Source of the DNA: Vescimonas sp.
Lineage (GTDB): Bacteria; Bacillota; Clostridia; Oscillospirales; Oscillospiraceae
Direction: 5' to 3'
DNA: 46,081 nucleotides
Assembly (NCBI GenBank): GCA_045543255.1
Contig: JAZQMH010000109.1
Coordinates: 1 to 46,081, forward strand
Shown in pieces: positions 1 to 46,081 of the stretch. The position numbers were made by a program, and so were the translations under genes. How positions within the stretch are numbered: the first letter of the stretch is position 1; each line of letters starts with the position of its first letter. The notes under the pieces were generated by a model. That model saw only the letters and a program-made list of their open reading frames with translations, ran no database searches and was not told the DNA's origin.

Positions 1-2
1 CT

Positions 3-401
3 GAGGATCCCCGCTTCTATCCCCAGACCAACCTGCAGGCCAATCTGGACGAGTTCTATGCCTTCATGGTGGAGCTGATGGCTACCCGTACTCTCGAGGA
101 GTGGTGTGCCCTGATGGATGCCAACGATCTGCCCTACGCCATCGCTCAGACTTGGGATCAGCTGCTGGTCGACAAGCAGGCATGGGCTTCCGGCTGCTTC
201 TACGAGATGGAGTATGAAACCGGCAACAAGCGCACCATGGTGCGTACCCCCGTGGTGTTTGAGGAGACCCCCGAGGCTCCCTACAACCGTGGTCCTTACC
301 TGGGTGAGCAGACTGAGGAGATCTTGAAGAACCTCGGCTACACCGACGAGCAGGTGGCTGCTATGATCGCCGCCGGCGACGCTGCCCAGTTTTCTGCGTA
401 A
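3..401 (+). CDS. CoA transferase family III (CaiB/BaiF; HadA/FldA-like), C-terminal part, 5' truncated by window edge
   Basis: Frame open from position 3 (EDPRFYP...). C-terminus RTPVVF...GPYLGEQTEEILKNLGY matches the family III CoA transferase ending; context of 2-hydroxyacid dehydrogenase and Acd/Etf. Confidence 0.85.
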   Translation, partial: EDPRFYPQTNLQANLDEFYAFMVELMATRTLEEWCALMDANDLPYAIAQTWDQLLVDKQAWASGCFYEMEYETGNKRTMVRTPVVFEETPEAPYNRGPYLGEQTEEILKNLGYTDEQVAAMIAAGDAAQFSA

Positions 402-442
402 GTTTTCCAAAACGAAGAGTTTTTAAGAGGAGAATATAAACT

Positions 443-1444
443 ATGAAGATCGCTGCTTACGAAGTTCGTCCCGACGAAAAGCCCGTAATCGAGGCCCTGT
501 GCGCCGAATACGGCATCGACCTGGTTTCCACTCCCGCAAATCTCGACCCCACCACCGCCTCCATGGCTGAGGGCTGCGACGGTGTCACCACCCTCGGTCA
601 GTCCAACTACTGCAACGCTGTCCTTGACGAGCTCAAGGGCTACGGCGTGAAGGTGCTGGCCTCCCGCTGCGTGGGCTACAACCACATGAACTGTGACTAT
701 GCCCGGGAGCTGGAGTTCCGCCTGTGCAACGGCGCTTACGCTCCCAACGGCGTGGCGGAGTACACCGTCATGTCCATCCTCATGTGCATCCGTAAGTTCA
801 AGAAGGCACTGTACAACACCAACGACAACGACTTTACCCTGAAGGGTAAGATGGGCCGCGAGCTGCGTACCATGACCGTGGGCGTCATGGGCACCGGCAA
901 GATCGGTCTGACCGTCATTAAGTGCCTCTCCGGCTTCGGCTGCAAGATTCTGGCTTACGATGTGTTCCAGAACGACGAGGTGAAGAAGTACGCTGAGTAT
1001 GTGGATATCGACACCATCTACAAAGAGTGCGATGTCATCACCATCCACACTCCTCTGCTGCCTTCCACCGAGAAGATGATCAACCGCGAGGCTATTGCCA
1101 AGATGAAGAAGGGCGTCTGCCTCATCAACAACGCCCGCGGCGAGCTGGTGGACATCGACGCCATCATCGAGGGCGTGGAGACCGAGAAGATTGGTGCTCT
1201 CTTCATGGATGCCTTTCCCGGCGAGACCGGCATCATCCATGTGCCTCACAACGATGACATCATCAAGACCGAGGGTATGCCCTACTTCAAGCTGAAGTAT
1301 CTGCGCTCCTTCGTCAACGTCTATCACACCCCCCACATGGCGTTCTTTACCGAGGAAGCTGCCGAGTCTATGGCCCGCTGCGGCGTGGACAGCATCTACG
1401 AGATCCTCACCACCGGTAAGTCCAGCCACGAGATCCCCTGCTAA
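443..1444 (+). CDS. D-isomer-specific 2-hydroxyacid dehydrogenase (LdhA/FldH-like)
   Basis: GVMGTGKIG NAD-binding motif, HTPL, NNARG, TPHMAF motifs; RBS GAGGAG upstream. Confidence 0.92.
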   Translation: MKIAAYEVRPDEKPVIEALCAEYGIDLVSTPANLDPTTASMAEGCDGVTTLGQSNYCNAVLDELKGYGVKVLASRCVGYNHMNCDYARELEFRLCNGAYAPNGVAEYTVMSILMCIRKFKKALYNTNDNDFTLKGKMGRELRTMTVGVMGTGKIGLTVIKCLSGFGCKILAYDVFQNDEVKKYAEYVDIDTIYKECDVITIHTPLLPSTEKMINREAIAKMKKGVCLINNARGELVDIDAIIEGVETEKIGALFMDAFPGETGIIHVPHNDDIIKTEGMPYFKLKYLRSFVNVYHTPHMAFFTEEAAESMARCGVDSIYEILTTGKSSHEIPC

Positions 1445-1481
1445 ACAATTTAAACACATTTATAATAGGAGGAACCCCTGA

Positions 1482-2630
1482 ATGATTCTTGATAAGAAGC
1501 ATGCAATGCAGCAGAAGCTGTTCCGTCAGTTTGCTGAGACGGAGTTCACCAAGGAGCTCCAGGACGAGCTGGACAACACCGGTGAATTTAACTGGGAGAT
1601 GCACAAGAAGATGTCCAAGTACGGCTTCATGGGCGTGAAGATCCCCAAGGAGTACGGCGGCGCCGGCTGTGACTATCTCACTTATGCTCTGCTGATCGAG
1701 GAGTTTGCACGTCAGTGCTCCGTCCTCTCCATCTACGCCAACACCTCTAACTCCCTCGGCGGCGGCCCCCTGATGCTGGCCGGTAACGAGGAGCAGAAGA
1801 AGAAGTACCTGCCTCTGCTGGCCTCCGGCGAGAAGATCATCGCCTTCGGTCTGACCGAGCCCGGTGCCGGTTCTGATGCCGGTGGTACCTGCACCACCGC
1901 CGTGTTCGATCCCGAGACCGAGGAGTACGTCCTCAATGGTCGTAAGTGCTTCATCTCCGCCGCTCCCATGGCTGACTGGACCATCGTCTTTGCCAAGACC
2001 GATCTGAAGGCCAAGGGCAGCAAGGGTATCTCCATGTTCATCGTGGACATGAAGCTCCCCGGCGTGTCTCTGGGTAAGCACGAGGAGAAGATGGGTATCC
2101 ATGGTTATCCCACCTCCGACGTGGTTCTCGAGGATGTCCGCGTTGGTAAGGACTGCCTGGTTGGTCCTCTCCACAAGGGCTTCCAGTATGCCATGAAGAC
2201 TCTGGACGGTGGTCGTCTGGGCATGGCTGCTCAGGCTGTTGGCGTTGCTCAGTCCGCTCTGGACGAGGCCGTCAAGTATGCCAAGGAGCGTAAGCAGTTC
2301 GGTCGCCGCATCGCCGATTTCCAGGGCGTCAGCTTCATGATCGCCGAGATGGCTGCCGATGTTGAGGCCGCCCGTCAGCTGGTGTATCACGCCGCTGAGC
2401 TGAAGGATAAGAACATGGACGCTACCGCTGCCTGCTCTATCGCCAAGTACTTCGCTGCTGAGGCTGCCAACCGCTGCGCTTACAAGGCAGTACAGATCCA
2501 CGGTGGTTACGGCTACATCCGTGAGTACAAGGTGGAGCGTATCTATCGCGATGCTCGTATCTGCAGCATCTACGAGGGTACTTCTCAGGTCCAGCAGATG
2601 GTCATCGCAGCCAGCCTGCTGAACAAGTAA
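1482..2630 (+). CDS. Acyl-CoA dehydrogenase (Bcd/AcdB-like)
   Basis: FGLTEPGAGSD, LNGRKCFIS, AVQIHGGYGY, IYEGTSQVQ motifs; RBS AGGAGG. Confidence 0.95.
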   Translation: MILDKKHAMQQKLFRQFAETEFTKELQDELDNTGEFNWEMHKKMSKYGFMGVKIPKEYGGAGCDYLTYALLIEEFARQCSVLSIYANTSNSLGGGPLMLAGNEEQKKKYLPLLASGEKIIAFGLTEPGAGSDAGGTCTTAVFDPETEEYVLNGRKCFISAAPMADWTIVFAKTDLKAKGSKGISMFIVDMKLPGVSLGKHEEKMGIHGYPTSDVVLEDVRVGKDCLVGPLHKGFQYAMKTLDGGRLGMAAQAVGVAQSALDEAVKYAKERKQFGRRIADFQGVSFMIAEMAADVEAARQLVYHAAELKDKNMDATAACSIAKYFAAEAANRCAYKAVQIHGGYGYIREYKVERIYRDARICSIYEGTSQVQQMVIAASLLNK

Positions 2631-2648
2631 GAAGGAGGGTAAAGGAAT

Positions 2649-3449
2649 ATGAAGATTTTTGTTACGGTTAAGCAGGTCCCCGATACCTCCGGTAAGGTGG
2701 CCGTGAATCCCGATGGTACTCTGGACCGCGCTTCCATGCAGACCATCATCAACCCCGACGATCTGAACGCCGCCGAGGCCGCTCTGGTGCTGAAGGATCA
2801 GCTGGGCTGCAAGGTCATCGCTGTCACCATGGGTCCCCCTCCCGCAGAGGGCATGCTCCGCGAGCTGATGGCTATGGGCGTTGACGAGGGCGTGCTGGTG
2901 ACCGCTCGTGAGTTCGGCGGCTCCGATACCTACGCTACCTCCCAGATCCTGGCCGCTGCCATCGACACCTACGGTGTTGAGGCCGATGACATCATCCTGG
3001 CCGGTCGTCAGGCTATCGACGGCGATACCGCTCAGGTCGGTCCTCAGATCGCTGAGAAGCTGCACCTGCCCCAGATCTCCTATGCCGGCGAGATCACCAA
3101 GGATGGCAACACCCTGACCGTCAAGCGCATCCTGGAGGATGGCTACATGACCGTCAAGGTGAAGACCCCCTGCATGATCACCTGCATCAAGGAGCTGAAT
3201 GATCCCCGTTACATGTCCGTGCTGGGCATCGAGGAGTGCTTCGATAAGCCTCTGGTCACCATGACCTATGAGACCCTGAAGGATCATCCCCTGATCGACA
3301 AGACCACCATCGGTCTGGCAGGTTCTCCCACCAACATTCTGACCTCCTTTACTCCTCCCCAGAAGGGCGCCGGCATGATGCTGGAGGGCGCTGGCAAGGA
3401 GACCACCGACAAGCTGGCTGAGCTGCTGGCTGCCAAGCATATCATCTAA
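2649..3449 (+). CDS. etfB: Electron transfer flavoprotein beta subunit
   Basis: VKQVPDT, INPDD, GSDTYAT, GRQAIDGDTAQVG motifs. Confidence 0.95.
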   Translation: MKIFVTVKQVPDTSGKVAVNPDGTLDRASMQTIINPDDLNAAEAALVLKDQLGCKVIAVTMGPPPAEGMLRELMAMGVDEGVLVTAREFGGSDTYATSQILAAAIDTYGVEADDIILAGRQAIDGDTAQVGPQIAEKLHLPQISYAGEITKDGNTLTVKRILEDGYMTVKVKTPCMITCIKELNDPRYMSVLGIEECFDKPLVTMTYETLKDHPLIDKTTIGLAGSPTNILTSFTPPQKGAGMMLEGAGKETTDKLAELLAAKHII

Positions 3450-3457
3450 AAGAAACA

Positions 3458-3625
3458 TTCACAAAAATGCAAGCATTTTTGTGAAGCTTTGCCGCCGACG
3501 TGCGCGCGCCCTGCGGGCACACTTGTCGGCTAAGAAGTATAATTTGCCACGCGCATGTCCCCCAAGGGGACTTCCGTTGGGCGTCGCGGCAAATTATAAT
3601 TAAAAAAGCCGCTGCGCGGCAAGGC
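3458..3625. repeat. Cluster of nested inverted repeats in etfB-etfA spacer
   Basis: TTCACAAAAATGC/GCATTTTTGTGAA (3458-3485); GCCGAC/GTCGGC (3494-3530); TATAATTTGCC/GGCAAATTATA (3538-3598) enclosing GTCCCC/GGGGAC; outer GCTTTGCCGC/GCGGCAAGGC. Confidence 0.7.
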
Positions 3626-3669
3626 CTAGATGATGCTTGTAGATTCTTAAAGAAGGGAAAGAAAAAACT

Positions 3670-4791
3670 ATGGCTTTTAATAGTGCTGATATCGGCGCCT
3701 TCAAGAACGTATGGGTGTTCTGCGAGCAGCGCCAGGGCGTGATGATGCCCACTACTTTCGAACTGATTTCCGAGGGCCGCAAGCTGGCAAACGAGCTGGG
3801 TGTGGAGCTGTGCGGTATTCTGCTGGGCGACAACGTTGAGGGTATCGCCGCAGAGCTGGGCGAGTACGGCGCCGACAAGGTGTACGTGTACGAGTCCCCC
3901 CTGCTGAAGGACTACACCACCGATGGTTACACCAAGGTGATCGTGGAGGCCGTCGAGGAGCTGAAGCCCGAGGTGCTGCTGTTTGGTGCCTCCAACATCG
4001 GCCGTGACCTGGCCCCCCGCTGCGCAGCTCGTCTGCACACCGGCCTGTGCGCTGACTGCACCCACCTGGACATCGACATGCCCAACTACAAGGGCTTCCT
4101 GAAGGAAGCTTCCACTCTGCCCGAGGAGCGCATTGAGAAGCTGGGCACCGTGAAGATCGCCGGTCAGGATCATGACGTGTCCCGCGACCTGAAGATGACC
4201 CGTCCCGCATTCGGCGGTCACCTGATGGCATCCATCATCTGCCCCCGTTTCCGTCCCGCAATGGCAACCGTGCGTCCCGGCGTTATGAAGCGTCGTGAGT
4301 GCAAGAAGGATGTTGAGATCATCAAGCCCGCATTCGCACTGGCAGCATCCGACATCCAGACTGAGGTTACCGAGACCGTGAAGGCCGCCAAGAAGCTGGT
4401 TGACCTGACCGGCGCCGACTTCATCGTGTCCGTGGGCCGTGGTATCTCCAAGGACGTCGAGGGCGGCATCAAGCTGGCCGAGGAGCTGGCAGAGGCTCTG
4501 GGCGGTGTCGTTGGCTCCTCCCGTGCCTGCGTTGACGCCGGTTGGATCAGCGCTGACCATCAGGTCGGCCAGACCGGTAAGACGGTGCATCCCAAGGTCT
4601 ATGTTGCTCTGGGTATCTCCGGTGCCATCCAGCACAAGGCTGGTATGCAGGATTCCGAGTGCATCATCGCCGTGAACAAGAACGAGTCCGCTCCCATCTT
4701 CGAGGTGGCAGACTACGGCATCGTGGGCGATCTGTTCAAGGTCGTGCCCGAGCTGATCGAGTCCATCAAGGCTGCTAAGGCTGCTAAGTAA
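3670..4791 (+). CDS. etfA: Electron transfer flavoprotein alpha subunit
   Basis: [39 protein letters not shown] motifs. Confidence 0.95.
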   Translation: MAFNSADIGAFKNVWVFCEQRQGVMMPTTFELISEGRKLANELGVELCGILLGDNVEGIAAELGEYGADKVYVYESPLLKDYTTDGYTKVIVEAVEELKPEVLLFGASNIGRDLAPRCAARLHTGLCADCTHLDIDMPNYKGFLKEASTLPEERIEKLGTVKIAGQDHDVSRDLKMTRPAFGGHLMASIICPRFRPAMATVRPGVMKRRECKKDVEIIKPAFALAASDIQTEVTETVKAAKKLVDLTGADFIVSVGRGISKDVEGGIKLAEELAEALGGVVGSSRACVDAGWISADHQVGQTGKTVHPKVYVALGISGAIQHKAGMQDSECIIAVNKNESAPIFEVADYGIVGDLFKVVPELIESIKAAKAAK

Positions 4792-4815
4792 GCTCGATAA
4801 CAAGTAGAGATCCTT

Positions 4816-4847
4816 CTGCGGCAGAGCGCTTCTGCGCTCTGCCGCAG
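4816..4847. terminator. GC-rich hairpin after etfA (terminator or mRNA stabiliser)
   Basis: Perfect 14-bp stem CTGCGGCAGAGCGC-TTCT-GCGCTCTGCCGCAG; no clear U-tract. Confidence 0.55.
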
Positions 4848-4893
4848 CGGACTATCCAAATGGCATCTAAACAGAGAAAAGGAGGTGACCGGG

Positions 4894-5616
4894 ATGAGCG
4901 AAAAAGTGAATGGACAAACCCCTACCACCGGAAAGCGGGCAGCTGAGGAGATCTATGATATTCTCCGTGAGCGTATTCTCTCCGGCGAGCTGACGCCCGG
5001 TGACCGTTTACCCTCTGAGCGGGCTTTGATGGTGGAGCTGCAGCGCAGCCGTCCCACCATCCGTGAGGCGCTGCGGCGCTTGGAGCAGGGCGGCTATATT
5101 ACCACGGCGCAGGGTACCAGCGGTGCGGTGGTGTGTCAGCCCTCTTTGCAGGCAGCGGAAGAGCCGTTACAGGACATCATTCGTCTCGGCGGTGTGACGC
5201 TGAAGGAACTGAATGAATATCGACAGAATAATGACGGCACCATCGCCGCATGGGCGGCAAAGCGTGCCAAAGAGGAGGATGTTGCGGCGCTGGCAGATTG
5301 CGTGGAGCGGCAGGCCGCCTCGATAGCGGAGTTTGAAAAATTCATTGAGCTGGACGTGGAGTTCCACGGGCTCCTCTCCCATGCCAGCGGCAACCGTGTG
5401 GCGGAGATCGTCACCGATGTACTGGCGGGAGTAGAGCGTGAAATGCTGCATCAAAAAATGCAGCCCCTGTCCGATGATCTGCGGCAGGAGATGTGCCGCG
5501 ACATTCTGACCCAGCACAAGGAGATACTGGCAGCCATCCGCTGCGGCGACAGCCGCCCCGCCCGCGCTGCCATGACCACCCATATCCGCGCCGCAGGCCG
5601 TGACCTGCGGGTGTAA
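4894..5616 (+). CDS. GntR/FadR family transcriptional regulator (FCD domain)
   Basis: PGDRLPSER...SRPTIREAL wHTH; DVEFH...ASGN FCD motif. ATG 4894 chosen because GGAGG is at 4881-4885. Confidence 0.92.
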   Translation: MSEKVNGQTPTTGKRAAEEIYDILRERILSGELTPGDRLPSERALMVELQRSRPTIREALRRLEQGGYITTAQGTSGAVVCQPSLQAAEEPLQDIIRLGGVTLKELNEYRQNNDGTIAAWAAKRAKEEDVAALADCVERQAASIAEFEKFIELDVEFHGLLSHASGNRVAEIVTDVLAGVEREMLHQKMQPLSDDLRQEMCRDILTQHKEILAAIRCGDSRPARAAMTTHIRAAGRDLRV

Positions 5617-5638
5617 TGGGTAAAAGGAGACCCTTTTT

Positions 5639-6283
5639 ATGAAGAAGAGAATTTCAGCGCTTGTATTGGCGCTGTTGATGATGGTGTCGCTGTTTGGCTG
5701 CGCCCCCAAGGAGGAGCTGTACGCCGGGGGCAGCGTGTCGGCCCGCACCTATGAAAACGCCCTGCTGGGCTTGCAGTGCATTACGCCTGCCGATTGGACA
5801 TATCTGACGGAGGCGGAACTGCTGCAGCTGGGGGATGTGCCTGCCCTTGAAGAGGAGCAGACCATGGAAGAGTGCTTGACCGCCCACCTCAATAACGGCG
5901 GACAGGTGCAGGATATGTACGCCATGACGGAGGACGGATTGCAGACCGTCAACGTGATGGTGACGAAAATCGACCTTGCCGCCCAGGAGATGACCATTGC
6001 CGACTTTGCTGACCTCGGGGCAAAAGAAGTCCGCGAGGTCTACGAGGAAATGGGCATCACCGAGGTGAACATGAGCCGTGAGCAGGTGGATTTCTTAGGC
6101 GAAACGGTGGAGGCCATTCGCCTCAGCGGCGCCTATGAGGATGTGCCCTTGCATTCCTTGCAGCTGTGCTTGGAGCGGGGCAACTATCTCTGCGTGGTGA
6201 CTTTCAACAGCTATGTGGAGGATACCACCGAAACGCTGATGAAGTTTTTCCATCCCTTCGTGGTGGAAGAGGAAGAAAAGTGA
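5639..6283 (+). CDS. Hypothetical lipoprotein
   Basis: MKKR + hydrophobic stretch + LFGC lipobox; acidic mature region; RBS AAAGGAG. Confidence 0.75.
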   Translation: MKKRISALVLALLMMVSLFGCAPKEELYAGGSVSARTYENALLGLQCITPADWTYLTEAELLQLGDVPALEEEQTMEECLTAHLNNGGQVQDMYAMTEDGLQTVNVMVTKIDLAAQEMTIADFADLGAKEVREVYEEMGITEVNMSREQVDFLGETVEAIRLSGAYEDVPLHSLQLCLERGNYLCVVTFNSYVEDTTETLMKFFHPFVVEEEEK

Positions 6284-6287
6284 AAAT

Positions 6288-6318
6288 AAAAATCGCACCC
6301 TCACGGGTGCGATTTTTT
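6288..6318. terminator. Bidirectional intrinsic terminator between convergent genes
   Basis: AAAAATCGCACCC-TCAC-GGGTGCGATTTTTT. Confidence 0.88.
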
Positions 6319-6323
6319 GCTGC

Positions 6324-7637
6324 TTATTTCTTCTTGGTGAAGATGATGAACAGGATGCTGCTCACTGCCAGCAGGAAGGGATAGAACAGCATGGGGATGA
6401 TCTCGAAAGCGGAGATGGTGTAGCCCAGGGTGGTGCAGGCGGAGATTGCCACCAGCATCTGTGCGCCGTAGGGGATGATGCCCTGGAAGATGCAGGAGAA
6501 GGTGTCCAGCAGGGAGGCGGCGCGCTTAGGCTCGATGCCGTATTCCTCGCTGATTTCCTTGGCGATGGGACCTGCCATAACGATGGCCACGGTGTTGTTG
6601 GCGGTGGCGATGTCCATGACACCCACCAGCAGACCAACGCCCAGCTGACCGCCGCGATTGCCCTTGAAGCAGCGGCGAATGAACTGCAGGAGAGACTCAA
6701 AGCCGCCGTAGGCGCGGATGAGGCCGCACAGAGCGGAGACAAGGATGGTGACCATGACGGTCTCAAACATACCGCTGACGCCGCTGCCCATGTTGCCCAG
6801 CAGCTCGATGGCGGTGACCTGACCGGTGAGGAGGGTAATGAGCGCGCCGGAGACGATGCCAATGAGCAGCACCACGAACACATTCAGACCCACGATGCCG
6901 CCGATGAGCACCAGCACATAGGGGATCAGCAGCACCAGATTGTGGTCGCCGTTGGGCACGGCGTTAACATCAGTGCCGATGGAGATCAGCAGGATGATGA
7001 CCAGTGCAGCCAGAGCGGCGGGGAGGGCGATCTTGAAGTTGGCGCGGAACTTATCTTTCATCTCGCAGCCTTGGGTAGAGCAGGCGGCGATGGTAGTATC
7101 GGAAATGAAGGAGAGGTTGTCGCCGAACATGGCGCCGCCCACCACGGAGGCAACGCACAGGGGCAGGGAGAAGCCGGAATCGGCAGCCACGGCAACAGCG
7201 ATGGGCGCAATGAGGGTGATGGTGCCCACGGAAGTACCCATAGCCATAGAGATGAAGCAGGCCACTACGAACAGCACGGCCACAGCCAGCTTGGCGGGAG
7301 CAATGTTCAGCAGGAAGTAGGCGGCAGCCTCAGCACTGGAGCGACCGGTGACGCCTACAAAGATACCGGCGGCCATGAAAATAAGGATCATGGTCATGAT
7401 GTTGGGGTCGCCCACGCCCTTTGCCATCAGCACCAGCTTATCGTTAAAGCTGACGGCGCGGTTCTGCAGGCAGGCCACCAGTACGGCAACGAGAAATGCC
7501 ACCACGATGGGGATATTGTAAAAGCCCATGGGGATGCGGAGTGCATACTCGAAAATAAGGCCGAGGCCGAGATACAGGATCAAAAAGACCATAATGGGGA
7601 TCAAGGCTACGGCCTTAGGGGTAGGTTTGTGTTCCAT
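6324..7637 (-). CDS. Na+/H+ antiporter NhaC family transporter, probably sulfur amino acid (MetT-like) uptake
   Basis: Multi-TM protein with MGTSVGT, GGAMFGDNLSFISDTTIAA, ANNTVAI, IPYGAQ motifs; last gene of the cysK-cysE unit. Substrate is inference. Confidence 0.8.
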   Translation of the reverse strand: MEHKPTPKAVALIPIMVFLILYLGLGLIFEYALRIPMGFYNIPIVVAFLVAVLVACLQNRAVSFNDKLVLMAKGVGDPNIMTMILIFMAAGIFVGVTGRSSAEAAAYFLLNIAPAKLAVAVLFVVACFISMAMGTSVGTITLIAPIAVAVAADSGFSLPLCVASVVGGAMFGDNLSFISDTTIAACSTQGCEMKDKFRANFKIALPAALAALVIILLISIGTDVNAVPNGDHNLVLLIPYVLVLIGGIVGLNVFVVLLIGIVSGALITLLTGQVTAIELLGNMGSGVSGMFETVMVTILVSALCGLIRAYGGFESLLQFIRRCFKGNRGGQLGVGLLVGVMDIATANNTVAIVMAGPIAKEISEEYGIEPKRAASLLDTFSCIFQGIIPYGAQMLVAISACTTLGYTISAFEIIPMLFYPFLLAVSSILFIIFTKKK

Positions 7638-7672
7638 TGGAGTGTTCCTCTCTTTCGTTGAAATGTGAATAC

Positions 7673-8533
7673 TTACTTGCTGCGCACCTTAATCTCGGGG
7701 GGCTGGATCACCACGCGGGTGTCGGCCTCCACAGAGGAGGTGAGGAAGGCGTTGGAGCCCACTACGGCACGCTCGCCGATGACGGTCTCGCCGCCGAAGA
7801 TGGAAGCGCCGGAGTAGACGGTCGCGCCGTCGTTGACAGTGGGGTGGCGCTTGCCGTGGGCATTGATACGACCGCCACGGGGGCTCAGTGCGCCTAAGGT
7901 GACGCCCTGATAGATCTTCACGTGCTCACCGATGTTGGTGGTCTCGCCGATGACAATGCCGGTGCCGTGGTCGATGAAGAAGTAGCTGCCGATCTCTGCG
8001 CCGGGGTGGATGTCGATACCGGTGCGGCTGTGGGCGTACTCCGTCATCATGCGGGGGATCATGGGGACAGCCTCAAGGTAGAGAAGGTGTGCCACGCGAT
8101 AGGCGAAGATGGCGAAGAGGCCGGGATAGGCGAAGGCCACTTCCTCCCGGTTCTGTGCGGCGGGGTCGCCGTCAAAGATGGCGTCAATGTCGGTGAGGAG
8201 CTGACGCTGTACCTGGGGCAGCTGCTCCACCACGCGGCGGGCGATCTCGTTGGCGCGATGGGTCTCAGCACCGGGGAGAGCCAGAGAGAGGTGCTTGGTG
8301 AGATTGGTCTCAATGCGCTCAAGAAGAAGAGCGGCGTAGTCTTTGGCCTCCAGGGTCATCAAGGCGCTGTCGCCAAAGTAGGCGGGGAACATCAGCTGGC
8401 GCATCTCCTTGAGAAGGGCGATGATGGCCTTACGGTCGGGCAGGCGCAGGCGGCTGCCGTACATGGGGAGAGAGGCCTCGGCCATGTTCTCTGCCATGGC
8501 GCGGGCGGCTTTGCAAATATGATCAGCGTACAT
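7673..8533 (-). CDS. cysE: Serine O-acetyltransferase
   Basis: GDPAA, YPGLFA, TGIDIHPGA, FFIDHGTGIVIGET, YQGVTLGA, KRHPT motifs. Confidence 0.93.
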   Translation of the reverse strand: MYADHICKAARAMAENMAEASLPMYGSRLRLPDRKAIIALLKEMRQLMFPAYFGDSALMTLEAKDYAALLLERIETNLTKHLSLALPGAETHRANEIARRVVEQLPQVQRQLLTDIDAIFDGDPAAQNREEVAFAYPGLFAIFAYRVAHLLYLEAVPMIPRMMTEYAHSRTGIDIHPGAEIGSYFFIDHGTGIVIGETTNIGEHVKIYQGVTLGALSPRGGRINAHGKRHPTVNDGATVYSGASIFGGETVIGERAVVGSNAFLTSSVEADTRVVIQPPEIKVRSK

Positions 8534-8537
8534 TTAC

Positions 8538-9470
8538 TTAGTCCTCCTTCCACAAATCTGTGGACAAATAGCGTCCGCCGTCGTCCGGCAGGAGCGCGAC
8601 AATGGTTTTTCCGTGATTTTCGGGGCGCTGTGCCAGCATATCGGCGGCGCGAAGAGCAGCACCGGAGGTGATGCCCGTCAGCACGCCCTCGGTGCGGGCA
8701 AGGAGACGTGCGGCGTTATAGGCCTCCGTCTCGGTGATGGGGATGATCTCATCCACCAAAGAGGCATCGTAGTTCTTGGGCACGAAGTTGGCGCCGATGC
8801 CCTGCAGACCGTGGGGGCCTGCCTTACCGCCGGAGAGAAGGGGGGAGGCAGCGGGCTCAACAGCCACGATGCGGACGTTGGGGTTCTTCTCCTTGAGATA
8901 GCGTGCCACGCCGCTGATGGTGCCGCCTGTGCCTACGCCTGCTACGAAGATATCCACCAAGCCGTCGCTGTCGCGCCAGATCTCGGGGCCCGTGGTCTTA
9001 TAGTGGGCAGCGGGGTTGGCGGGATTTTCAAACTGGCCTGCAATAAAGCTGTTGGGGATGGAGCGGTGCAGCTCCTCGGCCTTTTCGATGGCGGCGCTCA
9101 TGCCTCCCTCGGCGTCCGTCAGCACCAGTTCCGCGCCGTAGGCACGCAGCAGCGTCTTGCGCTCTTCGCTCATGCTTGCGGGCATGGTGAGAATCACGCG
9201 GTAGCCGCGGGAGACGGCCATGGCGGCGAGGCCGATGCCCGTATTGCCGGAGGTGGGCTCGATGATAGTGCCGCCTTGCTGCAGTGCGCCGCTCTCCTCC
9301 GCCTGCTGCAGCATTTCCAAAGCCACACGGTCTTTTGCGCTGCCTGCGATGTTACAACACTCCAGCTTGGCGAGAATGGTGGCGTTGAGCTTGCGGTATG
9401 CGCCATAGCGCTCCAACTGCAGCAGCGGTGTGTTGCCTACGAGGGCGTCGATGGAATGATAGATCTCCAT
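8538..9470 (-). CDS. cysK: Cysteine synthase A (O-acetylserine sulfhydrylase)
   Basis: VGNTPL, GSAKDR (PLP lysine), EPTSGNTGIG, GVGTGGT, GPHGLQGIG, RYLST motifs; RBS GAAAGGA. Confidence 0.95.
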   Translation of the reverse strand: MEIYHSIDALVGNTPLLQLERYGAYRKLNATILAKLECCNIAGSAKDRVALEMLQQAEESGALQQGGTIIEPTSGNTGIGLAAMAVSRGYRVILTMPASMSEERKTLLRAYGAELVLTDAEGGMSAAIEKAEELHRSIPNSFIAGQFENPANPAAHYKTTGPEIWRDSDGLVDIFVAGVGTGGTISGVARYLKEKNPNVRIVAVEPAASPLLSGGKAGPHGLQGIGANFVPKNYDASLVDEIIPITETEAYNAARLLARTEGVLTGITSGAALRAADMLAQRPENHGKTIVALLPDDGGRYLSTDLWKED

Positions 9471-9491
9471 AGGTGTGACTTCCTTTCAGAT

Positions 9492-9534
9492 AAAATAAAA
9501 AAGAGAGGGCGTGCAGATGCACACGTCCTCTCTT
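9492..9534 (-). terminator. Intrinsic (attenuator) terminator in cysK leader
   Basis: Minus strand AAGAGAGGACGTGTG-CATC-TGCACGCCCTCTCTT followed by TTTTATTTT, just upstream of the cysK RBS. Confidence 0.85.
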
Positions 9535-9563
9535 GAAAACAATAGGTGGTTTTCTTACCGCGT

Positions 9564-9665
9564 TTATGCGGTGTGAGAAGCCGTGTGACGGTCGAAACAA
9601 GCGCAACAAACCATGCCCATGCAGCACATGGACTGACACTTCATCATAGCGTTGCGCACCATCAT
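9564..9665 (-). CDS. Putative Met/Cys-rich attenuator leader peptide (33 aa)
   Basis: MMVRNAMMKCQSMCCMGMVCCACFDRHTASHTA*; RBS AAGGAG 9 nt upstream; 13 of the first 23 codons are Met or Cys; followed by antiterminator/terminator and cysK. Confidence 0.82.
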   Translation of the reverse strand: MMVRNAMMKCQSMCCMGMVCCACFDRHTASHTA

Positions 9666-9695
9666 CTTTGGCTTCTCCTTTCTTGTGATAGTACT

Positions 9696-9724
9696 ATTAT
9701 ACGGCAGGGCAGGGGAAAATGCTA
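9696..9724 (-). promoter_or_regulatory. Putative sigma-A promoter for leader-cysK-cysE-transporter
   Basis: Perfect -10 TATAAT (9701-9696); weak -35 TAGCAT 17 bp upstream. Confidence 0.6.
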
Positions 9725-9797
9725 TGGGGATGGTACACAAACTTCTCCTGCCTTTTCCTGTTCCTTTTAGCGGAAAAGGGACAAAATTCACCAAGAC

Positions 9798-10517
9798 TCA
9801 CCCCACCAGCACATCAATTGCCAGCATGAAGCAGAAGCCTAAAAGCAGCGCTGCCGTGCCACGGCGGTGGCTCTGCGCCTCGGGAATCATATCCTGACAG
9901 ATGACATAGAGCATAGTACCCCCTGCGAAGGAGAGGACGAAGGGCAGCGCGGCGGTGGAGAGGCTCACAGCCCCGAAGCCTAAAAACGTGCCGATGATCT
10001 CGGGGATGCCCGTCGCCATAGATAGGAGCAACGCTCGCTGCGGCGGCAACCCCGAGCGCAGGAGGGGTGCAATGAGCACCATGCCCTCGGGGACATTCTG
10101 GGCGGCGATTCCTGCGGCGATGGCGAGAGCTTGGGGGATGCTGCCGCTGCCAAAGCCCACTCCTGCGGCAATGCCCTCGGGAAAGTTATGAATGGCGATG
10201 GCGGCGAGGAAGAGAAGCGCACCCCGCATTTCGTGTGGTGTCATGAGCTTGGCGGTGCAGCGGGAGAGCAGCAGTAAAAACGCGCCGCCGCAGAGGATGC
10301 CCGAGAGTACCAGCGGCAAACGCCACGCCCCGCCGCCTTCTAATGCGGGGATGATAAGCCCTGCCACGGCGGCGCTGAGCATCATCCCTGCGGCGAAGGA
10401 GAGGAGCAGGCCCTCTCCCAATCGCCGCGCTGCGCCGCGGAAGAGATACCCTGCCGCCGCCCCTGCCATGGTAGAGCCGCCCACGGTGAGAGCCGTCAGC
10501 AGTACGATGAGAAACAT
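9798..10517 (-). CDS. ZIP family metal transporter (ZupT-like)
   Basis: SFAAGMMLSA, IHNFPEG, QNVPEG, FAGGTMLYV, MIPE motifs. Start 10517 chosen for RBS and promoter-like TTGCAC-17-CATAGT overlapping the longer start. Confidence 0.88.
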   Translation of the reverse strand: MFLIVLLTALTVGGSTMAGAAAGYLFRGAARRLGEGLLLSFAAGMMLSAAVAGLIIPALEGGGAWRLPLVLSGILCGGAFLLLLSRCTAKLMTPHEMRGALLFLAAIAIHNFPEGIAAGVGFGSGSIPQALAIAAGIAAQNVPEGMVLIAPLLRSGLPPQRALLLSMATGIPEIIGTFLGFGAVSLSTAALPFVLSFAGGTMLYVICQDMIPEAQSHRRGTAALLLGFCFMLAIDVLVG

Positions 10518-10577
10518 AATGAACGCCCCTTTGCTTTTCACTATGCTCATACTATGGCGGAGTAGGGGGAGAGGTGC

Positions 10578-10612
10578 AAAAAGTCGGACGAGCCACCGCT
10601 CGTCCGACTTTT
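10578..10612 (-). terminator. Intrinsic terminator after nitrilase
   Basis: AAAAGTCGGACGAGC-CACC-GCTCGTCCGACTTTT perfect stem with flanking A/T tracts. Confidence 0.85.
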
Positions 10613-10625
10613 ATGTTATATAAGA

Positions 10626-11555
10626 TTACTTTTCGTGAATGATGAGCTCCGTCACATCGGGGCGGGAGTAGTGGCCGCAGGGGTCAAACTCCATGCGGGC
10701 GCGGGCGGCCTCATCGGGGTCGATGTCGGCGTAAATGATGGTCTCGCAGTCCCACACAGGCTCGGTGACATAGTGACCGTAGGGGTCGATGATGGCGCTG
10801 CCGCCGTTGCAGGGTGCTTGGGGCAGGCGGGCGATTTCATCGGCGGCAGGGCCGTGGTAGTCAGTGGGGTACATGTCCTTTGTGAAGTACTGGTTCACAT
10901 GGAACACGAAGCACTTGCCCTCAATGGCGATGTGCTTGATGGTGTCGTGCCACTCGGGATTATTGTTGGTGTTGGGGCAGAGGTAGAGGGAAACGCCCTT
11001 TTGATACAGTGCCACGCGGGCGAGGGGCATATAGTTCTCCCAGCAGATCAGCGCACCCATAGTGCCCCAAGGGGAGTCCACCGTGGGGAAATAGTCGCGG
11101 TCGGCATCGCCCCACACAATGCGCTCGGCACCCGTGGGCTTTAATTTGCGGTGGTTGCACAAAAGTTTTCCGTCGGGCCCGAAAATCATGTTGGAGCAGT
11201 AGAGCGTGCCGTTATTTGCGCCCCGCTCAGTGTAGCCGATGGAGACATAAGCACCCGCCTCACGGGCGGCAGCGCCGATGCGGTCGGTGTCGGCGCTGGG
11301 GCAGAGGACGGCGTTATCATAGTAGATCTTCCAGTCGTCGCGGCAGCTCTCGGTGCGGCTGCCCACGGTGAAACCGTAGGTGAGACCGTAGGGATAGCAA
11401 GGGATGAGGGACTCGGGGAACACGATCAGTTCAGCACCGTTCTTGCCCGCCTCGCGGATCTGATCGCAGACCTTATCAATGGTGGCGTCCTTGTTGAACA
11501 TGACGGGGGTGGCCTGTACCAGTGCCACGCGGAGCTTGTGGGATAGATCTTTCAT
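10626..11555 (-). CDS. Nitrilase (carbon-nitrogen hydrolase, branch 1-like)
   Basis: Catalytic triad motifs VFPES, HRKLKPTGAER, LICWENYMPL; C-terminal DPCGHYSRPDV. Confidence 0.9.
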   Translation of the reverse strand: MKDLSHKLRVALVQATPVMFNKDATIDKVCDQIREAGKNGAELIVFPESLIPCYPYGLTYGFTVGSRTESCRDDWKIYYDNAVLCPSADTDRIGAAAREAGAYVSIGYTERGANNGTLYCSNMIFGPDGKLLCNHRKLKPTGAERIVWGDADRDYFPTVDSPWGTMGALICWENYMPLARVALYQKGVSLYLCPNTNNNPEWHDTIKHIAIEGKCFVFHVNQYFTKDMYPTDYHGPAADEIARLPQAPCNGGSAIIDPYGHYVTEPVWDCETIIYADIDPDEAARARMEFDPCGHYSRPDVTELIIHEK

Positions 11556-11556
11556 T

Positions 11557-12132
11557 TTACTGTGCCTCCTTGCTTTCCTTGGCGATTTTTTCCTCAGTGA
11601 TGCGGCGAATCTCGGCGCGCAGTGCTGTGAGATAGGGGGAGAAGGTGACGCGGTCGGCGGCGTAGGTGAGGTTCAGCTCATACTCCAGCGGCAGCCATGT
11701 GTCGAGAGCGGAGTCGTTGTGCTGAATCACCGCCTCGAGGCCGTCCAGTGCTTTGTAGAGCTTGGCCTCAATGGTCTCCCGTGCCGCCATCTCGGCGTAG
11801 AGTGCCGTCATTTCGCTGCGGTAGGGTTCGGGGAGGGCATTTACCCAGCGGCCTAAAAGGTCGTCCTCCTTACCCTCATCGGCAGAAGTTTTCATAAAGG
11901 TGGGGATATCGCCCGTGAAGCACTCGCCCAAGTCGTGGATGAGGCACATACGGATGACCTTGTCCATGTCTACTTCGGGGAACTCGTCCCGCAGGAAGTA
12001 GGCCATCAGCGCCATTTGGGTGGTGTGTTCACCCACGCTCTCGTGGCGGCCTTTGGCAGTGTAGCAGTGGCGTGTGGTGTCCTTCAGCCGCGCCGTGATG
12101 GCTAATGTTTCGAGAAATTTCTGTTGCTCCAT
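11557..12132 (-). CDS. HD domain phosphohydrolase (YfbR/HDDC2-like)
   Basis: ESVGEH, LIHDLGE, GDIPT, ALDGLE motifs; RBS AAGGAGG. Confidence 0.88.
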   Translation of the reverse strand: MEQQKFLETLAITARLKDTTRHCYTAKGRHESVGEHTTQMALMAYFLRDEFPEVDMDKVIRMCLIHDLGECFTGDIPTFMKTSADEGKEDDLLGRWVNALPEPYRSEMTALYAEMAARETIEAKLYKALDGLEAVIQHNDSALDTWLPLEYELNLTYAADRVTFSPYLTALRAEIRRITEEKIAKESKEAQ

Positions 12133-12163
12133 GCTGCGACCCTCCTTGTGTTTCTATGGTAGT

Positions 12164-12192
12164 AGCATAGCATGAGGAAAGACATAGTGCAA
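12164..12192 (-). promoter_or_regulatory. Putative promoter for HD-nitrilase unit
   Basis: TTGCAC-17 bp-TATGCT with TG extension on minus strand. Confidence 0.5.
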
Positions 12193-12220
12193 GCCCCGAA
12201 AGGAAGGTTTTCGGGGCTTG
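12190..12220 (-). terminator. Hairpin after TetR gene
   Basis: CAAGCCCCGAAA/TTTCGGGGCTTG 12-bp stem right after the stop codon; weak U-tract. Confidence 0.6.
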
Positions 12221-12222
12221 GC

Positions 12223-12840
12223 TTACAGGTCGTATTCCGTTGGCGATAACAAAAGATCGTTGCGTCCGAAGATGCACTCGCGGATAATGTGGGACACCTC
12301 TTCAATGCTTTTACGGCAGCCGTCCTTCAGCCACTCCAGCACAAGGGCGTTGATGCCGCTGAGATAGAACATCATCACATATTTCCGCTCCTCCGCAGGG
12401 TAGCCGAAGCGGTGGAGAATAGGGTCAAAAACGTGCTGAAACAGCCGCTGAAACACCGCGTCAAAGTGGAAGGAGTTGGCGTGCTTCAAGATGGTGGCAA
12501 ACACATGGCGATTGTCGCGGATATAGGAGAGGTAGGGGTGGAGATACTCCTCGGTAATGAAGTTCAGCTCCTTTTCCTCGCAGTCGGCGAAATGAGCGGT
12601 AATGGACACGGTGTCCACCATAAAATAGGAGCGGAAATCGTCCAATAGCCGCTGCCCCGTCTCTGCGAGAAGATCGGCGGTGTTTTCATAGTGGAGGTAG
12701 AAGGTGGAGCGGTTGACACCCGCTTTTTTGCAGATCTCGCTGATGGTGATATAGGCAAAGGGCTTTGTTTTCAGCAGGTCTAAAAGAGCATCGCTCATCT
12801 TCACCGAGGTGTTGAAATACTTGCTTTCTGCTTTTGTCAC
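12223..12840 (-). CDS. TetR/AcrR family transcriptional regulator
   Basis: ITISEICKKAGVNRSTFYLHY HTH; C-terminal GINALVLEWL typical of Firmicutes TetR; GTG start with AGGAGG RBS. Confidence 0.9.
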   Translation of the reverse strand: MTKAESKYFNTSVKMSDALLDLLKTKPFAYITISEICKKAGVNRSTFYLHYENTADLLAETGQRLLDDFRSYFMVDTVSITAHFADCEEKELNFITEEYLHPYLSYIRDNRHVFATILKHANSFHFDAVFQRLFQHVFDPILHRFGYPAEERKYVMMFYLSGINALVLEWLKDGCRKSIEEVSHIIRECIFGRNDLLLSPTEYDL

Positions 12841-12860
12841 CTTGCTCCTCCTCTCTTATG

Positions 12861-13214
12861 TTAGTTCTCTTCGCTGATCTGACGCGCCAGTTCCACGATC
12901 TCGTAGGCGTACTTTGCCTTGCCCTTCTCCAGCATACGCTTGTAGATGGGATAGTTGATGCCCCAGCCAATAAAGCCGATAAGGCCGATTATAATGCCCA
13001 CCACCATCATCACCACGCCGCCGCCGATGACTTGCATGGCGAGGCACATGCCGAGACCTGCCACCAAAGAGGAAATGATGCCGAAGGTGTAGGTGAAAAT
13101 GGTGGCGGGGAGCTTTGCCTTGGCATCCAGCTTCTTCAGAGCGACAATTTTGGAGTTATCCTTGGGAGCGTAGTCCTTGGCGATGGATTCTGCGTAGATT
13201 TTATCTGTGTTCAT
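12861..13214 (-). CDS. Small two-TM membrane protein of unknown function
   Basis: Two hydrophobic segments; RBS AAGGAGG before MNTDKIY; directly upstream of TetR. Confidence 0.75.
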   Translation of the reverse strand: MNTDKIYAESIAKDYAPKDNSKIVALKKLDAKAKLPATIFTYTFGIISSLVAGLGMCLAMQVIGGGVVMMVVGIIIGLIGFIGWGINYPIYKRMLEKGKAKYAYEIVELARQISEEN

Positions 13215-13275
13215 GTTGTGAACCTCCTTTTTCATGTTACATTGGCATCATAAAGGAAAAAGGGGTGCAGCGGAA

Positions 13276-13299
13276 CAACAGAGAATGGCGATTTTGTTG
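13276..13299. promoter_or_regulatory. Putative TetR operator
   Basis: Spaced palindrome CAACA-N14-TGTTG upstream of the membrane protein-TetR unit. Confidence 0.45.
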
Positions 13300-13351
13300 A
13301 TTTGAAAAAGATTTCTCTTTATAGTATACCGCAAAAAAGGAAAAAGGGAAT

Positions 13352-13383
13352 AAAAAGAACGCCATCGGAAGATGGCGTTCTTT
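13352..13383 (-). terminator. Intrinsic terminator ending the minus-strand sugar operon
   Basis: AAAGAACGCCATC-GGAA-GATGGCGTTCTTT, U-tract on minus strand, just after the NagB-like stop. Confidence 0.85.
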
Positions 13384-13401
13384 CATGCTGAAAGGGAGAC
13401 T

Positions 13402-14121
13402 TTAGGCGTAGACCGCCTCGGTCACGAGAAACTTTGCCTGAGGCATGGCTGCCACGAAAGAGGCGGGGACTTCGCTGCTGGGGCAGCCGATGGAGGCGAG
13501 GGCGTTGATGGCCTCCACTGCCGTAGCTTTGGTAGCGGTGTTGGCAATCAAAAACACGGCCTTGGCCTCGGTGGCATTGGCGATGCCCATGGTGACGCCC
13601 TTGGTGAGGGCGGGGGCAGCATCCTGAAAATACTTCTGGGCAACCGTAGCGGTGACGGGATCTACCTGCGCCACATGGGTGCGGAGAGAAGGATCAACGC
13701 CGGGCTCGTTCAGCGCCACATGGCCGTTGACCCCGATGCCGAACACCACGGCATCCAAGCCGCCGTGACGGGCGAGATAGTCCTCCGCCCGCACACATTC
13801 CGCCTCGGGATCGGCCATGCCGTCAAAGAGGAAGATGTCGCCGAAGTCCATCTCATCGAGGAAATGGCGGTGAAGGAAATCGGCCATAGCACCGTCTGCG
13901 TCCTGGGGCAGGCCGCACCACTCGTCCATGGCGAAGAAACTGGCCTTGGAAAAGGAGAGTTCGCCACGTTTCACACGCTCTTTCAGCGCGTCAAAGACGG
14001 GGAAAGAGGAGGTGCCTGCGGCGATGCAGAAGGTGGCATCGGGCTTTTCCTTCAAAATTTCAGCCAAACGATCCGCTACATAGGCGCCCAAAGCGGCATC
14101 GTGGGGAAAACGCTGCATCAT
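13402..14121 (-). CDS. Glucosamine-6-phosphate deaminase / 6-phosphogluconolactonase family (NagB/YieK-like)
   Basis: AAGTSS, FAMDEW, GIGVNGHVALNEPG, GVTMG motifs. Confidence 0.85.
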   Translation of the reverse strand: MMQRFPHDAALGAYVADRLAEILKEKPDATFCIAAGTSSFPVFDALKERVKRGELSFSKASFFAMDEWCGLPQDADGAMADFLHRHFLDEMDFGDIFLFDGMADPEAECVRAEDYLARHGGLDAVVFGIGVNGHVALNEPGVDPSLRTHVAQVDPVTATVAQKYFQDAAPALTKGVTMGIANATEAKAVFLIANTATKATAVEAINALASIGCPSSEVPASFVAAMPQAKFLVTEAVYA

Positions 14122-14123
14122 AC

Positions 14124-15203
14124 TTATCTCCAGTTATCCACAGGCTTTGCGGCGGTGGAAACATAGGGCAGGGCGACCTTGCGGCCCTCCTTGGCAGAGA
14201 CGTAAGCGGCATGGATGATCTCCATGACGGCTTTGCCGAACTCGCCGTCGGACACGGGCTTTTTGCCGTTGCGGACGCAGTCCACAAAGTGGGCCAGCTC
14301 CTGAGGATAGCCCTGATTGAAGGCCTCCTCGAAGATGGGGAAGGTCCAACCGGTAGTAGCGCCGGCCTTCTCACTGGCGTAGTCGTAGCCCTCGAGGCTG
14401 TACATCTGAGAGGAGTTGCCCTGGAACAGGTCGGAGTAGCAAACGCCCTTCTCACCGTAGATCTCGATGCAGTCCTGCATACCGCCGTGCTTGACCCAGC
14501 TGTCCTCGCCGATGCCCAGCACCGTCTTGCCCTTGTAGTCGAACTCCACCTGGGTGACGGAGTGATCCTCGGCGTCGGTATCGTGATAAACCTTCATGAA
14601 GTTGCCGTATACGGACTTGGGGGTAGCGCCCTTGAGCATCCACATGAACCATGCGATGGCGTGGCAGCCCATGTCCATCATCACGCCGCCGCCGGACTTG
14701 TCGGACTCGTAGAACCAGCGGCTGTGAGGGCCGGAGTGCTTCTCAGCCTGCTTGAGCATATAGAGGTCGCCCACAGCGCCGCTCTCCACGATGGCGCGGA
14801 CGCGCTCATACTTGGGGGCGAAGCACAGCTCCTCAGCGTACATCAGCAGCTTGCCGTTCTCCTTGCAGGCGGCGATCATCTCGTCGGCCTCCTGAATGGA
14901 CAAGCACAGGGGCTTCTCCACGATCACGTGCTTGCCGGCCTTGGCGGCTTTCACGCAGACACCGTGATGGAGGAAGTTGGGCAGGCAGATGTCCACGATG
15001 TCACACTCGCACTCGGCGAGGAGCTTGTCGACATCGTCATAATAAGCGGGAACGCCCATCTTCTCGGCATAGGCCTTCGCCTTGTCGAGATTGTGGGAGT
15101 AAACAGCCACGACCTCAGCGTCGGGGACGAAGCGCTGATAGGAGGTGACGTGGATCTCGGAGATAAAGCCGCAACCGAGAACGGCAACTTTCGTCTTGCT
15201 CAT
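14124..15203 (-). CDS. Gfo/Idh/MocA family oxidoreductase
   Basis: VAVLGCGFI, ICLPNFLH, HVIVEKP, GGGVMMDMGCH. Confidence 0.92.
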   Translation of the reverse strand: MSKTKVAVLGCGFISEIHVTSYQRFVPDAEVVAVYSHNLDKAKAYAEKMGVPAYYDDVDKLLAECECDIVDICLPNFLHHGVCVKAAKAGKHVIVEKPLCLSIQEADEMIAACKENGKLLMYAEELCFAPKYERVRAIVESGAVGDLYMLKQAEKHSGPHSRWFYESDKSGGGVMMDMGCHAIAWFMWMLKGATPKSVYGNFMKVYHDTDAEDHSVTQVEFDYKGKTVLGIGEDSWVKHGGMQDCIEIYGEKGVCYSDLFQGNSSQMYSLEGYDYASEKAGATTGWTFPIFEEAFNQGYPQELAHFVDCVRNGKKPVSDGEFGKAVMEIIHAAYVSAKEGRKVALPYVSTAAKPVDNWR

Positions 15204-15231
15204 AGGGGGTCCTCCTCGTTGTGTATTGTGG

Positions 15232-16146
15232 TTACATATACTGCTTCATGAAGCGGTAGCTCTGCTCGATACCGGCACGGACATCGTCGGCGCAGTTCTC
15301 AAAGGCCTTGTCCTCCACCTCGATAACGGCGTTGCCGTCATAGCGAATGTCGTTGAGGGCGGAGACGAAAGCACCGAAGTCCACGCCGCCCATGCCGGGC
15401 AGCTTGGGGGAGTGCCACAGGGAGGGATAGGAGAAGTAGCCGTAATCATCCAGCTTGTCCTGATAGATCTTGATGTCCTTGAAGTGGACGTGATAGATGC
15501 GATCCTTGAACTCATACAGGGGCTTGGTATAGCTGGCACCGATGAGATAGGGGTGGGAGGGATCGTAGGCAAGACCCAGTGCGGGGGAGGGGATACGGCG
15601 GAACATCTCGCGCCAGATGGCGGGGGTGCAGGCAAGGTTATTGCCGCCGGGCCACTCGTTGGCGGTGTAGAGCATGGGGCAGTTCTCGATGGCGATGCGG
15701 ACGCCCTTGGACTCGGCATAGGCCACGATGGGGCCCCACACCACTTCGAACTTGTCCAGATTCTCCTCCACGGTCTTGTTCTTGTCCTTGCCGATGAAGG
15801 TGGTGACCACGTTCACATCCATGAAAGCGGCGGCGTCAATGAGGCGATAGATGTGGGCGATAGCCACGTCGGCGGCCTCCTGATCGGCGTCCATGGCGTT
15901 GGGATAATAGCCAAGAGAGGCGATGGCCACGCCCTTATCCTCGGCGTACTTCTTGTAATACAGGAGCTTATCGTTGTCGCAGGTGTTCAGGTCGATATGG
16001 GTGACACCGGCGTAGCGGCGCACTGCCTTACCCACAGGCCAGCAGCAGATCTCTGCGCACTTAAAGCCCACCTTGGCACAGTAGTCGATGACCTGCTCAA
16101 AAGTGTCATCGGGGAGAATGGCAGAGTGAAGACCGAGTTTCATCAT
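15232..16146 (-). CDS. Sugar phosphate isomerase/epimerase (AP endonuclease 2 TIM barrel)
   Basis: IAIENCP, YDPSH, HVHFKD, LPGMGGVD, YDG..IEVE metal-binding pattern. Confidence 0.9.
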   Translation of the reverse strand: MMKLGLHSAILPDDTFEQVIDYCAKVGFKCAEICCWPVGKAVRRYAGVTHIDLNTCDNDKLLYYKKYAEDKGVAIASLGYYPNAMDADQEAADVAIAHIYRLIDAAAFMDVNVVTTFIGKDKNKTVEENLDKFEVVWGPIVAYAESKGVRIAIENCPMLYTANEWPGGNNLACTPAIWREMFRRIPSPALGLAYDPSHPYLIGASYTKPLYEFKDRIYHVHFKDIKIYQDKLDDYGYFSYPSLWHSPKLPGMGGVDFGAFVSALNDIRYDGNAVIEVEDKAFENCADDVRAGIEQSYRFMKQYM

Positions 16147-16165
16147 GGTGAAGTTCCTCCTATAA

Positions 16166-17014
16166 TTATAGTTTTTTCAGTGTATCCTGCAGGAAGCCGA
16201 CAGCCATGCGAATGTCGTCGGCGCCGTTTTTGACCTCGCGCTCAATGGTGAGATAGCCCTTGTAGCCAATGTCTTTGAGTGCGTTGAGATAGGGGATCCA
16301 GCGGACACCGCCCTCGCCCAGCGGGGTCTCAAGGCATACGCCGCTGGTGGCAGACCACTCAAGGCCGCCCTCGGCGAAGTTGTGGTAAAAATCGGCAGGA
16401 GCGATCTTCTTCAGAGAAAGACCGTCCTTGGCGTGGGTGTGGACGATGAGATCGCCGGCGGTTTTCACAGCGCTGACCTCGTCATCGGCACCTACCATCA
16501 CCAGATTGGCGGGATCGTAGTTGATGCCCACGCCGCCGCCGCACTGCTCCAAAAAGCCGCGGAGGGTGGCGATGGCCTCGGGGCCCGTCTCCACTGCCAC
16601 ATAAGAGCCCATCTTGCGGGCGTATTCTCCCGCCTCGCCCATGGCGTCCAGCATGATTTGGTAGCGGGGATCGTTTTTATCACTGGGGACGACGCCGATA
16701 TGAGTGGTGACGATGCGGCAGTCCACCATGTCGGCAAGGTCGATGACCTTTTTCAGATAGCTGAGCTTGTCCGCGTTGTCCTCGGCTTTTTCAAAACCGT
16801 AGCCCCCCAGCTCGCCGCACAGGGCGGTGATGGCCTGTCCGCAGCCCCGGGCGGTGTTGGGGACGGCGGCGATCATGTCGCGGGAAACGGTGCGGGGATC
16901 AAATTCATCAGCGGCGTAGACCTGTACGCCCTCGGCACCGCACAGCTGAGAGGTGCGGATGCCCTCGATGAGGCCGACGCCAAACCAGTCGGCTAAGGTA
17001 GCAATTTTAAACAT
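16166..17014 (-). CDS. Sugar phosphate isomerase/epimerase (AP endonuclease 2 TIM barrel)
   Basis: AVETGPE, NYDPANL, HTHAKD, LGEG, YLTIERE; start reassigned to MFKIATL. Confidence 0.9.
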   Translation of the reverse strand: MFKIATLADWFGVGLIEGIRTSQLCGAEGVQVYAADEFDPRTVSRDMIAAVPNTARGCGQAITALCGELGGYGFEKAEDNADKLSYLKKVIDLADMVDCRIVTTHIGVVPSDKNDPRYQIMLDAMGEAGEYARKMGSYVAVETGPEAIATLRGFLEQCGGGVGINYDPANLVMVGADDEVSAVKTAGDLIVHTHAKDGLSLKKIAPADFYHNFAEGGLEWSATSGVCLETPLGEGGVRWIPYLNALKDIGYKGYLTIEREVKNGADDIRMAVGFLQDTLKKL

Positions 17015-17019
17015 AGTCC

Positions 17020-18165
17020 TTACTCCCCTACCTTGACCCAGCGGCCTTCCTTGGCGCTGAGGCAGATGGCGTTGCACAGCTCCATCTCACGCAGGCCTGC
17101 CTCGAAGGTGGCGAACAGGCCGGGGGAGGTGTCGCCCTTCTCGATGGCGGCATAGATGGCCTTGAAGTTCTGCTTGAAGGTGTCGGGAAAGCCCTCCACG
17201 TGACCGCCGGGATAGCTGTTGGCAGCGGCAGCCAGAGGATCCATGATGGAGGGATCTTTCACCACGGTCTGATTGTACGTATCGCGGCGGCCTACCCACA
17301 GCTGGTTGCTGTCCTCGCTGTCCCAGCGCAGGGCACACTTGCTGCCGCTGATGTTCATGACCATCTGATTCTTGCGTCCGGCAAAGACCTGATTGATGAC
17401 GCAGGTGCCGAAAGCGCCGTTATCGAAGTGGAAGAGGACGGCACAGTAATCCTCCGTCTCCACGGGGACTTCCTCGTAATCCTCGGGGCGCAGGGCCATA
17501 CCGGAGTAGGTAGCCACGGCCTTGAGGGGCTTTTTGCGGGTTTTGTGGAAGATACCGAAGTCGGCAAACACCTCCACCGCCTTCAGTCCCGTGACGGACT
17601 CCACCATGTCGATCCAGTGGGAGCCGATGTCACCGAAGGCGCGGCTCTCACCGCTGAGGACGGGGTCAAGACGCCAGCTGAAGTCGGTGTCGAGATACAT
17701 CCAGTCCTGCAGGTAGCTGCCGTGGACGGTGTAGACCTTGCCCACCTCGCCGCTCTCCACCATGGAGCGGCACTGCATCACCTGGGGATACCAGCGGCAG
17801 TTGAAGTTGACGGCGTTGACGATGTTGTGCTCCTTGGCGTAGCGGCACAGCTCCTTGGCCTGCTCCATGGTCGTGGTCAGAGGCTTCTCGCACACCACGG
17901 CGATGCCCCGCTCCATGGCGTACATCGCCATCTCATAATGGGAGTTGTTGGGAGTGCAGATGTGGACAACATCGGGCTTTTCGATGTCCAGCATCTCCCT
18001 GTAGTCGGCATAGCCCTTGGGCACACAGTTTGCCGCGGCTTTTCCCTCGGCATCAGATGTGTTGGCAACAGCCACAACATCTACATTCCCCAAGCGGCGA
18101 AGGGCCTCAATATGGGCGGCGCCGATAAATCCGACACCAATAACACAGGCTCTGAATCGTTTCAC
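17020..18165 (-). CDS. Gfo/Idh/MocA family oxidoreductase
   Basis: VIGVGFIG, HICTPNNSH, VCEKP, GSYLQDW, GDIGSHWID; GTG start after AAGGAGG. Confidence 0.92.
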   Translation of the reverse strand: MKRFRACVIGVGFIGAAHIEALRRLGNVDVVAVANTSDAEGKAAANCVPKGYADYREMLDIEKPDVVHICTPNNSHYEMAMYAMERGIAVVCEKPLTTTMEQAKELCRYAKEHNIVNAVNFNCRWYPQVMQCRSMVESGEVGKVYTVHGSYLQDWMYLDTDFSWRLDPVLSGESRAFGDIGSHWIDMVESVTGLKAVEVFADFGIFHKTRKKPLKAVATYSGMALRPEDYEEVPVETEDYCAVLFHFDNGAFGTCVINQVFAGRKNQMVMNISGSKCALRWDSEDSNQLWVGRRDTYNQTVVKDPSIMDPLAAAANSYPGGHVEGFPDTFKQNFKAIYAAIEKGDTSPGLFATFEAGLREMELCNAICLSAKEGRWVKVGE

Positions 18166-18214
18166 GAAAAGACCTCCTTGTTGTTTTGTTTCCACGCAAT
18201 ATATAGATACAATC

Positions 18215-18243
18215 AGTATATCGTAAGCTGTAAAAAAATGCAA
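18215..18243 (-). promoter_or_regulatory. Putative promoter for leftward sugar operon
   Basis: TTGCAT-17 bp-TATACT on minus strand. Confidence 0.55.
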
Positions 18244-18270
18244 GAGGAATCCACGGGAGTTGGCAAACAT

Positions 18271-18318
18271 TGAAAGGAAATAAAAAGTATTGAAAATAAA
18301 TGAAAACGGTGCTATACT
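18271..18318 (+). promoter_or_regulatory. Putative deoC operon promoter overlapped by four 10-bp direct repeats
   Basis: TTGAAA(18290)-17 bp-TATACT(18313) with TG extension; repeats TGAAAGGAAA TAAAAAGTAT TGAAAATAAA TGAAAACGGT. Confidence 0.6.
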
Positions 18319-18413
18319 TTTTTCACGGTAAAACCGCCCGATTCTCCCGTGTTTTCGGGGAGTGGGGCAAGAAAAAAGCAGTAACCGATTTGATGAGAAA
18401 GGAATGGATAACT

Positions 18414-19169
18414 ATGAACAAAATCAAGGCGCAGGATATTGCCGATATGATCGATCATTCCCTGCTGAATCCCACCTTTACTTTGGAGGAGATCAAGCGC
18501 GGCTGCGAGATCGCCAAGGAGTATAAGTGCATCTCTGTTTGCCTTCGTCCCTGCGATGTGGAGTTTGCCTCCGAGATCCTCAAGGGTAGCGACGTGCTGA
18601 TCACCACCGTCATCGGTTTCCCCCACGGCTCCAACCTGACGGAGGTCAAGGTTTTTGAGACCAAGAAGGCCATCGAGCAGGGCTGCGTGGAAGTGGACGT
18701 GGTGCTGAACATCGGCCGCCTCCTCTCCGGCGATTACGAGTATGTAGAGAAGGATCTGAAGGCTGTTGTGGATGCTGCCCATGAAAAGGGCGTTGTGGTG
18801 AAGGTGATCTTTGAGAACGCCTACCTCACCGATGAGCAGAAGCTGAAGGCCTGCGAGATCTGCACCCGCGTGGGCGCTGACTTTACCAAGACCGCTACCG
18901 GCTATGCCCCCGGCGGCGCTACCATTCACGATCTGAAGCTGATGCGTGCCAATACCCCTGCCCATATGCAGGTGAAGGCCGCCGGCGGTGTCCGCGCGCT
19001 GGACGATGCCCTGATGGTGAAGGCTGTGGGCGGCACCCGCTTTGGCTGCACCCGCACCGAGTCCATGATGGCAGCAGCCCGTGAGCGTGAAGCTGCCGGT
19101 ACGCTGGTGCTGCCCGAGGTAACGGACGATATGGAGTTCCCCGCTGTGCTGGCTGCACAGGGCAAGTAA
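18414..19169 (+). CDS. deoC: Deoxyribose-phosphate aldolase-like protein
   Basis: IDHSLL, TVIGFPHG, EVDVVLNIG, KVIFE, KTATG, VKAAGGVR motifs; RBS GAAAGGA. Confidence 0.88.
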   Translation: MNKIKAQDIADMIDHSLLNPTFTLEEIKRGCEIAKEYKCISVCLRPCDVEFASEILKGSDVLITTVIGFPHGSNLTEVKVFETKKAIEQGCVEVDVVLNIGRLLSGDYEYVEKDLKAVVDAAHEKGVVVKVIFENAYLTDEQKLKACEICTRVGADFTKTATGYAPGGATIHDLKLMRANTPAHMQVKAAGGVRALDDALMVKAVGGTRFGCTRTESMMAAAREREAAGTLVLPEVTDDMEFPAVLAAQGK

Positions 19170-19192
19170 ATACGACACAGGAGGGTATGCAT

Positions 19193-20305
19193 ATGGAAGC
19201 TATGAAGGAAAAAATGATCGCCGCCACCAAGTATCCTCTGCCTCAGCGCAAGGATTGGCGCATCGGCTGCATCGGCTCCGGCTTTATTATGGCCGACTGC
19301 CATCTGGTGTCCTATAAGAATGCAGGTTTTAACCCTGTCGCCATCGCCTCCCGCACCCCTGCCAACGCCAAGGCGGTGGCGGAGCGCCACGAGATCGGCA
19401 AGGTCTACGACACGTGGCAGGAGATGCTGCAGGATGACTCTTTGGAGATCCTGGACATCGCCTATCCTCCCGATCAGCAGCTGGAGATCGTCCGTGAGGC
19501 GGTGAAGTGCCCCAATCTGAAGGGCATTCTGTGCCAGAAGCCTATCGAGATGTCCATTGAGAACGCCCGTGAGATCGTCCGCTTGGGCGAGGAGTACGGC
19601 AAGACCATCGCCGTCAACTCCAATATGCGCTGCGATCAGTCCATGCGCGCGTTGAAGTACCTGCTGGATACCAAGGAGCTGGGCGAGCCCGTGCTGGCCA
19701 CCATCGAGATGCGCGCCATCCCCCACTGGCAGGACTTCCTGAAGGAGTATGACAAGCTGGAGATCTTCGGCATGGGCATCCACCATGTGGATATTTTCCG
19801 CTTTATGTTCGGCGATCCCGCCGAGATCACGGCTGTGTGCCGCACCGATCCCCGCACGAAGTTTGAGCATACCGACGGCATCGTCCAGTTCACCTATAAG
19901 TACGATAACGGCATCATGGCCACCTCTTTGGACGATGTGTGGGCATGGCCTGAAGAGCCCTGCGAGAAGGATATCTATATCCGCTGGCGCGTAGAGGGCA
20001 CCGAGGGTATGGCACAGGGCACCATCGGCTGGCCCAAGTACCCCGAGCGCTGCCCCTCCACCCTGCGCTTCACGTCCAAGCGCTATCCCCATCAGTGGAT
20101 CGAGCCCAAGTGGGATACCGTGTGGTTCCCCGATGCCTTTGAAGGCACGATGGCTCAACTGCTGCGGGCCGTGGAACAGGGCACCGAGCCTGAGATCTCT
20201 GCCCGCGACAATGTCCACACCATTGCCTGCGTGGAGGCCTGCTACAAGTCTATCGCTGAGAAGCGCACCGTGGCCCTCAGCGAGATGCTGCTGCCTACCG
20301 ATTGA
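19193..20305 (+). CDS. Gfo/Idh/MocA family oxidoreductase
   Basis: IGCIGSGFI, DIAYPP, LCQKP, GIHHVD motifs; RBS AGGAGG. Confidence 0.88.
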   Translation: MEAMKEKMIAATKYPLPQRKDWRIGCIGSGFIMADCHLVSYKNAGFNPVAIASRTPANAKAVAERHEIGKVYDTWQEMLQDDSLEILDIAYPPDQQLEIVREAVKCPNLKGILCQKPIEMSIENAREIVRLGEEYGKTIAVNSNMRCDQSMRALKYLLDTKELGEPVLATIEMRAIPHWQDFLKEYDKLEIFGMGIHHVDIFRFMFGDPAEITAVCRTDPRTKFEHTDGIVQFTYKYDNGIMATSLDDVWAWPEEPCEKDIYIRWRVEGTEGMAQGTIGWPKYPERCPSTLRFTSKRYPHQWIEPKWDTVWFPDAFEGTMAQLLRAVEQGTEPEISARDNVHTIACVEACYKSIAEKRTVALSEMLLPTD

Positions 20306-20346
20306 TGTAAGCGTATAGGAATGAGATATAACAAGGAGGAACAATT

Positions 20347-21249
20347 ATGATCAGCGTTGGTATTTTCACCGGTTATTATCCCTATAAGATGGACGAGGTC
20401 ATCCGTCGTATCAAGGCCTCCGACTTTAACTGCGTGCAGCTGGACGTGTCCTTCAAGGATTTCGATGCTGCCTATGAGCCCTTGACGGAGAAGAAGGCCC
20501 ACGAGATCCGCGATGCCTTCCGTGACGCCAATCTCCCTGTCATCGCCGTGTCCGGCTACACCAATTTCATCCATCCCGATCCCGATATTCGCAAGCGCAA
20601 TATCGACTATTTAAAGATGATGCTGCGCTATGCCCGCGATCTGGGCTGCCCCTACGTGGGAAGCGAGACGGGTACGTACAATCTGGAGAGCGACTGGGTC
20701 TGGCATGAGAAGAACGCCGATCCCAAGGTCTATGATGAGACCATCGAGATCATCCGCGATCTGGCTGAGTTCGCCGGCGAGTGGGGTTCTACCTTCATCG
20801 TGGAGAACTACGTCAACAACGTCATCGGCTCTGTGGAGCAGGTGGAGCAGATGTTCAAGGATGTCAACAGCAAGAATCTGGGCCTCATCTGCGATCCTAC
20901 CAACTATTTCGATGAGAACACCATTAAGGATGTGGATGGCACCATCAACCACATCTTCGACCGTCTGAGCCCCTACATGAAGATCGCCCACGCCAAGGAC
21001 ATCAAGCTGGCTACCGATACGGGCGAAAAGCACGCCGACATCGATGCCGACGCATCTCACTCCTTCCGCGGCAGCGGCGGCGTGGAGCTGCCTGCCGCAG
21101 GTCTGGGCATCCTTAACTATGAGCTGTATGTGAAGCGTCTGGCTGTGGAGCATCCCAATATCCCCCTCATCATCGAGCATCTCGACGAGGGCGACATCGA
21201 GCGCGCCAAGCGCTTTACCGACGGCGTGCTTAAGCGCATGGGCGTGTAA
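20347..21249 (+). CDS. Sugar phosphate isomerase/epimerase (AP endonuclease 2 TIM barrel)
   Basis: SETG, IVEN, DPTN, AHAKD, AAGLG, IIEH pattern. Confidence 0.88.
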   Translation: MISVGIFTGYYPYKMDEVIRRIKASDFNCVQLDVSFKDFDAAYEPLTEKKAHEIRDAFRDANLPVIAVSGYTNFIHPDPDIRKRNIDYLKMMLRYARDLGCPYVGSETGTYNLESDWVWHEKNADPKVYDETIEIIRDLAEFAGEWGSTFIVENYVNNVIGSVEQVEQMFKDVNSKNLGLICDPTNYFDENTIKDVDGTINHIFDRLSPYMKIAHAKDIKLATDTGEKHADIDADASHSFRGSGGVELPAAGLGILNYELYVKRLAVEHPNIPLIIEHLDEGDIERAKRFTDGVLKRMGV

Positions 21250-21281
21250 AGACGGCACGGAAACAACGGGGAGGAAGAATT

Positions 21282-22229
21282 ATGCAATATCGTATCGGCA
21301 TCGACCTTGGCGGCACTGCCATCAAGGCGGGCGTTGTTGATGAGAACAATCAGGTGGTGTTCAGCCACACCCAGCCTACGGGTGAGGGCTTTGAGCAGGT
21401 GGTAGCCGACATGGCAAAAGCTGCGGAGACAGTGGCTGCCATGGCGGGACTGAAGGTGACCGACTTCCCCTGCGTGGGTGTTGGTACGCCCAGCTGCATC
21501 AACCCCAAAACAGGGCGGCTGGTGTTCTCCAACAATACCAACTGGCGGGATATGCCTCTGCGTGAGGAATTGGAGAAGCATCTGCCTGTCCCCGTGTATA
21601 TCGGCAACGATGCCAACTGCGCCATTATCGGCGAGGCGGTGGCAGGTGCTGCCAAGGATTGTCAGAGCGTTGTGATGCTGACGCTGGGTACCGGCGTTGG
21701 CGGCGGCGTGATTTTGGATGGCAAGCTGTTTGTGGGCGGCGACGGCATGGGTGCCGAGCTGGGTCATATGCCTGTGATCCATCAAGGTGAGATGTGCACC
21801 TGCGGTATCCCCGGCTGTCTGGAGGCTTACGCTTCCGTGACGGCGCTGATCCGTCAGGCGGAGGAGAAGATGAAGGACTATCCCGATTCTCTGCTCCATG
21901 TCCGCGCTGCGGAAAACGGCGGCGCTCTCAACGGCCGCATCATCTTCGACTGCGCCCATGAAAACGATCCTGCCGCGCTGGCGGTGGTGGATCAGTACGA
22001 GGAGTATCTGGCTAACGGTATCGGCGGCCTTATCAACATTTTCCGCCCCGAGGTATTCTTGATCGGCGGCGGCCTGTCGGCTCAGGGCGAGTACCTGCTG
22101 GCGCCTGTTCGGGAAAAGGTGAAGAAATATGCCTTTGCCTATGATATTATCGGCGTACCTCCCGTGGTGAAGGCGACGCTGGGTAATGCCGCAGGCACCA
22201 TCGGTGCCGCCTACCTTGACCGTATGTAA
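21282..22229 (+). CDS. ROK family sugar kinase
   Basis: GIDLGGT, NDANCA, TLGTGVGGG, ELGHM, CTCG..GCLE zinc motif; no N-terminal HTH. Confidence 0.93.
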   Translation: MQYRIGIDLGGTAIKAGVVDENNQVVFSHTQPTGEGFEQVVADMAKAAETVAAMAGLKVTDFPCVGVGTPSCINPKTGRLVFSNNTNWRDMPLREELEKHLPVPVYIGNDANCAIIGEAVAGAAKDCQSVVMLTLGTGVGGGVILDGKLFVGGDGMGAELGHMPVIHQGEMCTCGIPGCLEAYASVTALIRQAEEKMKDYPDSLLHVRAAENGGALNGRIIFDCAHENDPAALAVVDQYEEYLANGIGGLINIFRPEVFLIGGGLSAQGEYLLAPVREKVKKYAFAYDIIGVPPVVKATLGNAAGTIGAAYLDRM

Positions 22230-23227
22230 TGCCTATGCGCTTCGGAACCATAGGAACAAATTTTATCTCTCGTGAATTCCGCAAAGCAGGGGAGAAGCTG
22301 GAGGGCTTCTCCCTTGCCGTGGTGTATTCCCGCACCATGGAGACGGCCCGTGCCTTCGCGGGAGAAGATGCCATCGCCTGCACCGACAGTTTGCAGGAGC
22401 TGGCCTCTCGGGAGGATGTGGACGCTGTTTACATCGCCTCCCCCAACAAATTCCACTATGAGCAGGCAGCGCAGATGCTGCGTGCGGGAAAGCACGTGCT
22501 GCTGGAAAAGCCCGCCTGCCCCGACGCAGCAGCCTTCGCACACCTTACGGCACTGGCCCGTGAAAACGGCGTGGTGCTGCTGGAGGCGATGCGCTCTGTG
22601 TTCACCCCGGGCTTTCGGGCGCTAAGAGAGGCGGTTGACAAGGTGGGCAAGGTGCGCCGCGTATCTTTTACCTATTGTCAGTACTCCTCCCGCTACGACG
22701 CCTATAAGCGGGGCGTGGTGGAGAACGCCTTTGACCCCGCCTTTTGCAATGGCTCACTGATGGACATCGGCGTGTATTGCGCTCACGCGCTGGTGGCGCT
22801 GTTCGGCCTGCCCGAGGAGATGGCGGCGGTTGCTAACAGGCTGGATAACGGCTTGGACAGTCAGGGAAGTGTGCTGTGCCGCTACGGCGACATGGTGGCC
22901 GACCTCAGCTGGTCGAAGGTGGCTGACAGCCGCAGAGACAATGAGATCCAAGGGGAGGAAGGGACCCTGCTGATCGACAGCATCACCAATCCGAAGAAGA
23001 TCGTGTTGGTGGGCCGCGATAAGCGTCGGCAGACCCTGTATTCTGACCCGGACGAGGAATTTTTTGGCATGGATCACGAGATCTGCGCCTTTATGGACTT
23101 TGCTGCCCACTGTACAGACGGTGCCCGTCCGTGGGAGGAGTTCAATCTGATCACCGAGCAAACCCTGTCGCTGATGGATGAGATCCGCAGACAGACGGGT
23201 ATCGATTTTCGTAATCTGCACCAATAA
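22229..23227 (+). CDS. Gfo/Idh/MocA family oxidoreductase (YgjR/YulF-like)
   Basis: FGTIGTNFI, YIASPNKFH, LLEKP, CQYSSRY, GSLMDIGVY. Confidence 0.9.
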   Translation: MPMRFGTIGTNFISREFRKAGEKLEGFSLAVVYSRTMETARAFAGEDAIACTDSLQELASREDVDAVYIASPNKFHYEQAAQMLRAGKHVLLEKPACPDAAAFAHLTALARENGVVLLEAMRSVFTPGFRALREAVDKVGKVRRVSFTYCQYSSRYDAYKRGVVENAFDPAFCNGSLMDIGVYCAHALVALFGLPEEMAAVANRLDNGLDSQGSVLCRYGDMVADLSWSKVADSRRDNEIQGEEGTLLIDSITNPKKIVLVGRDKRRQTLYSDPDEEFFGMDHEICAFMDFAAHCTDGARPWEEFNLITEQTLSLMDEIRRQTGIDFRNLHQ

Positions 23228-23241
23228 GAGGGGTGAAGAAC

Positions 23242-24015
23242 ATGATCGCATCGGCGAGAAGCGTGTATATTTTGAAGCGGCTCAACGAAGTGGGCATTGT
23301 GGACTACAAGAGCATTGCCGCGGAATTGGGCGTATCGGAGGCCACGGTGCGCCGTGACTTTGAGAAGCTGGAATCTCAGGGAAAACTCCGCCGTGTGCAG
23401 AGCGGCGCTATGCGTCCCGACGGCATGGACGGCGGGTTTGATGCGGAGCTGTCCATTCGCGCCAAGCACAACATCAACCATGATGAGAAGGTACTGGTGG
23501 CACGGGCGGCGGCGGAAGCGGTGCAGGACGGCGAGTGTATCTTTTTGGATATGGGTACCAGTATTGCGCCGATGGCGCCCATCCTGCTGGCAAAGCCGAT
23601 CCGCATCGTCACCTGCAACACGGTGGTGCTGCAGCAGGTCACCTCTCTTTCCAAGGCGGAGGTGTTCTCCCTCGGCGGCAGAGTGGTGCCCCACGATCAG
23701 ATGATCGTCGGCCCTATGACGGAGAGCAATTTGGAGCAGTTCGGCTTTAACCGCGCCTTTATCGGCTGCATGGGCTTGAATATTGGCAGCAACATCGTCT
23801 ATGCCACGGACATGGAGTGTGTGCGCTTGAAGAATGTAGCTATGAAGAACGCGCAGCACAGCTATCTCCTTGCCGATCAGACGAAACTCAGCAAGGTGGG
23901 CCTGTTCCGCTTCGCGGGGCTGGACGCCTTCGAAAAAGTATACATCGACGGCGCCAAACCCAAGGGAGATGTCCCGCGGAATATGGTGTTCGTGGAGAAG
24001 AAACTTGAAAAATGA
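23242..24015 (+). CDS. DeoR/GlpR family transcriptional regulator
   Basis: VSEATVRRD HTH; IFLDMGTS, AFIG, LADQTK sensor-domain motifs. Confidence 0.92.
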   Translation: MIASARSVYILKRLNEVGIVDYKSIAAELGVSEATVRRDFEKLESQGKLRRVQSGAMRPDGMDGGFDAELSIRAKHNINHDEKVLVARAAAEAVQDGECIFLDMGTSIAPMAPILLAKPIRIVTCNTVVLQQVTSLSKAEVFSLGGRVVPHDQMIVGPMTESNLEQFGFNRAFIGCMGLNIGSNIVYATDMECVRLKNVAMKNAQHSYLLADQTKLSKVGLFRFAGLDAFEKVYIDGAKPKGDVPRNMVFVEKKLEK

Positions 24016-24070
24016 AGAGTGAAAATGAAAACGTCCATGCGTAAGTATGGGCGTTTTTGCAAGAGTATGA

Positions 24071-24098
24071 TTGACTTTGAAAGAAAAAGTGCTATACT
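24071..24098 (+). promoter_or_regulatory. Putative nanE promoter
   Basis: TTGACT-16 bp-TATACT with TG extension. Confidence 0.6.
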
Positions 24099-24132
24099 GG
24101 TTGTCAAAGAAATGAGGAAGGGAGATCCTGTT

Positions 24133-24882
24133 ATGAAAACGACTGATCCGAGAAAAAAGGCGATTTTGGAATCCTTCAAGAATGGTTTGATCGTGTCCTG
24201 CCAGGTGCAGCACGATGATCCCATCTCTACCCCCGATATGCACGTAAAAATGGCAGAGGCCGCCGTTTGGGGCGGCGCGGTGGGTATCCGCGCCAACTCC
24301 CCTGAGCAGATTCGCGATATTAAGGCGGTGGTGGATCTTCCTGTCATTGGTCTTTACAAGCAGTGGAAGGCGGGCACCGATGTGTTCATCACCCCCACCA
24401 TGGAGGCTGTCCGCGAGGTGTATGAAGCAGGCGCTGAGATCATCGCTCTGGACTGCACCGACCAGATCACCGCTGAAGGCCGTCCTGCCTGGGAGCTGCT
24501 GCCCCAGGCCATGAAGGCGTTCCCCGATGCTATGTTCTTTGCCGATGTCTCCACCTATGACGAGGCAAAGCGGGCTGTGGAACTGGGTGCCGATATCGTT
24601 GGCCCCACCCTGTATGGCTACACGGAGCAGACCAAGCATATCGAAGAGCCGAACCTGCGTGAATTCGCCCGTATGTGCCGCGATTTTGGTGATCAGGTGT
24701 ACATGATTATGGAGGGGCACATTTACTCTCCCGAGGATGCAATCAAGTGTTTGTATCTGGGTGCGCACTCCGTAGTGGTGGGTAGTGCTATTACCCGCCC
24801 CCACCTGATCACCAAGCGGTTTACGGATCTGATGGGCTGCTATAAGACCAACTGGCGCGACGCGGAGCGAAGCGCACACTGA
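24133..24882 (+). CDS. nanE: N-acetylmannosamine-6-phosphate 2-epimerase
   Basis: GLIVSCQ, GIRAN, PVIGLYK, ITPT, IALD, TLYGYT, VVVGSAITRP motifs. Confidence 0.92.
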   Translation: MKTTDPRKKAILESFKNGLIVSCQVQHDDPISTPDMHVKMAEAAVWGGAVGIRANSPEQIRDIKAVVDLPVIGLYKQWKAGTDVFITPTMEAVREVYEAGAEIIALDCTDQITAEGRPAWELLPQAMKAFPDAMFFADVSTYDEAKRAVELGADIVGPTLYGYTEQTKHIEEPNLREFARMCRDFGDQVYMIMEGHIYSPEDAIKCLYLGAHSVVVGSAITRPHLITKRFTDLMGCYKTNWRDAERSAH

Positions 24883-24921
24883 TCGGCGGCGCACGGCGCC
24901 GCACAAGTCGGAGGATACACC

Positions 24922-25830
24922 ATGTTGTTACTGACACCTGCCTGTAAAGACTATCTTTGGGGCGGTACATTGCTGAAAGAACGCTACGGTAAGGGCGAAG
25001 AGCTGTACATCGTGGCGGAGAGCTGGGAACTGTCCACCCATCCCGATGGGCTGACAAAGATCGCGGGCGGAGAAGGTTGTCTGCGCGACTATCTCAAGGC
25101 GCACCCTGCCGCAGGCGGTGGAAGCGTCAGCGGCGAGGGGGATCTGCCCCTGCTGGTGAAGCTCATCGATGCCCGCAAGCCCCTGTCGGTACAGGTGCAT
25201 CCCGATGACGCCTACGCGGCCCGTGTGGGGCAGCGGGGCAAGACGGAGCTGTGGCACGTGTTGGATGCCGCACCCGACGCCTATCTCTACCTTGGCTTGA
25301 GTAGACCCGTTTCCCGTGAGGAGCTGGCGGAGCGTATCGCCCACAACACGGTGGAGGAGATCTTGAAAAAAGTCCCCGTCCACAAGGGGGAGAGCTATTA
25401 TATCCCCGCCGGCACGCTCCACGCCATCGGCGCGGGCTGCCTGATCTATGAGGTGCAGCAGAGTTCCAATCTCACCTACCGCGTGTATGACTACGGGCGC
25501 TTGGGTGCCGACGGAAAGCCCCGCCAGCTGCATATTGAAGATGCGCTGGCAGTGACGAACCGCAACTTGGTGGACACCACGCCGCCAAAGGGGAATGAAG
25601 CGGACGGCACCATCGTGTCGTGCCCCTATTTCACCCTGCGTGAGGTGGCGGTGGCGGGCGCGGCGGAATTCTCTGCGCCTCATAATAGCTTTTGCCACCT
25701 GCTGTGCGCAGAAGGCGAAGTGACGGTGGCGGGAGAGGTGCTGCGTGCCGGTATGGGCGCGTTTCTCTGCGCCGACGAGACGGTATCCCTGCAGGGCAGC
25801 GGCAAACTGCTGGCTGTGAGCGCAGGGTAA
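24922..25830 (+). CDS. manA: Mannose-6-phosphate isomerase, class I
   Basis: YLWGG, ESWE, PLLVKLIDA..LSVQVHPDD, GKTE, GTLHA, EVQQSS.TYR motifs. Confidence 0.92.
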   Translation: MLLLTPACKDYLWGGTLLKERYGKGEELYIVAESWELSTHPDGLTKIAGGEGCLRDYLKAHPAAGGGSVSGEGDLPLLVKLIDARKPLSVQVHPDDAYAARVGQRGKTELWHVLDAAPDAYLYLGLSRPVSREELAERIAHNTVEEILKKVPVHKGESYYIPAGTLHAIGAGCLIYEVQQSSNLTYRVYDYGRLGADGKPRQLHIEDALAVTNRNLVDTTPPKGNEADGTIVSCPYFTLREVAVAGAAEFSAPHNSFCHLLCAEGEVTVAGEVLRAGMGAFLCADETVSLQGSGKLLAVSAG

Positions 25831-25981
25831 AGATGGGGCGCGAACTACGCGAAAACAGAGAATTTACTTGCATATTACGCCGGAATGATGCATACTGGTG
25901 TAGATTCAAAACAAAAAGGTTTTGATGGTTTTCGCGTGTTTGCGCTGAAGTCCTCGGCGCGGAAAAAGGAGGTTGACCCTG

Positions 25982-26953
25982 TTGGTCAAAGTTGAACATC
26001 TTGTGAAATATTACGGAGAGAAGAAGGTCCTGTCGGACATCAGCTTTTCTATCCGTGAAGGTGAGATCGTCGGTTTGCTGGGCCTCAACGGCGCGGGCAA
26101 ATCCACTACCATGAACATCCTCACCGGCTATCTCAGCGCCACTTCCGGCCGCGTGGAGATCGACGGTCACGATATTCTGGCCGATGCCCATGCCGCCAAG
26201 GCCAACATCGGCTATCTGCCGGAGCTGTTTGCCTTCTATCCGGAGATGCGGGTGGAGGAGTATCTGCAGTTTTGCTGCGATCTCAAGAAGGTGACAAAAG
26301 ATAAAAAAGAACGTGCAGCCCACCTCGACGCAATTTGCGAGCGCGTGGGCTTAAGTCACGTGCGGGGGAGAATGATCCGCAACCTCTCCAAGGGCTACAA
26401 GCAGCGTGTGGGCTTTGCTCAGGCGCTGGTGGGCAGCCCCAAGGTGCTGATCCTCGATGAGCCCACGGTGGGTCTCGACCCCTCTCAGATCATTGAGATC
26501 CGCGATCTGATCCGCAGTGCGGGCAAGTCCAGCACCGTTATCGTCTCTTCCCATATTCTGAGCGAGATCCAAGCCATCTGTGACCGCGTCATCGTGATCC
26601 ACGGCGGCCATGTTATCGCCGATGATACCCCCGAGAGTCTCTCCCGCATGATCTTGGCCACCCACCGTGTGGTGGTGCGTGTGGCGGGCGAGCCCGAGGC
26701 GGTATTGGCAGCGCTGAAGGCCACCCCCGGCGTGGAGAAGGTGACGCAGCTGACGGAGAAAGAGCCCGGTGCTTACGATTACCGCATCGACGGCGCACCC
26801 GACACCGATATCCGTGCCGACGTGTTCCGCTCCCTCGCCAAGGCGGATCTGCCGCTATTGTGTACGTATAACAATGAGCTTTCCCTTGAGGATGTGTTCC
26901 TCAATCTGGTGGGCGATACCCATAATGAGCAGAAGGAGGGAGAGGCACAATGA
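25982..26953 (+). CDS. ABC-2 type transporter ATP-binding protein (GldA-like)
   Basis: GLNGAGKST, LSKGYKQRVG, ILDEPT, SSHIL; TTG start 9 nt after AGGAGG. Confidence 0.92.
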   Translation: MVKVEHLVKYYGEKKVLSDISFSIREGEIVGLLGLNGAGKSTTMNILTGYLSATSGRVEIDGHDILADAHAAKANIGYLPELFAFYPEMRVEEYLQFCCDLKKVTKDKKERAAHLDAICERVGLSHVRGRMIRNLSKGYKQRVGFAQALVGSPKVLILDEPTVGLDPSQIIEIRDLIRSAGKSSTVIVSSHILSEIQAICDRVIVIHGGHVIADDTPESLSRMILATHRVVVRVAGEPEAVLAALKATPGVEKVTQLTEKEPGAYDYRIDGAPDTDIRADVFRSLAKADLPLLCTYNNELSLEDVFLNLVGDTHNEQKEGEAQ

Positions 26954-27654
26954 CGGCTGTGTTCAAGCGTGAAGTGCGGGCCTATTTCCAGTCTCCGCTG
27001 GGCTATGTGTTCATTGCGGTCATGTACTTCTTCACCGCCTATTATTTCTTTACCTATAACCTCTATAGCAACACGACGGATATGTCCATGTTGTTTGACC
27101 AGCTGTTCTCCGTGGTGCTGTTTCTCGTGCCCATTCTGACCATGCGTCTTATGAGCGAGGACAAGCGCTCCCGCACGGAGCAGCTTCTTCTGACTGCGCC
27201 TGTATCCCGCATCGGCATCGTGCTGGGCAAGTATTTCTCCGCCTTTTGCGTGTATCTGGTGGCGATCTCCGCCTCCTTGCTGATGGCGGTGGTGCTGTCT
27301 TTCTACGGTGAGCCCGATTGGCCCGTCATCATCGGTAATATTATCGGCTTGGTGCTGCTGGGCGCTTCCTTGATCGCCGTGTGTATGTTCCTCTCCTCCA
27401 TTACGGAGAGTCAGGTCATCGCCGCTGTGTCGGGCTTTGCCGTCAGCTTGCTGCTGGTGCTGATGGATGCCATGATCAACGTGGTGTCGGGTAAAGTGGT
27501 GCGCCAGATCTTCTCCTATATGTCTTTCAACGGACGCTACAACGGCTTTACCATCGGCATTATCGACTTTTCCAATGTGCTGTTCTTTGTGAGCATTGGG
27601 GCGCTGTTTATCCTTTTGACTGCGGCGGTGCTGGAAAAGCGCCGCTGGAGCTGA
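26950..27654 (+). CDS. ABC-2 type permease (GldF-like)
   Basis: FKRE..YFQSPLGY, PILTMRL.SED, LLTAP, VLGKY; six TM segments; overlaps ATPase stop. Confidence 0.88.
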   Translation: MTAVFKREVRAYFQSPLGYVFIAVMYFFTAYYFFTYNLYSNTTDMSMLFDQLFSVVLFLVPILTMRLMSEDKRSRTEQLLLTAPVSRIGIVLGKYFSAFCVYLVAISASLLMAVVLSFYGEPDWPVIIGNIIGLVLLGASLIAVCMFLSSITESQVIAAVSGFAVSLLLVLMDAMINVVSGKVVRQIFSYMSFNGRYNGFTIGIIDFSNVLFFVSIGALFILLTAAVLEKRRWS

Positions 27655-27667
27655 GGAGGTGGATACG

Positions 27668-29110
27668 ATGAAGAATGTAAACGGAAAGAAGATGAGCGCG
27701 CTGTTCGCCGTCATCATTGTCCTCTTGATCGTAGCCATGTTTTTGGTGAACACCGTGGCGCTGATCTTGTCCAACCGCTATCCTCTTGCGATTGATCTGA
27801 CGGCAAACGCCGCCTATGAGATCGGCGAGGAGACAAAGACGGTGCTGGACAGCCTCACGGAGGATGTGACCATTGATGTGCTGTCTACGGAGCAGTCTTT
27901 CGGCGGCGATCCCTATCTGGTGCAGGCCAAGTACATCCTTGACCGCTATCCCCAGTATTCCCCCCGTGTGACGCTGCGGTATATCGACTACGCCTCCGAT
28001 CCCAGCTATGCAGCCGGTCATCCCGATCTGACGCTGGCAGAGGGAGATGTGATCGTGTCAGCTAACGATCGGGTGAAGCAGATCGGCCTCACCTCCATGT
28101 TTAACTATACCTATACCGCCACCGGCTCTTTGGCAGTGGAGTCCTCCCGTGCCGAGGAGGCTATTACCGGTGCGATTTTGAACGTGCTGAGTGAAGAAGA
28201 TGTCCGTGTGGGCGTCATCACCGGTCACGGCGAGCAGGCCATGAGCAACTTTACGGCCCTGCTGGTGAACAACAACTACGTTCTCAATTCTGTGGTGGTG
28301 GCAACGGATGACCTTGCCGACTACGACGCGCTGCTGCTCCTTGCACCGCAGACGGATCTCTCCGAGGACGACGTCCGTGCCTTGGAACAGTATCTCTACA
28401 ACGGCGGCGAGTATGGCCGCACGCTGCTGTATACCGCCTCCGTTTCCCAGACGAGCCTCCCCAATGTGGAGACGCTGCTGGCAGAGTGGGGCGTGACGGT
28501 GGGCAGCGGTACGGTCTTTGAGACGAAGGCTGACCGCACTTACCAGTATCAGCCCTATTTCCCTGTGGCAGACCATGCCTCCCAGACCTATGAGGAGATG
28601 CTTATTGACGCCACGGCTCCCATGCTGCTGCCTGCGGCCCGTCCGCTGGAGGTGCTGTTTGAAAGTCGTGACGGGCAGTATACCGAAACACTGCTGACCT
28701 TTGCCGAGAGCGCCGGTGTCCGTCCTGCCGATGCAGGGGATGACTTTGTCACCGATGATGCCCAGCAGTGGGGCCCTATGTCTGCCATGGTGCTGGCAAG
28801 CCGCCGCGTGTATGAAAACGGCGCGTTGGCAAAGCAGTCCTCCATCATCGTCTCGGGCTCTACCGCCATGCTGGAGGAGCTGTGTCTGCAGAATTCCTCG
28901 CTGGCCAACAGTCCCTATATGGTGAATCTTTTCAACGACCTGACCGATAAGGAAGAGGGCGTTGTCATCGAGCCGAAGTCTCTGGCGGGTAAGACCTTGG
29001 GTATTACCACGGCACAGGTGACGCGGCTGGGCGTGATCCTCGGTGGCGTGATCCCCATGGCGATCCTGCTTTGCGGCGTGGGCGTGTGGCTGTATCGGAG
29101 GTATAAGTAA
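27668..29110 (+). CDS. GldG-like ABC transporter auxiliary component
   Basis: N-terminal TM, IDLT, EEAIT.AI, TGHGE, AP.TDLS, YL..GG, C-terminal TM followed by YRRYK. Confidence 0.82.
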   Translation: MKNVNGKKMSALFAVIIVLLIVAMFLVNTVALILSNRYPLAIDLTANAAYEIGEETKTVLDSLTEDVTIDVLSTEQSFGGDPYLVQAKYILDRYPQYSPRVTLRYIDYASDPSYAAGHPDLTLAEGDVIVSANDRVKQIGLTSMFNYTYTATGSLAVESSRAEEAITGAILNVLSEEDVRVGVITGHGEQAMSNFTALLVNNNYVLNSVVVATDDLADYDALLLLAPQTDLSEDDVRALEQYLYNGGEYGRTLLYTASVSQTSLPNVETLLAEWGVTVGSGTVFETKADRTYQYQPYFPVADHASQTYEEMLIDATAPMLLPAARPLEVLFESRDGQYTETLLTFAESAGVRPADAGDDFVTDDAQQWGPMSAMVLASRRVYENGALAKQSSIIVSGSTAMLEELCLQNSSLANSPYMVNLFNDLTDKEEGVVIEPKSLAGKTLGITTAQVTRLGVILGGVIPMAILLCGVGVWLYRRYK

Positions 29111-30534
29111 TGAAAAAACTTCTCCGAATTTTGTTGGCAGAAGTCATCGTCGTTGCCATTTTGGCGGTGGCGCTGGTGGTGCTGATTTTGAACCCTGTAA
29201 AAAGCGAAGCAGAAAGCTATGTGCTCTCCTCCCGCAACGCTACGGAAATTGCCGCCGTTCATGTGGAACATGAGGCGGGTGCCATCGACGTAAAGACCCA
29301 AGACGGCGGCTTCCTGGTGGAAGGTGTCCCTGCTGAATTGATGGACGTGGATCTGTTCATCGAGTTTTTGACGGCCTGTTCCGAGGTCAATGCCCTGCAG
29401 AAAGTGGATGCCAAGGGCAAGGATCTGGCGGATTTCGGCCTCTCTCCCTGTCAGGCTTGGGTTCTCGTGACCTATACCGACGGTGAGGAACTGAGCCTTG
29501 AACTGGGCAACGTGGAGCCCCTGTCGGGGAACTATTACTGCGCGGTGGAAGGCGAGAAGGATATTTACCTCATCAGCGGCGAAACGGCTGCGTTCTATCA
29601 GATGGTGAAGGAGGACTTCATCTCCTTCTATGTGACCCCTGAACTGGCGGTGTCCAGCGCGCTGTCCGCAGTGCGTGATGTGACCTTCAGCGGTGGGCCT
29701 TTGGCAGAGCCTGTCACCATCGAGTCTGTGAGTGCTGGCGATGAGGAAGTGCGGCAGCTTGCCCGTTCTTTCGGCGCGGCGACCCATATTGTCCGCGGCA
29801 ACGGCGTGTATGAGCTGGATCAGAGCTACGGCCTTGAGATGCTGACACCGCTGTGCGGTATGCAGGGTGCTTCCATCGTGTATTATGCCCTTACGGCTGC
29901 GCAGGAGGATGAGCTGGGCTTTGCCGATCCCTATATGCAGGTGGAATTCGACTACAAGAACGGCACAGAGGCGGCAGAGCATTTTGTGCTGCGCTTCCTG
30001 CCTGCGGTGGAGGATGGTACGTTCTTCTATGTTAACGCGGCAGGCAGCGGCATGGTGTATGTCATCGAGCGCCCTGCTTTCATGGACATGGTCTATGAAA
30101 AGCTGCTGCTGCGCTGGTTCGTCTCCCCCTTGCTGATGGATGTGGAGGGGATCACCGTGGAAAGCGGCGGTAAGACCTACGATTTCACCGTGGATCATAC
30201 CGATGCCAAGAATCCTGTGGCTGCCCTCAACGGCGAGACGGTGGATATTGCCCTGTTCCGCAGTTTGTTCCAGCTGTTTAACAGTGCCGCCAGTGACGGC
30301 GAGTATCTGAATGTGCAGCCCGTCCCGTCCGCTGCCCCCGTGATGAAAATTACGTATCATTATACCGAAGGTAAGGCCGACGATGTGCTGGCGCTGTACG
30401 CAGGCGGCACACGGCGTGTGAATGTGTACGTCAACGGCGTGTGCGAGTTCGCCATGAAGGACGCCTACGTTGAACGCGTAAATCAGGCCCTTAGCGCCAT
30501 CCAAAAGGGCGAGAGCTTCGATATCAACTGGTAA
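29110..30534 (+). CDS. DUF4340-like membrane-anchored extracellular protein
   Basis: N-terminal anchor, repeated L..FGL..P / LGFADP motif, LELGN....GNYY; usual position after GldG-like gene. Confidence 0.7.
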   Translation: MKKLLRILLAEVIVVAILAVALVVLILNPVKSEAESYVLSSRNATEIAAVHVEHEAGAIDVKTQDGGFLVEGVPAELMDVDLFIEFLTACSEVNALQKVDAKGKDLADFGLSPCQAWVLVTYTDGEELSLELGNVEPLSGNYYCAVEGEKDIYLISGETAAFYQMVKEDFISFYVTPELAVSSALSAVRDVTFSGGPLAEPVTIESVSAGDEEVRQLARSFGAATHIVRGNGVYELDQSYGLEMLTPLCGMQGASIVYYALTAAQEDELGFADPYMQVEFDYKNGTEAAEHFVLRFLPAVEDGTFFYVNAAGSGMVYVIERPAFMDMVYEKLLLRWFVSPLLMDVEGITVESGGKTYDFTVDHTDAKNPVAALNGETVDIALFRSLFQLFNSAASDGEYLNVQPVPSAAPVMKITYHYTEGKADDVLALYAGGTRRVNVYVNGVCEFAMKDAYVERVNQALSAIQKGESFDINW

Positions 30535-30575
30535 TAACATACAGAATCCTGTCAGTGGAATCGGCGAAAATAACC

Positions 30576-30604
30576 TTGCTTTTAATAGTGAATTTTGATA
30601 CAAT
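30576..30604 (+). promoter_or_regulatory. Putative promoter for Gfo-isomerase-ABC importer operon
   Basis: TTGCTT-17 bp-TACAAT with TG extension. Confidence 0.55.
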
Positions 30605-30668
30605 ATCAGTGACTATGTTTAGGTGCAAAATGGACTGAATCTTTCCATTTTTGTAGGAGGAATATGCC

Positions 30669-31790
30669 GTGAGCGAGAAGAAATTGAAGGTTGCCATTAT
30701 TGGCTGCGGAATGATCACCAATGCCGCGCATATTCCCGCCTATCGCAATTTGGGCGACAAGGTGGACTTGGTGGCGGTATGCAGCGCCAGCGCCGCCTCT
30801 GCCCAGCAGACGGCCATGCGCCACGGTATCCCCAACTGGTATACCGATGCCGAGGAGATGCTGCAGAAGGAGAAGCCCGATCTGGTGTCCGTCTGCACCC
30901 CCAACGCTCTCCATAAGGAGATGACCATGCTGGCCCTGTCTTACGGCGCCCATGTGGCCTGCGAGAAGCCTGTGGCCTTCACCTATGCCGACGCCAAGGA
31001 GATGTACGCGTATGCCGAAAAGCAGAACCGTGTTCTCTTTGCCTGTCAGGTGGTGCGCTATAACCCCGAGTATCAGTTCGCCAAGGAGATGATGGACGAG
31101 GGTGTGCTGGGAGATGTGTATTTCTCCGAGTTCTCTCTCATTCGCCGCCGCGGCGTGCCCACATGGGGCGCGTTCCACCGCAAGGATGCCAATGGCGGCG
31201 GCGTGCTGTGTGACTTGGGCGTGCATCTTATCGATGCGGCCCTGTGGGTCATGGGCGGCCCCGAATTTGTCTCCATCTCCGGTACGGCCTCTTCCCACAT
31301 TGCCCGCAATGAGCAGGGCGTGCTGACGAGTCTGGCAGAGAGCGGTGCCCCCGCCGGTGTGTTTAACGCCAAGAAGTACTCCCCCGAGGAGTTCGAGGTG
31401 GAGGAGTTTGCCGCCGGCAATCTCCGTTTGGCCAACGGCTGCTGCATCAATTTCAAGACCTCTTGGGCGGTGAATCTGCCGCCGGAGTATTCCATGTCCT
31501 TTGCCGGTAGTAAGGCAGGTCTGCTGCTGCCGAAGATGGAGCTGCTGTCCACCATGGGCAAGTATCAGACCAATGTGCAGCCCCGCCTCTTCCCCGAGGA
31601 GGATCGTTTCGCCAAGGAGGCGTTCCCCGGCCATTCCTATCTCTTTGAAAATGCCGTGGATCATATCCTGACGGGCTCCCCCCTGGCAGTGAAGCCGGAG
31701 GAGACGCTGCGTGTGGCGGCCATTATTGACGCCTTCTATCTCTCTGCCGCGGAGAACCGCGAGGTTCGCGCCGAGGAGATCCTGAAGTAA
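30669..31790 (+). CDS. Gfo/Idh/MocA family oxidoreductase
   Basis: IIGCGMI, VCTPNALH, ACEKP, RRRGVPTWG, GGGVLCDLGVH; GTG start after AGGAGG. Confidence 0.92.
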   Translation: MSEKKLKVAIIGCGMITNAAHIPAYRNLGDKVDLVAVCSASAASAQQTAMRHGIPNWYTDAEEMLQKEKPDLVSVCTPNALHKEMTMLALSYGAHVACEKPVAFTYADAKEMYAYAEKQNRVLFACQVVRYNPEYQFAKEMMDEGVLGDVYFSEFSLIRRRGVPTWGAFHRKDANGGGVLCDLGVHLIDAALWVMGGPEFVSISGTASSHIARNEQGVLTSLAESGAPAGVFNAKKYSPEEFEVEEFAAGNLRLANGCCINFKTSWAVNLPPEYSMSFAGSKAGLLLPKMELLSTMGKYQTNVQPRLFPEEDRFAKEAFPGHSYLFENAVDHILTGSPLAVKPEETLRVAAIIDAFYLSAAENREVRAEEILK

Positions 31791-31820
31791 AAAATTGACT
31801 GAAACGAAGGAGAATGTGGT

Positions 31821-32765
31821 ATGAAAGTAGGCCTGTATTCCATTTCCTGTTCCGGCACGTGGTTTAACGATCGCCCTGCCCTGACGGTGGAGGAGTTTAT
31901 CGACACTGCCAAGAAGTATGGTTACGACGGCGTTGAGATCGATCTCAAGCGCCCCCACGGTTCCCCTCTCGATCTGGACGAGAAGCGCTGCAAGGAAATC
32001 CGCGAGTATGCGGCAAAGCAGGGTCTCGAGATCTGTGCAGTGGCAGCCAACAACAACTTTGCCTCCATCGTGCCCGAGCATATCGAGAACGAGCTGCTGA
32101 TGGTGCGTGAGCAGATCCGTGTGGCCAAGCAGCTGGGCGCGCCCGTGCTGCGTGTGTTCGCCTGCTGGCGCGGTATCGTCATGAAGGACGGCGTTGCCAC
32201 CTATGAGATCACCGGCAAGCATCACACCTTCTATGGCGCGCTGGATCATGAGCTGCGTCTGAGCATCGTCAAGTGCTTGAAGGAGTGCGCCAAGTGGGCC
32301 GAGGAGGCCGGCGTGGTGCTGGCCCTGCAGAACCATCATCCTGTTATCGATGAGTACACCGATATGCTGGATCTGGTGAAGTGGGTGGATTCCCCCTGGG
32401 TCAAGTGCTGCCTGGATGCCCCCTGCTGCGGCTGGACGGAGAAGCGTCAGAGCGACGAGTATATCACCAAGGCGGTGCACGATGTGGGTGATCTGCAGAT
32501 GCTCAGCCATGCCAACGCCGAGTTTGTGGAGCATGAGGATGGTTCTATCAACATGATCTCCTTCGACCCCCATATTCAGCCTGTGCTGACCAACTATCCC
32601 GCCTTCATCAAGGCCTTGAAGGAAACGGGCTATGATGGCTATATCAACTATGAGTTCTGCCATATGCCCTTCCAGAACGGCAAGGTGTTGGGCTACAACG
32701 ACTACATTGAAGATCAGATCCGCATTGCTCAGAAGTATTTCCGCGGCCTGATCGAAAACGCCTGA
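31821..32765 (+). CDS. Sugar phosphate isomerase/epimerase (AP endonuclease 2 TIM barrel)
   Basis: GYDGVEI, LRVFA, LALQNH, CLD, GYDGYINYE pattern. Confidence 0.85.
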   Translation: MKVGLYSISCSGTWFNDRPALTVEEFIDTAKKYGYDGVEIDLKRPHGSPLDLDEKRCKEIREYAAKQGLEICAVAANNNFASIVPEHIENELLMVREQIRVAKQLGAPVLRVFACWRGIVMKDGVATYEITGKHHTFYGALDHELRLSIVKCLKECAKWAEEAGVVLALQNHHPVIDEYTDMLDLVKWVDSPWVKCCLDAPCCGWTEKRQSDEYITKAVHDVGDLQMLSHANAEFVEHEDGSINMISFDPHIQPVLTNYPAFIKALKETGYDGYINYEFCHMPFQNGKVLGYNDYIEDQIRIAQKYFRGLIENA

Positions 32766-32867
32766 GAAATTCGGGCGACAGCTTCGAAAGAAGCAATTCA
32801 TGACGATAATTAAGGGGATGGAAGACCCTTGGTTATAAAAAAACAAAATCTTTTAGGAGGAAATGAC

Positions 32868-33971
32868 ATGAAAAAGTTCCTGGCACTGGTCCTGGCTCTG
32901 ATCATGGCTCTGGCTCTGGTTGCTTGCGGCGAGAAGGCTCCCGTTGACGATCAGGCAGGCGCCGATGATGGTGCAGAGGTTAAGACCGAACTTAAGCTCG
33001 CTTCTCATAATGCTATTATTGAGGGCAACCCCTACCGCGTCCGTTACGAGGCTGACATTCAGGAGGCTGCTGCTGCTGCCGCCGATCACGGTCTGAATGT
33101 TTCCTACGCTTCCTTCGTCTCCAACTGGGACGCCGCTACCGAGTCTCAGCAGATCGAGAACTCCATCAACGAGGGTTACGACATCATTCTGGTTGACCCC
33201 GTTTCTTCCACTGGTCTGGATCCCATCATTGAGAAGGCTCAGGAAGCCGGCATCGTCTACATCAATGCTGACTGCGAGTACACCTCTACCGACGTCAACG
33301 TTCTGAACATCTCCGCCGACCAGTACCTGCTGGGCTATGATACCGCCAAGTACGCCGGTGAGGTTCTGGGCGAGGGCGCTAAGGTCATCATGATCGCTGC
33401 TCTGGACGGTAACTCCGCCAACACCGACCGTCAGGCCGGCTTTGAGAAGGGCATCGAGGAGACCGGTCTGGTCGTCGTCGGTGGTCAGTACAACCATGAC
33501 TGGGATGCCGTTAAGGCTCAGCAGATCATGACCGAGATCCTGAACTCCGGTCTGGAGTTCGACGGCATCCTGATCTCTCAGTGCGCTGAGGCCGCTCTGG
33601 CTGCTTACGACGCCGCTGGCGCCGAGTATCCCAAGTTCATCGGCTTCAACGATACCGGTGACTTCATGAGCCGTATGCTCGAGCTCAACAAGGACGGCAA
33701 GGTCATGGACTTCTATGTCCAGTCCAACACCCCCGGCGTTGGTGCTAGCGCTCTGAACTTCGGTCTGAACATGATCATGGGCAAGGAGCTGAAGGATGAT
33801 GTCTACACCATCCCCGAGATCCACGCTATCCGCCTGCCCTGCAAGATGGCTTACACCTATGACAACATCGCTGATGCTGACTTCATCGAGCAGGCCACTA
33901 CCCTGGCTCCCGGTGATGCTCTGACCTGGTGGCTGACCATCGACGAGGTTGCTGCTGAGTACTTCAAGTAA
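32868..33971 (+). CDS. Sugar ABC transporter substrate-binding lipoprotein (RbsB-like)
   Basis: LVAC lipobox, DIILVDP, R..GF; strongly biased codons; RBS AGGAGG. Confidence 0.9.
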   Translation: MKKFLALVLALIMALALVACGEKAPVDDQAGADDGAEVKTELKLASHNAIIEGNPYRVRYEADIQEAAAAAADHGLNVSYASFVSNWDAATESQQIENSINEGYDIILVDPVSSTGLDPIIEKAQEAGIVYINADCEYTSTDVNVLNISADQYLLGYDTAKYAGEVLGEGAKVIMIAALDGNSANTDRQAGFEKGIEETGLVVVGGQYNHDWDAVKAQQIMTEILNSGLEFDGILISQCAEAALAAYDAAGAEYPKFIGFNDTGDFMSRMLELNKDGKVMDFYVQSNTPGVGASALNFGLNMIMGKELKDDVYTIPEIHAIRLPCKMAYTYDNIADADFIEQATTLAPGDALTWWLTIDEVAAEYFK

Positions 33972-34007
33972 GATACGAAACAGCTGCTTTTGAGTTGTAA
34001 ATGACCG

Positions 34008-34046
34008 CTTGGCCGGCGGAATAGTTCTATTCCGTCGGCCAAGTTT
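34008..34046 (+). terminator. Hairpin after substrate-binding protein gene (partial terminator or stabiliser)
   Basis: CTTGGCCGGCGGAATAG/CTATTCCGTCGGCCAAG 17-bp inverted repeat with one G-U pair, followed by TTTCGTT. Confidence 0.7.
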
Positions 34047-34178
34047 CGTTACGGAATTGGTTCGATTTTTCGAACTCCGGAAAAGTGTCCCTCACCAAGG
34101 AGAGAGGCAGTTTTGCGGAAAAACTTGCAAGAAAAAGAGAAAACATAGAAATTTCAACAAGCAGGAGGAGAGACTTTC

Positions 34179-35675
34179 ATGTTTGAGTTACGCGCAATCG
34201 AAAAACGGTTCGACGCAGTTGTGGCTTTGAACGGTGCCCATCTGCAGGTCCAGCCGGGTGAGATTCGCGCACTGCTGGGTTCTAACGGCTCCGGTAAGTC
34301 CACCATGATCAAGGTGCTGGCGGGATTGGTCAATCCCAACAGCGGCGAAGTGCTGATCGATGGTGAGCCGGTGAAGATCCTGAACGGTCAGGTTTCCCGT
34401 AAGCTGGGAATCGCCACCGCTTTCCAGGATCTGAGTTTGATCCCCACCATGAGTGTGCGCGACAACATTTTGCTGGGCAACGAGCCTCGCAACAAATTCG
34501 GTATGGTGGACAAGAAGGCCGCCGACGAGCTGATCGACTCGCTGCTGAAGCGTTTTAAGATCGACTGCGATCCCGACGCCTATGTGCAGACGCTGATGCC
34601 CTCTGTCCAGACCATGCTGGAGGTGGCAAAGGCTGTGGCGCTGAAGCCCCGTCTGCTGCTGCTGGACGAGGTGACCGCCTCTTTGCACTACGATGAGATC
34701 GAGGTACTCTTCTCCGTTATGCGTGAGCTGAAGGAAGAGGGCGTGGCCATGCTCTACGTGACCCACCGTATGAACGAGGTGTTCCAGGTGTGCGACACCA
34801 CCACCATCATGCGCAGCGGTGAGACCGTCACCGAGGGCAAGATGTCCGACTTCACGCTGGACGACATCGTCTACTACATGACCGGCCAGCGCCCCGAGGC
34901 AGATGCCGCCGGCAGCGGTGAGCATCATGTGGAGGAGAAGGAAGAGGATGTCGTGCTGGATGTCAAGGGCATGACCGTGTTCCCCAAGGTCCGCGATCTG
35001 TCCATGCGTGCTTACAAGGGTGAGATCGTCGGTATCGGCGGTCTGCAGGGTCAGGGTCAGTCCGAGTTCATCCGTGCCCTGCTGGGCGCTGAGGTGATCG
35101 AGGACGGTACCGTGGTCTATGACGGCAAGGAAGTGAAGTTCACCTCTCCCACCCAGGCGGTGGCAAACGGTATGGGCTTTATCTCCGGTGAGCGTAACCG
35201 CGAGGCTATGTTCCCCCTGCGTACCATCGAGGAGAACATTCTTGCCGGTAAGGTGGCCAAGGGTAAGCTCTTTGCCGATATGCGTCCCAAGGACAACCAC
35301 GCCTTTGCCAACGACGCTGTGGAAAAGTACAGCATCAAGATCGGTGATCTGCGCCATCCTGCCAACTCTCTGTCCGGCGGTAACCAGCAGAAGCTGGTGG
35401 TTGCCCGCTGGATCGCCATGAATCCCAAGCTGCTGCTGCTGGATGACCCCACCAAGGGCGTGGATATCCACTCCCGTCAGGAGATCCACCGCATCCTGCG
35501 TCAGTGCGCCGATGAGGGCATGACCGTCATCATCTCCTCCAGTGAATCTGAGGAGCTGCTGAGCGTATCTGACCGCATTTATGTGTTCTATGAAGGTGCT
35601 GTCAGCGCTGTTTTGGCAGGCGAGAACAAGACCCCCGAGGCGCTTGTGGCTGCCATGATGGGCATGACGGAATAA
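34179..35675 (+). CDS. Sugar ABC transporter ATP-binding protein (RbsA/MglA-like, two ABC domains)
   Basis: GSNGSGKST, LLDEVT, THRMNE, LSGGNQQK, DDPTKGVD. Confidence 0.94.
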   Translation: MFELRAIEKRFDAVVALNGAHLQVQPGEIRALLGSNGSGKSTMIKVLAGLVNPNSGEVLIDGEPVKILNGQVSRKLGIATAFQDLSLIPTMSVRDNILLGNEPRNKFGMVDKKAADELIDSLLKRFKIDCDPDAYVQTLMPSVQTMLEVAKAVALKPRLLLLDEVTASLHYDEIEVLFSVMRELKEEGVAMLYVTHRMNEVFQVCDTTTIMRSGETVTEGKMSDFTLDDIVYYMTGQRPEADAAGSGEHHVEEKEEDVVLDVKGMTVFPKVRDLSMRAYKGEIVGIGGLQGQGQSEFIRALLGAEVIEDGTVVYDGKEVKFTSPTQAVANGMGFISGERNREAMFPLRTIEENILAGKVAKGKLFADMRPKDNHAFANDAVEKYSIKIGDLRHPANSLSGGNQQKLVVARWIAMNPKLLLLDDPTKGVDIHSRQEIHRILRQCADEGMTVIISSSESEELLSVSDRIYVFYEGAVSAVLAGENKTPEALVAAMMGMTE

Positions 35676-35692
35676 GAAAGGAGGACAACGAA

Positions 35693-36760
35693 ATGTTAAA
35701 AGTGAAAAATTCTCTGCAGCGTTTCCGTCGCTCTCCCGCCTTTGCCGGCTGCATTCTGTTCGTTATCGCACTGGTTCTGAACGCCCTGCTGCAGGGCCCC
35801 TCCTTCTTTACCATCAGAAGTATCAACACCCTCTTTGCCAAGAACGTCCCCTTCATTCTGGTGACTATGGGTCAGGCCCTGCTGCTGATGTCCGGTACTA
35901 TGGACATCTCCTGCGGCGTGCAGGTGGCACTGGTGAACGTGGTGACCATCATGACCGGTCAGGTGTGGGGTCTGCCTTTCCCCGTCTGCTGCGTGCTGGG
36001 TATCATCGCTGCCATGATCGCCTCCGTGGCCTGCTGGGTTTGCTGCTCCGTGTTCCGTCTGCCCGCTCTGCTGGCCAGCTATGCCCTTACCTTTGCCATT
36101 AAGGGCGTGAACGTTATGATCATGGACGTACCTCAGGGCAAGGTGGAGAAGGTCTTTTATAAGGCCTATGACTCCCAGATCTTCGGCATTATCCCTGTGT
36201 CTGCACTGGCACTGGTGCTGGTGCTGGTGATTTGGCTCTATGTCAAGCGCACCAAGTTCGGCTCCCACATCTATGCCGTGGGTGCCAATCCCCGTAATGC
36301 ATTCGCTGCCGGTATCAGCCCCTCCGGCGTACAGTTGAAGGCCTTCCTGCTGAAGGGTCTGTTCACCGGTATCGCCGGTGTGTGCCTGACACTGATGATC
36401 GCCTCCGGTAACCCCCTGCAGGCCGAGGACTACGGTATCCGTTCCCTGTCCGCCTGTATTCTGGGCGGTCTGGGCTTCGGTGGTTGGGGCAATGTGTCCT
36501 GCGGTGTGTTCGGCGCAGGATTCTACGTCCTCATTCAGAACTCCGTGTACTACTTCTTCTCCCTGCTGGCTAAGACCATCCCCGGCTTCGCCGTCAGCAG
36601 CTATTGGCAGAACTTCGTCACCGATATTATCGTCTTCCTTGGTCTGCTGATGACCATCGTTACCGCTAAGGGCCAGCGTGAAGCACTCAAGGCCGGTATC
36701 GTCCGTCAGTTCAAGCGTGAAGAGCTCAAGGTCGAGGAGAAGGGAGGGGAGAACGCATGA
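35693..36760 (+). CDS. Sugar ABC transporter permease (RbsC-like)
   Basis: SGTMDISCG, TKFGSHIYAVGAN, ACILGG; multi-TM. Confidence 0.9.
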   Translation: MLKVKNSLQRFRRSPAFAGCILFVIALVLNALLQGPSFFTIRSINTLFAKNVPFILVTMGQALLLMSGTMDISCGVQVALVNVVTIMTGQVWGLPFPVCCVLGIIAAMIASVACWVCCSVFRLPALLASYALTFAIKGVNVMIMDVPQGKVEKVFYKAYDSQIFGIIPVSALALVLVLVIWLYVKRTKFGSHIYAVGANPRNAFAAGISPSGVQLKAFLLKGLFTGIAGVCLTLMIASGNPLQAEDYGIRSLSACILGGLGFGGWGNVSCGVFGAGFYVLIQNSVYYFFSLLAKTIPGFAVSSYWQNFVTDIIVFLGLLMTIVTAKGQREALKAGIVRQFKREELKVEEKGGENA

Positions 36761-37752
36761 AAAATCCTTCTGTGACTGCAAAGCTTACCTTCGGCCAGAA
36801 GCTGAATGTGTTCGTTAAGCAAAGCCCCGCCCGCATGGCCTTTATCATCGCTGTGTTTATCTATGCAGTGACGGTCATCATTAACCCCAATGCTTTTAAT
36901 GCCAGCGCCATCGGCTCTATCATCATGCTGACGCTGCTGCTGAGCTTCGCCTCTGCCGGTCAGACCATCGTGCTGATCAGCGGCGGTATGGACTTCGGCG
37001 TGGGTGCGGTCATGTCCTCTGCGGCAATTCTGACCACCACCATTATGAACGCTGAGGACGGTCACTTCTTTACGCTGCTGGTGGTTGCACTGGCAATGGG
37101 CGCCATCGTGGGTCTTCTCAACGGTGTGTGCTGCGTGAAGATCGGTCTGCCTCCCATGATCGTTACCATGGCTATCGCCAACGTGGTCACCCGTATGCAG
37201 TACGTGCTGACCGAGGGCAGCCCCATGGGTTATGCCGGTCCTAAGTTCATTAAGTCTGTTACCTCCCGTCTGTTTGGTGTGCAGTTCCTGCCCTCCATCA
37301 TTCTCTACGGTATCATTATCATCCCCTTGGTCTACTTCATTCTGAATCGTTCCCGCTTTGGTAAGCAGGTCTATCTGGTGGGTAATAACCCCGTGGCCGC
37401 CAAGCTCAGCGGTGTGAACGTGGCCAAGGTGCAGATCCTGACCTATGTGTTCTCCGGCGTGTTCGCCGCCTTTGCCGGTATGCTGGGTGCTGCGTATATG
37501 AACGCTGCCCGCTGCCAGATCTTCGACAACTACGCATACGAGTCGCTGATCGCGGTGATCATCGGCGGTACGCTCCTCTCCGGCGGTGTGGGCTCCTACA
37601 CCGGCAGTATCGCGGGCTCGCTCGTCATGGTGGTGCTCAGTAATATGCTGACCGTTATCGGTCTGACCCAGCCTGAGCGCAACCTGTTCATGGGCGTGAT
37701 CCTGATCCTGCTGCTGATCCTCTACAACCGCGAAAAGAACGTCCGTCAGTAA
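36757..37752 (+). CDS. Sugar ABC transporter permease (RbsC-like)
   Basis: GQTIVLISGGMDFGVG, SRFGKQVYLVGNN.AA.LSG, AVIIGGT..SGG.G. Confidence 0.92.
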   Translation: MKNPSVTAKLTFGQKLNVFVKQSPARMAFIIAVFIYAVTVIINPNAFNASAIGSIIMLTLLLSFASAGQTIVLISGGMDFGVGAVMSSAAILTTTIMNAEDGHFFTLLVVALAMGAIVGLLNGVCCVKIGLPPMIVTMAIANVVTRMQYVLTEGSPMGYAGPKFIKSVTSRLFGVQFLPSIILYGIIIIPLVYFILNRSRFGKQVYLVGNNPVAAKLSGVNVAKVQILTYVFSGVFAAFAGMLGAAYMNAARCQIFDNYAYESLIAVIIGGTLLSGGVGSYTGSIAGSLVMVVLSNMLTVIGLTQPERNLFMGVILILLLILYNREKNVRQ

Positions 37753-37762
37753 CCCTTATTAC

Positions 37763-37808
37763 AATACGGGGACAGCGGCAGGCACCGGCCTGTCCCTGTC
37801 CCCGTATT
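37763..37808 (+). terminator. Long hairpin between ABC permease and MFS gene
   Basis: AATACGGGGACAG/CTGTCCCCGTATT 13-bp stem with inner CAGGC/GCCTG helix, followed by ACTTTT. Confidence 0.65.
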
Positions 37809-37829
37809 ACTTTTATTAGGAGTAAATCT

Positions 37830-39017
37830 ATGGAACAGCGCGCAAAAATCACAAAGCAGGTCACCACTGCCATTTTGGTGACCAGTTTTGCCTACGCCTT
37901 CGTCAACTCCATTACCAGTGTGCTGGTCAATGCGGTGGTGGAGGAATTCTCTCTTACAGGCGCGTCGCAAGGTCTGATGAGCAGCATGCTCAGTCTGGGT
38001 CTTATGATCGCCCTGCTGATCAACCCCCTGTTTCAAGGCCGCATCAGTAAGGTCACGATGATCGTCCTCTCCGGCACGCTGCAGGTGGTAATGCTGCTTC
38101 TCTCCGGCGGCGCGCCGAATTTCGGCGTGTTCATGGTGTCCATCGTGCTGTTGGGCATGGGCTGCGGCTGGCTGGATGGCTATATAAACTCCACCATGAT
38201 CGATGCCCACCCCACAGACAGCCCCAAATATCTCGGTCTGCTCCACGGTATTTTCGGTATCGGCAGTCTTTTGGCCCCGCTGGCGATGCAGTGGATGCTG
38301 GGCAGCACCGGCTGGCGCTGGGTCAACGTGGCGCTGGCGGCGCTGACGGCGGCTGCCATGGTGATGGTGGCCGTTGCCGGAAAGAAGGGGAAAAAGGCCA
38401 ATATGTTCGGAAAGGGGCAGGAAGAGCGCCTTTCTGTTGCTCAACTGGGCGCGTATTTGAAGAATAAGCGCAATGTGCTGCTTCTGTGCTGCGGCGCTAT
38501 GACTTCCATGTTTCAGACCGGTGTCCTGTGCTGGATCGCCCGCTACATGCTGCTGGCACACGATGCCGAAGCCTTGGGCGCCAGCTGTCTGACCATCTAT
38601 TGGATCGCCGCCACCGTAAATCGCTTTATCGCTCCCCGCCTTAAGGCGCGACCGCTGGTACTCATTATGGGCGGCGCGCTGGCAGCAGCGGCCTGTTTGG
38701 TGCTGGGAATCGTGGGCGGCAACGCCATCGTCATGTGCGTTTGCATGGGCCTGTTGGGCCTCACTACGGGACATTTTATCCCCATGGTGGTGTCCGAGTG
38801 CGCCGAGGGCTATCAAGGCAGCACCACACTGACCACCTCTGTGGTCATGTTCGTCATGGGTATTACCCGCGTCATCGTCCCTGTGCTGATGGCGGCCTTG
38901 ACGGAGATCGTGTCCGTCCATGTGGGCATGGGCGTTCCGGCGGTGTCGGGCATCCTCGCCGCCATTTGCTGTGTTTGGGTGCTGAAGATGAAAACGCCTG
39001 TGAAGGAAGGACGATAA
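37830..39017 (+). CDS. MFS transporter (fucose permease-like)
   Basis: About 12 TM segments; GMGCG.LD, LHGIFGIGSLLAP motif. Confidence 0.85.
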   Translation: MEQRAKITKQVTTAILVTSFAYAFVNSITSVLVNAVVEEFSLTGASQGLMSSMLSLGLMIALLINPLFQGRISKVTMIVLSGTLQVVMLLLSGGAPNFGVFMVSIVLLGMGCGWLDGYINSTMIDAHPTDSPKYLGLLHGIFGIGSLLAPLAMQWMLGSTGWRWVNVALAALTAAAMVMVAVAGKKGKKANMFGKGQEERLSVAQLGAYLKNKRNVLLLCCGAMTSMFQTGVLCWIARYMLLAHDAEALGASCLTIYWIAATVNRFIAPRLKARPLVLIMGGALAAAACLVLGIVGGNAIVMCVCMGLLGLTTGHFIPMVVSECAEGYQGSTTLTTSVVMFVMGITRVIVPVLMAALTEIVSVHVGMGVPAVSGILAAICCVWVLKMKTPVKEGR

Positions 39018-39021
39018 CCGT

Positions 39022-39924
39022 ATGACTGCGAATTCCTACGAAGTACAGAGCTTTTTCTGGGACTATAAGATGGATCTGCAGTTCCCGTTTTCTGCGATCA
39101 ACTACGCAGTTGTAGATGTGACACCTCGTCTCCATTGGCACGACTTTTTCGAGATTGGAATTTGCACTTCCGGCGGCGGAACCTTCTATTTTGAAGGAAA
39201 ATCGTATGAATACACCGTTGGCGATGTGTTTTTGATCAACAATCTTGAAAAACACGGGGCAGCCACCTTTGAAAATGAAACAACGACCTTCCGCTTTTTC
39301 CTGTTTCTTCCGGAATTCTTTTTGGATGGTGCCGGCGCGCGGGATGCGGAATATCTCCTGCCGTTTCGCTACGACAGTGCCAGTTTCTGCAATCGTATTG
39401 ATGGTGACAGTGAAGCCGGACAGCGGCTCAAACCGCTGTTAGAGGAGCTGTGGAAGGAAGCAGACGGTGAGCGTTCGGGGAGAGAGCGGCTGATTCGTGC
39501 GCGGCTTCAACTGGCGTTGGCAGAGCTGAGCAGCTTAACGAAATTGGATGAGAGTCCTGCCTCTGCTGCGAATTTGGCGGAGTATCTTCGCCTTCGCCCT
39601 GCGCTGCTATACATTCATGCCAATTTCCCTTCACGGCTGAATCAAAAAGAAGTTGCGGCACTGTGTTATTTAAGCGAGTCACGCTTTCGGCACTTGTTTA
39701 AACAGCAGATGGGCATGAGTTTTCAAGAATACGTGGCAAAGCTGCGCTACCTTGAGGCACGCCGCCGAATTGCTTCTGAAAATGGTAGCATTGCCGATGC
39801 TGTGCGGGAAGCCGGATTCTCGAATCCGTATGCGTTTTATCAGATGTTCCGAGAAAACGAAGGTGTCACGCCGCGGGTGTGGCGCAGTCAACTGCGAGAG
39901 GAATTGGGAGATAGCCGAATTTGA
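39022..39924 (+). CDS. AraC family transcriptional regulator with cupin sensor
   Basis: LHWHDFFEI cupin motif; LSESRFRHLFK, GFSNP..F...F....G.TP HTH. Confidence 0.92.
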   Translation: MTANSYEVQSFFWDYKMDLQFPFSAINYAVVDVTPRLHWHDFFEIGICTSGGGTFYFEGKSYEYTVGDVFLINNLEKHGAATFENETTTFRFFLFLPEFFLDGAGARDAEYLLPFRYDSASFCNRIDGDSEAGQRLKPLLEELWKEADGERSGRERLIRARLQLALAELSSLTKLDESPASAANLAEYLRLRPALLYIHANFPSRLNQKEVAALCYLSESRFRHLFKQQMGMSFQEYVAKLRYLEARRRIASENGSIADAVREAGFSNPYAFYQMFRENEGVTPRVWRSQLREELGDSRI

Positions 39925-40066
39925 TAAGAAATCAAGCGGTTGTGACATTTTTCTTGCGGCACAGCGTGCTGTAAAATATAGTTGTGAAATCTGTTTATTT
40001 TTGAAAAGATTTTGTACACTTTGAACAGAAGAACACATATTTTATCAGGACGGAAGGAGCATTTCT

Positions 40067-42178
40067 ATGTTGAAGTATCCCCATTTGTTTACTCCCTTGA
40101 AAATCGGAAACATGGTGATTGCCAACCGCGTTTGCCATGTGCCCACCGATGTTAGCTCTTCCAATGCTGACGGTTCTGTCAGTGAGCGGGACATCCATCA
40201 TCACAGCGAGATCGCCAAGGGCGGTGCAGGTCTGATTATTGTCGGCGCTACCTCTCCTGATGGAAAGACCGGCCGACCCACCGTTACCGGCTTGGTGGCT
40301 GACAGCGACACCTTCATTCCCGGTCTTGCCCGCTTGGCTGAGGGTATGCATAAGTACGGCGCTAAGTGCGTGGTTCAGCTGCAGCATCCCGGCCGTCAGT
40401 GTGCTGTCCCCCGTTACAATACCATGTCTGCCACCGATATGGTGGTGAAGCTGCCTTGGAGTGCCGGACATGAGATCGTCTATGAAAATGCCGAGGAGAA
40501 GGGTAAGCCTGTCCGCGCCATGACCACGGAGGAAGTGGTGGAGATGGTGGATCTGTTCTCTGAGGCTGCTTGGCGTGTTAAGCAGGCCGGTTTTGACGGT
40601 GTGGAGCTTCATGCAGCCCACGGCTATCTGATCTCCCAGTTCATGTCCCCCTATTTGAACAAGCGTATTGACCGTTGGGGCGGCAGTTTTGAAAACCGTA
40701 TGCGTTTCCCCTTGGCCATTATTTCCTCTATCCAGCAGAAGTGCGGCAAGGATTTCCCCATTTTGGTGCGTTACTCTGTGGACGAATGGGTGGAAGGCGG
40801 CCGCGAGTGCGATGAGAGTGTGAAGATGGCGGTGGAATTCGAGCGTGCCGGTGTTGCTGCCCTTGACTTGAGCCAGTGCATTCAGGAGAGTCCCGGCGCG
40901 GGATTCGATCCCATGCAGTATCCCGAGGGCTGGACGAACTATGCCTCTGCCGCTGTGAAGAAGGCGGTATCGATTCCCGTGATCAACAGCCACTCTCTGC
41001 GTAACCCTGCCTATTGCGATAAGCTGGTGGAGGACGGTGTGACCGATATGGTGGGCCTCGCCCGTCAGCTGTTGGCAGACCCCTATTGGCCCATGAAGGC
41101 GTATTTGGGCAAGGATGAGCAGATTCGCCGCTGCATTTCCTGCCTTACCGGCTGCTGGCAGGAGAGTATGATGGCCAAGAAGGAGATTGGCTGCGCCATC
41201 AACCCCGCCTGTGGTCATATGGAATTCGACGAGATGAAGCCTGCTGCAACACCTTTGAAGGTGGGTATTGTGGGCGGCGGCCCTGCCGGTATGGAGGCGG
41301 CCCGCATAGCTACTGTTCGCGGTCATAAGGTGACACTGTTTGAAAAGAGCGGCGAGTTGGGCGGCGCGATCCTCGGCTGCTGCATGGCTCCGGGTAAGGA
41401 GAAGATGAAGTGGTACGCCGATTGGATCCGCAATCAGATCAAGGAACTGAATGTGGATGTCCGCTTGCGCACCTGCCCCACGGTGGAGATGCTGAAGGAG
41501 TTCGATGTGGTGCTCAATGCTACCGGCGCGTCCAGCTATGTGCCGGAGTGCATGGGGAAAGAGCGCGTTGTGCCCTTTGAGGAGGCAATCGCCTGCCCCA
41601 GAGTCAACTGTCCTCACCATCCCAAGGATCGTACCATGCGCAAGATCGGCGAGAAGGTACTGGTCTGGGGCGACCATTATGCCGCTGTGGATACGGTGAC
41701 GGCGCTGGCCAGCATGGGTAAAGACGTCACGGTGGTGACGGATCGTAAGGAGTTCGGCTCTTCTGTGGAAGTGATCCACATGTACGTAATGCGCAAGCGT
41801 TTTGCGCAGACCGATGCTGAGGCATTGGAGAGCACGCCTTACAAGTATCCTGTTAAGGTGATTGAAAACAGCACGATCTACAGCATCGAAGAGGGCAAGG
41901 TTGTGGTGATGGATAAGAACTTCAACCGTACCGAGTTGGCAATTGACGATGTGGTGACTTGCCACACCCGCTCCAATATGGCGCTGTTTGACGAGCTGTG
42001 TGCTGCCGGTGTGCCTGTGATCAATGCCGGAGACAGTAAGTCTCCCCGTAACCTCCATGCCGCTGTGATGGAGGGCGCAACCTTTGGCTTGAAGCTGGAG
42101 GAGAGCGTTATGATGAACCCCAACCATAGTGTCATCAACGATTTGCCTGCTGATGTTCGCGGCCAGCTGACAAGATAA
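40067..42178 (+). CDS. NADH:flavin oxidoreductase (OYE TIM barrel + 4Fe-4S + FAD/NAD domains; FadH/BaiH/enoate reductase class)
   Basis: QLQHPGR, GFDGVELHAAHGYLI, R.D.WGGS.ENR, CISCLTGC...CAINP cluster motif, VGGGPAGMEAA. Confidence 0.92.
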   Translation: MLKYPHLFTPLKIGNMVIANRVCHVPTDVSSSNADGSVSERDIHHHSEIAKGGAGLIIVGATSPDGKTGRPTVTGLVADSDTFIPGLARLAEGMHKYGAKCVVQLQHPGRQCAVPRYNTMSATDMVVKLPWSAGHEIVYENAEEKGKPVRAMTTEEVVEMVDLFSEAAWRVKQAGFDGVELHAAHGYLISQFMSPYLNKRIDRWGGSFENRMRFPLAIISSIQQKCGKDFPILVRYSVDEWVEGGRECDESVKMAVEFERAGVAALDLSQCIQESPGAGFDPMQYPEGWTNYASAAVKKAVSIPVINSHSLRNPAYCDKLVEDGVTDMVGLARQLLADPYWPMKAYLGKDEQIRRCISCLTGCWQESMMAKKEIGCAINPACGHMEFDEMKPAATPLKVGIVGGGPAGMEAARIATVRGHKVTLFEKSGELGGAILGCCMAPGKEKMKWYADWIRNQIKELNVDVRLRTCPTVEMLKEFDVVLNATGASSYVPECMGKERVVPFEEAIACPRVNCPHHPKDRTMRKIGEKVLVWGDHYAAVDTVTALASMGKDVTVVTDRKEFGSSVEVIHMYVMRKRFAQTDAEALESTPYKYPVKVIENSTIYSIEEGKVVVMDKNFNRTELAIDDVVTCHTRSNMALFDELCAAGVPVINAGDSKSPRNLHAAVMEGATFGLKLEESVMMNPNHSVINDLPADVRGQLTR

Positions 42179-42187
42179 AAGCATAAG

Positions 42188-42221
42188 AAAACCGTCGGTC
42201 AAGATTGACCGACGGTTTTTT
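42188..42221. terminator. Bidirectional intrinsic terminator
   Basis: AAAACCGTCGGTCAA-GA-TTGACCGACGGTTTTTT between convergent genes. Confidence 0.9.
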
Positions 42222-42247
42222 GCTGTTTTTATGGTGCCCCTATTCAA

Positions 42248-45200
42248 TTACCAACTGCGGTAGCCGCAATCGGCGCAGGTAAAGCCCTTCTCAGAGCCGT
42301 CCTCATTGTAAACGACTTCCTTGCGATGGGTGGCGTAGCGCTCCTCTGGGGTCTCGTAGGAGAAGGGCGTGTCGCATCTTAAGCAGATGGCGTGATCCCA
42401 CTGGACATCGTAGTGACAGTGGACAGCTGCATCGAATTTATCGGACTGCCGCCACTCGCTTGTTATATAGGAGCCAGGAGTGTGGACCTCCACGCCGTCA
42501 ATGATAGGGCACTGGGTTTTGACGGATGGGTGAAGGGTGGTAGGCGCCATGTTCTTCGCTGCCTGCTTGCGGAGAGCAGTTTTCAATCTTTGATAGTCAT
42601 CGGAGGAGATCATGGTTATGGCCTTGGCAAGATCCTCAGGGAAGTTTTCATCGATGGACATGACATAGTAGCCCCCGTCACCGGGCCACCACACTTGGAT
42701 GAGATCCAGAGTGGATTTATTCAGCGTCACGATGGTGAAGCTGCTCCATTCATCGGCGGCGTTGCCCTGTGCATCCTGTGAGAAGTAGCCGCCAAAGCCG
42801 TAGAGATTTAACTCGTCGCCCACCGTTTCATGGTAGAAGCAGGTGAAAGCGGCGGCCTCCCTGGCGGGGTTGAGGTCTTGTCCCGTCCACCAGCCTGTGC
42901 CGAGACTTGCCAAAATGGCGTCACAGGCGGCCCGCTGTTTCTCATCCTCTAATGTTAGCGGCGCGGGCAATTCGGGAGCATCGATAGGGATGACGGGGGA
43001 ACTGTGACCATAAATATCGCTGCGGAGCTGGAGCGACATGTACATATAGGGCTGGTTGTGCTGCATCCACTCCAAGCCATGGTCGGTGGTCATCTGATCG
43101 GCACCCTTTATCCACTCGTCGAAATACTCCTGCCCTGTCTCGGTGTGGAGGCGCAGCTGTGCCTCGGGGGCAAGCTGGTCGAGGATGAGGCGCATAACTT
43201 GTCCCTTAGGTTCGGGCTGGTTGCCCTTGAGAAACTCTGTGAAGATGTAGCGGAGGGTCAAGTTCTCGTCGGTCAGCAGGGCAATATGCTCGTTGGGATG
43301 GGCTTTAATATAGTCTCCTGCCTTGGTGGCATCAGCGGGAGAGGAGAGAAGGGTGTCAAAGAGGGCGGCTACGGTGGCAAATTCGCCTGTCACCGCCTCG
43401 CCGGTGACCACGGGCTGCAAGGCTAAAACGTGGTAGGAATTCCCCGTTTCGCGCAGGGTCAGACGGGTTGTGCCCTGCTCTGTTTCGCTGTAGAGATAGA
43501 GAATATCCCCCACGCGCTCACCGCTCGTACAGTGGAAGGAGGCAGCACCAAAGTCGGAGGTGTAGTTATAATAGGCGTCATACTCCTCCAAGTAGGCCAC
43601 GCCGGAGGTGTCCACCTCGGCGGTGGTGATGCCTGCATACTCCAGCAGAATCGCATCTACAAGACGGGCGGGATATTTGTGAATAGGCACGGGAATGGTG
43701 TCCAAAGTGTCCTCTTGGGAGAAAGGCCAGCCCTCTGTACCCTTGAGGAGTTCAAATTCCTCCGCGCTTGCCTTTGAGCCGTCACCGGGGAAGTAGCGCA
43801 TGAACTTTTCAAAATCCAGTGCCCGCACATCGCGATAATAGGAGGTGAAGAAGCAGGACCAAGGGCTTGCGCCAATGATGCCGCCCTGCTTATCGTAGAC
43901 AACGGGGGCAAGGAGTTCATTGAGGGAGGTGATCTCCTCCTCGGTCAGAGCGCCGTCCACGATGGCATAGCCGGGGACGGTGATGCTCTGCATCCCATCT
44001 ACGCCGTCAAGGACGGGCTGTTCGATGTCAAAGGTGTAGGTAAAACGCTCCCCGTCCTGCACCGTGACATAGAGGAAGTTGGAAGAACCTTCGGCGATAA
44101 AATAGAGGGTGTCCCCGTCTTTTCTGAAACGATTCACCAGCTTGTAGCCGAGATTTTCATCGTCGGTGAGGGTGAGGATGTTGCCCTTCTCCGTCCATTT
44201 GCCTGTGGCGAGGTAGCTGCTGGCCATACCCTCGGTGTAGTGGAAGGTGCCGTCCTCAAAGAGGGAGATGGTGAAGTTGCCGAGAACGCCTGACTTTTCG
44301 TAGGTGTAGACCTTGCCCTCAATGGTGTCCTTGGGGCTGGTCAGGAAGCACACCGCCACCACCACGCAGGCGAGGATGGCTACCACCAAGACCCAAAAGG
44401 CGGGCTTTTTATAGTTTAGCACCGAGGCGATGCGCTTTTTCACCCCCACTTCGCCAAAGGCGAGGGGACAGGCCGCCACTATATGGCGGGGGAGACTACA
44501 GGAGAGAAGGGCCTCGGAGTAGGCTTTCTTCGCCGAGGCATCCATATCGCGGATGACCCGCTCGTCGCAGGCCAGTTCAATGTCGCGGCACAGGAGGATA
44601 TAGGCCACCCACAGCAGGGGGTTGAACCAGTAGACCGCCAGCAGCAAAAAGCCCAAGGGCTTCCACCAGTGGTCGCGGCGGCGCAGATGTGCCTCCTCAT
44701 GGGCGATGACATACTGGGCCTGCCCCTCGTCCATGTCGTAGGGGAGGTAGATGTTGGGACGGAAGAAGCCGAGGATAAAGGGGGAGTCCACCGCCTCACA
44801 CCGCCAAATGTTGTCGCGGAGAGGAAGGGACAGCTGCACCCGCTTACGGATGCGGAAGAAGCTCACAGCAGCGTAGAGGAGCATGGCGGCGCAGCCCGCC
44901 AGCCACACCCAGCCGAGAATGGGGAGAACGGCGGTCTCCACCGTGTCGGGGGCGTCCAGTCGGTCGGGGGCGGTCACCACATAATAGCCGCCCTCGCCGT
45001 CGGCAAAAGGCTCGCGCCCCGCGGCAACAGCGTCTTGATACAGGGCGGAGTCATCGTAGATAACGGTCACGTCCCCTACATAGTCGTCCTGCCATTCGGT
45101 GAGGAGTTCTCTCTCAGCCACCTCTTGGGGGATAAGGCTGAAGGAACTCTCTAAGGAGAAGGGCAGCAGCAACCGCAGTGCCACCATTGCCCACAGGGCG

Positions 45201-45313
45201 CAGTGGATGGCCTTGGGCGCACGCTTTAAGAGCAGCCGCAGCAACACGACCACCACGACCAGTGCGCTGGCGGCGAGGCTCATGTGGAGCAGTGTTAGAA
45301 AGACAGCACCCAT
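42248..45313 (-). CDS. M56 family metallopeptidase (BlaR1/MecR1-like) with long extracellular C-terminal region
   Basis: SPF..G..RP.IYLP, IAHEEAHLRRRDH, YWFNPL, DIELACDE, RI..VL; ~690 aa after last TM. Confidence 0.92.
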   Translation of the reverse strand: MGAVFLTLLHMSLAASALVVVVVLLRLLLKRAPKAIHCALWAMVALRLLLPFSLESSFSLIPQEVAERELLTEWQDDYVGDVTVIYDDSALYQDAVAAGREPFADGEGGYYVVTAPDRLDAPDTVETAVLPILGWVWLAGCAAMLLYAAVSFFRIRKRVQLSLPLRDNIWRCEAVDSPFILGFFRPNIYLPYDMDEGQAQYVIAHEEAHLRRRDHWWKPLGFLLLAVYWFNPLLWVAYILLCRDIELACDERVIRDMDASAKKAYSEALLSCSLPRHIVAACPLAFGEVGVKKRIASVLNYKKPAFWVLVVAILACVVVAVCFLTSPKDTIEGKVYTYEKSGVLGNFTISLFEDGTFHYTEGMASSYLATGKWTEKGNILTLTDDENLGYKLVNRFRKDGDTLYFIAEGSSNFLYVTVQDGERFTYTFDIEQPVLDGVDGMQSITVPGYAIVDGALTEEEITSLNELLAPVVYDKQGGIIGASPWSCFFTSYYRDVRALDFEKFMRYFPGDGSKASAEEFELLKGTEGWPFSQEDTLDTIPVPIHKYPARLVDAILLEYAGITTAEVDTSGVAYLEEYDAYYNYTSDFGAASFHCTSGERVGDILYLYSETEQGTTRLTLRETGNSYHVLALQPVVTGEAVTGEFATVAALFDTLLSSPADATKAGDYIKAHPNEHIALLTDENLTLRYIFTEFLKGNQPEPKGQVMRLILDQLAPEAQLRLHTETGQEYFDEWIKGADQMTTDHGLEWMQHNQPYMYMSLQLRSDIYGHSSPVIPIDAPELPAPLTLEDEKQRAACDAILASLGTGWWTGQDLNPAREAAAFTCFYHETVGDELNLYGFGGYFSQDAQGNAADEWSSFTIVTLNKSTLDLIQVWWPGDGGYYVMSIDENFPEDLAKAITMISSDDYQRLKTALRKQAAKNMAPTTLHPSVKTQCPIIDGVEVHTPGSYITSEWRQSDKFDAAVHCHYDVQWDHAICLRCDTPFSYETPEERYATHRKEVVYNEDGSEKGFTCADCGYRSW

Positions 45314-45315
45314 CG

Positions 45316-45678
45316 TTAACCCTCCTCAAAAGAATCAATCATGCGGCGAATTTCCTGTAGTTCCTTGGGGGAGATGTTCTTGCGCTTGGTGAAGGCGGCG
45401 AAAAAGGCGGGGAGTGAGCCGTCGAAGGTCTCGGAGATGAACTTCTCGCTCTGTGCGGCGTAGTAGTCCTCTCGGGAGACGAGGGCGGTCACTGTGCCGT
45501 CCTTCAGCTGAAAGAAGCCCTTTTCGCCCAGTTTTTTCAGCACCGTGTAGGTGGTGGTGCGCTTCCAGTGGAGCGCCTCTTCACACAGCTTCACCAATGC
45601 GGCGGTAGAAAGAGGTGCGTGAGCCCACACGATGTCGGCAAACTGGGACTCCACCGCGCCTAAAGTATAGTGAATCAT
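45316..45678 (-). CDS. BlaI/MecI/CopY family repressor
   Basis: IVW, W.RTTTYTVLKKL..KG, FDGSL, EL.EIR..I; RBS AGGAGG; adjacent to M56 gene. Confidence 0.92.
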   Translation of the reverse strand: MIHYTLGAVESQFADIVWAHAPLSTAALVKLCEEALHWKRTTTYTVLKKLGEKGFFQLKDGTVTALVSREDYYAAQSEKFISETFDGSLPAFFAAFTKRKNISPKELQEIRRMIDSFEEG

Positions 45679-45691
45679 AGACAAATCCTCC

Positions 45692-45744
45692 TGTCTATTC
45701 TTAGTAGACAACCATAGTCTATCATCAATAGACAAAGTTGTCAA
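45692..45744 (-). promoter_or_regulatory. blaI-like promoter with two tandem palindromic operators
   Basis: TTGACA(45744-45739)-17 bp-TAGACT; GTCTA-N7-TAGAC palindromes at 45693-45709 and 45717-45733. Confidence 0.8.
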
Positions 45745-45849
45745 GAAAAAAGAAATCATCCGGGCACAGATGTACCGCGATTACTTCTTTTGCGATGGAA
45801 AAGTTAGGAGAGAGGGTGTCTGGTATCGACGATGATAAATCGAAGGGAA

Positions 45850-46080
45850 TTACACATTCTGGCTGGCACGATATGCCTTGATGGCCTCGGTGAGCTTGGG
45901 GATGATCACATTCAGGTCGCCCTGAATACCCAAATCAGCCAGCTTCATCATGGGGCAGTTCTCGTCCTTGTTGATAGCGATGATGAAATCGGAATCTTCC
46001 ATACCGGCCAAATGCTGGATGGCGCCGGAAATACCGCAGGCAATATACAGGTTGGGGTGCACCGTCTTACCGGTCTGGCC
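45850..46080 (-). CDS. etfA: Electron transfer flavoprotein alpha subunit, C-terminal part (5' truncated by window edge)
   Basis: [36 protein letters not shown] motif. Confidence 0.92.
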
Positions 46081-46081
46081 C

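Follow-up and report, generated by a model that had tools for sequence, protein, structure and literature searches.

How is the cysK-cysE-nhaC operon of this Vescimonas sp. genome controlled, and if a ribosome reads a short Cys- and Met-rich leader ORF ahead of cysK, which of the two amino acids is sensed? Sulfur amino acid genes of Firmicutes are held to use T-boxes, SAM riboswitches, and repressors, and leader peptides have been called rare there (PMC1262725 and PMC2965389, in the parts available). For the 46,081-nucleotide stretch of DNA analyzed here (the window), an initial annotation had listed a TATAAT box, an AAGGAG ribosome-binding site (RBS), a 33-codon ORF with 7 Met and 6 Cys codons, an intrinsic terminator, and a cysK RBS, and all of these lie on the minus strand where it had placed them (Table 1). 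We conclude that the region is very probably a ribosome-dependent transcription attenuator that is off by default and at which ribosomes stall at Cys and probably Met codons.

Table 1. Features of the leader region and the neighboring genes in the window.
Feature	Position	Strand	Remark
Weak -35-like hexamer TAGCAT	9719..9724	-	TAGACA, TGGACA, or TAGCAA in relatives
-10 box TATAAT	9696..9701	-	position kept in relatives
Leader RBS AAGGAG	9680-9675	-	9 nt before ATG 9665
Segment 1 GGAGAAGCC	9678-9670 (with RBS, 9670..9680)	-	5' strand of predicted anti-antiterminator
Leader ORF, 33 codons, MMVRNAMMKCQSMCCMGMVCCACFDRHTASHTA	9665-9564	-	7 Met (6 after start) and 6 Cys, all in codons 1-23
Small hairpin over S-M-C-C-M-G codons	9615..9633	-	only part of the leader family has one
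Segment 2 CACACGGCTTCTC, codons 27-31	9575..9587	-	partner is segment 1 or segment 3
Two small hairpins bridging the antiterminator	9535..9572	-	9572-9557 over the stop codon; 9554-9535
TTGTTT	9542-9537	-	matches NusG pause motif TTNTTT; just before segment 3
Segment 3 GAGAGGACGTGTG	9520..9532	-	5' arm of terminator and 3' strand of antiterminator
Intrinsic terminator	9492..9534	-	by folding; stem 9534-9501, U-tract to 9492
cysK RBS	9486-9481	-	outside terminator stem; cysK ATG 9470
cysK, cysteine synthase A	8538..9470	-	TIGR01139, 417 bits (cutoff 351)
cysE-like serine O-acetyltransferase	7673..8533	-	TIGR01172, 167 bits (below 211); NF041874 EpsC, 152 bits (above 150)
NhaC-family transporter	6324..7637	-	PF03553; predicted methionine (MetT-like) uptake
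ZupT-family zinc transporter gene	9798-10550	-	upstream of leader
Nitrilase gene	10626-11555	-	upstream of leader

The leader ORF contains 12 Cys or Met codons after the start, compared to a maximum of 8 when the 330-nt region was dinucleotide-shuffled 5,000 times, and the binomial probability of the cluster, given the codon frequencies of the genome's long ORFs, is 2.5e-9. Among the 2,319 RBS-led short ORFs of the host genome it ranks second for Cys plus Met, the metQ leader being first. The terminator hairpin has a predicted energy of -20.1 kcal/mol (z = -6.3), and none of 200 shuffles was equally good. A -10-like hexamer is found 5' of each of the 52 cysK leaders identified, mostly 34 to 39 nt from the start, and a consensus promoter scanner called no promoter within 9000-10500 because the -35 hexamer is weak. 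In relatives, a TTTGTG...CA/TA element recurs 5' of the weak -35, approximately 25 to 50 nt upstream of the leader -10, and is possibly an activator site. Between zupT and the leader promoter no U-tract terminator was scored, so read-in transcription is possible. In assembled RNA contigs from four of 22 runs, which cannot rank the parts of a transcript, one contig of run X3 spans 9468-9678 at a depth of 30.5, compared to 5 to 7 for its neighbors, and a single contig of run X2 covers both the leader and cysK. The host genome is 78% complete, and the nearest named cysK (96%) belongs to an uncultured Oscillospiraceae genome.

Neither a T-box nor a SAM riboswitch had been expected by the initial annotation, and the Rfam searches agreed: the whole window gave no match at gathering level, and an E-value search of 9380-9850 gave only four chance matches (E of 3 to 8). 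The leader region had no match to stem I or the antiterminator of the T-box riboswitch (RF00230) and no aptamer match to SAM riboswitches (RF00162 and the other Rfam 15 families). The host genome has 10 T-box matches, all elsewhere, some of them before cysS- and metG-like genes (named from their N-termini), and each of five complete genus genomes carries one SAM-I. No MetA/HTS match was found in any of these five, so the genus may not make methionine by that route (MetX was outside the search).

We surveyed 90 cysK loci: 30 from a first set and 60 more picked out of 110 matches, which took in every member of the closer clade and some of the second clade. An RBS-led Cys/Met leader with a terminator precedes 52 of the 55 cysK-cysE loci (the window counted, and one accepted through a wider RBS rule), which bears out the expectation that both elements would be conserved in relatives. 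The three exceptions are L189, where an insertion moved the leader upstream, L215, at a contig end, and L022, which belongs to another family. The insertion at L189 (G083:C2), which lies between the terminator and cysK, is MITE-like, about 300 bp long, and has inverted ends; the leader was recovered there by the sequence model. Without an adjoining cysE, a leader was present at 1 of 35 cysK loci (L015). In named genomes, 8 of 80 cysK loci, plus one doubtful case, have a leader, and these are from Oscillospiraceae, Lachnospiraceae, Lacrimispora, and Solobacterium. At metQ, 22 of 23 loci have one. A sequence-only model built on the cysK leaders matched in 91 of 98 genus genomes; across the order, sequence model R1 gave only two partial matches in 120 other genomes, so the leaders of other families are either unrelated or too diverged for R1.

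Several other arrangements were encountered in the survey. The second cysK clade has a different short upstream ORF (uORF) with (F/G)-R-C (CGA-TGT) at its end or inside it, mostly without a terminator (L015, L020, L023, L024, L025, L027, L029, L226-L229, and L232); it often follows a repressor-site-like CCTACC-N-GGTAG palindrome beside the promoter, and at L015 it is placed after the Cys-rich leader. At L125, L126, and L214, an extra short ORF with an RBS, whose first residues are M-C-L or M-V-Y, lies between the terminator and the first gene. A scan upstream of 30 metY/Cys-Met-lyase loci turned up a single leader, which lies on the opposite strand and leads into a metN-I-Q-lyase operon. In another family, a 38-codon Met/Cys leader (5 Cys, 6 Met) was seen at L145/L275 (G033:C1, about position 902670, plus strand), divergent from metY and before an operon of metN-I-Q and a Cys/Met lyase gene.

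The initial annotation had recognized the layout of an attenuator and had left out an antiterminator. Such a helix was found, formed by codons 27-31 and the 5' arm of the terminator, and it covaries; so does a further helix beyond those annotated, an anti-antiterminator that hides the leader RBS and start codon. In all, three mutually exclusive predicted helices, 1:2, 2:3, and 3:4, overlap the leader ORF, with base-pair covariation in each. The alignment comprised 41 of the 52 cysK leaders; of the 11 excluded, 8 were short or divergent and 3 were near-duplicates. The permutation controls applied to it keep the column makeup and do not correct for the relatedness of the leaders. In the terminator, two-sided changes occur at 6 of 9 consensus pairs. 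Antiterminator 2:3, anchored on the conserved His codon, is paired in 92% of cells, compared to 32 to 65% in 18 slid registers, with none of 2,000 permutations equally high, and 4 of its 13 pairs show two-sided changes; the value of 92% was obtained after five window-clade rows had been shifted by one codon onto the His column, and without the shift it is 87%, again with 0 of 2,000 permutations as high. For helix 1:2, 78% of cells show pairing of segment 2 with the three noncoding bases that precede the ATG, a level reached in 0 of 2,000 permutations (mean, 64%). The five window-clade rows use the RBS side for this pairing; once they are omitted, the value is 88% (permuted, 71%). In most relatives, the partner of the leader's own ATG is the His codon CAT. 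At the level of single loci, a codon-shuffle test of the best 2:3 duplex gave P values of ≤0.05 in only 13 of 52 cysK and 1 of 22 metQ leaders. Segment 2 begins 5 to 11 codons before the stop in all 41 leaders, and 395 of the 409 control codons are on its 5' side. A NusG pause motif is not general in the family: TTNTTT is present in only 10 of the 41 linkers (shuffle mean, 4.5; 3 of 1,000 shuffles as high).

Folding of the window leader with a ribosome footprint suggests how these helices could respond to stalling. The antiterminator form of 9590-9517 has a predicted energy of -27.9 kcal/mol (z = -5.0). With RNA up to segment 3, the antiterminator probability was 0.03 without a ribosome and 0.07 with one at the stop codon, 0.75 to 0.99 with one at codons 2-8 and 20-24, and 0.4 to 0.8 at codons 9-12 and 18-19. 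A single footprint at codons 13-17 (M-C-C-M) gave 0.02 to 0.03, because helix 1:2 re-forms; blocking all RNA upstream of the stalled ribosome, as a queue of ribosomes would, gave 0.99 at every codon from 2 to 23. Across leaders with upstream RNA blocked, 289 of 409 control codons exceeded 0.5. With the full-length RNA at equilibrium, the terminator formed at every ribosome position tried, so we infer from these foldings that the switch would have to be kinetic.

We propose that, when no ribosome is present, the RBS and start region of the leader would hold segment 2 in helix 1:2, which would also hide the leader's own RBS and start codon, and that terminator 3:4 would then form and keep the operon off. 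A ribosome that has run through would cover segment 2 at the stop codon, and the terminator would again form. One stalled at the control codons, short of charged tRNA-Cys or, probably, elongator tRNA-Met, would disrupt helix 1:2; the freed segment 2 would pair with segment 3 while segment 4 had yet to be transcribed, the terminator would come too late, and cysK-cysE-nhaC would be transcribed. The antiterminator state would be a kinetic trap, stalls at codons 13-17 would be effective only if the upstream RNA were also blocked, and the leader peptide itself would have no function. Methionine starvation may also stop initiation on the leader and so lock the switch off, and sensing of methionine would for this reason need an initiator tRNA that stays charged longer; in E. 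coli, the initiator tRNA does stay charged longer than the elongator tRNA. Among predicted gene-end terminators, 124 of 274 lie within 12 nt of the stop codon; short spacing of this kind is used as a stand-in measure of runaway transcription in the available part of PMC7858274, and since the terminator caller was crude and had no control genome, the count is only a hint of it.

The mix of codons bears on which amino acid is read. Across the 50 cysK leaders that were classified, 294 Cys triplets fall in frame versus 121 and 95 in the other frames, and the counts for Met triplets are 183 versus 22 and 10; Cys codon use over all 74 leaders is TGT 211 and TGC 177. An unbiased scan of the host genome returned a second leader, L121 (G000:C213:3624-3517, minus strand), with 10 Met and 4 Cys codons after the start and a terminator, which precedes a metQNI-like operon (NlpA lipoprotein/ABC/permease); next on that contig come a T-box and a cysS-like gene. 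Forty of 179 model matches were examined, 23 of them before cysE alone, 12 before metQ, 2 before cysK, and 3 at a contig edge. The median Met fraction was 0.10 for leaders before cysE alone (n = 23; median codons, 7 Cys and 1 Met), 0.33 for cysK-cysE (n = 31; 6 Cys and 3 Met), 0.50 for cysK-cysE-nhaC (n = 19; 5 Cys and 5 Met), and 0.69 for metQ (n = 34; 4 Cys and 9 Met), with two peptides hand-trimmed to a later start; these medians exclude the 2 cysK rows, the 3 rows at a contig edge, and two loci whose nhaC state was unknown. The cysE and metQ extremes are distinct, but they amount essentially to one comparison of two orthologous groups. The metQ leaders, with 6 to 11 Met codons, indicate that this leader family can be built on Met; their in-frame Cys triplets number 80 versus 119 in frame +1, an absence of excess that gives no support for cysteine sensing in metQ leaders. 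We suggest that the Met:Cys codon ratio would set the input of each copy: cysteine for cysE and cysK, methionine for metQNI, and both at the operon studied here.

Cysteine sensing alone might nevertheless account for the cysK leaders, whose Met codons would then be passengers, kept as arms of ATG/CAT hairpins or arising from TG-rich repeats. We regard this as rather unlikely. Cys is the constant signal, and the Met count at cysK and cysE leaders runs from 0 to 10 codons: for those before cysE alone the median is 1 (range, 0 to 3), and two cysK leaders have none, as a cysteine-only attenuator would allow. Internal Met codons do form the arms of the S-M-C-C-M-G hairpin in many cysK-only leaders, but four of the six in the window leader lie outside that hairpin. 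The increase in Met with nhaC, seen in two to three independent pairs on supported branches and in five on all branches, with none reversed, is not significant; counter-cases are L012 (7 Met, no nhaC) and L010, L203, L209, and L210 (nhaC present, 2 to 3 Met). The blocked initiation described above, which could lock a default-off operon off under methionine starvation, would also favor a switch that reads cysteine only. Against it are the strong in-frame bias of the Met triplets and the Met-rich leaders of metQ, which are homologous. Dual sensing of cysteine and methionine is thus likely at the cysK-cysE-nhaC locus, and we think it reasonably probable that methionine by itself matters there. 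The dual sensing that the initial annotation had inferred therefore stands as likely for this locus and does not extend to the whole leader family, since Met content varies so widely.

The third gene of the operon encodes an NhaC-family protein; MetT is an NhaC-type methionine transporter. SAM-I lies directly upstream of 5 of 18 class-wide NhaC homologue loci (41 to 46% identity), which supports only indirectly the predicted MetT-like role in methionine uptake that the initial annotation had suggested. The prediction that stand-alone nhaC orthologues would carry a Met-rich leader of their own failed, with a leader at only 3 of 17; one of the three has 6 Cys and 3 Met codons, and that of L269 came from a sequence-model match. 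A cysK-type leader directly before cysE or nhaC, suggesting erosion of the operon, was seen at L279, L280, L281, L283, and L284 and likewise at L269, L273, and L274, with a short remnant of the cysK start retained at L273.

TnaC and SpeFL exemplify sequence- or ligand-dependent arrest of the ribosome by a nascent peptide. Arrest of this type, for example by free cysteine, sulfide, or a metal, could replace codon hunger as the trigger, and a near-constant H-x-x-S motif 1 to 10 codons past the last control codon might be read as its signature. This motif, however, is segment 2, changes in it are matched in segment 3 and in the start region, and its codons are nearly invariant synonymously (CAT 34 and CAC 5; TCT 32 and TCC 7 of 41), so it is accounted for by RNA pairing; the order and number of Cys and Met also vary freely among leaders, and we consider peptide arrest very improbable. 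Equally hard to sustain is a functional Cys-rich small protein (a metal binder or RiPP precursor) with its own terminator, or a leader whose ORF is incidental and whose RNA is an unknown riboswitch or binds a protein, for although the peptide has six Cys residues, is listed by gene callers (in a cluster of 4 with no name), and has a ZupT-family zinc transporter gene just upstream, it matched no protein family, only 4 of the 13 loci checked have zupT upstream, Cys/Met composition tracks the downstream amino acid genes, and a consensus fold of the leaders gave no conserved 5' aptamer-like structure, nor did Rfam a match.

With ribosome-dependent attenuation as the preferred reading, one gut Clostridia genus appears to split its control among T-boxes at synthetases, SAM-I, and leaders read by ribosomes at the genes for cysteine synthesis and methionine uptake. 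If this is true, the leaders are a naturally occurring set of variants in which to test how the specificity of an attenuator depends on its codon mix, whether elongator Met codons can report starvation even though initiation needs Met, and how attenuation proceeds where polymerase may outrun the ribosome. More tentatively, with expectations that fall a little short of even, the leaders may form an undescribed genus-wide regulon of homologous attenuators that acts as a two-input dial, in which codon changes move the setting from Cys alone to mostly Met as genes join or leave the operon. Were that so, it would be the first working Met-plus-Cys transcription attenuator, in a lineage with a hint of uncoupled transcription, and the substrates of orphan transporters, this NhaC among them, would be predictable from the codon mix.

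The class of mechanism itself is textbook, and dual specificity is a property of the thrL and ilv leaders. The window leader has the components of a classical attenuator, namely, an RBS-led uORF, conserved in-frame control codons, a terminator, and a mutually exclusive antiterminator (by covariation and the footprint model, weaker per locus and failing at codons 13-17 with one ribosome). Like E. coli trpL, hisL, thrL, and ilv, whose leader-peptide attenuation is outlined in the available part of 10.1101/834739, it combines a short uORF of cognate codons with a four-segment switch, a terminator, and an untranslated state that is off by default; it differs from them in its Cys/Met specificity, its Clostridia host, a helix 1:2 that hides its own start codon or RBS, and a codon ratio that tracks operon content. 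Nor is attenuation by uORFs new to Firmicutes. In B. subtilis vmlR, as far as the available text of PMC9226507 describes it, the uORF likewise lies within an anti-antiterminator, termination is the default, and a NusG pause buys the ribosome time; vmlR senses antibiotics, and TTNTTT is found in only 10 of 41 leaders here; the His leaders of bacilli respond to another amino acid (PMC2965389, available part).

Neither Met nor Cys specificity is new by itself, since leaders of both kinds have been published from Campylobacter, Streptomyces, Rhodobacterales, and mycobacteria; the statements that follow refer to the available parts of each source. Campylobacter jejuni MetL, before metBA, is a Met-codon leader with a short RNA ending behind its stop (PMC3847290) and Ribo-seq initiation peaks, and a second Met-rich sORF, MMYQMR, precedes a Met-binding protein gene in Campylobacter (PMC11955535); MetL, unlike the present leader, has 3 Met and no reported Cys cluster, is confined to three Campylobacter species, and has putative regulation (PMC3847290). 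Streptomyces lividans metL, before the Met ABC importer genes metNIQ, encodes a peptide with a mixed Cys/Met end but is leaderless, had no intrinsic terminator found, and was read by its authors as Met/Thr-rich (PMC8079986). The uORFC-8-2 before cysS in Rhodobacterales couples Cys codons to a predicted intrinsic terminator and differs in having two Cys codons, no Met cluster, a tRNA synthetase target, and an alphaproteobacterial host (PMC8632094). In mycobacteria, experiments showed that the ribosome reads charged tRNA-Cys at polycysteine sORFs before cysteine genes, and these sORFs are leaderless, act on translation, lack a terminator, and carry the Cys run at the 3' end (10.1101/834739; PMC1262725), whereas the present leader is RBS-led and has a terminator with the cysK RBS outside its stem. 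The available parts of PMC5171806 and PMC13323073 held nothing relevant to Met/Cys leaders. The initial annotation knew of no such attenuator in Clostridia, and the literature search, in which subscription journals were mostly outside the scope and the supplements of PMC2965389, PMC8632094, and PMC3847290 could list one, likewise found none there; its suggestion of novelty is narrowed by the Met and mixed Met/Cys leaders published outside Clostridia (PMC3847290 and PMC8079986). This locus contributes the codon gradient from cysE to metQ, together with the covarying helix 1:2 that hides the leader's start codon.
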